NCBI RefSeq assembly: GCF_964213995.1
Contig: NC_135810.1
Location: forward strand, 24,304,001 to 24,368,000
Direction of reading: 5' to 3'
Length of the DNA stretch: 64,000 nt
From: Mustelus asterias
Lineage: Eukaryota
The position numbers and the translations under genes were made by a program. Positions 1 to 64,000 of this stretch are shown piece after piece. The notes beneath the pieces were generated by a model that searched no databases, was not told the DNA's origin, and saw only the letters and a program-made list of their open reading frames with translations. Within the stretch, counting starts at the first letter, position 1, and the number at the start of each line of letters is the position of its first letter.

Positions 1-744
1 TAGGGAAGGAGACCACGGCCATTTTTTAAGCTGCTGTTAACTAGGTAAGTTATAGGTTCAGTGAGGTTTAAAACCCCCAGAGTGTCTAAGGTAAGTGAAT
101 AAGATTTGGGAATGTGGATTCCCCTAAGGGTTTGAAGGTTGGTGGGGGGGGATTGGTTCTGCTTCAAGGACTGTACAATAGTTAACAAGTTGTTATAAAT
201 GGCTTTAATCCTTCTAATTTTTTTTTGGGTAGCTGTTATTAGAACCTATTGGGAAGTGTCTACATTTTGCGATTCAACTTGCAATTTCAGATCATTTCTA
301 GTGCAGTGCACTTCTCCAGGGGAAGTTTGCACTTCTGGGCAATTGCCATGCAAACCTTACCTAGGAACCTCCAAAGGGGATTTCCCAGTGCATCCTTGGG
401 GTACCCCTGCTAACTGATGCTGGGAAGCTCAGAAGTTACAGATCATTGTGATGGTCATGTCAACAGCAAGCAGGCTTGCTGGAAATTGCTAGCTCCACTC
501 ATTAGCTGTAACTAGGTTATGAAATTTCAATGGTGTCTCAGATTAGAGATGCCCTGGTTTGGGATTTTACTGAGGTAGAAGCTATTTTTAAAGGGTAGAA
601 CTTCCATCTGGATCTAAAGATAAGGTTTTGTTGAAGCAGTTGTGGAGCCAAGGAATTGTATTTTCAGGAAGAGGCGATTGGCGCATTGGCGCAAAAAGAA
701 CAGCACAGGAAGATGGAATGGAAAGTTTCCAGTGGTACCCAGGT

Positions 745-1665
745 GCCAGTCCTTAGCCATTGACTCCCTCCCTCTTTCTGGCTTTCAGTTTAACACTGAA
801 CTAAACTGTACACAACCTTGGTATCCTTTTTGACCCCGAGATCCCATATTCCTCCCACGCATCTTGTCCATTAAGTAAACTACCTATTTTCACCTCTGTC
901 ACGTTGCATGTCGCGGCTCCTGCCTCAGCTCATCTGCTGATTAAGCCCTCATTAATGCCATTTTTATCACCAGACTTGATTATTCCAGTGCTCTCCTATA
1001 TGGTCTCCCATCTTTTACCTTCATAAGCTGAAGTTTGTCGAATGTGCTCTTCCCCCATATCTGAAATCCCACCAAGTCCTATTAATCCATGTGCTTGCTG
1101 ATCTACATCGGCTCACACTTTGACTTCAAAATTCTCAACCATTTTCAAATCACTTCAAAAATCCCCCCCTCTCTATGTCTGTTACCTCCGGTAATACTAC
1201 AACCCTCTGAGACCGGTATCCTTCCCCAAATCTGCCTTCTTGCACATCCTCACTTTTAATCGGTGGCTTTATTAGTGATCATGCTTTCAGCCACCAAGGC
1301 CCTAAGCTCTGAAATGCCTTCCCTTCGGGCCAGCCCCGAAGTCCAAAGATGTGCGGGTTAGGCAGATTGGCCATGCTAAATTGCCCCTTTAGTGTCAGTG
1401 GGACTAGCAAGGGTAAATGCATGGGTTTATGGGGATAGGGCCTGGGTGGGATTGTGGTCGCTATAGATTTGATGTGCTGAATGGCCTCCTGCTGCACTAT
1501 GATTCTAAATGTCTCAGGCTCTCTCTCCTCCTGAAATCTGCCCCTCATCTATCTTCCTATCTCCTTAGGTAGGTTGGTGTTAAGTTAAAATATTCTTATG
1601 AAGCACCTTGAAAAAGTTTACAATATTACGGGCACTATTTAAACGCAAATTGTTTTTGTTGCTGT
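745..1665 (+). mobile_element. Decayed L2-clade LINE 3' fragment, interrupted by a V-SINE half at ~1338-1510
   Basis: L2-like segments aaccttggtatcctttttgaccc and ccagacttgattattccagtgctctcct; L2-type tail gaagcaccttg...gcactatttaaacgcaaattgttt. Confidence 0.65.
1338..1510 (+). mobile_element. V-SINE (HE1-like) 3' half
   Basis: gtccaaagatgtgcgggttagg...ctaaattgcccc...gaatggcctcc...ctatgattct matches the full copies in the window. Confidence 0.85.
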
Positions 1666-2807
1666 TCTTAGGTGGTGATGGTAGATACAGTGAGTAGAGT
1701 GACATAGGCCTGAGGTGGTAAGGAACAAAATATTGGATATTTAAGCAGAATATCAAAATAATTTGGCACATTTTATTAATATTATCACACCACCTGCATC
1801 TTAAAGTAAAAAAAAGGGACGCAAAGCTTTTGCTTTTCTAAGCAGTTGCATTGTGTCAGGCAAGGTGTTAAAACACACGACCAAAATGACAGTCGACAGC
1901 ACCAGCTGAAACTAACCAATTAGCGGGTGAGAGGTTAATGGGGCCATTTCCAGAAATGTCAATGATGAATGAACATCTGGAGAAGGGAAGTGGGATCCTT
2001 GATGGAGGAAATACCATTGAAAGGTGGATGGGTTAATCAAAACATGAGAAGAGCAATTAGACAACAGCATCCACAACCTGCAAACCATGACACAGCAGCA
2101 ATATGGAGCGAGCAATAAAAATCATTGATAGTCTGAAGCACAACTATAGAGGAGAACAGTCACTGGAGCTCCAAAACTTGTCGACTGATGATGCAGTTGC
2201 AAAAAAGCTGGCATCATGATTTATTCCAGATGGGAATTCGACACAAATTACAAGCAAGGGGCACTCAGTAAGATGCATTCCTTTTGATTAGTGTTGCTGA
2301 TAATATGTATTTTCTATTGTGATACACATCCTCTAGATTGTTGGGGGATCCATTACGATGCTGTGGTTTCATCGTACGCCGGCTCTATTTGTTCTCAGAT
2401 CTACATGGAAGGTCTTTAAAGGTCATTCAGCAAAGGCACTCCTGTGCCATCGACATAACAGACATCATGAGCCAGCTAAGGCAGACGATGGAGCAGCAGG
2501 GACAGAATTAACTGTGGGCTGCCAACATAACCGTCAGGTATCTGGCTCATTAATTGCTCTCAGAATGCGAGTTGACGAGCCGTGTTCCTCACTGGTCAGA
2601 TGGTGACCAGGTAAACAAAAGCAACGTCTTGAGGCTCCACAAAAGAAGAAGATTTGTATTTTCTCATGAGCATTCAGGGAATGGACAATGGAGGGTCTGT
2701 CAGTATTTAAGCCTTTTAAAAACATAATATTGGTCAAGGACCGTGAAAAAAAACATGATCTTATCTTATCTGATGGCAGAGTTAATCTTTCATTGTTTAA
2801 GAACAGT

Positions 2808-3264
2808 AGCCGGAATTTTACCATCCCGCCCATCACAGGAATTGGGGGCGGATCGTGGAAAGGTCCATTGACCTCGGTTTAATCATAGAATCCCTAAAGT
2901 ACAGAAGGACACCCTTCAGCCCACCGAGTCTGTACTGACCACAATCTCACCCAGGCCCTATTCCCATAGACCCACACATTTACCCTGCCAATCCTCCTGA
3001 CACTAAGTGGCAATTTAGCATGGCTAATCAACCTAACCCACACATCTTTGGCGTGTGGGAGGAAACCGGAACACCCAGAGGAAACCCATGCAGACACGAG
3101 GAGAAAATGTAGACTCCACACAGATACTGACCCAAGGTTGGAATTGAACCGGAGTCCCTGGCGCTGTGAGGCAACACTGCTAACCACTGTGCCACCATGC
3201 TGGTCGTGCCACCTCGGGCAGGATTTTATGATTTTGGGATGAGAGGAGCCATAAAATCCCTCCC
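2808..3264. mobile_element. Short TIR MITE split by a V-SINE
   Basis: Ends agccggaattttacc / ataaaatccctccc; related uninterrupted copies at 3797-3909 and 19106-19229. Confidence 0.7.
2878..3210 (-). mobile_element. V-SINE (HE1-like) with CR1-type tail and 7-bp TSD ACCTCGG
   Basis: tRNA-like head, V-domain and gattctatga tail on the minus strand; ACCTCGG at 2871-2877 and 3211-3217. Confidence 0.9.
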
Positions 3265-3796
3265 CATTATATCTTATAAAAATTCACTGGTTGACGATAT
3301 GTATATTTGGAATCGGCTGTAAGAAAGATATTTCACTACCATTTACCTGCTGGCTCTGTGACATTATCCAATGAGTTATGAAATCTGATGGAGAGGAAGA
3401 TTCCACTTTAAATTGTGTAACAGCATCAGCTAACAGGGAAACCTGATAGTGAAAAAATAGAGGGGAAAATAAAATCAAAAAACATTGCCGACAAATGCGA
3501 GCAATTTTGCATGGTTAAAGAAACACAGGACAGAAATTATTCCATAGTTGCTTTCATAACAGTGGCATAACTTCACTGAAAGTACAGCGGAAACCAATGT
3601 TTGTTCATGTAAAGGGTTTCTGCACACTCCCTGCAAAGCTTGGGATAGCAGAGCAGGAACAATTCCCCGGAAATTCCTCAACACAGCATTGTCACGCAAT
3701 GCAATAACAAAATTCTTTTATGTAGTACCTCTAACACAGGAAGGCATCCTAATGACAAGACCATGCGAATTCAAGGGTGAGAATATGAAACTCAAG

Positions 3797-3909
3797 GAGC
3801 GGAATTTTCCCATCCTGCCTGCCACGGGAATCGCAAACCATGCAAATGTCCATTGACCTCAGGCAGGACTTTCTGGTCTTGGGGTGAGCGCAGCCGGAAG
3901 ATCCCGCCC
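3797..3909. mobile_element. Short MITE (Harbinger-like TIRs)
   Basis: gagcggaattttccc ... ggaagatcccgccc; internal gtccattgacctc shared with 2808 and 19106 copies. Confidence 0.65.
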
Positions 3910-4458
3910 ACGCACTGCCAGACCATGGGCCAATGTAGGTCATAAGCAAAGACATGATAGTGAATGTGACTTGGAGAAAGTGATGATTCAGGCATCAGAG
4001 TCTTGGTTGAATTGATTTTTTATGGATGGTGGAATATCACATCATGTGATCCAAAAGGATGTGGACATTTTCAGGGTATTTTGATGCATAAATTTGCACA
4101 TTATAACATAAAAGCAAAACCACAGATAGTGGAAATCAAAAATAAAAACAGAAAATGCTGGAAATACCCAACAGGCCTGGCAGCACACATGGAGAGAGAA
4201 ACAGTGTTAACAGCCTAAAGTTTTAATCGGGGATTTTGAAAGCTAGGGAGTAGATTCACTGTTCAATCAGGGATGGAAACCAAGTTCCCAATGCTGGAGA
4301 ACCCAGCTGATGGAAGGTCCTCCATCACTCAGTCATTGGCAGTTCCATTGGCCAAGGTAGTGGGGGGAGGGAGGCACTGACGACATTAAGATGAAGACAG
4401 CGAGGAACAAGAACAGGTAAATTACTTTTTTTAAGTGCCATAGCTGCCTAGTCATGAA

Positions 4459-4570
4459 CCCAGTAAGAGTTTTAACAACACCAGGTTAAAGTCCAACAGG
4501 TTTATGTGGTAGCAAATACCATTAGCTTTCAGAGCGCTGCTCCTTCGTCAGATGGAGTGGAAATCTGCTC
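4459..4570 (-). mobile_element. Short Penelope pLTR-type repeat with hammerhead, 7-bp TSD TCATGAA
   Basis: Same family as 12425-12619 and 26190-26380 (aaacctgttggactttaacctggtgttg); TCATGAA at 4452-4458 and 4571-4577. Confidence 0.75.
4519..4555 (-). ncRNA. Minimal type I hammerhead ribozyme motif
   Basis: Minus strand reads CCAU-CUGACGA-A-GGAGC-AGC-GCUCU-GAAA-GC-UA-AUGG, giving stem I CCAU/AUGG, stem II and a palindromic AGCU stem III. Confidence 0.75.
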
Positions 4571-5309
4571 TCATGAATGGTCTGCATGGTCATAAACCGA
4601 CAGAGACAACCCCTCCAAAGGATTACTATTGGCTATAGCTGTGGCATGGCAGCTAGAATGGCTTGATCCATCATGCCCTCCACTTCCCTTCCTAACGTGT
4701 GCCATCTGCATTACCGACTGGAAATCCCAATTAGCAGGGGACCAGGGTCGTAATGGAGCCCTTAATTAAAAATTGCTGACCGGAACGGGCTATTTGCTGC
4801 TTGCCAGCAGGTACCCAATCTGACCCCAAAGTGGCCTTTTCCAAATTGCTTGGAGTTGGGATCACGGCAGATGGGCAATGCCAAATTGCGCACTTGCCCA
4901 CCTCCGACCTGGATGCCAACCTGTTGTAAAAATCCATTTCAGGTCTCTAAACATTCACCAGAACCAGAGACGTTTAGAAATTAGATAGGTTCTGAGCAGG
5001 TAAGAGGGAAAGTGTAAGAAAAGGGCGATGGGATGGAAAGTAGGAGATTCAAAGATAAAAGGCTTCATGGTGCTAGGCCAGAGGGAATGGTAATAGGGCA
5101 TGTTAAAAAAAAGAATATGCCTCAAGGAGGTATGAATGGCAGAATCCTGAATAGCTGCTATCCAAAAGTAAGGAATGAAGGAAACAAGAGAGAAACAAAA
5201 GAATGTTTGGCAAATCAGCAAAGATAATCAAACAAACTGGGGGAAGGAGTTATGGTCTAAAATTGTTGAGGTCAATGTTGAACCACGATCTGTAAAGTGA
5301 GTTTATAGA

Positions 5310-5730
5310 GTCATGGAGTCATAGGCTACTACAGCATGGAAACAGGCCCTCCAGCCTAACCAGTTCATGCCGACCATGATGCCCACCCTCCCAGCTCATC
5401 CCAATTGTCCACATTTGGCCCATGTGTCTCTAATTTCCCATCCATGTATTTATCCAAATGCTTTTAAAATATTTCTATTGTACCTGCCTCAACCACTTTC
5501 TCTGGCAGATCATTCCATAAATGCACCACCCTCTGTGTGAAGAAGTTGCCCTTCAGGTCCCTTTCAAATCTTTCCCCTCTCACCTTAAACCTATACCCCC
5601 TCGTTTTTAATTCCCCTTTCCCGAGAAAAAGACTACGTACGTTCATCCTATCTATGCCCCTCATGATTTTATACACCACAAGAAGGTCGCCCCTCATTCT
5701 CCTACGTTCCAAGGAATAAAGTCCAAGCCT
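5310..5730 (-). mobile_element. CR1 LINE 3' fragment
   Basis: ORF 5464-5712 RRRMRGDL..VYKIMRG..FFTQRVV..WN is the CR1 ORF2 C-terminus; ctatgactc-type tail. Confidence 0.9.
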
Positions 5731-6820
5731 GGTTGTTGTAAAACAATGTGCTACTCCTCAACCTTGTACTGAACTTTATCGGGACACCACAGGAGGGCAA
5801 GGACAGAAAGGGTCAGAGTGGAAATAAGGTGGAGAATTAAAACAACAGGCAATTGGAAGTTCAGGGTCATACTTGCAGACTGGACAGAGTTGTTCTGTAA
5901 AGTATCATCCAGATTTTCCAGGGCCCAACCCATGGTGGTTTGCTTTCAGCAGGACCGGAAGATCTTGCCGGTGGGAAGGGCTGGAAAATCCAGCTCTCTG
6001 TGTTTGATATGCCCACTGTAGAAGAGACTGCATGGTGATCGGCGAATACAGCGTATAAATTGAAAGAAGTAAATTGCAGCTTCACCTAGAAGGTGTGTTG
6101 AAGCCTTGGACATTGGGAAGGGAGGGAGTAAAAATGGTGGTCGTACATCTTCTTTGTTAATGTGAGAAGTTGCTGTAGCAAGGGAGAGGGATGTTGGGGA
6201 TAATTGAGAAATGGGCCAGGGTGTCATGGAAGGAAATTAGACAGGGGAGGGTGGGGAATGTGGGCATGATAATGCACACATTGCAGTACCTGTATCAATG
6301 AAGAATTATGCGGCTATGGAAGCAATATGGCCACTTGCATTCACACAAGCCTGAAACCAACAAGGGACTACATATTCGTTAACTCATGTGACAGCTTGTG
6401 TTTTTCTATACAATTCCCTTTCCACATAACTAAATTTGTTTTGTCAAATTTTGTCAAAACCAATAGTACTGAGCATGGACAATGATAAAAATGTAAGAGA
6501 CAAGCTTATTCAAGAACTGATGGCAAACTTGGCTTTTCAAAACCAGAAAATCAAGTTAGCGGGAGGAAAGTGCTTTGGCTTCCATAACAGTTAAGTTATC
6601 CTCCCTGTTGGATTTTTTCTTTCTGCATCTGCCCAGGTGATGCTTAATGCTCAGGCAAAAAATAAAAACATATCTATACTTACTAATTCATGAGTTTGCT
6701 GGGCATACAATGAAAAGAAAGACTTAATGAATTCTAATACAATCTTAATATACACGATAAACAAATTCATTTCTTATCCCATAAGGGTTCTTGTATTGCA
6801 GATGGCAGTAGAACCTGTAG

Positions 6821-7505
6821 GGGGCGATTTTCCCATCCCGCTGCACCAATGCTTTTAGCGCTGCAGGCCAGGAGAATCACGTGTCAGCCGATTTGTAGGA
6901 TTTGCTTTCCCGCAGCGTGCGCATCTCCCAGCGCCAGATATCCAGCACCGTCGGCACCACACTAGAAACCGACAGGAACACCAGCCAAGTCATTTTAATA
7001 CGTTTTACATATCTTTTTAATGTAACGAGCAGGCCTGGGACTGAATTCTCTGGGCCCGCTAGCATCTCCCACCCTGATGGGAGTATTTCACCCCAGCGGG
7101 GTTCAGACTAGTTACTGCTGGGGGGGGTTTGGGGGGCTGGAGATCGGCGAGCTCAAGGAGCGGGGGAGGTCGGGCTGGCCCACAAATGCATGGGGAGGCT
7201 GCAATTAGACTGTGGGGGGGGAGCCTGGGAGGGGTAGCACTGCGGAGGTCCCGGGCTGGCCAGCGATCAAACTGGCCAGCAAATGGGAGGCTGACAGTTT
7301 GTGCATGCACAGAGGCCCACTGGTTTCAGCCTCCCGGGCAGGACTAGGCCCCGTCCCTGATATTTAATGATATTTTCGATTGTGGCCTCCGCACTGCACA
7401 GAGTACGGGAGATTACAGTGTGAACTCCCACTGTAAAAACAGCGTGATTTACATCAGTTTTCCCGCAAATTCCGCATTTAGAATTTTTTAGGTACAATAG
7501 CCTCC
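6821..7505. mobile_element. Non-autonomous Harbinger-like TIR element
   Basis: ggggcgattttccc ... ggtacaatagcctcc; right half is homologous to 55920-56272. Confidence 0.6.
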
Positions 7506-8158
7506 TATGTTCCTGTCAATCAGATGCACCACTGGCAACAGAGTTCGCAAACAAAGACCCCATTGTCTGTGAAGCCCAATAGGCCAATATCTTCTGGGGA
7601 GTGACAATTTAAATGGACGCTGTGGTGTTTTAGCTGACTATCTTTGGCTGCCAATGAGTTCTTGGACAGATCATTTGCTAAGGAGATTAAATATATGTGG
7701 AATAGTCCATGAAGGGGCTGGTTTTCAGTTAGTTCTTTTTTATTGTTTTATTAACTTTATTCCCATTGCTGTGATATGATGTGCATGCACCTTTAAGGAT
7801 GTACATTTTAAACAACTGTCAACCACTATTACCTCAAAAGGATATGATATATTCATCTCATGATTTTAGTCAATCCGTAAACAGCAGTGATCGAGGAATA
7901 ACATTTGTATATAATAGTCTCTCAGTTAACTTTTTCTGTACATAGTCTTATCTTGAAATAAAGAACCCACATTATTGTTTCATCAGTCCTTGTGTAAGAC
8001 TGGTATATTTATGATGAAGAAAAGAACGCAACATGGTGGCAGGGTGGCAGCATGGTTTTGTGAAGATTTGACAGAGCAGAGTAGAAGCCTCAACACCTTC
8101 ACATCAGGAAGAAGCAAAGAAAACTGGAGTGAAAGTAAAACAGCTATCAAAACTCACT

Positions 8159-8364
8159 GGGGAGAATTCTCTGGCCACCCCGCAGTGTAGTTCTCATGGT
8201 GGGAGGTGGTGTGTCATTTGCCAGTGGCAGGATCTTCTGGTCCCATCACTGCCAATGGGATCTTCCATTGACTGTACACCATGCCACTGTGAAACGTGTG
8301 GCAGAGGTATGCCATCAACAGGCCCAGAAGACCCCACTGTTGTGAACAGCCAGAGAATTTTGAC
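8159..8364. mobile_element. Palindromic MITE nested in the LTR element
   Basis: TIRs gagaattctctggc / gccagagaattt; internal ggatcttctggtccc / ggcccagaagaccc; relative at 59483-59686. Confidence 0.6.
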
Positions 8365-10104
8365 AACTGTGTGTAAGGATTCTTCAGTTTTGTACGGATT
8401 CTATATGTCACTGATGTATCCTGGGATCGCAATTTATTCCAGCCAGCGGGCATTGGGTCCCAGTGAGATTGTCCAAGTCTGGGAGGGTTCAATTAGTATA
8501 AATATGCAGGGTTTAAGTGGGAAGAGAAATTAAACATCAGACTGCAAGAGATCTCACTTGAAGTAGAACTCCACAGACAGGATAATTCATTACCTATGAA
8601 GCTAAATACCACAGGCTGGATTGGGAAGGAGACTCTATCCAGTGACAATTCCTAACAATTAGAAGAATCTGTAAAAAAATGTTTTTCACTAATTGCTTTC
8701 ATTTTGAAACCTATGGACATTTTCCCAACTAACTCACTGCTTCATGGATGCAGCTGAGAGTTAAATTGGCAAAATCTGAAAGAGCTAAAAAGCACCATAA
8801 TTTTAGTCAAGCAGTAACCTATAACCAGCTAAGACAATGGTTACTAAAGGCTCGGCAACTCAGAGCTAAATTAACACTAAAATAGTTGGAGGAAAGTGCA
8901 TTGCTGTCAAAAACTTCAGATAGAATACAAAATCTTGCAAAATAGTCACAAAATTTGCAACACACAGTTGAAAGACAACAGATCTCCAATGTGAATTCAC
9001 TTTGTTCTGGCACCACATCGAACTGTTTTTTCTGGACTCATTCTGGCAGATAAACAAGTTATTGCAATTAAAATTGCTATTAGTAATGACAGCATCCACA
9101 GACTGACCACATTGGTCCATCAAATGAGCACCTGAAAAATCCCAAAAAAATAAAGTTGACACTCGATCGCTTGCCAAGCTTAAAATCCTACCCATGAATT
9201 CCAGGTGGTATATTTTCAAATTGATCTTCACTTGTAATTTATCTTCGAGTGTTAACTGCTTGACTAAAATTATGGTGTTCTGAGCTCTTTCTGCCGACTC
9301 TCAAAATCCCACCACGATTTGACATTCATTGAGATCTGATTGGCATTGGGCTATGTCAACCCTTGAGAGGAAGTCCCACCTGTAAGATCTGTCAGCAATC
9401 TGATTGGTTGACAGTTCACCAATCCAGCCATGCACAGTGCTACAGTGACCATAAGTGGTACTGCATTGTTCTGCCCGAATCTTCATTGGTGAGCATTGGG
9501 GGATGGGCCATGAGAGGGTGAAAGGGCTGGAGGTCCATGGTCCGAGAGGGGATGACTCTGAAGGGGCCTTCAGATTAAACTTCCCCCTCCCTTCCTGCCC
9601 AAAAATGTTTTGTTGTCAGTTTCCCATCTTACCCACACCTGCTCCCGCCAGCCTAAAAATTAAGGCTGTGTGGGAAAAGGACTTTAAGTGTCCACTTAAG
9701 AGTCTTAATAAGACTTAATAAGAAAGGGTGGGAATCCCACTTGAGGCTCTGCTCACTTAAGCGTGAAATTGTGTCTGGCTTTGGGCAGGCAGGTTCCCAG
9801 GGGGAATTCCATCCATTCAATTTTATGCTCCTCTCCACCTCAGAATGCACCTTCAGCGGAGAGAATAATTCTGCCCCGTGTCTTTTAGGCAACAATTGAC
9901 ACAGAACAGTGATCAGTTCATAAATTGATACCGACACAAATGGTGTAATTGCAACTTCACAGCAACCGAGCGAGCCAACATGATAATCAAGCTTGTTCTT
10001 GCTTCTATCCCAATAGAAGTGTTCTAGAACTGGACTGTTACACTGTGGAAACACTACGACAAAGTGGACACAAGTACAAGGAGCCATACCAACAGGTAGA
10101 AAAA

Positions 10105-11075
10105 GGACCCAATTTTACCATTTTGATTCTAAGTTCTGGGCGGACTTGAATCTGGGAGTGTTTCAGATCCGACTTTTAGACCCGTTCTCCGGCGCTCCCA
10201 TACGCACCCTGCCTGAAAAAAAATCAGGAATTCTGAATTGTGCTGCAGAAGCCTGTGGGAGGGGCTTATCACACCTGAAACATTGTAGCTTTGATTGGAG
10301 TCTTCAACTGCACATGCGCAGTAAAAAAAAAAGAAAAACCTCCCCTGCTACATCGACCCCAGGCCGGATAATGCTTCCCCCTGGACCCCACAGATATTGT
10401 CCTACCCCCACAACATTACTGTCCCTCTTATCCCCCATTCCCCCGCTACCCCTTGCTCTCTTCCCCCCACCGACCGCACACAGAGTGGCAGTGGACCCCC
10501 CTGCCCATCCCCCTGGCCTCCCCACCAGAGAGCGATCTGATCTGCCTCCCTCCCCGCCACCAGAGAGCGATCTGATCCACCTCCTTCCCCCCACCAGAGA
10601 GCCATCTGACCCACCTCCCTCCCCCCACCAGAGAGCCATCTCACCTGCCTCCCTCCCCCCCCCCCCCACCAGAGAGCCATCTGGTCCACCTCCCTCCCCT
10701 CCCCCACCACTGATCTGAGTCAGAGAGCTACCAGAAGCTCTGAATATGCCTCCTCAGAAGCTGGAGTGCCCGAATCGGACCTTTGCGCGCCATATCTGTT
10801 TTGTGCCAAATCTGGACGGACGAACGCAGTGGTAAAAGGGGAAGTGCCAGTAAGTTTGGGCGTCCAGCCCATTAATTCAATTTAAATGCATTCAAATACA
10901 TTTAAATTGCCATCGCGCCCATTTCGGACACGCTCGCGATCGCCGCCATTTTCAGCCATTGGTAAAGGGGGAATGGCCGTGGAGGCAGTCACGGATCACG
11001 CTACTTGCCTCATGCCCGACTTTACCAAGTTTTCGCGCCCGAAAACGGGCACACCTTGATGATAAAATCGGGCCC
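10105..11075. mobile_element. Non-autonomous PIF/Harbinger-like element (family H1), TSD AAA, GC-rich minisatellite core
   Basis: TIRs ggacccaattttacca / tgataaaatcgggccc; AAA on both sides; internal ccaccagagagcgatctg repeats; arms homologous to the 35996 and 42292 copies. Confidence 0.8.
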
Positions 11076-12424
11076 AAAGTCTACAAGCTGTGCATAATTA
11101 ATCCACCATTGGCACAATAACAGATTCAGACAAGCATTGTAGGCAATGTGGATAATGCAGCCTCATATACGCACCCAGAAGCTGCCCAGCTTTTAACACT
11201 GTACACCAAGCGTGTGGCACCAGAGGATATTGGAAGTGGCAATGCAGAAAGCAAAGGCCAAAACAAGAGGTTCAACATCAAGAGAAACCCCAACCAGAGT
11301 CTAGACAGGTGCAGTGTTCCAAACATCCACGGCTCATACCAAACAGCATTAAACAGAATCCATGAAATATATAGCCAATTCATATGGCCAGATGGTGAGA
11401 ATGATATTCAGCATGATGAACATCAAAAATATATGGCACAGTGGTACCAACAGAAGCCTTTGTCACTGTCCAGGTTATTTGCCCATTGATGAAGGATCAG
11501 CATAACAGCATAACAAAACTGGATACTGGCGCACGTGCAAACATTTCTCTTCACATACTATATTTTCATGAAGATAGTCAATTAATGCTTTTTAATCAAT
11601 TGGCTGGAAACATAAATTTATCTTTTTAAAACAAACTTTTTAAAACACAAACTAAAGTGACTTGAACTCACAGCCAAGATGGTTATCTAATTGTCATCAC
11701 ATTCCAATGTTATTGAGATTGAGACAGCACGGGGGGGGGGATTCTCCCAACCTGCTGCACATCTCTAACTGCACAGTGGGCCAGGAGACTCAAGCAGAGG
11801 CTATGTAGCGAGCTTCCCATTGGGCACACGTGATCTAAAACACAGCATAGATAAAACAACCCTAGCCAGCATTCTGAAAACGTACAGCAGCCTCCAGCAA
11901 AGATCACTAGAACTAAAGCTAGATGGATAAGCAAATCCCCGATATGTTTCAGAGACTTGTAAATTTATTGCTCTTTTTTAAAGTACATTCAGATACAATG
12001 GGCAGGATTTTCTCGTTTTTGCACAGAGTGCTGGCGGAGGCGAGAAAACCAGTGTGCAGCTTAACGGCTGAACAGTTGGCTTTTCTCACCAGATAATCCA
12101 GCACTAGGTGTAAATAAACTGCAGGGCTGGCCCATGCCATCACGCTGGAGCTGGAAAAAGCTGGCAAAGCTCGGAATCCCAAGACCTCCACACCCACCCA
12201 CATGCACAAAGAACAAACAAAGAACAAAGAACAATACAACAAAGGACAAACCCCCCCATGGACTCCTTCCGCATGGTCACAGGGAAGCCCCCTCCCATAG
12301 CCCACAGACATGTCTTCCCCAAAATAGCTCTTCAAAAGGACCCCCAGAACTGTACGCTGGCACTGACCCTGGCATCTTGTGATTGCTCTCTGGCATGCCC
12401 CCTGGCATTTCCCCCTGGGTAGTC

Positions 12425-12619
12425 ATGATGTGGAAATGCCGGCGTTGGACTGGGATAAACACAGTAAGGAGTCTAACAACAGAAAGTTAAAGTCCAACAG
12501 GTTTATTTGGTAGGGTTTCCACTCCATCTGACGAAGGAGCAGCGCTCCGAAAGCTAGTGGCGTTTGCTACCAAATAAACCTGTTGGACTTTAACCTGGTG
12601 TTGTTAGACTCCTTACTGT
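12425..12619. mobile_element. Inverted (fold-back) Penelope pLTR-type repeat containing a hammerhead
   Basis: 53-bp inverted arms 12461-12513 / 12567-12619; flanking 13-bp direct repeat atttccccctggg (12407-12419, 12620-12632); lies inside a MITE-like segment starting gggcaggattttct at 12001. Confidence 0.75.
12524..12560 (+). ncRNA. Minimal type I hammerhead ribozyme motif
   Basis: CCAU-CUGACGA-A-GGAGC-AGC-GCUCC-GAAA-GC-UA-GUGG; predicted cleavage after A12556. Confidence 0.8.
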
Positions 12620-13709
12620 ATTTCCCCCTGGGAGCAGTACCAGGTCAATGCCAGGGTATTGCCTGGATATGTCCCTCTGCGCCCCCCCCCCCCCACCCCC
12701 CCCCACCCCAGGGCTGTACTTTTCTGTGTGCCTTGGGTGGTTTCACTTTGCCTGGTTGCCGTTTTCACAAAGCTGTTGTAAATCTCATTGATGTGACATC
12801 ACATCGGCAAGGGGGGGGATCCCAATGTGGGGACACCATATGGCAGGAAAGCCCTTTAATGATATAACTTACTTAAATGAAGCTCCCAACCTTTCTAGGG
12901 AGCGACTTCATTACGTCAATGGCAGGGACAATCACACCACGAGATCTCATCGCCATGGTTCTCATTTTGGAGCTTTCTGGGTGATCACGAGTGCTCCAAA
13001 TGTTATCGTGTTTTGCTGTCATACCAAAATAGTTTTATTCCTTTAGGGTAAACCATTAGTTAAAAAAAGAGGGGGATGGTATGATATGATGTGCATGCAC
13101 CTTTAAGGAACATGCTGTCAATAATTTCTACCTCTACAGGATATGATGTATTGAACCCAAGACTTGTAGGCAGTCTGTAAACTGCAGTTATTGAGGACAG
13201 ATACGTGCCTCAAAGTGTCCCAATTAAATCTGTCTGTCGTCCTATCTTCAATAAAGAATTCACATTAGTGTGTGTCCAATACATGTGTATGATTGGGATG
13301 TTTATGTCAAAGAAAAGAAGAATGTATTACCCATGTACTTTTAGTTCCAGTCTTGGTGTTTGCTTAATCTAGTTCCAAAAAATTCTTGTTCTGTATTTTG
13401 TCAACAGCAAAATCGTCAGCTCAAAGGAATAGATCCCCACCCACGTTAGTGCCATTGTTGTAACACCACAGTAGCTGCTGCTATTCCCATGGCTACCTAC
13501 TGCTATTATACAATCAATTTAAACTTTCTTCTTTAGTAAATCTCTAGCTAAAATGTAAGTATTTTTCTAAATGGAATCAGCTTTGAAACTCCCGTAGTTT
13601 TCATTACGGCCATTTTATTTCTCCTCCAGAGGATCTGATGCCTTCCTGGGTTACAGTTGCACAGGCACTTGGCACACCCTAAAATATAATGTACAGCCAT
13701 GCTTCAGTG

Positions 13710-13905
13710 ACAATGGTTCTCCAATGCCTCACAACTGCTGTCTCACAGCGCCAGGGACCCGGGTTCGATTTCAGGCCTTAGGTGACTGTGCGGAATTTGC
13801 ATGTTCTGTCCATGTCTGCGTGGATCCAGTTTCTCACACAGTCCAAAGATGTGCAGGTTAGGTGGATTGGTCATGCTAAATTGCCCCTTAGTGTCCAAAG
13901 ATGTG
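13710..13905 (+). mobile_element. V-SINE, partial
   Basis: cacagcgccagggacccgggttcgatt...gtccaaagatgtgcaggttagg. Confidence 0.8.
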
Positions 13906-14201
13906 GAATTTAATCTGCTATTATTCCTGGGAACACAACTAGGTTTAGCATCTTCTGATATCTCTTGGCTGAGATTTGGATCATACCGTGTGAGAGTTTC
14001 TTCGGCATAGCTAGGTTAGCATGGGAACTCTGAGGCATCTATAATTTTATCATATGACTTTGATTACTTAAGGAAATGTAAACAATTTAAGAGGCAAGTT
14101 CATACTTATTGTGACTGCTGACCAGGAGTTGATGGGGACAATGAGATCCACTTTCACCTCTAACCATAGTGGTTAGCAATGCTAACCACTATGCTACCGT
14201 G

Positions 14202-14570
14202 GGGCGGCACGGTAGCATAGTGGTTAGCACTGCTGCTTCACAGCTCCAGGGACCTGGGTTCGATTCCCGGCTCAGGTCACTGCCTGTGCGGAGTTTGCAC
14301 ATTCTCCCCGTGTCTGCGTGGGTTTCCTCCGGGTGCTCCGGTTTCCTCCCACAGTCCAAAATGTGCAGGTTAGGTTGATTGGCCAAGCTAAATTGTCCCG
14401 GGTTGTGTAGATTAGAGGGATTAGTGGGTAAATATGAGGGTTAGAAGGATTAGCAGGTAAAAAAAAATGTAGGGTTAGGGGAATAGGGCCTGGGTGGGAT
14501 TGTTGTCAGTGCAGACTCGATGGGCCGAATGGCCTCTTTCTGCACTGTAGGGTTTCCATGGTTTCTATAC
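14202..14570 (+). mobile_element. V-SINE (HE1-like), full length, CR1-type tail
   Basis: Head gggcggcacggtagcatagtggttagc (A box), ggttcgattccc (B box), V-domain tgggtttcctccgggtgctccggtttcctcccac. Confidence 0.92.
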
Positions 14571-15623
14571 CTAGGGTAGGGACAGCAACACATCAGCGAG
14601 GATGGCTTCTCAGCCATGGTGCTTGCCTATAATATGCAACGATGCCTTGCAGAAATTGCAGGGGTGATGAGGGGAGGATTACCAATCGATATGCATTCTA
14701 ATCAGCATCCTTCCAGGGGATTGCTGGAGGGGTCCACTAAAAATACATATTTTCTTCTTGAAATGACCTTAATTGGAAACAGGGAGGCTGCAGGAGTTCT
14801 TTATCCAGCTCTGCAGTGCCAATGCTGTTGGCCTGTTCACCCCATCCCCTTCCCCTCTATTGCAAAATGTTTATTTCTTGAACTAGTTTACGCCCTTTAA
14901 CATGCAAACTAAAAAGTCTACTCAGGTTGAAACGACTTACAGCAGATAAATGCTCACTTCCTACCTCTGAAATCCATTTCCACTCTTTCTTTTTGTTTGA
15001 GATACAAATTTGTTTCCTTCAAATCACTTCGGCAAAACTTTGAATGTCATTTTCATTGTGTAGCAACAAACGCGATTTTATCACACAGGTATCAACAGGG
15101 TTGATATCCTTAGCAATGTCAGCTCAATGACTCCTGGCCAAGTGGTAGGGTTTGTACCATTTGGCTGCTTACATGGATGAGCATTGAAATGCCTGGCTGT
15201 GAAGCTAAATTAAATCCTTGCCCTTGAGGTGAAAGGTTCTGCTTTTGCAAGCACCTCACAGCGGGCTGCTCGCAATCGGAAACAGCTATGAATAAGGTCT
15301 CATTCACATAGCATGTCAAAATGAAGATGCCTGCTGTATTCATACAAATAGTAATTTGTGGATTTTTTTTTTGAAGCAAGCTATTTTCAGAGTAATTTTT
15401 GGAAAATTCATCTATTCATGCTCAAGTTGTGGCCTTGTGGGACATTATTTTCTAAATCTGTTCCGGATTCTTTATTTGACACATTGTTTCAAATTTTGAG
15501 AGTGAAATAAGTTGTTATTTATTCAACATATTCTGTAATTTCCTTTTTTTGCTCTTGTAGGTGGCCATCACAGCAGTGTGGCATCATTCTGCAATTTAAA
15601 GTTTCCTTGTTTTGTCCTCAATT

Positions 15624-15952
15624 GGGGCGGCACGGTGGCACAGTGGTTAGCACTGCTGCCTCACAGTATCAGGAACCTGGGTTCAATTCCGGCCTCGAGT
15701 CACTTTCTGTGTGGAGTTTGCATATTCTCTCTGTGTCTGTGTGGGTTTCCTCTGGGTGCTCCGGTTTCCTCCCACAGTCCAAGGATGTGCGAGTTAGGTT
15801 GATTGGCGGTGCTAAATTGACCCTAGAGTCAGGGGGATTAGCAGGGGTTATGTGGGGTTATGGGGATAGGGCTTGGGTGGGATTGTGGACAGTGCAGACT
15901 CGATGGGCCAAATGGTTCCCTTCTGCACCGTTAGTGTTCTATGATTCTATGA
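15624..15952 (+). mobile_element. V-SINE (HE1-like), full length
   Basis: A/B boxes, V-domain and ttctatgattctatga tail. Confidence 0.92.
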
Positions 15953-15977
15953 TTTGTGGTTCAGGAAATAATGCAAT

Positions 15978-16226
15978 ACACGTACCAACCAACTCAAGAA
16001 CAGCTTCTTCCTTGCTCCCATCAGACTTTCGAATGGACCTATTATATATTAAGTTGATCTTTCTCTAAATCCTATCAGTAACTGTGACACTATATTCTGT
16101 ACTCTCTCCTTTCCTTCTCCCCTATATACTCTATGGACGGTATGTTTGTCTGTCTAGCTCGCAAGAAACAATACTATTCACTGCATCCCAATATATGTGA
16201 CAATAATAAATCAGATCAAATCAAAT
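15978..16226 (+). mobile_element. Rex1/Babar LINE 3' end
   Basis: accaaccaactcaagaacagcttcttcc (RTN.LKNSFF) and tail tgtgacaataataaatcagatcaaatcaaat; homologous to 17438-17965. Confidence 0.8.
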
Positions 16227-16459
16227 AATTATATAAAATTAATTTACTTTTCCTGCGATCAGGCAATTTATCATTGTTTTGTGATGCAAACAGCGGATAC
16301 TCAACAAAACCAAAGAGCAACATCACACCTATGATGTGAGAAATGTCTTTCGACACCTCACAAATCATTACACTTAACGGATACAGAAACCAAGTTTGAA
16401 GGCAGAAACACAAAAACAAAATTGGTGAAGTGATGGATTTTGAGAGGCTTTCAAAATAG

Positions 16460-16820
16460 GGGGAGGTGATGGCCTAGTGGTATTATTGATAAACTATTAT
16501 TCCAGAAAATCAGCAAAAGTTCTGGGGACTCAGGTTCCAATCCCACCACAGCAACTTGTGGAATTTGAATTCAATAAAAAACATCTGGAATTAAGAATCT
16601 ACTGATGACTGTGAAACCATTATCAATTGTTGTAAAAACCCATTTGGTTCACTAATGTCCCTTTAGGGAAGGAAATCTGCCATCCTTACCCACTCAGGCC
16701 TATATGTGATTCCAGAGCCTCAGCAATGTGGTTTACTCTCAACTGCCAAGGTCAACTGGGGATGGGCAATAAATGCTAGCTAGCCAGTGATGCCCACATC
16801 CCACGAATGAATAAAAAAAA
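16460..16820 (+). mobile_element. tRNA-derived SINE, second family
   Basis: tggcctagtgg (A box), ggttccaatccc (B box), tail gccagtgatgcccacatcccacgaatgaataaa; second copy at 25338-25655. Confidence 0.75.
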
Positions 16821-17437
16821 GAAGGGAAAGGTTTGGGTGAGGAGTTCCGCAGAATACAACCAAGGCCCCTCAACACTGTGCTACCAACGATGGGCCAAAA
16901 AGACAGAAATGCACAGGAGGTTAGAGTCAAAGCACTAGATCATTCAGATGGAGATGTAAGGTGAGAAGAAATGGGGTGGAAGACATATGGACAAGGGCAA
17001 GAATTTTAACACGTCTTGAAGGACCACCAGTGATTTGTGGTCAGCTGTTGAAAATCGAGAGCTTCCTGTGTATACTTGGGTCACCCTTTTATATTTGTCT
17101 GGCTGCTCTACAGTAAAGTATCCTGTGATGGTTGTCAACCACATACAGCAGTGCAAATTAATCCTCTGTATGTTTACTCTTCAGATGCTTTAAAATCTTG
17201 TTTTCAATTCAACCATTGTTGTTTTAGTGAAAGGGTGAAAGCAAGTGCTAAATGGAAGCACTGTTAATATGCCTACTTGAAAGTCTGTTTTTGGCACGTA
17301 AATTTGCTCCTACTTGTTCATCTCCATCATTTGAAGTTGTCTGGAGCTGGTAAAGCAGGGGAATCTGTTTTGCCATTCCTCCCTCTTCTGCAGTAACTTA
17401 AAAGCCCTGTTTGACTTCATCTCTTCCTTGCATCCTT

Positions 17438-17965
17438 GGATTTGATTTGATTTATTATTGTCACATGTATTAGTATACAGTGAAAAGTATTATTTCTTGC
17501 ACACTATACAGACAGAGCATACCGTACATAGAGAAGGAAATGAGAGAGTGCAGAATGTAGTGTTCCAGTCATAGCTAGGGTGTAAAGAAAGATCAACTTA
17601 ATGCAAGGTAAGTCCATTCAAGAGTCTGATGGCAGCAGGGAAGAAGCTGTCCTTGAGTCGGTTGGTACATGACCTCAGACTTTTGTATCTTTTTCCCGAC
17701 GGAAGAAGGTGGGAGAGAGAATGTCTGGGGTGCATGGAGTCTTTAATTATGCTGGGTGCTTTTCCGAGGCAGCGGGAAGTGTAGACATAGTCAATAGATT
17801 GGAGGCTGGTTTGAGTGATGGACTGGGCTACATTCACGACCCTTTATAGTTTCTTGTGATCTTGGACAGAGCAGGAGCCATACCAAGCTGTGATACAACC
17901 AGAAATGGTGCTTTCTATAGAGCATCTGTAAAAATTGGTGAGAATCATAGTGGACATGCTGAATT
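17438..17965 (-). mobile_element. Rex1/Babar LINE 3' fragment
   Basis: ORF 17598-17837 IIKDSMHPRHSLSHLLPSGKRYKSLRSCTNRLKDSFFPAAIRLLN; (caaat)n tail. Confidence 0.88.
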
Positions 17966-19105
17966 TCCATTCCCCCTGCAGATTAAGAATGACCTTATAA
18001 AGATACAGATGACCAATGACTCAATTTGCTCTGGTGAGCCTAAGGTCTCCAATCAGGTAGAGTAGCATTACATTTACTGGCTTTTGATGGAGTTCATAGC
18101 AAATTTCAAAATTACTTGTTAATGCCAGTGAAGTATTGACAAAATGTCTCAGAAAATCTTTTGATGTGTTTCAAAAAGCCTCTCCAAGCATTCAGCTGAA
18201 TTGAACAATAAAATATGATGTACCCTTAAGTAGTGCTTGAAATCCTCGGTGCCAACTTGTTTACTCCCAGTCAACTGGTTGTTGTTAAGTAAGGGCATGA
18301 GTTCAAGAGCTAGCTACAAAAATAATATGCAACTTGTTTAATGAGTGCTAGAGTGCAATTTAAGAGGTAATAAATCATTTAATGATCCCCTAGCATAAGC
18401 TTCAACTCTTCTACCAGGGTTAAGGCTTGGCTGAATGTGGCTTTCAATTATGTTTCAGTTTAGGACCCCTTCTTTGCCACCTTGGAAGTTCATAAGCATC
18501 AAAAGTATCCGGGGAAAATCAGCTCCATTAACTTTAAGCTTGAACTGGAATTAAATAATTCATGTTATTATTCTTCACAGGTGAAATTTCTGTCTAATCT
18601 TCAAATAATTACCCTTTGGAAAAGTAGGATATAGCACAAGTTTGCTTGTGTTTTGTTATCTTATCATCAGTGTTCATTTTTTAATGGCAGTAATCTGTGC
18701 AGTGTTCAATGCTGGCTAATAATATCATTCATAAAATTCACATCAATCATACTGTGCTCCAGGCACAAATACATGGAGATGGCAAAATATTGTCACAACG
18801 ATGTACCTTGTGCATGATTGATATCAATCTGTAATTTCAGCAGCTGACCATATATTGGACTGTTTATAAAGGACTTTAGGAAAGCAAGAAAATACACTGA
18901 CTTAAGATGGATGCCACAAGTCACCTGACATCTGGCATTGTAAATGACTGGTTTCTGGAAAGTTCCAATGCATATTACAATTCAGACTTCAATGGAAATT
19001 CACAGCTGCTTATGTCAAGAACGCCTTCAAAAAAATGTATTGGGAATGGTCCCGGCATCTCTCATCTGCATTCCTATAAGGGCACCTACCAAGTGGAGAG
19101 AAAAG

Positions 19106-19229
19106 GGGAGGGATTTTACAGCTTCACTCGACCTGAGACCGGAAAATCACATCCGAGGTCAATGGACCTTCCTACTGTTCGCCCCTCACCTGCTCCGATT
19201 CACGTGGTGAGTGGAGCGGGAGAATTCCA
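19106..19229. mobile_element. Short MITE
   Basis: Reverse-oriented relative of 3797-3909 (gaggtcaatggacc). Confidence 0.6.
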
Positions 19230-20664
19230 TTGAAAATCTCTACTCAGACAATTGCTACACAGATAGATGTTTTTCCTATTAAATCATGATGGACCATGAA
19301 TTATTCAGAAATTAATGGCTGGGACATTATAGGCCCTGGGGCAATAGCCAGAGTTGGCTCAGTCATCAGGTTAACAAGTAACTTCTGAAAACTGTATGGG
19401 GGATAGGTCATGTGACTGAAGTAACTATTTTAAATAAAACCTGCTAAAATGGGAGTAGTCTGTAAACACTGCCATTGAAGCAGCAACAAGTTTACTTCTC
19501 TTTGCTCCCTTAAGTTAAGGCCCTGGCCGCAATTTCCCCGTTTTCAGGCTAAAAGCTTCCGTGAGCGTGAAAGTGGGAGTGAATTGAGTGATTCACCCAC
19601 CTGATGGATGCAAATATCTGCACCCATGATTCACGCTGGCCAGCCCCACTGTTCAGAGATCGGGAAGCCATTTTTAAAGAGTACCCCAATCTCCGTGTTC
19701 ATTGACAGGTTCCCCCTTCCCCCCCAAAAAATTGCTGCCACCTCCATGCTGACCAGGCAAGATGACCAACCCCAAGCAAAGATGGTCATTTCCCCCCTCC
19801 CCTCGACCGCTCAAATAATGGGTCACCCCTTAAACCACATAAGCATGATGGTGACCAGAGTTGACCCCCCTTCAGCCCCACTCCTCCCTTAGACTCCCAC
19901 CCAGGCCCACCTTCAGGCCACGCACTTTGGTAGTACCATTGGTGCTGCCTGGTGTCTTGGACTCTGAAGGGGATCAAGGAGATAAGTCCCCATGTGCATT
20001 CTGCCATTCCCATGCTGTAGCAGAAGGGTAGCTCAAGAGTCCTGGGAGTTGGGTGGGCTCGGGCTGGGGGGTGGGGGCACCTCCCTGATATGGGGTTCGT
20101 GTGGCTGAACTGCCCCTTCTAGCCTTGACAGATCGGAAGATCACCCCTGGCACGGTGATTACAGGCAGTTCTGTGATCATCACCTCCATTTCTGCCTTCA
20201 GCTGTAAATATTTCAAATAGTCTGGTCACTTTAATCCCTATGGCCCCTGAACAGGTGGCAAGTTTTTAAATCACATCAGCATTCCATTCTGCAGTAGGGA
20301 TTTCCCTTTTTCTCTGTCAGAATCTACAGGTATGAGCAGACCTTTTTGAAGTCCTCTGAGAGAGAGGATCGCCGGAATTCTTTGGCCCTTCACTCCGGTG
20401 GGATTCTCCTTTAAACCTGAACAGAGCTCTCTTTCTGAGCTGCTGCTTGCATTGATGAAAGATGATGGACTGATTGGCAGTATAGGAGGGCACTGGTACA
20501 GGTTCCTCCAATTGGGGGTCATGTGATGTGACCCCCCCACTTCTTCTCTTTGGGCTTTGTCAAAGAATGTATATTCCTTTATCTCAGGTCTTGAGGTCGT
20601 TAATGCTCCAACCGTGAAGCACATTAAAGAGTAATTTGAGATGTGAAATATGATGCATTTGGCA

Positions 20665-21085
20665 ATCATGTGAGAAGGTTGCGCATTCAAGTATCACTCC
20701 AGGGACTTGGGTACAAAAAATATAGACTGTCACTTTGCCTAGCACTGAGGAAGAGCTGTACTGTTGGAGGTGCCTTGTTTTGAATTGGACATTAAACCCA
20801 AGCCACATCTAATCTACTCAGCTTGATGTAAAAGATTCAATGGCACTGTTTTGAAGAATTTCAGGGAGTTCCGAGTATCCTGGCCAATCCATCCCTCAGT
20901 CAACATCAGCAAAACAGACTGCTATCGTTTTGTGGTTTGTGAGAGCTTGCAGTGTGCAGGGCGGCTGCTGCCATTCCTACATTACAACAGTGACTCGAAT
21001 TCAGAAATATTTCATTGGCTGTAAAGCACTTTGAGACATCCTGGAGTCATAAAAAGGGGCTGCAGAAACGCAAATCTGTTTTTAT
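20665..21085 (+). mobile_element. Deu-domain SINE (SacSINE1/AmnSINE1-like)
   Basis: gatgtaaaagattcaatggcactgttttgaagaa...tcctggccaat and L2-type tail ctgtaaagcactttgagacatcctgg. Confidence 0.75.
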
Positions 21086-21191
21086 AAATTTTATTTATCT
21101 TTGCTAATTTATTCTGAAGCTTGGGGCATTATGCCTTCAACTTGGAACAAAATCATTTCAGAGAAGTTCATTGATTTATTTTCTTTTTGTA

Positions 21192-21485
21192 AGTTTATTT
21201 ATTAGCGCCACAAGTAGGTGTACATTAACATTGAAGTTACGGTGAAAATCCCCTAGTTGCCACACTCTGGTGCCTGTTCGGGTACACTGAGGGAGAATTT
21301 AGCATGGCCAATGCACCCAGCCAGCACATCTTTCAGATTGTGGAAGAAACTGGAGCACCCGGAGGGAAACCCACACAGACACGGGGATAATATGCAGACT
21401 CCACACAGACAGTCATCCAAAGCGGGATATCGAAACCAGGTCCCCGGTGCTGTGAGGCAGCAGTGCTAACCACTGTGCCTCCATC
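21192..21485 (-). mobile_element. V-SINE, alternative-tail subfamily (tail B)
   Basis: V-SINE head and V-domain followed by ctaaattctccctcagtgtacccgaacagg...aataaataaac. Confidence 0.85.
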
Positions 21486-22451
21486 AGCCAGTGAAAGCCT
21501 GCTATGTGTAATATATATCAAAATAACATACATTTGCTAAATATGAGGAACGGTAGCCACGATACCAACCCCTCATTCCATGACCTGCAGGAGAGATTTG
21601 GATGCTGTTTAAAAAACATTGAATGTGCCCAGTTTTCAAGTCCAGTTTTCTCTTTATTTCTGCACTGCCTCAGCCCCTCTCCACCTCCCTGTAACTCTTG
21701 GGGCTGCTAACATTGTATTTCTGTGCTCGGCAATACTCAGTGGATTGTAATCTTATTAGGTAGTCGTCTGTTGCCAAAGTCTGTACTTACACCTGACAGA
21801 CGACTGGAGGCCCTGATCAGAATCAAATAGAACATGTTGGCTGTAGTACTGAGATGTGTTGGCGAACAAGACAACAAACTGCAGCATATAAATTAGAGCC
21901 AGGGCGCTGCTTTCTCCAGTCCTCCAGAGAAGTGCTAGTAAGACCTATGCATTCAGGAATAAATCGGAACAATTCCACCAAAGCTTTGTTTCATCCCGAT
22001 ACTTGCTTCTAATTTACAGCTCCAACACATCACTGTTATCATCTTTCGCTATGAAGTCAATCAATAATGACGGATAACTTGAAGATGAATTTAACATGCG
22101 TCATCCACAAGTGACGTGATGGAGCCAAAAACAAGAACCCTGCAACATTAATCTTTGACAGAATTATCTTTCAAATTTACATGCTTTATTATGCTGACCT
22201 ATGATATATGTAGCGTGCCAATACAAAATGCAGCATACAATGAAATATTGTCCAAACAAAATTGCCTGCATGCATTTTCCCAATAGAATTGTGTTGTTGT
22301 TTATTCTACAATGCTAACTGCAGTAAGACAAAACTGCTATTTTTTTCCTGTTTATAAAATGCATTATCTTCAGCCGTTGCCTTCCTACAGATGCTTATTA
22401 ATAATCATAATTGTGTGCATCAGTATTATTTAATTTTAAAAAAAACTTATT

Positions 22452-22745
22452 AAAGTTTATTTATTCGTGTCACAAGTAGGCTTACATTACTGCAATTAAG
22501 TTACTGTGCAATTCCCCTAGTTGCCACACTCTGGTGCTTGTTTGGGTACACAGGGAGAATTTAGCATGGTCAATGCACCTAACCCACACATCTTTTGGAT
22601 TGTGGAAGGAAACCGGAGTACCCGGAGGAAACCCATGCAGACACAGGGACAACGTGCAGATTCCACAAAAGCAGTGACCCAAGCCAGGAATCGAGCCCAG
22701 GTCCCTGGCGCTGTGAGGCAGCAGTGCTAACCACTGTGCCACCAT
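22452..22745 (-). mobile_element. V-SINE, tail B
   Basis: As above; tail gtaagcctacttgtgacacgaataaataaac on the minus strand. Confidence 0.85.
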
Positions 22746-22840
22746 CACCAGAACAGCAATTAAACACATCGCAATAACTTTGCAAAAGTCATTGGGTGGA
22801 ATTTAGCGGGTCAAGGGCCTCTGTGAAAGGGGGACATGGT

Positions 22841-23740
22841 ACATAGAACATAGAACATAGAACAGCACAGCACAGAACAGGCCCTTCGGCCCACGATGTT
22901 GTGCCGAGCTTTATCTGAAACCAAGATCAAGCTATCCCACTCCCTATCATCCTGGTGTGCTCCATGTGCCTATCCAATAACCGCTTAAATGTTCCTAAAG
23001 TGTCTGACTCCACTATCACTGCAAGCAGTCCATTCCACACCCCAACCACTCTCTGCGTAAAGAATCTACCTCTGATATCCTTCCTGTATCTCCCACCACG
23101 AACCCTATAGTTATGCCCCCTTGTAATAGCTCCATCCACCCGAGGAAATAGTCTTTGAACGTTCACTCTATCTATCCCCTTCATCATTTTATAAACCTCT
23201 ATTAAGTCTCCCCTCAGCCTCCTCCACTCCAGAGAGAACAGCCCTAGCTCCCTCAACCTTTCCTCATAAGACCTACCCTCCAAACCAGGCAGCACCTTGG
23301 TAAATCTCCTCTGCACTCTTTCCAGCGCTTCCACATCCTTCTTATAGTGAGGTGACCAGAGCTGCACACAATATTCCAAATGTGGTCTCACCAAGGTCCT
23401 GTACAGTTGCAGCATAACCCCACGGCTCTTAAACTCCAACCCCCTGTTAATAAAAGCTAACACACTATAGACCTTCTTCACAGCTCTATCGACTTGAGTG
23501 GCAACCTTTAGAGATCTGTGGATATGAACCCCAAGATCTCTCTGTTCCTCCACAGTCTTCAGAACCCTACCTTTGACCCTATAATCCACATTTAAATTCG
23601 TCCTACCAAAATGAATCACCTCACATTTATCAGGGTTAAACTCCATTTGCCATTTTTCAGCCCAGCTTTGCATCCTATCTATGTCTCTTTGCAGCCTACA
23701 ACAGCCCTCCACCTCATCCACTACTCCACCAATCTTGGTG
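22841..23740 (-). mobile_element. CR1 (HER1-like) LINE, 5'-truncated, open ORF2 C-terminus
   Basis: 264-aa ORF 22927-23721 (WQMEFNPDKCEV, LVRPHLEYCVQ, FFTQRVV); (gttctat)n tail. Confidence 0.95.
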
Positions 23741-25940
23741 GTGTGTGTTGTACTAAAGCCTGCTGCCTGTGTCGTTTAGAAGGTCTTTGGCGGGGGTGAC
23801 AGTAGTGGTGAGGTCCAGCAACTATTAAGATTAATGGACTGGCAATCTGAACCCTTGCCCCTGCCTGTTCTCCATCCTTCGACTCCTCTCCGGCCTTTTC
23901 CTTCACTCCTTAATGAACTACCTCCTCACACAAGTGTAAAGGCTGGACAGCATCAAGATCTCAGAATGATGCAGCCTGAGTAAAATGGGTACCTATTAGT
24001 CTGCCTATTTCTGAAGCAGTAAGTAATTGTGCCCTCATGAATTAACCTTGAACAATGTCAGCTGCCCACAGTCTCAAAGTCAAGAATGGGGTGAATACCC
24101 ATGTTTCAAGGATAAACATTTGGGTGCATGGGATCCAGAGGGAATGTGTCTGCACAAATGCTGGATCACAGCACCTGCTATTGAGGATGTGTTATCCCTC
24201 AAGCTGGATTTAACCGTCCAGTTGACATTGCCTGTGAGGGATGGGTGACAATTATTTTATGGTTTCCCCTGTGTAAGTTGTTAACTTAGCTGCAGTTCTC
24301 TTTAAATTGAATGGCTGAGCTCCTTCTCTCAAGTATATGCTGACCCATTGCAGTTGCAGATGCTCCAGTATCTACTTCCATCTTAAGAGTCTTTCCATTT
24401 AACAGGAGCTTTATCATAATAGGGCCTCTTTTGCCCACTTTCACATTAAACAGGAAGTGAACAACTAAGTCATTGATGCTCGCTTCTTCCACATTATATA
24501 CGTATGCCGCTCTACTTAATCGACTACTGGGTAGACTTGACTTGCTTTTGCACCGATGCCTTAAATGGCCTTTCTTGTGACAGAAAAAATATCCAGTCTC
24601 TTTATACCTGCAGGATTCAGGAAAGTGGTTACCCCCACATTGGAATCATTCTGCTTCAAGTTTGCCAATTGATTTCCTCTTCTAAATCTTCTTGCTTTAT
24701 TTGTGGTTAAAATTGCTTCCCACTTCACTACTACATCCTTGGTGCCACTGCTGACTGCAAATTCTGGCCCTGACTAGTGAAAGGTGTCATTTTCATGCTT
24801 TGTAACTCCTGTGCACCCTTTTCAGTGTTCTCCATTGCCCGCGTTATCTTCAATATTCACTTAAAAGTTGTATCTGCTTCTGCTGGTAATTTCCATTGAA
24901 TAATCTTAATTATTCATCCTGCAGACTAATCTGCCCCACAATATATCATTCAAAGTGGCTCCAAAGTTGCAGTGCTCCAAGATGTGCTTCAACTTGATGA
25001 TTTAAGTTGCAATAGTTTCCTCTGGGGCTTTCCCCATTGAATTAAACTAAACCACTGCAATATGACCAATGATTTCTGATGGAAATATGACTTTGCCAAT
25101 TCAATGATCTTACTGAATTACTTGCAGTTGGGCGCGCTTGGGTTTATGAGACCTTAAATCAGATTGTAAGCCTGTGACCCACACAGACTCAGCAGGATTG
25201 CCTTTCTCGTCCCCAGCTCCTCTGTTTCATTGGCCTGAAAGTGATAGCCTAAATGCTCTATGTATTGTGTCCAGTCCTCCACATAGGCATCAAAAGGATC
25301 TATCCATCCAAATTGCAGCATTTTTAAAATTACTCTAAGGGAGGTGTTGGCATAATGGTATTGTCACTGGACTAGTAATCCAGAGATCCAGGTTTTGAAT
25401 CCTACCATGGTAGATGGTGAAATTTGAATTCAGTAAAAATCTTGAATTTAAAAAAGTCTAATGATGACCATGAAACCATGGTCGATTGTCCACTAATGTC
25501 TTTTAAGGAAAGGAAATCTTTCATCCTTACCTGGTCAGGCCAACATGTAATACCAGATCCACAGTAATGTGTTTGCTCTTGAAATGACCTCAGGGATCGG
25601 CAATAAATGATGGCCCAGCCAGCTATGCCCAAATCCCATAAATGAATAAAAACAAACTTCACTCAACTTCAATGGAAGTGGTATAACTATAGTTCAAGGC
25701 TCGCTTTTACCTTTGTTGCCAATGTAATAATTCTTCTTCACCAGTTAAGGGAAAAACAACAGATTTATTAACTGGTAAAGGCTGGTACAGGGTCTTGCAG
25801 CCTTCTGGAACAGAAACTCTCTGCTTCCCGGGGTGAACCCGCAACCCGACCCCAGATTGGTTTCCCACGTCGTGAATATGCATCAACCCATCACTCATTG
25901 GTCCATTCTTCCCTTCCTTGAAGGAAATAAATCACAGAGC
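23740..25940 (-). mobile_element. Decayed Gypsy-type LTR retrotransposon (5' LTR, PBS, gag, protease)
   Basis: Protease MEVDTGAS (24286-24492); gag start MLQFGWIDPFDAYVEDWTQYIEHL at ~25321; PBS-like TTGGCAACAAAGG next to ...TTACA at 25723; polyA signal within the putative LTR. Confidence 0.72.
25338..25655 (+). mobile_element. tRNA-derived SINE, second family, nested in the Gypsy leader
   Basis: Homologous to 16460-16820. Confidence 0.75.
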
Positions 25941-26189
25941 ACAAGAGAGAGAACTCACAATGGTCATCTGAAGTTCTTACAATTCACCACTGCATGGAGG
26001 TGCGAGAGATCAGAGGTTATTTAATATCCCTGAGGAGACAGGAACCCCCTTACCTCCCATTGACACAATTAAATTATCAGCAACCCTCCGGTCACATAGC
26101 ACTCAGTAGTGATGACTTGATTTCAAATTGTGAGTGAAACATGGTCATGCCCATAATCATGTGTTGCAACATATTTACCAAGCCATTCC

Positions 26190-26380
26190 AACAATTATCT
26201 TGTAAATTGAGTTTGTGTCTGTATATGTCCTGTTTGTGAACACAACTCCTCACTCATCTGAAGAAGGAGCTTGAGACTTCGAAAGCTTGTGCTGCCAAAT
26301 AAACCTGTTGGACTTTAACCTGGTGTTGTGAGACTTCTTACTGTGCTTATCCCTGTCCAACGCCGGCATCTCCACATCAA
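26190..26380 (+). mobile_element. Penelope pLTR-type repeat with hammerhead motif (26255-26291)
   Basis: CAU-CUGAAGA-A-GGAG..CUUC-GAAA-GC-UU-GUG followed by aaataaacctgttggactttaacctggtgttg...ccaacgccggcatctccacatca. Confidence 0.75.
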
Positions 26381-27345
26381 TGCTGAATTTTACCAGCCCC
26401 CAAGAGGCAAGGGAGGGGTAAGGTGGACAGTAAATGGGATTGGTTGGTGAGGCTTCTCATCATGCCCTCTATCCGGGCATTCTTCTGACAGTAGGACTGG
26501 GAGCAGATATGTTGCCCTCCCCAAGGAGGTGAGTTATATTCTTAAAGACCTAATTAGGGGTCATTTAACAATGCTGTCAGCATACTATCACCAGCGGGTG
26601 GACCTTGGGCACGTGAGCAGGTTGCCAACTGAATGGAAGCGACTTCTAGCGGCAACGTGGGGGGAAGAATTTATGAAACTATGGACAAAGCAAGTAGTCC
26701 CCCAGTCCCCATATCCCCAATCCTTTCTCCTCCAACATTTAGCCTTTTGATTATTTTAAATTTTGTCTTTGCTTACTTGCTGCTGCTCCCAGGACTCCTG
26801 CCTCAGGAGAGGCCATCATTTTAGATGCCAGCTTCCAGCCTCCTACTTGGACCAGCAGCTCTTGGGGGCAAGTTGGCATCCTCACTCAAACTGCAGCCTA
26901 AACAATGAATTGACTGTCACCCATTAAATACAACCTTGTGGCCCATCACCTATCAAAACACCCTATTTCCATCCCAGGTAGCTCTAGGAATCCAGGCCAA
27001 ACTGTTCATCTGTTGTGCAGATTCTTTATTTTGTTTTATTTTAGTTCCCAGAATTTGTTGAGATTATACAGTCAAACATCCATTATCTGACATCAGAACA
27101 TCGCGTTGGTGGATTGTCAGGATCTGGAAATTGGGCCCCATGTATAAGAATGATTGAGGCATTGAAATGAACAGGAATGCAAGATAACAAACAGATTCTA
27201 ATTAATCTGGGAGATTATTGTCAGGCAAGATCATTGCTAATGGGGCAACTCCTCATCCACTATTTTATCACATAGCATGCCTAAAAGATTGAGCACAGAT
27301 GATGGAAGTTCCCCATACCTATATTATTGAATCAAAAGAATTATT

Positions 27346-29162
27346 GGGCGGAATTCTCCAACTTTTTTTTGGAGTGCGGTGGTGGGCGGTTCTGGTGGCA
27401 CAGTTCTCACTGGCCAGAATGGCATAAACTTGTGCTAAATTCTGCACTGGCATCCTCATTAATTATACATGAGTGAGTATCTCTGCAAAGGACCTAGCGG
27501 GTTGGGAGCTGATTATCCTGGCCGTCAGCTAGTGGATTCTAAGTTCTGGGAACTAAATATAAACACTAGTCCACACATTCAGATCACTCTCTCCAGCCCA
27601 GCAGTCTTCACCAGACCGTGCAGGATGTTCGGAACCAAGAGGTTACAGGTTAGCAGCCTCATGAAGAAGTCTGTACCCCGACTCAACCACCTTGAAGCCT
27701 TGATTCCTGGAGTCTGGGTGCAGAGCCATGACCCGTACCCAAGGGAAGGCTCCAGAAAATACACCAACCTCACCTCTCTGGCCTGGGAGGCTGTTGCCCA
27801 GGAGGTTAGCATGATTGGCAACTGTGCCAGAAGCATCACTCAGTGAAGGAAGCGGATGAATGATTTCATATTCTCCACCAGAGTAAGCCCTCCCTCAGTT
27901 CTCAACATGGCATCATGTATTCAATTGGCAACTCTCTCAGGCCTCACACAGCCACTAGCAGTGGGCACACGTTCTCTCATGGACACTTTCACATCACCTC
28001 CATCCCATCAATTATGTTGCTCGCACTACATCCTCTGGTCCTTCTGGGGAGGCCTCACCTCTTTGCATAGCCAGATTGTGAAGGGCATAGCAAACTGTGA
28101 TCATACAGAAGACCCTCTCTGGTGCAGATTGCAGAGAGCCACCTTAGTGTTCCAAGCATCCGACTTGCATCTTCAGAAGTCCGATGTTCTGCTCTATGAG
28201 GGAGCATGTGAAGCTGTGAGGAGCATTGTCCCTCTTCTCCACACGAGTCTCAGGATCATGCATGCATTGGAGTCATTAGCCACTGTTTAAGTAATTAGCC
28301 CTTATCCCCCAGACATGTCTGCCTTTGCAGACATTCCAGATCCAGTCATTGTTGTTGTGGACGTTTCCACCTTCCCCCTCAGGTCCATCAACTGTGAGAT
28401 GACAAGTCCCACTTGGAACTCTACCCACCCCATTTGCATGTCTGCAAGTCCAGGAGCACACAAGGTAACATGGAGCTTGTTGAAAGCACCTCGCAGTAAA
28501 CCTCCTGTAAATGATGTGGTATCCCTTTGATTCTCTTGTCTATGTGCAGCCTTGTCAGGGTCCGACTTGCATCCCCTTGGTTTTCCTTCTGTCTTCCATT
28601 GTTTGCCATCCTCTGTCTGTGATCGTGCATCCTTGCCCTACTCCCTAACCTTATCTTCGTCAGCGCCCCTCGCAAATCATCTCTGTTCAAACCTCAGTCT
28701 AGTGGGGTAGAGGATCCATGAGTCACACAGCACAACATGGAGCTGGAGAAGACAAACTGCTCTGCCTCAGGAGAGAGGCTTTTAGTGCAACAGGAGCGGA
28801 GCAGTGCTATGGCAGGTAGGCCAATTATGTTGCACTCCCCTGGAAGTCTCGAGCAAACTGAGATCTGCCTTGTGCATCTCATTGTTTTTCAAACAGATTT
28901 GTAGCCGATGAGATTTCTTGCTAGGCTGACACAAAAATGAAAGGCCTGACAACATTTTGGCGAGGAGCTGTTTTAATAAGCATTCATGAGATGCAAATTA
29001 ATGCAAATTTCATTCACCTCACCAGACAGTGGGAGAACCCACTGTTGGTAAAATTTCAAACTATTCCTACACCCACGGGTTTCCAAACTTTTAGCCCCCA
29101 TTGGATTTTCCAGTCCTGCCTGTCACCAAAACCGCCACGGGCGGGATGGGAGAATTCCGCCC
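27346..29162 (+). mobile_element. Internally deleted PIF/Harbinger transposon with a Myb/SANT-like gene remnant, TSD ATT
   Basis: Perfect 14-bp TIRs gggcggaattctcc / ggagaattccgccc; ATT on both sides; YPREGSRK..TSLAWEAVAQEVS..RSITQ*RKRMNDF resembles the Harbinger Myb/SANT partner protein. Confidence 0.8.
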
Positions 29163-30010
29163 ATTCTACTTATTTCCACAGCTGAAATTTCAACACAATA
29201 CTGTGGTTTCATGGGCATTTCTGACTTCCTTTACGACATTCAGTTTATGTGTTGATCAGCGTGTTGTCTAAAAACAAATTACAGGATTGTGGCTGTCATA
29301 AAATTGAATCGTAGAATCCCTACAGTGCAGGAGGAGGCCATTCGGCCCATCAAGTTGCAGCTGTTGAAGTGACCGACTGGTGTACACTCAGGATCAGCTG
29401 TCCAAAGGCCGAGGGCCGAGGAGGTTGACTGTGCCTGACCACAGCTGTGCAGGAATAGACTTAGCAACAGCACACAAAGATAATGTGGAGCCCGTCAATG
29501 GTACCTTGTACTCTTAGGAAATCCTGCATTGCAAATTCTACAGTTTACTTCCTCTGCTTTATTGTGCCCATGAGGAAAGAGGTATTTATACCTTAATTAG
29601 CATAAGGAACCACCGTGACATACTTGATACAGCAGTGAGCTGTATTTTGTGAGATGTTGTCATTGTCACCCACTAGAGCTTTAAAGAGCCTGTATGTAGT
29701 GGCTAAACCCTTCAAATAATCTTTTACAAATGGTCCTTCCTTCCTGTTGGCAATATAAGTCACGGTATATGTTTATCACTGTGAGAGTCAGATGCTGCAG
29801 CAACACACCATTACAAAATAATCCCACAATTTAATAAAAACCTTAATTGAATATTTTAATCAGCGATTTAAATAGATCTGACATGCGTCATGAATGCCAA
29901 TCAAACAGCCGGCGGGTTACGCATTTCTAACACATAATGAGTGTTAATGTTCTTCCCGCCATTTTGGATACCGAGACACTAATTTTTAGCCACAACACCA
30001 TTGAAATTAT

Positions 30011-30377
30011 TCATAGAATCATAGAATTCCTACTGTGCAGAAAGAGGCGTTTGGCCCATCGAGCCTGCACCGACAACAATCCCACCCAGGCTCTATTGTC
30101 GTAACCCCACGTGTTTACCCTGCTAATCTCCCTGACACTAAGGAGCAACTTAGCATGGCCAATCAACCTAACCCACACATCTTTTGATTGTGGGAGGAAA
30201 CTGGAGCACCTGGAGGAAATCCACACAGACACGGGGAGAATGTGCAAACTCTACATCGTCAACCAATGAGGTTGGAGAAGACAAACTGCTCTGCCTCAGG
30301 AGAGAGTAGAGGGAATATAACAAGTCCCTGGTGCAGTGAGTCAGCAGTCCTTACCAATGTGCCAAAGTGCCGCCCCA
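30011..30377 (-). mobile_element. V-SINE with an internal foreign insert
   Basis: Tail and V-domain 30011-30255; head remnant 30325-30377. Confidence 0.85.
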
Positions 30378-30589
30378 TTGGCTACAATGGCCACCCATCA
30401 CACAAGTGAAAACTAGCCTTAGACACATACACACACACACAAAGAGGGCATTTAAAAGGACTGCACAATTTATTGGCAAACTTAGGCTATATATGTATAT
30501 ATATTAGCATGATTTATTCATAATTACTAAAACAAATGTAGCTTGCTTCATGGTAATTAAAATATATTTGAAGAAATGAAATCAGACCA

Positions 30590-31085
30590 GGAGTCTACTC
30601 CACTCAGCAATAAGATGATGGCTGAATTTTTAGGTCACTCTTCTACTTCATCTTCCTATCCTAATATTCCTAAGTTTAAGAAATTTCTCATTTCAGTTCT
30701 GAACTTTGAGTCATTACTTTGAGATTGTGATTCCTGGTCCTCACTCAGCAAAACATCATCTCCTCATTTACCCTGTCCAACATATTTCAATGAGATCACC
30801 TCTTATTCTTCGAAACACTTGGGAAATATAAGCCTAGTCTATTCAATCTCTCCCTCATTGGACGATCTTCTCATCCCAGGAATTGTTCGAATGAAGTTTT
30901 GTGATATTCTCTCTACTTAAGTGAGGAGACCAATAGATACATAGTACTCCAGATGTAATCTCAGCAAGGCACTATATAATCGCAGAGAGACCTCTTTACT
31001 CTTCTCCCATCCCTTTGCAATATGAGACCAACACACTTTTTGTTTCCCTAATTGCTTGCAGTACCTGCATGTTAACTTTTTTTGT
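30590..31085 (-). mobile_element. Old CR1 3' fragment
   Basis: LYSALLRLHLEYYV (ORF 30917-31198). Confidence 0.7.
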
Positions 31086-34000
31086 GATTTGTGTACAAGG
31101 ACACACAAAGCAAAATACATGAACCATGCATCAGAGATGTCAACTTGCCTTAGTTGACGGAACATTTCAGGTTGAGAAGGTTGTGACTCTGAACACATGG
31201 AGAAAAATTAGCACAGCAATTAGCACTCTAAGGACAAATCTTCGCTCAATAGGAGTGCATATTAAATATTTAGGTTTGGAAGTTATTACGTGATTATGAC
31301 ATCCATTAATTTCACTCATGGAATGTTATGTTTGGCATACTTACCACCGTGTCCTAATTTCCTATATGTATTCCTCTTCAATGAAGCTCCACATCATGAA
31401 CACTAATTTTTCAAATCCACTCTATAATTTATGCCAAAATTTCAATGCTATGCCTGGCAAGTACTCCATTTTAGAAGGTGCAATTCTTTCGATAAGACAC
31501 TAAACTGATGTCAAGACTGCCTGTTCAGCTGCATGTGTAACAGTAGTGAGGAATTTCCCTTATAACATGACCAACATTTGCTTCTCAACCAACGCAATCA
31601 AAAATCGGATTAGCAATTCATTTGTCTGTTTCTGGCTAAAGGTTTTTGCTGATTTAATAACAATCACCACCACACTTCAAACAGTAATTCCTGTGACAGG
31701 CACTTTAAATGACAACAAAGCACCTGATAAGTTAATTATTAAAGAATGTCATCTTTCACATACTATCTTCAATGATGAAGAATGGTCTTATCTGTTTACA
31801 TAAAAAGGTTAACATCAATGACTGTTTATATTTTTTACTCTGGGAGCTATATTCTAGTCTTCAAATATAATTTTCTGTTCCAATGCCAAAAGAGAGTGGA
31901 CTTTGAAGTGATTTTTAAACATTCACTGGAGATATTCGCTTCAACTGAAACTATTTTGAGCTAGGCTAATTACGCATCGAGTGGATCTCACGAATATTTG
32001 ACCATAACTTGAAACGAGTTACTTTCTCTTTGTACAGATCATTGGTGAGGCAATCTGCACAACTAAGTCAGACAAGGTTCAGCCAAGCAAAATCAAAATG
32101 ACTTTGGAGCAGTTGTTATGAACCCAAGTGCACAAAGGTGAACTCAGGTTAATCGGAGGAAAGATTTGGTAAGCTATTTATATTGTTGGGAACTTCTTGC
32201 AATGGAATATAATTTGATTCTTATTATGCAGAATTGACCCAGTTTCTGCAGCTGAATTCTGAGACTCGTGACAAAACCTCTCATTGCCAACATTTGATGA
32301 AGGAACCCATTGACAAAGGGCCCAGTTTTTTGCTGATATTTATTTTTGCAGACTTTGACTCTTTATTTTCAGCATTTTCTACTTTTATTTTGGGGATTCT
32401 AATATTTTTTCTTATTCTGCTGAAGTTACTGGCTGATGTATTTCTGAATTGGCAAATCTGGAAATGTGCATAAGGATAACACAACCTGAGCAGTATAACA
32501 TTATTTAGCTATTCTTTCAGAACTTGAAGTCCTGGGGAACATGTTTATTCAGGCATGCTGCATTAGATCACAATATTCAACATCATATTTTATTTCCCCT
32601 GACATTCGAAGCAATCTAATCAAATACCTGTTTTTTTTCTCATCTTAATTTCAAAGGTACAATTTAAAGCACCTCAGAGATCCACTTTCCACAGTGATAC
32701 GAACATAATCAGTTATTCCTCCTGCATGCGCTTTGTCACATGAAGTCGATCAGAGCCGCAAAACATTTAATCTGCAATTTAATCTATGAGTCTTGCAGTG
32801 TGATTGTGTAAAAGCTTGGGTGATTAATATCCAACTGTGAGAGCAATTACTAATTGGTGCTTCGTAATTAGTTTGGGATTTTAGAAGAGTACCACTCAAG
32901 GTAATGGCCCACTAGGCATGGAAGTAAGTTTGCAAGATATCAGGCATTGAAGAAGGGGCAATTATGCACAAGATTCACAATAATGTCTCAGCACACTGTG
33001 TGGTAAATAACCCATTCAAAGGGGAGAATAAATTCTGAAGGAAATGAAATATTATTTATCATTGTTGCCTATCCACAATATCTTTGCAATAAAGGCTAGC
33101 AAGTGCAAATTTGAAGTTGAATCTTTCTGCTCTGACATTTTCTAAGTGAAATAAGATTATTCCTTTTTCATGATAGTGTGGATTGTTAGTTATATAAATG
33201 TGTGAAACACTAAACCGAGGGATAAAATGCTGTCGGATTTCAATCATGCCAAAATATTTCATTAACATTATTGTCACATTTCAGGATTGCCACCTACGCA
33301 GGGACAATAGGGCATGAAGTGCTTAAAGGACAAATTTTGACTTAAATTTAGTTATCATTGGGTTATGTTCACGGGACAGCAGGGCTGAGTAATTCGTTTT
33401 AGAGTTCTGATGGGGTGACTGAGTCAAAATGCTCCTGACAATGAAAAATAATTGAACATTTTAGCGAGCATGTAGACTCATTACTGCTGCAATAACTCCA
33501 TTCATTGACCTTAGCAACACTGGCAGGGGAGGGGATGGGCTGACTTTTCACTCTTGGGTAGACTGGAATCTTCCATTAAGTTTAGGCGAATGAAAATGGA
33601 GCAAACCGTCTGCTGGATTGAGATTTCTATTTCGCCTTCTGTGGCCGTCCCCCTCCCTATCTCTATCACTTTCTGCAGCCTTACAATCCAGTAATATCTG
33701 TGCATCCCCAGCTCTGCTCATTTGTGCATCCCCAGTTTGAATTGCTCTCGTGGCTGTGCTTTCAACTGCTGAAGGTCAAAACTCTGGAATTTCCTTGCCA
33801 AACGTTTTCACTTCTGTGTCTCTTGTCCAGTATAAGGTGCTCCTCAAAACCCAGCTATTTCCTCTCGCCTAACGTTTCCTGAAGAGACTCTGAGCTTCAG
33901 GAGACCAGCCTTAGGAGATGGTGGGGGGGGGGGGGGGGGGGGGCGTGAGGAATGTTTCTGAAGGAGACCGTGCCTATAAAATTCAGCAGGTAGAATTCCC

Positions 34001-36571
34001 GCCACTTAGCTGCACACCACCGACCTGTCCGAAAGTTTCAGGTTGCATCCCACCCCCACTGGCATTTAACCCATTGCTGGGGGGACAAGAAGGATGGGGG
34101 GCCATGTTATGCAGGCTCATGTTGGGTAAGGGATGAGGGGGAAACCTCCATCGAACTCACCTCCCAAAGGTCAGCCCCCCCACTTTAACCCTCTCCCCTT
34201 GGCCTTTTAACAGGCCCAACTCACCCATTCACTGTGACCCCTGACCTCACATTTACCAGGATGCATGGCATGGTGGGGCTGCAAGTAGTCCCAGGAGTGG
34301 CCGCTCTCCACTGGTACTGGGCCTTCAGCGATGCTAGCATGTCAGATTACCTGGCAGCTTTCTGAAGTGAGACTTCCTCCAGAGAGATCAGGGTTAAAAT
34401 CTCAACTTAAAGAAAGTAACACTGCTCCCAGCGTTAAATTGCTGTGGGTGCCCACCAAAATCATGGGCAATCTCCCCTGCAGATATTTTAACTCGGGGGC
34501 ATGAACTGCAGTAAAAAAACAGCCCTTTTTGCAAACTTTGTTGGATAATGGTCTTGCAATGTCTTAGGAAATTTTATGATGCTTCAGATGTTATATAAAT
34601 GCAGGCTGTTATTGTTTTGTATACACAGGAGGATGTTCCAAAAATCAGAGTAAAACCACTAACCAATGTGGAAAACGATGACAAATTCATTACTGTTTTC
34701 ATGAACAGGAAGTTAAATGAAGCTTAGTGGAATAAGTACATTCTGAATACAGCTTGTACTTGGTCTGTTCACTTACAGTGACGTAAAGCAGTTTCGCATT
34801 TGTATATGGTCCCATCTCTCAAACGTTTGATCAGTTCATCCTTTGATATTTGGAAAAGTACATATCTAAAAGATACAGGCCGACAGATGAGCAGGGAGGT
34901 GTAAAATTAGATTCGGTGATAAGGTAGTAAGGGTTGGAGCGGGGGGAGCGGATGGGGCGATTGGGGGGGGGGCTCCTCTGGAACTTTACCAGTGGTGAGG
35001 AAGTTATCGAGCAGCACTGCTGTGGGGTCAGCCTGGTGCTCCTGTTTGGGCAAGATGTGCCACATGGAAGGCCCGTCCAAGCATAAATCACTACCCCCCC
35101 TTAATTACCTAGCGCTACCCTCCTGATCTCCACCCCTTCGATAGAGCCTGCCTAGCTGGCCTCAGCAAGTCTTCCACACTTACCTGCATCTCCTTTTTTT
35201 ATCACTGCTCCTGGTCAGGAACCGGCTGCAGTTCCAGCAGTGTCCACTGCACACTTTTGACTGGACAGCAACTTCTGGAGTCAGGGTAACTTGCTTCATG
35301 TGCAGAAGCCACAACCTCAGGTTGCTTGGCAACCAAATATCATCCCGACCAACCCATCAAAACCTCGGAGTTACCACTGACCAGAAACTGACTTGGCCAG
35401 CTGTACAAATATATTAGCGACTTGAGCAGGTCAGATGCGAGGATTCTGTGGTGAGTAACTCACCTTCCTGACTCCCTGATTTTCAGAAAGCACTTGAGAA
35501 GGAGCCACATAAAAGAATTCAACAGAGGTTAGGGGTCATGGGATCCGAAGTAATATATTAGCTTGGAATTAGAATTGATTAACAGAGACAGAGAGTGAAA
35601 GGAAAAGAAGGACTTGCATTTATATCTGCTTTTCATGACCAATAAACATCTCACAGTGTTTTACAGCTCATAATGCATGTTTGAAGGTTTGTCACTGTTG
35701 TAATGTGGGAAACATGGCAACCAATAAGAGCACAGAAACTCCCATAAACAGAAATGTGATAATGAACACATTTTTAAAATGTTGAGTAAAGGAACATATT
35801 GGTCAAGACACAAGGGACAACTCCACTATTCTTCTTCAAAATCGTGCCATGGCGTATCTTAGACCCACATGAATGGGCAGATGGGGCAAGATTTCAATGC
35901 CTCACCTGAAAGGCAGCACCTCTGACAGTGCAGCAATCCCATAGTGTTTCCCTGGAATTTCCGCATAGACTTTTGTGATATGAACCCAGAAGTGAGGGCC
36001 CGATTTTACCAAACCTTCGGGGGCGAAGTCGCGGTAAAGTTGGGCGTCGGGCCTATACCGCGATCTGCACCCGATTCCGAGCAGATCGCGGCTTTCCCGA
36101 CACCCGATTCGGGCGTGGGTCCGGCCCTCGCCCGAATCAGGCGGCCCGATGATTTAAATGCATTAGCATGCATTTAAATCCACTTAATGAATCGCACGCC
36201 CAACCCTACCGCCAAATCCCACTTTACCGTCTTCTGGCCCATTCCGGATCCGGGCTTTTAGCAACCTGCAGAATAAAAGTCCGAAGTGGATTTCTATTCT
36301 GCAGGGGAACCTCCAAAGTCTTCTCTGCCCTTGTGAAGTCACCATCCTCCTCGACCATTCTTCACAGACCCGCCCCCCCCCCCCCCGCTAACCACCCCGG
36401 CGACGCCCCCCCTCCCCGGATCAGACCCCCCTGAGAGGCAGGCCCCCCCTGGCTGACACCCCCCCCCCCCCCCCCCGGGATCAGACCCCCCTGGGAGAGC
36501 ACACCCCCAACCTACCTCAATCGCTGGTCTCCATCCACCATTCTTCCGTTAGCAAGATAAACTGTATGTTC

Positions 36572-36957
<386 letters not shown>

Positions 36958-37125
36958 TGATCTGGGTCCTGCCCCATCTCCTCTTCCCACCCCTCCCCCC
37001 AAGAGAGTGATCTGGGTCCCGCCCCCTCTCCTCCTCCCAACCCACCCCCCAGATGATCTGGGTCAGAGAGCCGCTCTCTCTGCTTTTTTCTCCCCGCCCG
37101 GGCGCGCTGCTTCGGATTTTTTTTC

Positions 37126-37183
37126 GAACTGCGCATGCGCAGTTCAGAGCTCCGATCGGTCCAGCAGCGCTAAGCCCCGCCCA
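37126..37183. promoter_or_regulatory. NRF1-type palindrome plus GC box in the H1 arm
   Basis: 20-bp palindrome gaactgcgcatgcgcagttc containing TGCGCATGCGCA; gccccgccca at 37174-37183; variants at ~10307 and ~42451. Confidence 0.45.
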
Positions 37184-37344
37184 CAGCGCGAATCGAACCG
37201 GAGCCGGCAAAAAGCATATGGGCGCGCTGGAAAGAGGATTCCAGGCTCGGATCTATTTGACGCCCAGATTCGGCACTTGGACTCAAAATGGTAAAATCAG
37301 GCACTGAGAGTGTTACCAACTGATCCAAAGCTGATACTAGGAAT

Positions 37345-37895
37345 AAATAGCAGGGCTGAAGTATTGAATGAGTATTTTGTCTGACTCCAGGCATCACACT
37401 TTTGGAAGGACGTACATGGTTTAGTAGTTGGATCGGATGATTTATGGGAATGGCTCCAGAGATGAGGAATTTCAGTTATGTCGATAGATTGAAGAAATTG
37501 GGATTATTCTTCACAAAGGTTGAGAAGAAATTTAATAGAAGTGTTCAAAATCCTGAGAGTCCCACGTGGAATAGATAGAGAGAAACAGTTCCCATTGGCA
37601 AAAGAGTCAAAAAATAGAGGGCACTGATACAAAGTGGTTGGCAAAAGAATCAAAGGTGACAGTGAGAATTTCTTTTTACACAGTGAGTGGTTGCAATCTG
37701 GAATGCACTGCCTGAAGGGGTGCTGAAGGCAGATGTAATTATTCCTTTCAAAAGGAAAGTGGGTAAACACATGAAGGGAATAACATAGTGTTAGGCTACA
37801 GAAAAAGAATAAGGTGAACTAGCTAAATTGCTCTTCCAGAGAACATGCTTGATGTGCAGAATAACATCCTTCAGTGCTGTAACCATTCTATGATG
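37345..37895 (+). mobile_element. Old CR1 3' fragment
   Basis: gaagtgttcaaaatcctgag, tttttacacagtgagtggttgcaatctggaatgcactgcctg; ttctatga tail. Confidence 0.75.
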
Positions 37896-37913
37896 CTTTT
37901 ATTCTATTAGGTC

Positions 37914-38113
37914 NNNNNNNNNNNNNNNNNNNNNNNNNNNNNNNNNNNNNNNNNNNNNNNNNNNNNNNNNNNNNNNNNNNNNNNNNNNNNNNNNNNNNNN
38001 NNNNNNNNNNNNNNNNNNNNNNNNNNNNNNNNNNNNNNNNNNNNNNNNNNNNNNNNNNNNNNNNNNNNNNNNNNNNNNNNNNNNNNNNNNNNNNNNNNNN
38101 NNNNNNNNNNNNN
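37914..38113. other. Assembly gap (200 N)
   Basis: Run of N. Confidence 1.
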
Positions 38114-38199
38114 GGACATCCAAATAGCATTTTATACAGTGCCAAGTGATAGACATTTTCAGAAGGTCGAAGCACATGGTATAAAAATAATGGTAACTT

Positions 38200-38505
38200 T
38201 CATAGAATCCATACAGTGCAGGGGGAGGCCATTCAGCCCATCGATCCTACACCGACAACAATCCCACCCAGGTCCTATCCCCTTGATTATTCCCCCTGAC
38301 ACTAAGGGTCAATTTAGCATGGCCAATCCACCTAGCCTGCACATCTTTGGAGTATGGGAGGAAACCGGAGCACCCGGAGGAAACCCACACGAGACAAGGA
38401 GAATGTGCAGACTCCACATAGGCAGTCACCCGAGGCCGGAATGGAACCCGGGTCCCTGGCGCTGTGAGACAACAGTGCTAACCACTGTGCAACTGTGCTG
38501 CCCAC
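38200..38505 (-). mobile_element. V-SINE nested in an old CR1 fragment (~38114-38930)
   Basis: Head, V-domain and CR1-type tail. Confidence 0.88.
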
Positions 38506-38931
38506 TTGGGTAAATGATTGGCTCAAGGACCAGACAGTAAAAGTGAGTCATTTTTTATTGTTGGTGAAAAGTATGCACTGATGTTTGCCAATTATCGACA
38601 TTGGGAGTATTGGTTTCCTTGTTTTGTAGAAAATTAAAGGGAATATAACTTTGAAGGTTGCATATGGAACAAACCTTGACAATATTTTACTGGTAGCCTG
38701 AAAGCAGTAGACTTCAGGCGGTTACAGACCGGTGAATTGGGCAAGGGTTTGCCAGATATGATCTAGCATGGATAACTTTAAAGTTGTGTAATTTGGGAGA
38801 AGCAACGGTGTTGTTTAATGTTATTTTGAAAGCAGGTGCAAGGACAAAGTGTATGTGTGTATTCAATAAACTTTGAATGTGGCTGGTTAAGTTGTGGTGA
38901 AGAAAAAATACATTCGCCTTGGCTTTGCAAA

Positions 38932-39180
38932 TAGAATCATAGAACCCCGACAGTGCAGAAGGAGGCCATTCGGCCCATCAAGTCTGCACTGACTCTCCGA
39001 AAGAGCATCCTACCCAGGCCACCCATGTCCTATCCCCATAATTCCGTGCATTTACCATGGCTGATCCACCTAACCTACACTTCTTTTGGACACTAAGGGA
39101 CATTCTTCCTTTCCTGCATGTCTTTGGACTGTGGGAGGAAACAAGATCACCTGGAGGAAACCCACGCAGACATGGGGAGT
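38932..39180 (-). mobile_element. V-SINE, 5'-truncated
   Basis: V-domain and tail. Confidence 0.8.
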
Positions 39181-40221
39181 GTCCAGTCCAATTTAGTTTT
39201 AAAATTTGATTCTGAACCATGTGCAATATTCAGTCTAATTTAGTTTTAAAATTTGATCATGAACCCCTCCTAATAACTGCAAGTATTGAAATTGATTGTT
39301 ATGGTTTGGCTCTACTGAGTCTTTCAGTTATTTTTAGAAAATAACCTCACAGCTATCAATACGCAACTGGTTCCACTGGTCCTTTCTAATGAGTAAATCC
39401 ATCTTAATGGCATGGCAGTAAACATATTCAAAGTTATGCAGGAAGGTGCTCATAATAATCCAATTGCTTTGCATGCATGTTGAATCTGATCATGTGTAAT
39501 ACACTCGACAATTGCAAATCAGCAGCTAATTCCATTTGCTGCATTTACAGGAAGTTCCATTAATTTATAAAAAGCTATGGTGACGCTCAAATGCTTCCAT
39601 AATTAGACTGTGGATTGAAAGTATTGCCTGGAATGAAACATAAATGCAGAAATTAGCGTTGTTGGCACCTTTAGAGAAGCATGTGAAAGCATTTGTCTGA
39701 TGCACATATGTGTTGTTTTAATGTCTTTAAGCTTTGGGAAATTTAACTCTTCTTCCACTGCTATCACTATTTGCTATATCTGCACATTAATTTGCGGTGG
39801 TTTAATTCCACGTTGGCAATCTAATTTATGTGCTGGAATTTTTGTCAACTGCATACCATTCCCGACATCATAATCAGAACTGTACGGCACTTATGTTCTC
39901 CCTCTTTTCCCCGTTTCCCATGGGATTACATTAAGATTCTAAGTGCCGGAAGCGTGCACAGAAACAATGCCTGGTTCAATGTCAGAGAGGCTTTTCATTA
40001 TCAACATCGTCAGATGCTAATGTGGCAGGCATGGCTGGGCTGTAAAATAACCTTCTGATCAAACAGGGTAGGCTGTAAGTGTAGCAGTGTGAAGGGTAGA
40101 AGCTGCTAGAGATGCAGCTGAATGGTAAAAGCTACCAGTTCTCTAGGATAAGTATTCAAAGGCACTGGTACTGAAAGATGAAAAATGGAAGCCATCAGTG
40201 CTGTGAGATGAATGATTGATT

Positions 40222-40530
40222 TGGGGGCAGCATGGTGGCACAGTGGTTAGCACTGCCGCCTCACAGCACCAGGGACCCGGGTTCAATTCCCAGCTTGGGT
40301 CGCAATCTGTCTGGAGTCTGCACATTCTCCCTGTGGATTTATTCCAGGTGCTCAGTTTCCTCCCACAGCCCGAAAGACGTACCGGTTAGGTACATTGGCC
40401 ATGCCAAATTCTCCCTCAGTGTACCCGAATAGGCGCTGGAGTGTGCGGACTAGGGGATTTTCACAGCAACTTTATTGCAGTGTTAATGGAAACCTATTTG
40501 TGACACTAATAAAATAAGACAAACAAATAA
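40222..40530 (+). mobile_element. V-SINE, tail B
   Basis: Head plus aaattctccctcagtgtacccgaatagg...tttgtgacactaataaaata. Confidence 0.85.
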
Positions 40531-40790
40531 ACTGATGTTGCCAGTGCCACAGGCTGAACAGTCATTGCTGCCAGTATTGGAGGGTAAACAATTGGTGCCA
40601 GCTGTGCCACAGGGTGAATGGTTGACGCTGACAGTGCCACAGGGCAGTCAATGTTACTGTTGCCATAAGATTAATGGTCAATGCCAGCAATGCCACGGGA
40701 TTAACAGTTGATGCTGCCAGTGCCACAAGGTGAACAGTCGAAGCCTGCAGGGCCACAGGGACAAATGTACAATGCCACAAGTTGACACCG
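40531..40790. repeat. Degenerate ~30-bp minisatellite
   Basis: About 8 units resembling gttgatgctgccagtgccacagggtgaaca. Confidence 0.75.
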
Positions 40791-41019
40791 ATGAACTGTG
40801 AGCTGTAATGTTTGACAGGTTTTCCCATCTTTCATCTGCCCTCATCCTGAGGGTTGGCCGCACTATGAACAATCTTTCTTCACTGATTTCTATTCTCCAG
40901 CGGCCTCACTGCCTGCCCCATAGAGAGACCAGCCCAAGTTCCGATAATCTTCACCTATGACATTGTGCTACTTCGTTGTGCAGACTTCCCAGGTGTTTTT
41001 GCTTTGCACCTCCTCACTT

Positions 41020-42090
41020 TCTATTCTGTTCACATCACATATCCAAAATATGTGAGCAACTATACATTCCTTCAAGACCCAAAAACCCAAAAAGAAAAGT
41101 CAGTCAACTGTGGCTAACAAAGGAGGTGAAGGGTTGTAGAAGATCAAAGGGAAAGGCTGATGAAGTTGGCAAAAGTAGCAGTAAACACGAGGATTTGGAG
41201 GTTTTTAGAATACAGTAAAGGACAATCAAGAAACTGATAAAAGAAAAAGGGAGGGTAGAATATGAATGTAGACGAGCAAAAAACATTTGAATGGACTGTA
41301 AAAGCATCTACAAGAATGTAAAAAGGAAATGTTTTGCTAAGCCAAATGTGTGTCCATTATAGGCAGAGCCAGGAGAATTTATAATGAGGATCAGAGAAAC
41401 GGCAGACAAGCTATATAATTATTTGGGTCAGGAGTCTCTGGCCCTGTCTGCAGTCAGGATTATCTGGCTTAGCCAAAGGTTCATTGACTAGTGAGTGACC
41501 GGTGGGGTATCGCAAGGATCAGGCATGGGCCTCAGCTGTTCAAAATATATATCAATGATTTGGATGTGGGGATCAAATACAATATTTTCAACTTCATGGA
41601 TGACCCAAAGCTTGGTGCGTTGTGAGGAAGATATGAAACGACTTGAAGGGGATTTGAACAGACTTAGAGAGCAGGAAAGAACATGGCAGATGGAATGTAA
41701 TGTGGGAAAATGTGAGGTTATTTACTTTAGTAGAAGGAACAGATGTACAGAGAATTTCTTAAATGATGAGAGATTAAAAAGTGTAGATTTTCAAAGGACC
41801 TTGTCAATAAGCCACTGAAAACTAACATGCAGGTGCAGCAAGTAATTAGGAAGGCTAATAGTATGTTAGCCTTTATTGCAAGAGGATTTGAATACAGGAG
41901 TAGCAAAGGCTTTCTTCAATTGTATAGAACTTTGGTTGAAGTGCACCTGGAGTACTATCTGTAGTTTTAGTTCCTATGTCTCAGGAAGGATATTATTACC
42001 AAAGAGGGAATGCAACAAATGTTCACCAGATATGTTCCCGGAATGGCAGGACTGACTATGAAGAGAGATTGAGTAACTTTTTGTACTTCC
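41020..42090 (+). mobile_element. Old, internally deleted CR1 ORF2 fragment
   Basis: WLTKEVK, TGGVSQGS, WQMECNVGKCEV. Confidence 0.85.
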
Positions 42091-42291
42091 TGAAAAACAA
42101 CAGATTCAATACTACAGCTGCTGCTCGCAAACTATATCCCTATTTTAAGGCTGGAATAAAACTTAACTTCTTTTAAATTTAGGATTAATTTTCAGTCAAT
42201 TGCTAAGTTAAAGAAAGAAATAGAAAAAAATAGACTTTAGATCGAAAATAATCTTTCAAACTACCTCACTCACCAAACTCACTAACTCATA

Positions 42292-43322
42292 GGGCACGAT
42301 GTTACCAATCGGAACATAAGGGCGGGATCTGGGCGTAATACAGATCCGAGCCCGGAATTCTCTTTCCAGCGCGCCCATACGCGTTTTGGCGGCTCCGGTC
42401 CGATTCGTGCTGTGGACGGGGCTTAGCGCTGCAGGAACGATGGGAGCTCTGAACTGCGCATGTGCAGTTCGAAAAAAATCTGAAACAGCGCGCCCGGGCA
42501 CGAAAGAAAAAAGCAAAGAGAGCGGCTTTCTGACACAGGCCATCTGTGTGGGGCGGGGGGGTGAGGGGGGGGGAGGAGAGTGGGTGTGACGTATCATCCT
42601 CTGGGGGCGGGGGTGGTGTGACCGATCATCCCCTTGGGTGGGGGGGTGGGAGGGGAGGAGGTGTGGCCGATCATCCCCTGGAAGGGGGGGGTGTGGTGGG
42701 AGGGGAGGGGGTGTGACCAATTATCCCAGGGGGGCGGTGGTGGGAGGGGAGGGGGTGTGGCCGATCATCCCCGGGGAGGGGGGAGTGAGACAGGGTGGCA
42801 GCAGACCCCCTCCCTAGGGGATGATCGGTCACACCCTCTCCCCTCCACCCCCCCCCCCCCACCCCCCCGGGATGATCGGTCACACCCTCTCCCCTCCCCC
42901 CCCACCCCCCGGGATGATCGGTCACACCCCCTCCCCTCCCACCCCTCCTCCCAGTGGATGACCTGGGTCAGAGAGCCGTTGCAGTCTCCGACCCTGCTTT
43001 TCGGAGGCTGCAGCAGCGACTTTGGATTTTTTTTCGGCAGGTCGATTACAGCGCGGATCCGCATCGGACCAGAAGACGGTAAAGTGGGATTTGGCGGTAG
43101 AGTTGGGCGCGCGGTTCATTCAGTCGATTTAAATGCATGCAAATGCATTTAAATCGTCGGGCCGGCCGATTCGGGCGCGCGCCGGACCCGCGCCCAAATC
43201 GGGTGTCGGTAAAGCCGCAATCTGCTTGGAATCGGGTGCAGATCGCGGTATAGGCCCGACGCCCAACTTTACCGCGATTCCGCACCCGAAAACAGGCACG
43301 AAGGTTTGGTAAAATCGGGCTC
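42292..43322. mobile_element. Non-autonomous PIF/Harbinger-like element (family H1), no OPA1 cargo
   Basis: TIRs gggcacgatgttacca / tggtaaaatcgggctc; flanks ATA/ATT; core is a mirror-arranged (gatgatcggtcacacccc)n minisatellite. Confidence 0.85.
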
Positions 43323-44009
43323 ATTTTCTTAGATACTTACTGATCCATTTGCTTTGCCATCAAGTGATATCGTTCTGAGTCCTTTCACTTCAAATGCTCT
43401 TATTTGAGGGATGGTCAATGCATTGATTTTTCTGGATCGTGGCTTGTGAGAATACCTCAGTGTAATTGGTTGCTTGACGTTGTTCTCCACATCACGTTGT
43501 TCTGGGTACCAGTGGTTCCCTGTGGTTGGTACCTGAATGAAATTAACTTCAGGAAAGGTCAAATCCACAACATTGAAACCATTTGATCTTGATGGGAAGC
43601 TGTCTTTGAGGTCAGTGACCTGTGTTGGCAGCAATATTAGTTGGAAGTTGGAGTTTAGCTCCACTGGAATCAAGTGTTGCTTATCCTGCTTGTGGTGTGC
43701 ACTTGCACAAAATAGAAGAGCTGCCCGTAACTAATAGAGGTCACAGTTCTGATCTGAAATATGAAGTCCAAGGATACCACCTTCATATCAAACTCAATGA
43801 AGGCACAATAGAAAACACAGAAACACACAGAACCAGACTCAATGGGGAAAATTTAATCACATTGTGATGATTTATTTAATTTTAATCTTTATTCTGGACA
43901 CTGAGAAAGATATAACAGATAATATTCATCAAAGAGAATTTCAAATGATTTGATTTTTTAAAACATCCAATGTTAACCTGTTGGTATATTGCTTTCCAAT
44001 GTAATATAA

Positions 44010-44560
44010 ACATGAATGGGAGCAGAAACAGGTCATTTGGCCCCACAAGCCTGCTCTGCCATTTGATACAATCACTGTTGGTTTGTTTTTTGTTCCAATT
44101 ATCTCGATAGCCTTTGATTCCCTTGCCCAACAAGAATCTATCGACTTTCAACTTAAAAATATTCAATGACTGCCACCTCAATCACACCCCTCACAAAACC
44201 CCCAGGTGCCCTCCATTGCTCTCTGAGCTAGAGAGTTCAAAGACACACAACCCTCTGAGAGGAAACAATTCTCCTCATCTCTGCCCTAAAAGGATGACTC
44301 TTAATTTTAAAAGAATGCCCCTCGTTTGGGATTCACCCCTGAGAGGAAAGATTTTTTTCCCTGTCCACCTTGTCAAGACTGGATTCCGGATCTTATACAC
44401 TTCAATCTGTTCATCCCTCACTCGTCTAAACTCCAATGGAAACAGACCCATCTATCTAACCCTTCTTCAAATGACAACCTACTCATTCCAGGGATCAATC
44501 GAGTAACTCTTCTCTGAACCACTTCCTATGCATTTATATCCTTCCTTAAATAAGGAGACC
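44010..44560 (-). mobile_element. Old CR1 3' fragment
   Basis: SLNIFKLKVDRFLLGKGIKGY. Confidence 0.8.
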
Positions 44561-45534
44561 ATAAAAAGGTCTGTTCAGTCATCTTCATATAACAGAGTCA
44601 GGGTTAGAAAACTAGCATTGAAGTTCTGTCTGTTGAAGGTTCTACTTGGACTTTTCATTGGAATATTGCAACTTGAGGAGGGAGATTTGCTCTGTGAATA
44701 TCTGTGTCACAAAAGATAAATCAGTTCTTTAAAAACAGGTTTAATTTGTTCTTATTAATAGAATAAATCTCTCAGAATTATAATATTATCCCTTCATTGA
44801 AGTTCCACGTTTTTTATAATTTGTAACTTGCAAATTGAAACTCTAAACAGTGCCAGAAAAAACGATTGGAAAATTGCAGCCACATGCCCATAATTTTCTG
44901 ATGTATGCTGGCGATGGCTGAGGTACTTCAAAGGAACAAGAAAATCAGTATGTGCGCACCATATAAGAACAACAAATGAAGGAGACACTGGACAATTTAT
45001 TGCAATATTGACAATGAGCTGGCTTTTGAGTATAATTCTGAATCATAAGGAAAACTGGAAGTCTGGCATTGACACAGAACATTACAACGAGAATTCCTTA
45101 ACCTGACTAATCGCTTATCCAATGATTGATGAGGGAAGTACCTGCTAATTTAGTTGGAGTACAATTGCTTGGTTTAATTGATCTGCAAGGATGTTGAAGT
45201 AAATAAGAAAATGAGGACATTCATTACTATGTGGGGCTGACTATTTCAATCCATCCAAATGTTGTTTAGTCTGAGGAATGTTCCATCAAGCTCTCAAAAA
45301 TAGATCAATAAAGCATTCAACATTTTTTTCAAATGCTACACTGCCTACCTTAATGACATAACAATATTCATTGCTTTATTTGGAAACCAAACACGAAGAA
45401 TGTAGAAAACACATGTTTTCAAGAGAGAGCTACAGCTGCAAAAATCTATAAACACAGATATATAGATCTTTTAAGGTTAACAAAAACATAGAAAAGGATG
45501 ATGGTGAATTATATTATTCCTATAGAAAAGATGA

Positions 45535-48500
45535 CCATAAGATATAGGAGCAGAATTAGGCCATTCAGCCCATCAAATCTGCTCCACCATTCAATAATGA
45601 CTGGTAGGTTTCTCAACCCCGTTCTCCCGCCTTTTCCCCGTAACGTTTGATCCCCTTGCCAATCAAGAACATATCTATTTCTATCTTAAAAATTCAATGA
45701 CCTGGCCTCCACGTCCTTCTGTGGCAATGAATTTCATAGATTCACTACCCTCTGGCTGAAGAAATTCCTTCTCATCTCGGTTCTAAAGTGTGGTCCCTGC
45801 TACCCTTCTTAAACAACGGGACCACATTCGCTATCCTCCAATCCTCAGGGACCTCACCCGTGTCCAAAGAAGCGACAAGCCGGATTAGGCAGGAATTGGT
45901 GGATGTTGATTGGGAGAGGATGTTCAAGGGTAAGTCCGTGTCTGGCATGTGGGAGTCTTTTAAGGAACTATTGATAAGGCTGCAGGATAGGCATGTGCCT
46001 GTAAAAAGGAAAGATAGGAAAGGTAGGATTCGAGAGCCGTGGATAACCAGGGAAATTGAGGATCTGATTAAAATGAAAAGGGAGGCGTACGTTAAGTCCA
46101 GGCAACAGAAAACAGATGGAGCTCTGGAGGAATACAGAGAGAGTAGGAAAGAACTCAAACGGGGAGTTAGAAGGTCAAAAAGAGGTCACGAGATGTTCTT
46201 GGCAGGCAGGATTAAGGAGAATCCTAAGGCATTCTATTCATACGTTAGGAACAAAAGAGTTGTCAGGGAGAAAATCGGACCTCTCAGGGACAAAGGAGGG
46301 GAATTATGCTTAGAACCCAAGGGAATAGGGGAGATCCTAAATGAATACTTTGCATCGTATTCACGAAGGAGAGGGGCGTGTTAACCGGGAGTGTCTCGGA
46401 GGGAGGTGTTGACCCGTTCGAGAAACTCTCCATTACAAGAGAGGAAGTGTTAGGTTTTTTAGGGAACATTAAAACTGACAAAGCCCCAGGGCCTGATGGC
46501 ATCTATCCTCGACTGCTCAGGGAGACGAGAGATGAAATTGCTGGGCCTCTGACGGAAATCTTTGTCGCTTCTTTGGACACGGGTGAGGTCCCTGAGGATT
46601 GGAGGATAGCGAATGTGGTCCCGTTGTTTAAGAAGGGTAGCAGGGATAACCCAGGAAATTATAGGCCAGTGAGCTTGACGTCTGTGGTAGGGAAGTTGTT
46701 GGAGAGGATTCTTAGAGACAGGATGTATGTGTATTTAGAAAGGAACAATCTCATTAGTGACAGACAGCATGGTTTTGTAAGAGGGAGGTCGTGCCTTACA
46801 AATTTGGTGGAGTTTTTTGAGGAAGTGACAAAAACGGTTGATGAAGGAAGGGCCGTGGATGTCGTCTATATGGATTTCAGTAAGGCATTTGACAAAGTCC
46901 CACATGGCAGGTTGGTTAAGAAGGTTAAGGCTCATGGGATACAAGGAGAAGTGGCTAGATGGGTGGAGAACTGGCTTGGCCATAGGAGACAGAGAGTAGT
47001 GGTCGAACGGCCTTTTTCGGCTGGAGGTCTGTGACCAGTGGTGTTCCGCAGGGCTCTGTACTGGGACCTCTGCTATTTGTGATATATATAAATGATTTGG
47101 AAGAAGGTGTAACTGGTGTAATCAGCAAGTTTGCGGATGACATGAAGATGGCTGGACTTGCGGATAGCGAAGAGCATTGTCGGGCAATACAGCAGGATAT
47201 AGATAAGCTGGAAAATTGGGCGGAGAGGTGGCAGATGGAGTTTAATCCGGATAAATGCGAAGTGATGCATTTTGGAAGAAATAATGTAGGGAGGAGTTAT
47301 ACAATAAATGGCAGAGTCATCAGGAGTATAGAAACACAGAGGGACCTAAGTGTGCAAGTCCACAAATCCTTGAAGGTGGCAACACAGGTGGAGAAGGTGG
47401 TGAAGAAGGCATATGGTATGCTTGCCTTTATAGGACCGGGTATAGAGTATAAAAGCTGGAGTCTGATGATGCAGCTGTATAGAACGCTGGTTAGGCCACA
47501 TTTGGAGTACTGTGTCCAGGTCTGGTCGCCACACTACCAGAAGGACGTGGAGGCGTTAGAGAGAGTGCAGAGAAGGTTTACCAGGATGTTGCCTGGTATG
47601 GAGGGTCTTAGCTATGAGGAGAGATTGGGTAAACTGGGGTTATTCTCCCTGGAAAGACGGAGAATGAGGGGAGATCTAATAGAGGTGTACAAGATTATGA
47701 AGGGGATAGATAGGGTGAACGGTGGGAAGCTTTTTCCCAGATCAGAAGTGACGATCACGAGGGGTCACGGGCTCAAGGTGATTGGGGCGAAGTATAACTC
47801 AGATATTAGAGGGATGTTTTTTACACAGAGGGTGGTGGGGGCCTGGAATGCGCTGCCAAGTAGGGTGGTGGAGGCAGGCACACTGACATCGTTTAAGACT
47901 TACCTGGATAGTCACATGAGCAGCCTGGGAATGGAGGGATACAAACGATTGGTCTAGTTGGACCAAGGAGCGGCACAGGCTTGGAGGGCCGAAGGGCCTG
48001 TTTCCTGTGCTGTACTGTTCTTTGTTCTTTATTCTGAAGTTATGCTCTCAGATCTAAGTCTCTCCTACTAATGGAAACGTCTTTCCCAAATCCACTCTAT
48101 CCAGACCTTTCAATTGTCTATAAATTACAATGAGGTCCCCCCTCATCCTTCGAAACTCCATGGAGCACAGACCCAAACTCCTCAAACACTCCTCATCCGT
48201 CAAGTTTTCATTCCTGTGTTCATTCTTATGAACCTCCTCTGGACCCTCTCCAGGGCCAGCACATCCTTCCTCACATACGGGGCCCAAAGTTGTTCACAAT
48301 ACTCCAAGTGTGGTCTGACCAGAGCCTTATAAAGTACATCTCTGCTTTTGTATCCTCGTCCTTTTGAAATGAATGCTAACATTGCATTTGCCTTCCTAAC
48401 TATCAACTCAACCTGCAACTTAACCTTAAGAGAATCCTGAACTAGGACTCCCAAGTCCCTTTGCACTTCCAATTTCTGAATTTTCTCCCCATTTAGAAAA

Positions 48501-48555
48501 TAGCCTACACCTCTATTCTTCCTATTAAAGTGCATAACTTTACACTTTCCCAATC
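45535..48555 (-). mobile_element. CR1 3' fragment (host), split by a younger CR1
   Basis: Tail 45535-45793 continues at 48030-48555 (GKCKVMHF, LVRPHLEYC). Confidence 0.85.
45794..48029 (+). mobile_element. Young CR1 LINE, 5'-truncated, RT domain in three frameshifted ORFs
   Basis: KAPGPDGI, QHGF, YMDFSKAFDKV, GVPQGSVLGP, FADD; (tgttctt)n tail; 85-bp inverted duplication at the 5' end. Confidence 0.97.
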
Positions 48556-48821
48556 ATTAAGAAACATTGGAACCATGTCAGGCTATCAACAACAGCTTGG
48601 AAAATTGTGTTTCTTTTTTTCATTTGAACAGCAAATCATCAAATTATTGATTTCAGTATCATGAAAGACTTTGAGAGGGTACATAGTGCATGATGGTTAA
48701 TATTGTTTGGAAAATTAGTCACAAGGGCAATATCACTAAATTCTCTCTTGAACAATTTAGATAAAATATTTGCACGTCGAGATTTATTAAATGGTGAGAT
48801 ATTTTATGTTAAGTGATTCGA

Positions 48822-49160
48822 TAAGATGTTGAGAGGCATAGATCGGGTGGACCCTCAGAGGCTTTTTCCCAGGGCGGAAATGGCTGCTATGAGAGGACAC
48901 AGGTTTAAGGTGCTGGGGGGTAGATACAGGGGAAATGTTAGGGGGAAGTTTTTCTCACAGAGCGTGGTGGGCGAGTGGAATCGGCTGCCGTCAGTGGTGG
49001 TGGAGGCAATCTCAATGGGGTCTTTTAAGAGACTCCTGGATGAGTACATGGGACTTAATAGGATGGAGGGTTATAGGTAGGCCTAAAAGATAGGGATATG
49101 TTCGGCACAACTTGTGGGGCCGAAGGGCCTGTTTTTGTGCTGTAGTTTTCTATGTTTCTA
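48822..49160 (+). mobile_element. CR1 3' end
   Basis: ORF 48826-49080 MLRGIDRVD..FFSQSVVGEWNRLP; ttctatg tail. Confidence 0.9.
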
Positions 49161-49629
49161 TTACTGTGACAGAAATATTTTAAAGGGAATTTGCTAAATA
49201 TAAGTGCAAATATGGAGGGATCTGGGCAAAAGATGGTGAATAGAGCAAGAAAAGAGAATACTGGAACATGCATAAGATTATTATGTCCTTTTGTGCAGTA
49301 TTTTGTATTTTATTATCATCTAAAATGAGGCACCCTTTAACTGAATTGATTTTTTAAAAGATTTGTCAAAAGCGTAAAAAGAAGGTACTTTAATTGATGG
49401 CTACAATATACTGTGAAAGACAATCTCACATATCTGGTCAGCATGGTTTCAAGTACTGTGAAAAAGTAATCAAATCATTTAAGAAAAACAGTAAATTCTT
49501 GCTGACATTGAAACATGAACAATTCCCTCAAGTCAAATGTCTAATCCTGGATTATTGTCAATGGCTGACTAGTACATGCGCAACACTCTGCGTCGCCCAA
49601 TCACCACTTAAAGGGACCATACACCTTTT

Positions 49630-49668
49630 AGCTTTGATAAAGGGTCGTCTGGATTTGAAACGTCAGCT
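49630..49668 (+). ncRNA. Minimal hammerhead ribozyme motif, U3-A8 variant
   Basis: AGCU-UUGAUAA-A-GGGUC..GAUUU-GAAA-CG-UC-AGCU; palindromic ACGU stem III and GUC cleavage triplet. Confidence 0.65.
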
Positions 49669-50963
49669 CTTTTCTCTCCTTACAGATGCTGCAGACCTGC
49701 TGAGATTTTCCAGCGTTTTCCCTTTTGGTTTCAGCTTCCAGCATCTGCAGTAATTTGCTTTTATCCAGTGTTTAACTCGCTGCCACTTCTCTTCCAGGAA
49801 TACTTACCCTGAAGAAGTACTGCTCTTCTCTCTGATAGGATTTCCGTGTGTCTCTCCCACCCCCCCATCCCCCCCCCCACCCCCGCCGCCCCCCGACATC
49901 ACTGCTTTCCATTTTTCTCTTAGCGCTGGACAAGGTATTTACCAAGACTCGCTTCCGCAGCCACATTTCCTTCCTCAGTGACTGTCTTCGTCGCCGACTT
50001 ACCCCTCGTGGATTTCAACTCAAATTCCTCCCCACATGACACCTCCAGGAATACAGGTCCCTCTTGGATTTACAACATTCTTTGAACTGCTGTTCTCACC
50101 ACATCCTGAAAGCCACACTCAGTTCCACGCGCCGCCACATGAAGGCACTCGACATCTCTCGCCAGCAGCACTGTATTACTCTCTCTCAAAGTTGTCCCTG
50201 TCCCCAGTTTCATTTCATCCTAAGCATCATTCGACGTCTCAACAAAAAACTTTTCCTGTTTCTTGCAGATGCAAAGGAACGCAAGCTTCAACAACTTATC
50301 AACACCATTTCCCATGCCAGGCCCTCCACCAGTCCCAATCCCTCGAACTACGTCTCTTCTAGCTCCAGCCCTTGCCGTGTCTTCAGCATACCCTCTGACC
50401 TTCCCCTCTCTAAGGCTGAGCGTGCTGTTCTCAGCAAAGGACACAGCTTTGTACCTTTACCTCCCCATCTCAATGAATTCTGAGCTCCACATGATGTTGA
50501 ACTCTTATTCCGCCGCCTTCATATCCGTGTCCACTTCTTTGGGCAAGAGTCCTCCCCCAGTTCCACAGATCCTTTCACATGCCTCCAACATTCTGCCTGC
50601 AATTGGACACCCCCACTGGGACAATTACCTGCCCTCGATCTTTTCATTGGGAACTGTCGTCAGGACATTGGCCATCTCAATTTTTCTGCCCCCCCCCTCA
50701 CCCATTCCAACCTCTCTCCTTCTGAACTTTCCGCCCTTCGCTCCGTCAGGTCCAACCCTGACATTGTCATCAAACCGGCCAACAAATGGGGTGTTGTTGT
50801 TGTCTGGCATGCTGACCTCTACCTCGCAGAGGCTGAGCGCCAACTCTCAGATACTTCCTCCTACCTCCCCCGGACCATGACAACACTAAACATCAAGCCA
50901 TTATCTCCAACACCGTCACCAACCTCATTTTCTCCAGATGCCTTTCCCCAACAGTTCCCAATC

Positions 50964-52911
50964 TCATAGTCATAGAGGTTTACAGCATGGAAACAAGCCC
51001 AACTTGTCCATGCCGCCCTTTTTTTAAAAACCCCTAAGCTAATCCCAATTGCCCGCATTTGGCCCATATCCCTCTCTACCCATTTTATCCATGTAACTAT
51101 CTAAATGCTTTTTAAAAGACAAAATTGTGCCCACCTCTACGACCACCTCTGGCAGCTTGTTCCAGACATTCACTACCCTCTGTGTGAAAAACTTGCCCCT
51201 CTGGACACTTTTGTATCTCTCCCCTCTCACTTTAAACCTATACCCTCTAGTTTTAGACTCCCCTACCTTTGGGAAAAGATATTGACTATCTAGTTGAACT
51301 GTGCCCCTCATTATTTTATAAACCTCTATAAGTTCACCCCTCAGTCTTCTACGCTCCAGAGAAAAAAGTCTCAGTCTATCCAGCCTCTCCCTATAACTCA
51401 AACCATCAAGTCCGGATAGCATCCTAATAAATCTTTTCTGCACTCTTTCTAGTTTAATAATATCCTTTCTATAATAGGGTGACCAGAACTGTACACAGTA
51501 TTCCAAGTGTGGCCTTACCAATGTCTTTAGGCCACATTTGGAGTACTGCGTCCAGTTCTGGTCGCCACACTACCAGAAGGACGTGGAGGCGTTAGAGAGA
51601 GTGCAGAGAAGGTTTACCAGGATGTTGCCTGGTATGGAGGGTCTTAGCTATGAGGAGAGATTGGGTAAACTGGGGTTGTTCTCCCTGGAAAGACGGAGAA
51701 TGAGGGGAGATCTAATAGAGGTGTACAAGATTATGAAGGGGATAGGTAGGGTAAACGGTGGGAAGCTTTTTCCCAGATCAGAAGTGACGATCACGAGGGG
51801 TCACGGGCTCAAGGTGAGAGGGGCGAAGTATAACTCAGATATTAGAGGGATGTTTTTTACACAGAGGGTGGTGGGGGCCAGGAATGCGCTGCCAAGTAGG
51901 GTGGTGGAGGCAGACACGCTGACATCGTTTAAGACTTACCTGGATAGTCACATGAGCAGCCTGGGAATGGAGGGATACAAATGATTGGTCTAGTTGGACA
52001 AAGGAGCCGCACAGGCTTGGAGGGCTGAAGGGCCTGTTTCCTGTGCTGTACTGTTCTTTGTTCTTTGTTCTTTTGTTTGTACAACTTCAACAAATCCCAA
52101 CTCCTGTATTCAATGTTCTGACCGATGAAAGCAAGCATGCTGAATGCCTTCTTCACCACTCTGTTCACCTGTGACTCAACTTTTAAGGAGCTATGAACAT
52201 GTACCCCTAGATCTCTTTGTGCTGTAACTCTCCCCAATGCCCTACCATTAACTGAGTAAGTCCTGCCCTGGTTCAATCTACCAAAATGCATCACCTCGCA
52301 TTTATCTAAATTAAATTCCATCTGCCATTCATCAGACCACTGGCCCAATTGATCAAGATCCAGTTGCAATCGGAGAAAACTTTCTTCACTGTCCACTATG
52401 CCACCAATCTTGGTATCATCTGCAAACTTACTAACCATGCCTCCTATATTCTCATCCAAATCATTAATATAAATGACGATAACAGTGGACCTAGCACTGA
52501 TCCCTGAGGCACACCGCTGGTCACAGGCCTCCAGTTTGAAAAACAACTTCTGTCAAGAAGCCAATTTTGTATCCAATTAGATACCTCACCCTGGATCCCG
52601 TGAGATTTAACCTTATGCAACAATCTACCATGTGGTACCTTGTCAAAGGACTTGCTAAAGTCCATGTAGCCAACATCAACTGCACCGCCCTCATCAACCT
52701 TCTTGGTTACCCCTTCAAAAAACTCAATCAAATTGGTGAGACATGATTTTCCACTCACAAAACCATGCTGACTGTCCCTAATCAGTCCTTGCTTCTCTAA
52801 ATGCCTGTAGATCCTGTCTCTCAAAATACCTTCCAACTACTTACCCACCAAAGATGTGAGGCTCACTGGCCTGTAGTTCCCAGGCTTTTCCCTGCAGCCC
52901 TTTTTAAACAA
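50964..52911 (-). mobile_element. CR1 LINE inserted in the Penelope element, itself split at 51527-52076
   Basis: ORFs 52444-52836, 51929-52546 and 51039-51521 carry RT motifs (QHGF, FADDTK); (ctatga)n tail. Confidence 0.93.
51527..52076 (+). mobile_element. Young CR1 3' end, near-identical to 47491-48029
   Basis: ORF 51538-51984; about 14 substitutions in ~540 bp by eye. Confidence 0.95.
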
Positions 52912-55332
52912 AGTCTCCCAACCCCAGACAGTCCGCTTCTACCTCCTTCCCAAAATCCACAAAAAGGACTGTCCTGGTGGGCCCATTGTGTCAGCATGCT
53001 CCTGCCCCACTGAACTTATTTCCTCTTGCCTTGACTCCATCCTCACTTCCCTGGCCCATTCCCTCCCCACCTACATCCGGGATTGCTCTGATGCACTGTA
53101 TCATATTGACAGCTTTGAGTTCGCAGACCCTAACCGCCTCCTATTCACCATAGATATGCAATCTCTCTACATCTCCATCCCACACCAGGACAGCCTGGGA
53201 GCTCTTCACTTCTTTCTTGAAAAGAGGTCTGAATAATTCCCATCCATCATCACTCTCCTACGCCTGGCTCAACTCATTCTATCTCTCAACAACTTCTCCT
53301 TTAACCCATCCCATTTTCTCCAAATCAAAGGAGTAGCAATGGGTACCCACATGGGTCCTAGCTATGCTTGTCTTTTTGTGGGGTATGTGGAACATTCCTT
53401 GTTCCAAGCCTACCTGGATCCCCTCCTACAACTCCTTTGCCAGTACATCGATTACTATTTTGATGCCACTTCATGCTCTCTTCCAGACCTCGAAAAATTC
53501 ATCAACTTTGCTTCCAGTTTCCACCCCTCCATCGCTATCACCTGGTCCATCTCAGACACTTCCCCTCCCTTCCTTGACCTTTCTGTCTCCATTTCCGGTA
53601 ATAGACTATCTACCAATATCCATTACAAGCCCACTGACTCCCACAGCTATCTGGACTACAGCTCTTCACACCCCACATCATGTAAGGACTCCATCTCTTT
53701 CTCTCAGCTCCTTCGCCTCCATCGCATTTGTTCCGATGATGTCACTTTCCAAAGTGGTGCTGCTAATATCCTCCTTTATCCTCAACTGTGGATTCCCATC
53801 TACAGTTGCCGACAGGGCCCTCAACAGCGTGCAGTCCATCTCCCTCACCCCCTCCCTTCCCTCCCAGAACAAGGATAGAGTCTCCCTTGTTCTCACATTT
53901 CACCCCACCAACCTCCGCATGCAAAGTATAACCCTCTGCCATTTTCGCCAACTCCAGTGTGATGCCAACACCAAACACATCTTGTCTTCACTCCCTCTGT
54001 CAGCATTCTGCAGAGACCATTCCCTCCGGGATAACCTAGTCCACTCCTCCACTATATCCAACACCTCTCCCGTCACTCATGGCACCTTCCCATGCAATCA
54101 CAGAAGGTGTAACACCTGTCCCTTTACCTCTTCTATGCTCACCATCCAAGGCCCAAAACATTAATTCCAGGTTAAGCAGCATCTCATTTGCACCTCTTTC
54201 AATTTGGTCTATTGTATTCGCTGCTCCCAATGTGGTCTCCTCTATATCGGAGAGACCAAGCGTAGACTGGGTGATCACTTTGCTGAGCACCTTCGGTCTG
54301 TGCACAATCAGGACCCTGACCTTCCGGTTGCTTGCCATTTTAACAGACGATCCTGCTCCCATGCCCACACACCTGTCCTTGGCTTGCTGCAATGTTCCAG
54401 TGAAGCTCAATGCAAACAGGAGGAACAGCATCTCATCTTACAACCTTCTGGTCTCAACATTGAATTCAACAACTTCAGATGATTTGCTCTGCCCTACCTC
54501 AACCCCCTTTATTTTCATTCTATTTTATTTTTTAAAATTTTACTGTTTTCTACCTTTTATTTCTTTATTGTCTTTCTTCATTTTTCTTCCCCCCCCCCCT
54601 ACTCTTTCCCCCCACTTTATCCCCCTTCCTTTACCATTTCTCCCCCCGCTTTCCCTTTTCTACATTCTATCTCTGTCCCATCTACCCCCCCACCTCCCCC
54701 CCGGGAATCGTGGCATGCGTGCCGGTAAAATTCCAGCATATGATTCTCTGATTTCAATTAAGAAAGCTGTATTAAAAGTATAAAACAGCAGAACCAGTAC
54801 TTGTTTCAGAAAAATAGCAAGCAAGACAATTGAGTAAATAAGATGGAGCATAACGTATAGATGTTGACAAGTACACCAGGGGTAACATCAGGGTAACTGC
54901 ATGCATAATTTTCTCGAGCATCTTGTGGTGAGAGAGGTAAGTTGGATGTTTTTACCTCACTCTTCAGCTATGGTTATTTTTTACACTGCAAATTACTAAA
55001 AGTACAAATTGATCATGCAAGATCAACAGAGCATCCAGAAACTTGGTGAATGGCAGGACCAGTACTTTATCTCATTGACGAAAGTGATTTCAGGATACAG
55101 AAAGAAACAGAGCAAATGATGAAGATGAAATAGTGTGAATTAGAGTCAAATTAAATGCAGATTGTCTTATGACTATTCGAGGAGGGATAAAAACTGATTC
55201 CTCTAATTTACCACACCAGCTCTGGGGGCTTGATGTGAATTCAGCGAAGATGTGCTTAGCCAATGCTGAGGGAGTCCCATTATAGAACTAAAGGAAAGTT
55301 GCAGTGCAGAAAGAGAAGATCGTTCAGCTAAT

Positions 55333-55702
55333 TGTGTCTGAGCCAGCTAACAGGGGCGGCACGGTAGCACAGTGGTTAGCACTGCTGCTTCACAGCTCCA
55401 GGGACCTGGGTTCGATTCCCGGCTTGGGTCACTGTGTGGAGTTTGCACATTCTCCTTGTGTCTGTGTGGGTTTCCTCCGGGTGCTCCGGTTTCCTCCCAC
55501 AGTCCAAAGATGTGCGGGTTAGGTTGATTGGCCATGCTAAAATTGCCCCTTAGTGTTATGAGATGCGTAGGTTAGAGCGATTAGTGGGTAAATATGTAGG
55601 GATATGGGGGTAGGGCCTGGGTGGGATTGTGGTCGGTGCAGACTCGATCAGCCGAATGGCCTCCTTCTGTACTGTAGGGTTTCTATTTCTATTTCTATTT
55701 CT
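55333..55702 (+). mobile_element. V-SINE (HE1-like), full length
   Basis: Head, V-domain and (ttctat)n tail. Confidence 0.92.
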
Positions 55703-55729
55703 AAAGAGAAAAAAGTAACAAATCACTCA

Positions 55730-56272
55730 TTTGGCGGGATGGTCTGCCGGGGGCGGGGGGGGGAGGGGGGTCTGCCTCCCCGGGGGATCTGCTTACCATG
55801 GGGGGGGGGGCCTGCCAGGGTGGGAGGGTGGTCTGCCTGGGTGTGGGGGGGGGGGGGGGGTGGGGGGGAATCGTCATTGCTGGGGGGGTGGAGGGGAGCT
55901 GGAAATCGGGGCGCTCTGGGAAGGGGGGGCGGTCAGGGCTGGCCCGGGAATGGCCATGGGGGCACAATCGGGCCTTAGGTGGGGGGGTTGGAGGGGCAGC
56001 ACTGAGGGAGTCCGAGGCTGGCCAGTGATTGGGCTGGCCAGCAGATGAGAGACTGAAGTTCGGGGCCACTGCGCATGTACAGAGCCCGGAACTGTCAGAC
56101 TCTGGCGTGAATAGTCCTGTCCCCCGAGCTTTTAATGATATTCACGATTGTGACCTCTGCATTGCAGAGTGGGGAGATTCGAATCTGACCTCCCACTGAA
56201 AAAACAATCGTGGATTAGACCATTTTTCCCACGAATTCAGCACTTAGAACTTTTTTGGGAGAATCAGGCCCC
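55730..56272. mobile_element. Right half of a Harbinger-like element (6821 family)
   Basis: Ends cagcacttagaactttttttgggagaatcaggccc; homologous to 7130-7505. Confidence 0.6.
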
Positions 56273-56276
56273 TTAT

Positions 56277-56410
56277 GTTTCGAGTCTGGATGCAGACTCG
56301 AAGCATTAACTCGATTCTCTCTCCACAGATGCTGCCAGACTTGCTGAGATTTTCCAGCATTTTCTGTTTGTGCTTCAGATTCCAGCATCCACTGTCATTT
56401 GTTTTTATTT
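56277..56410 (+). mobile_element. Penelope pLTR fragment with a 5' fold-back
   Basis: ttcgagtctg-gatg-cagactcgaa hairpin followed by ccacagatgctgccagacttgctgagattttccagc, matching 49680-49765. Confidence 0.7.
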
Positions 56411-57719
56411 TAAATCTATGTCTCCTGGTGATTGACCCCTCAGATTGGGGAAATAGATCTTTCCTCTCTAGGCCCCTCATAATCCTGTACACCACTATGT
56501 ATACTTTCAGATTATAAATAATTAATTAGTCAGTTTATCTGAGTTTAAATCAAAGTTTCTTGATGCTATTTCCTAAGTTAAAAAAAAACGATGTAAATCA
56601 TCATCTTCAGCCATATATCACACTCATTTCCTGTGTTCCACAAACACACGCACTCATACAGATGGTAGAATTTGAGGATAAACTAAAGATTTTGTACAGC
56701 TTGTCAAAAAATAAACAATCAAATAAATATATGATTCACTGTCCTTTGGCTATTCTTGATGCAATGATCCCACATTACAATCATGTAGTTCAGTTGTATT
56801 CCTGGGTGTAGTTACATAGAACAGATTTTCATGTTTTATCCCAAATAAAATCTTGGTTTGCAGTCTGACTTGGTATATAGTTCTTACCACTGACTTGGTA
56901 TAACGCTCTTAAAATGCCACATGGGCTACAATACAGAGGAATTTGATTACTATGTGTCTGCTGTACTCATGTGTTTGGACAAAAGGTAATTCATTTTTGC
57001 TGTCATAGCTCTGAAACATTTGATGCATAACAGTGTAAGAGGCAACCATATAAAGGGGTCTTTCGCACTCACCATAGTGGTGGGTGTTGGGGATTAAAGA
57101 GCCGATTACTTTTCATCCCACTTGGAGTGGAATGCAAGTTACATATTTGACTGACCCGTAGTCTTTCCATTGTCTTTATGGGATTACAGTTTATTGAGAT
57201 GCAGCCAGGAAAAAATAGACATGAGAAATTGCATAAGATGAAAACCATCCTCACCACATTAGAATAAAATAAACTGAACTTATGCTGATGTTGAAAATTT
57301 TGAATGTGACCTTTTTTGCAGTTGAATTAAAGTTAAAACCAAAGTGATGCCAGTCTCGTACCAAGCAATGCATTGCTCTTTCAGTAATTGTTGTCACTTA
57401 CATTTGTAAAACAACTGATGTATGCTTTCCCCTTAACACAAGTTATTGAATATCAAGTTATTAAATATTAATACACTTTCAGTCTGTCAGAAAGATCAAA
57501 GCATAGAGAGTGCGTCGATTTTGCATAACTGACTGAAGATTAGTACATTTAAAGAAAGAAACTTGTATTTTTATAACACCTTTCAAGCAATAGTGGTATA
57601 TTTATGACACTTGTAATTATTCTGTATTTATTTAGAGTTACGCCTAATTAGAGTGAACTCCTAACCCCAAAACATAATTTTAGTGTCTGTCTAGTTATAG
57701 GAGGTTTAAGTCAAATTCC

Positions 57720-58130
57720 CAGTTGGAGGAGGCTATTTGACCCATCAAGTCTGCACCATCTCTCCAAATGAGCATTTTGACTTAATGCCATTCTTCTGCC
57801 TTTGCCCCATATCCGTGCACATTGGATCTATTCAAATAATCATCTAATGCTCTTTTGAATGCCCCGAATAAACCTTTCTCCATGACACTTCTGGACAGAG
57901 CATTCCAGACCCAGACTACTTGTGTGTTTTTTATCACATCACATTTGCTTCTTTTGCAAACCACTTTGAATCTGTGTCCTCTCATTCTTGATCATTTTAC
58001 GAGCGGGAACAATTTCTCCCTATCTACTTTGTCCAGCCCCCTCATGATTTTTAACATCTCTATCAAATCTCTTCTTAGCCTTCTTCTCTCTAAGACGAAC
58101 AGTCCCAACCTCTTCAATATTACCTCATAA
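57720..58130 (-). mobile_element. CR1 3' fragment
   Basis: LGLFVLERRRLRRDLIEMLKIMRG; RGHRFKV. Confidence 0.85.
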
Positions 58131-59482
58131 CTGAAGTTAATTACGTGATTTATAACCCTAATATGACACTTAACCTTAGAGACACAGAGAGGGAAAATGA
58201 AGCTGTGAAGTTTTACAGAAGCAGATGGTGTATTTTTCAATTTGGCTTTTTTTTGTCTACCTCAGCAGTACTTTTGCATCAGTACTTTCAAATACACTGC
58301 TGATAGTGCCATAAGGGCATCATATTCAGGATGAAAAGCTGCTTTGACAGTCAGGTAAATTAAATAGATTTTCTTTTTGAAAATAACTTAGGCATATGAG
58401 CTCTTTGATTATAACATGAGGTGAGAGGAGCAAATTTGGGAAGATAAAGACTTTCCATTACTGAAATGTCCTTTCTTTGATTTCTGGAACTGTTGTGGAC
58501 TAATTTATAGAATTTGATTCCTGTGATTAGTCAATAATTCAATTTTCATTGTAATATGGGACTATCTGGATGATCAAAGGTGAACTAATGCAATTTTTCA
58601 TCTATCATTTTCTTTGTTCCTATGAAACAATTCAGTAGCGTTCCTACCAGGTGCTCCATTGTTCCAGGTCATCATATTTGGGGTTACTGGCACAATTTTT
58701 CATGTGTCAAGAATATTTACATTTTTCGTATAACTCTCCCATCATTCACTCATTAACTTCTCAGAGACCAATACAATCATTCCCATACACAACCAGATTA
58801 CAATGACAGTCCCACTCCTCTAACTCTCATGAATTGTGAGGTAAAAAATCCAATTAACAAGTTTTGTCATGAAATATGGCCAAATATCCATTAATGTAGA
58901 ACAATATTTTCTTCATTGTATAGTTTAAGTTTCCACTCTCCAGATACATTCTGCTTGTTTAAACAAATATATATTTAAAGAAAATACCAACAAGATAAAA
59001 TTATTTTATTATACTGAGCAGGCAGCCTTTTTCAACTCAGTGCTTGATTAATCAAAAGCCCAAACAGTTGTTGATAAAGGAGGCAAGTTTTTAATAAATA
59101 TTATCACCTTTGAGGGTTGTCTGCTGCCTCACTGTAAATTTAAGCAGGAGATCTGCAGAAATCCTGGAGTCAATATAATTCGCAGTTCCTGCAGGATTTC
59201 AGCCAAAGATAGAATCGGAGATTGGGAGAAGTGTGTGGAAATGCAATCCTTATGAAATTAGGATAAAACGACTGAGCTATTATGAGAATGATTAAAATTG
59301 ACTTTTTAATACACTGCAAACATTAGCAGATTTGGTAGCTATCATTAACAAGCCGAGAGCTCAGAGTCTAAAAAAGCTGAAGGGAAGAAAAATCATTGCA
59401 CATTGAAACGACATAGTTTCGGAGCTGTGACGCACAATCCTGGTTTACCGTCAACAAAACAAAATCACCAATAGGATCATAA

Positions 59483-59686
59483 GGCGGTATTTTTCACTCA
59501 TTACTGCCAGTGGGATCTTCCAGTCCCATTGAATGCAATGCCCAATGGCAGATTGCCCAGTGGCGCAATGGGTGAGACACAAAAAATGGTGTAGACATCG
59601 GCAGGACCAGAAGATCCCTCCGACGGGCAATGGTGAGCCGAAAAAAATGCCGCGAATCGTGAGGGGGGGTGGTGAAAAATCCCACC
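59483..59686. mobile_element. Palindromic MITE
   Basis: ggcggtatttttcac / gtgaaaaatcccacc; related to 8159-8364. Confidence 0.55.
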
Positions 59687-59842
59687 CATAGAATCCCACA
59701 GCACTGAAGGAGGCCATTTGTCCGATCATGACTATGTCAGCTCTTGAAAGAGCAACCAATTAGTCCCGCTCCCTCAGTTATTCCTCAAGCTATTTTTCAA
59801 GTACATACCTAATTCAATTTTGAAAGTTGCTACAGAATTTGA

Positions 59843-60186
59843 AATCATAGAAACCCAACAGTACAGAAAGAGGCCATTCGGCCCATCGAGTCTGCACCGA
59901 CCACAATCCCACCCAGGCCCTACCCCCATATCCCTATACATTTGCCCACTAATCCCTCTAACCTACACATCTCAGGACACTAAGGGCAATTTTTTTAGCA
60001 TAGCCAATCAACCTAGCCCGCACATCTTTGGACTGTGGGAGGAAACCGGAGCACCCGGAGGAAACCCACGCAGGCACAAGGAGAATGTGCAAACTCCACA
60101 CAGACAGTGACCCAAGCCGGGAATCGAACCCAGGTCCCTGGAGCTGTGAAGCAGCAGTGCTAACCACTGTGCTACCATGCCGCCCT
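59843..60186 (-). mobile_element. V-SINE (HE1-like), full length
   Basis: Head, V-domain and CR1-type tail. Confidence 0.92.
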
Positions 60187-60384
60187 ATTTGCTTCTACCA
60201 CTCTTTCAGGTGATGCATTCCAGATCATAGCTCCTCTCTCATGGTTCTTTTGTCCTAAATCTTTATCTTCTGCTTACCAATCTTCTTGCCAGTAGAACCA
60301 ATACCTCCCAGTCAAAACCATTCATGGAGTGGAGATTCTGACAGGGTTTGACAGGATAGGTGCTAAGTGGATTGTTTTTTAAAA

Positions 60385-60687
60385 TTATTTATTTATTTGT
60401 CACAATTAGGCTTACATTAACACTGCAATGAAGTTACTATAAAAATTCCCGAGTTGCCACACTCGGCATCTATTTGAGTACAAAGTGGGAGAATTTAGCA
60501 TGGCCAATCCACCTAACCAGCACATCTTTGGACTGTGGGAGGAAACCGGAACACCCGGAGGAAACCCATGCAGACACAGGGAGAACATGCAAATGCTACA
60601 CAGACAGTGACCCGTGCCAGGAATCAAACCCAGGTCCCTGGTGCTGTGAGGCAGCAGTGCTACCCACTATGCCACCGTGCTGCCCCT
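60385..60687 (-). mobile_element. V-SINE, tail B
   Basis: Tail gtaacttcattgcagtgttaatgtaagcctaattgtgacaaataaata on the minus strand. Confidence 0.85.
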
Positions 60688-60879
60688 TTTGACTCACTGG
60701 AAAATCTCCAACAAGAGGGGGAACAGTTTTAAGATAAGGGATCCCCCAGTTTAGATGGATATGAGGAGCTTTTCTTCTCTCAAAGTGTTGTTAATCTTTG
60801 GAATTCTCTTCACCAGATGGCAGTGGACGCTCAGTAAGTGAAGATATTCAATGCTGAGTTAGGCAGATTTTTGATTCAG

Positions 60880-63040
60880 AGCATAGAAAAATAGCAGCAG
60901 GAGTAGACCATTTGACCCAATCTCAATGATTGAACATCCACAGCCCTATGGAGCAGGAAATTCCAAAGATTCACACCACCCACTGAGTGAATAAATTCTT
61001 CTTGATCTCAGTCTTAAACAGCCTGCCCCTTATTCTGAGATAAAGCCCATTGTTTCAGACACAACAGCTGGAGAAACCATCCTATCCACATCTCCCTTCC
61101 ATCCCTTGCAAGAATTTTGGAGGTTTCAATGAGATCCAAACTGTAAAAAATACAGGCCCAGTCTTCTCAATCTCTCATCATAAGTCAATCTTGCCATCCC
61201 AGAGATTAGCCTGGTGAAATCTTTATGAAAAGTATACCATTCCATAGATAAAAGTAGATTCCAGAGATAAGGAGGCCAAAGGAATACACAATGCTCCAGG
61301 CACGGTCTCACCAATGTTCTATATAATTGCAGCAAGACATCTTAACACCTATACTCAAACTCTATTGTATGATTGCCAGCATGTCATTTGCCTTCCTAAT
61401 TACTTGCTGCAACTGCATGTTAGCTTTTGGTGACTTATGAACAAGGACACCCAGATCCCTTTGGACATCAATATTTCCCAAACTCTCACAATTGAAAACA
61501 TATTTTGCCTTTCTGTTTTTTTCCAACCAAAGTGGATGACGTCATATTATATTCCAGCTGCCATGTTCTTGGCCACTTACTTAACCTGTTCAAATTCTCT
61601 TGAAGCCTCCTTGTATCCTCCTCACAACTTACATTCCCACCTATTTTTGTGCCTACAGCAAACTTGTAAACATTACATTTGGTCCCCACATCCAAATCAT
61701 TTGTATAGATTATGAAGAGATGTTGTCCCAACACTGAACCTTCCCCTACCCCATTAGTGACATCTTCCAACACTGAGAATGACCTGTTTATTTCCATTCT
61801 CTGTTTTAACCAATTCTCAAAACACAGCATTATATCATTCCCAATCCCATGTGATCTAATACTGTTTGGACCTTATTAAAAGTGTTCCGGAAATCGAATT
61901 ACAGCACATTCACGTGTTCTCTTTTATCTATGCTATTGCTAATGTCCTCAAAAAACTCCAACAGGTCTGTCAAATATAATTTTCCATTCATAAACCCATG
62001 TTAACTCTGTGCAATTGTTTCATTATTTTCTAGTTATCCCAGCGTTTATAATGGATTCAAATTATTTTTGACAGCTGACAGCAGACTAACAGGTCTGTAG
62101 GTCTATGTTTTCCTCCTCCTTCCCTTCTTAAATAATGGAGTCACATTTGTTACTTTCCAAATTGCAGGAACTTTTACAGAACCTACAGAATTTTGAAAGA
62201 TAGCAACAAATGCATCCATTTTTGCGATAGCCACCTCATTCAACACTCTGGGTGTAACTTATCAGGTCCAAGGGATTTATAATCTTTTAAGTTCAACCTC
62301 TTTATTAATACTAATTTCTTTCAGATCCTCACTTACCCAAATCCCTTGGTTCCCGTGTGTCTCTGGGAGGTTTTCTGCACCTTTCTGTGAGAATGGAGAC
62401 ACAAAGCAATTGTTTAGTTTCTTCGCTATTTCCTTGTTCTCCGTCTGTCTCTGCCTGTAGTTGCCTTGTTGGAATCATAGAATCTCTATAGTGCAAAAGG
62501 AGGCCATTTGGCCCATCTAGCCTGCACTGACTACAATCTCACCCAGGCCCTATCCACATAACCCCACTTGTTTTCCCTGCTAACCTCTGACACTAAGGGT
62601 CAATTTAGCATGGCCAATCAACCTAACCCACACATCTTTGGATTGTGGGAGGAAATCAGAGCACCTGGAGGAAACCCACGCAGGCACGGGGAGAACATGC
62701 AAGTTCCACACAGAGAGTGACCCAAGCCTGGAATTGAACCCAGGTCTCTGGCGCTTGAGGTAGCAGTGCTAACCATTGTGCAACCATGCCGCCACTTCTC
62801 TTTTTTCTTTTCACATACCTCGAGAGGCTTTTACATGTTTCTTGCTAACTATTGTTCATATTCTCATAGTTTTGTGTGCTCAGATTTAAGACCCCCGCTT
62901 CGGAATTAACTATATCACTTTCCAACTTTATGTACAATTTTGCATATTATGGTCTCTATTTCCTAAAAGCTCCTTTCGAGCAATGTTATTAATGATCACT
63001 CTCTCAATGCATAATGCTAAATCTAAAATAGCCTGATCCG
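60880..63040 (-). mobile_element. Old CR1 ORF2 fragment with a nested V-SINE
   Basis: LQLYRTLVRPCLEHC; VTNGVGEGSVLG..KFAVGTKIGG. Confidence 0.8.
62472..62795 (-). mobile_element. V-SINE (HE1-like)
   Basis: Head, V-domain and tail. Confidence 0.9.
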
Positions 63041-63534
63041 TAGTCCCATCGGGAGTCAGTGGGGGCAGGCATAAGAAACAAGACATTCAGGCCACATTCA
63101 GATCAGACATACTCATGTTGCATACAGGTCAGGCTCAATGGATTGCACGGCCTCCACCTGCTCCTATTTTGTATGATCATAATCTTGTGGAGGTGACGGG
63201 GGGGGGGGGGCGTCTCAGCCATCGGCTGGAGAGTCGGCGAGAGCGGGAAGGCCCACTGAATTCTGAGCCACTCAAGCATATATCGGGCTAGCCGTGAGCC
63301 TTCCCCAGGATCAAGGACCCTGGAGACTTGATCCCACCCACCAAAAACTGCTGACCAATCAAAGACGGTAGTTGTTTATGGTGAAGCATTTTGCCACTTT
63401 GCCACCAATCTCACTTTAGTTTTTCTCTGATATACAGAGCAGCCAATGTGTCAGGCAACCTTGAGCTGATACATTTTGGTCTGTCTTCAGCCCTTGATTT
63501 TGTTGCTTGGGACTTCCCCACAATTAAAAAAAAA

Positions 63535-63862
63535 GGGGCGGCACAGTGGCATAGTGGCTAGCCCTGCTGCCACACAGCATCAGGGACCCGGGTTCAGTTC
63601 CTGGCTTGGGTTACTGTCTATGTGGAGTTTGAATGTTCTCCCCGTGTCTGCGTGCATTTCTCCAGGTGCTCTGGTTTCCTCCCACAGTCCAAAGATGTGT
63701 GAGTTAGGTGGATTGGCCATGCTCAATTGCCTCTTAGTGTCAGGGGGATAGCTCGGGTAAATGCATGGGGTTATGCGGATAGAGCCTGGGTGGGATTTTG
63801 GTCGGTGCAGACTCGATGGGCCAAATGGCCTCCTTCTGCACTGTAGGGTTATGTGATTCTAT
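63535..63862 (+). mobile_element. V-SINE (HE1-like)
   Basis: Head, V-domain and tail. Confidence 0.9.
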
Positions 63863-64000
63863 AAGTAACACACTGGCCAATTATATGTTACATTCTGTGC
63901 TTGCTAAAACCCTTTCCTGTCACTTAATCTGCTTCAAATGAGGAAAAAAAAAATAGATCGACACTAAGGGATTTATTCAAGCCTACAGTATAGGACTTCC

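Follow-up and report, generated by a model that had tools for sequence, protein, structure and literature searches.

A 200-bp insert holding a minimal hammerhead motif in the genome of Mustelus asterias: a likely Penelope-like element insertion with both pieces cut short

Here we describe a 200-bp insert at positions 12420-12619 of a 64,000-nucleotide stretch of the Mustelus asterias genome (hereafter the window), which lies between two exact copies of a 13-bp target-site duplication (left copy 12407-12419, right copy 12620-12632, both on the plus strand). From left to right the insert consists of a 41-nt tail (12420-12460, minus strand) found at the left end only, a left arm (12461-12513, minus strand) which is an antisense copy of the 3' end of a repeat family and makes up a 94-nt piece together with the tail, and a 106-nt sense piece (12514-12619, plus strand) that is 5'-truncated 14 nt upstream of a hammerhead core and finishes at the tail-less family end. 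Within the sense piece, the stretch that the antisense piece also covers is the right arm (12567-12619, plus strand). The two arms are identical at 50 of 53 positions, and the 53-nt hairpin loop holds a complete minimal hammerhead. The three mismatches are clustered around 12482-12485 and look private to this copy, since the letters G12482 and A12483 are found in only a minority of the family's contigs. An earlier note on this DNA had reported the inverted arms around a ribozyme as well as the flanking 13-bp direct repeat, and both are borne out; it had placed the unit at 12425-12632; the structure is real, but the first base of the insert is 12420, and that interval does not take in the left copy of the repeat. 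An exact flanking repeat of at least 13 bp was found for one of 1490 random 200-bp intervals when 10 nt of slack were allowed at each end, an estimate slightly weakened by the position of the left copy within a short degenerate tandem (12382-12418). The duplication opens with ATT, and its right copy matches the start of the tail (12448-12460, minus strand) at 7 of 13 positions, a post hoc comparison at one site that 2.6% of the 13-mers in the window equal. The last bases of the tail include an ATG (12424-12426, minus strand) that may be the start of an open reading frame (ORF) of the element. The folding z-score of -9.9 (0 of 200 shuffles) is sufficiently explained by the inverted repeat alone.

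The hammerhead is of the minimal type I (12524-12560, plus strand), with its predicted cut between 12556 and 12557. The core CUGACGA (12528-12534) is followed by an extra A (12535), a stem II of 5 bp (12536-12540/12544-12548) with a 3-nt loop, GAAA (12549-12552) and the palindrome AGCU (12552-12555); A17 is A12556, and stem I has 4 bp (12524-12527/12557-12560), of which a U-G pair adjoins the core. All of these parts are present as the earlier note had listed them, and the position of the cut that it predicted, after A12556, is correct. A minimal-hammerhead descriptor gave three matches in the window, all of the repeat family of the insert, versus two in 300 dinucleotide-shuffled windows, and Rfam returned no hammerhead match at the gathering score or at E ≤ 10. 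According to PMC4209133, metazoan minimal hammerheads of Penelope-like elements (PLEs) share with this motif the core CUGANGA/GAAA/UH, a helix I of 4 bp, the extra base 9/10.1 (A12535), the G10.1-C11.1 pair (G12536-C12548) and the palindromic 15.2-16.2 (GC, 12553-12554), whereas helix II, of 5 bp here, has 7-8 bp in the families of Schistosoma; the results and discussion of that paper make no mention of sharks. Across the three window copies of the family, 25 of 27 stem cells are paired and no two-sided change is seen. At pair 2.1-1.1 the contig rows, which are separate rows and not single-contig reads, hint at C-G in other subfamilies versus U-A in copy B.

The two other family copies in the window carry the hammerhead without the inverted repeat. 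In copy B (4449-4565, minus strand, 5' end approximate) the tail is reduced to its last 9 nt, and copy C (26190-26379, plus strand, 5' end approximate) is more diverged and retains most of it. Alignment of the insert, which is copy A, to both of them gives a linear family order of hammerhead, about 60 nt and then the tail, which also occurs after copy C and in loose contig ends behind 12619. In this order the antisense piece (12420-12513, 94 nt) is the 41-nt tail plus the 53 nt upstream of it, and the 106-nt sense piece, which includes the hammerhead, stops where the tail would start; the inverted repeat is therefore the 53-nt overlap of the two pieces. Copies A and B both terminate at the same base of the tail. 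At 4449-4461 in copy B the start of the tail is fused to its last 9 nt, about 30 nt having gone, and possible causes are a jump between the two reverse-transcription start sites presumed below or a later deletion. We found no flanking duplication around copies B and C, no paralogous empty site within the 64-kb window and no tandem of the 200-bp unit at the locus, where there is a single hammerhead.

The locus was compared with public contigs from four of 21 listed runs, all of them assembled contigs. In organism B, X3 contig 9 matches the window over 11900-12419 (about 95% identity) and over 12717-13165 (about 97%), gaps aside, its first block reaching exactly the end of the left duplication copy. 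Between the aligned blocks it has 49 letters versus 297 in the window, so that this orthologous site has no room for the insert; without the insert 84 letters would be expected versus the 49 seen, in a stretch that includes a run of C. The left flank is partly uncovered in the contigs of X9 (organism C) and X7, where the state of the insert is unreadable, and the empty site is that of organism B only. The repeat family is very abundant: with 47,626 contig pieces of run X1 aligned, the summed depth is 1e5-1e7 on the insert versus about 3-30 in the adjacent flanks. The X1 contigs diverge behind 12617 (295 contigs) and behind 12619 (571 contigs) with low agreement, likewise those of X3 and X9; since hundreds of contigs part in this way, 12617-12619 is a recurrent end of the family, both with and without tail. 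Head-to-head joints were also recovered. Among the best 15 of 264, 14 run from antisense to sense, their centers differ, and the center of the insert (12513/12514) is absent; some of these listed joints show microhomology of 2-3 nt. The joints come from short contigs, and library fold-back chimeras may be among them.

We consider it likely that the insert is one endonuclease-positive (EN+) Penelope-like element insertion in a cartilaginous-fish genome, specific to its lineage and with both pieces cut short. The best reading is that the hairpin was built during this single insertion. Firstly, the endonuclease of the element would nick both target strands 13 nt apart, and each target 3' end would prime reverse transcription at one of two family start sites, the end and the start of the tail, 41 nt apart. 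Secondly, the two cDNAs would run inward, stop after 94 and 106 nt and then be end-joined, whereby their 53-nt overlap would become the inverted repeat. The hammerhead would lie in the loop only because one cDNA extended far enough to copy the ribozyme, and the template would be uncleaved RNA. Each outer end of the insert corresponds to the 3' end of a template segment, and these 3' ends are 41 nt apart. Dual-end priming with joining of cDNAs would account alike for the duplication, for a tail on one side only, for the sense polarity of the loop and for the variation of the centers. The duplicated 53 nt would require two templates or a tandem RNA, which is nearer to dual priming than to the twin priming of L1. 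L1 twin or dual priming likewise gives two inverted fragments inside one duplication with an internal junction (PMC2837659); however, the usual outcome of ordinary twin priming at the center is a deletion, not a duplication, so that L1 loses internal sequence, whereas the present insert has 53 nt in duplicate and lacks a poly(A).

Read from the tail end, the loop has sense polarity, and this bears on a different route to the same PLE stub, in which the inversion would stem from an antisense template, through self-priming or fold-back, or from a template switch in second-strand synthesis. Self-priming on an antisense template has been proposed for head-to-head PLE junctions (PMC3846280), and the near identity of the arms and the 2-3 nt microhomology in some of the listed joints would fit it. 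However, reasoning from the sequence, fold-back of the tail-primed cDNA would yield an antisense loop, and fold-back of the other cDNA could not provide the tail. Moreover, there is no palindrome at the junction of this insert, and both of its outer ends are recurrent family ends, which together make such a route unlikely. An origin of the inverted repeat after insertion, through two independent insertions or a local inversion-duplication, is at odds with the single exact duplication around both pieces, which adjoin each other without intervening host DNA, and the private differences of the left arm are unlike an assembly mirror; even though the family is very abundant and no listed contig of organism A spans the insert, we regard a later origin or an assembly artifact as extremely improbable.

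The earlier note had seen in this locus a mobile unit of about 200 bp resembling a retrozyme, a reading that the single hammerhead, the lack of a tandem of the unit and the lack of an inverted repeat in copies B and C speak against. In its fuller form, this reading holds that the 200 bp are a self-contained non-autonomous hairpin element, retrozyme-like or MITE-like, which is transcribed, cleaved and re-inserted whole. The clean duplication and the intact core are compatible with it, and the predicted probability of stem II, 0.34 when the left arm is absent, rises to 0.91 in the hairpin; yet in the same hairpin stem I reaches only 0.19-0.37, and two monomers (-26.2 kcal/mol) are more stable than the swapped active dimer that can be drawn (-20.7 kcal/mol). 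Some junction contigs of X1 have a depth of 130-380 versus about 13 for flank contigs, and some centers may recur at several loci, depth not being copy number. For a MITE-like element several copies with common ends and a common center would be expected, whereas the hairpin occurs in one of the three window copies and its center in none of the 15 joints listed out of 264. A non-LTR retrozyme would be a tandem of head-to-tail units, two or more of them in succession carrying a hammerhead each, and here there is one hammerhead and no tandem. With the animal non-LTR retrozymes, as described in PMC7229834 and bioRxiv 10.64898/2026.07.22.740005, the insert shares a type I hammerhead, a non-coding character, PLE pLTR ancestry and a size of about 200 bp; however, theirs are head-to-tail with a ribozyme in each unit, and ours is a head-to-head pair with one ribozyme. 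Taken together, we judge a self-contained element of this kind to be very unlikely. The supplementary family tables of bioRxiv 10.64898/2026.07.22.740005 include one chondrichthyan, and the repeat family of the insert may already be included there.

The link that the earlier note drew to the pLTRs of Penelope-like elements and their dimer-type hammerheads is supported by the anatomy of the motif and by the literature. Membership in the PLEs rests on ribozyme type and layout, since no RT or GIY-YIG ORF of the family was found: none lies beside the three family copies in the window, and the PLE ORF remains that the window does hold (49896-51019 and 52877-54479) adjoin none of them. A search with the tail peptide (a 41-residue frame) gave no candidate protein, its motifs occur in 0 of the 120 RT relatives retrieved, and pattern scans of viral, metagenome and prokaryote genome collections, as distinct from animal genomes, gave no match to the family. 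The head-to-head arrangement of copy plus tail is an already published PLE pattern. PLE insertions have been described with an inverted 5'-truncated copy and a tail of 30-40 bp, often at one end (PMC8557442), and with an inverted pLTR, a 31-bp tail and target-site duplications of 8-10 bp (PMC3846280). The insert shares with these complex EN+ insertions the inverted 5'-truncated copy, the tail at one end, the duplication and the hammerhead in the terminal repeat; in contrast, it is without any ORF, both of its pieces are about 100 nt long, its duplication is 13 bp (8-10 bp in the rotifer examples of PMC3846280) and its tail is 41 nt (30-40 bp in PMC8557442). In PAc, a Poseidon element of Anolis, the protein nicks each of the target strands and extends both, the tail is bounded by two RT start sites, and the template is mainly unprocessed RNA (PMC11167929). 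The likeness to PAc lies in the two start sites bounding the tail and in the cutting and extension of both strands, all of which are presumed in our case. The PAc endonuclease prefers 5'-ATT-3' (PMC11167929), with which the duplication of the insert starts, one site that may agree by chance. In PAc the hammerhead overlaps the start of the ORF and reverse transcription begins 111-118 nt into the ORF (PMC11167929), whereas in the insert the tail reaches 7 nt into the presumed ORF.

At this locus the motif is probably inactive, there being no second copy in cis, and the lone hammerhead copy is most likely an inert passenger. The hammerhead of the parent element probably cuts as a dimer or with the help of protein. 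PLE minimal hammerheads mostly occur as single motifs from truncated copies and show weak cleavage even as multimers (PMC4209133), and one of nine Xenopus retrozyme dimers was cleaved in vitro. Among the 15 listed joints, six have sense pieces that start at 12554-12558 (about 1.0 expected if uniform), and three start exactly at 12557, the first base past the predicted cut (about 0.2 expected); these rows are a selection, 3-nt microhomology accounts for two of them, the subfamilies vary at this very place, and some contigs may be chimeric. It is conceivable, if doubtful, that the fold-back stubs of the family record the ends of template RNAs and that this cluster of starts is a genomic footprint of minimal-hammerhead cleavage in vivo. 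PMC4209133 notes no in vivo evidence for cleavage, RNA-seq ends at the cut site were not found in PMC11167929, and a literature search at title level gave no report of such a footprint. If this were true genome-wide, stubs would mark cleavage by PLE minimal hammerheads in vivo and dual priming would be countable.

The insert is real, well-defined and ordinary, and as a single locus it matters little, being one of very many Penelope-type stubs. It is a clean specimen, in which 226 bp hold the two ends, the duplication and the two presumed RT start sites, with an empty orthologous site. Counts of stubs across the genome could separate dual priming from fold-back and could also be used to ask whether cleavage by the minimal hammerhead takes place in vivo.

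The window is rich in repeats. A dispersed repeat of about 330 bp, putatively a shark HE1-type SINE, is abundant (2881-3200, 14201-14568, 15624-15950, 55353-55692, 59843-60185, 62472-62804, 63526-63863 and others). No host exon was identified among 21 of 27 crude candidates scanned, which gave one sub-threshold match; the scan left out three candidates at 12712-12777 beside the run of C and three overlapping ones. LINE-type reverse-transcriptase fragments are found at 22845-23775, 45740-48035 (with RVT_1 at 46345-47031), 51039-52911 and 61310-61872, and the stretches 47491-48035 and 51527-52071 are 97% identical. At 49622-49760 (plus strand) lies a second terminal repeat, unrelated to the family of the insert, with partial copies at 56315-56408 (plus strand) and 4108-4185 (minus strand). 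It holds at 49634 a degenerate minimal hammerhead with a U3-A8 core, a variant known from Schistosoma (PMC4209133), and is directly upstream of the PLE ORF remains. These are broken RT and GIY-YIG remains on the plus strand, with LINE-type RT fragments between the two parts; the GIY-YIG match has an E value of 0.0014, below the Pfam cut-off, and the relatives carry RVT_1 and GIY-YIG. A CxxxxCxxC motif before the endonuclease, a clade feature according to PMC8557442, suggests that the broken ORF may belong to the Neptune clade. The best named relatives of the retroelement fragment at 53237-53875 are in sharks and rays, with 63-65% identity. Other self-inverted stretches of 60-440 bp and 69-90% identity, outside the family of the insert, occur at 36621-36890, 42626-42961, 51304-51740 and 14175-14234.
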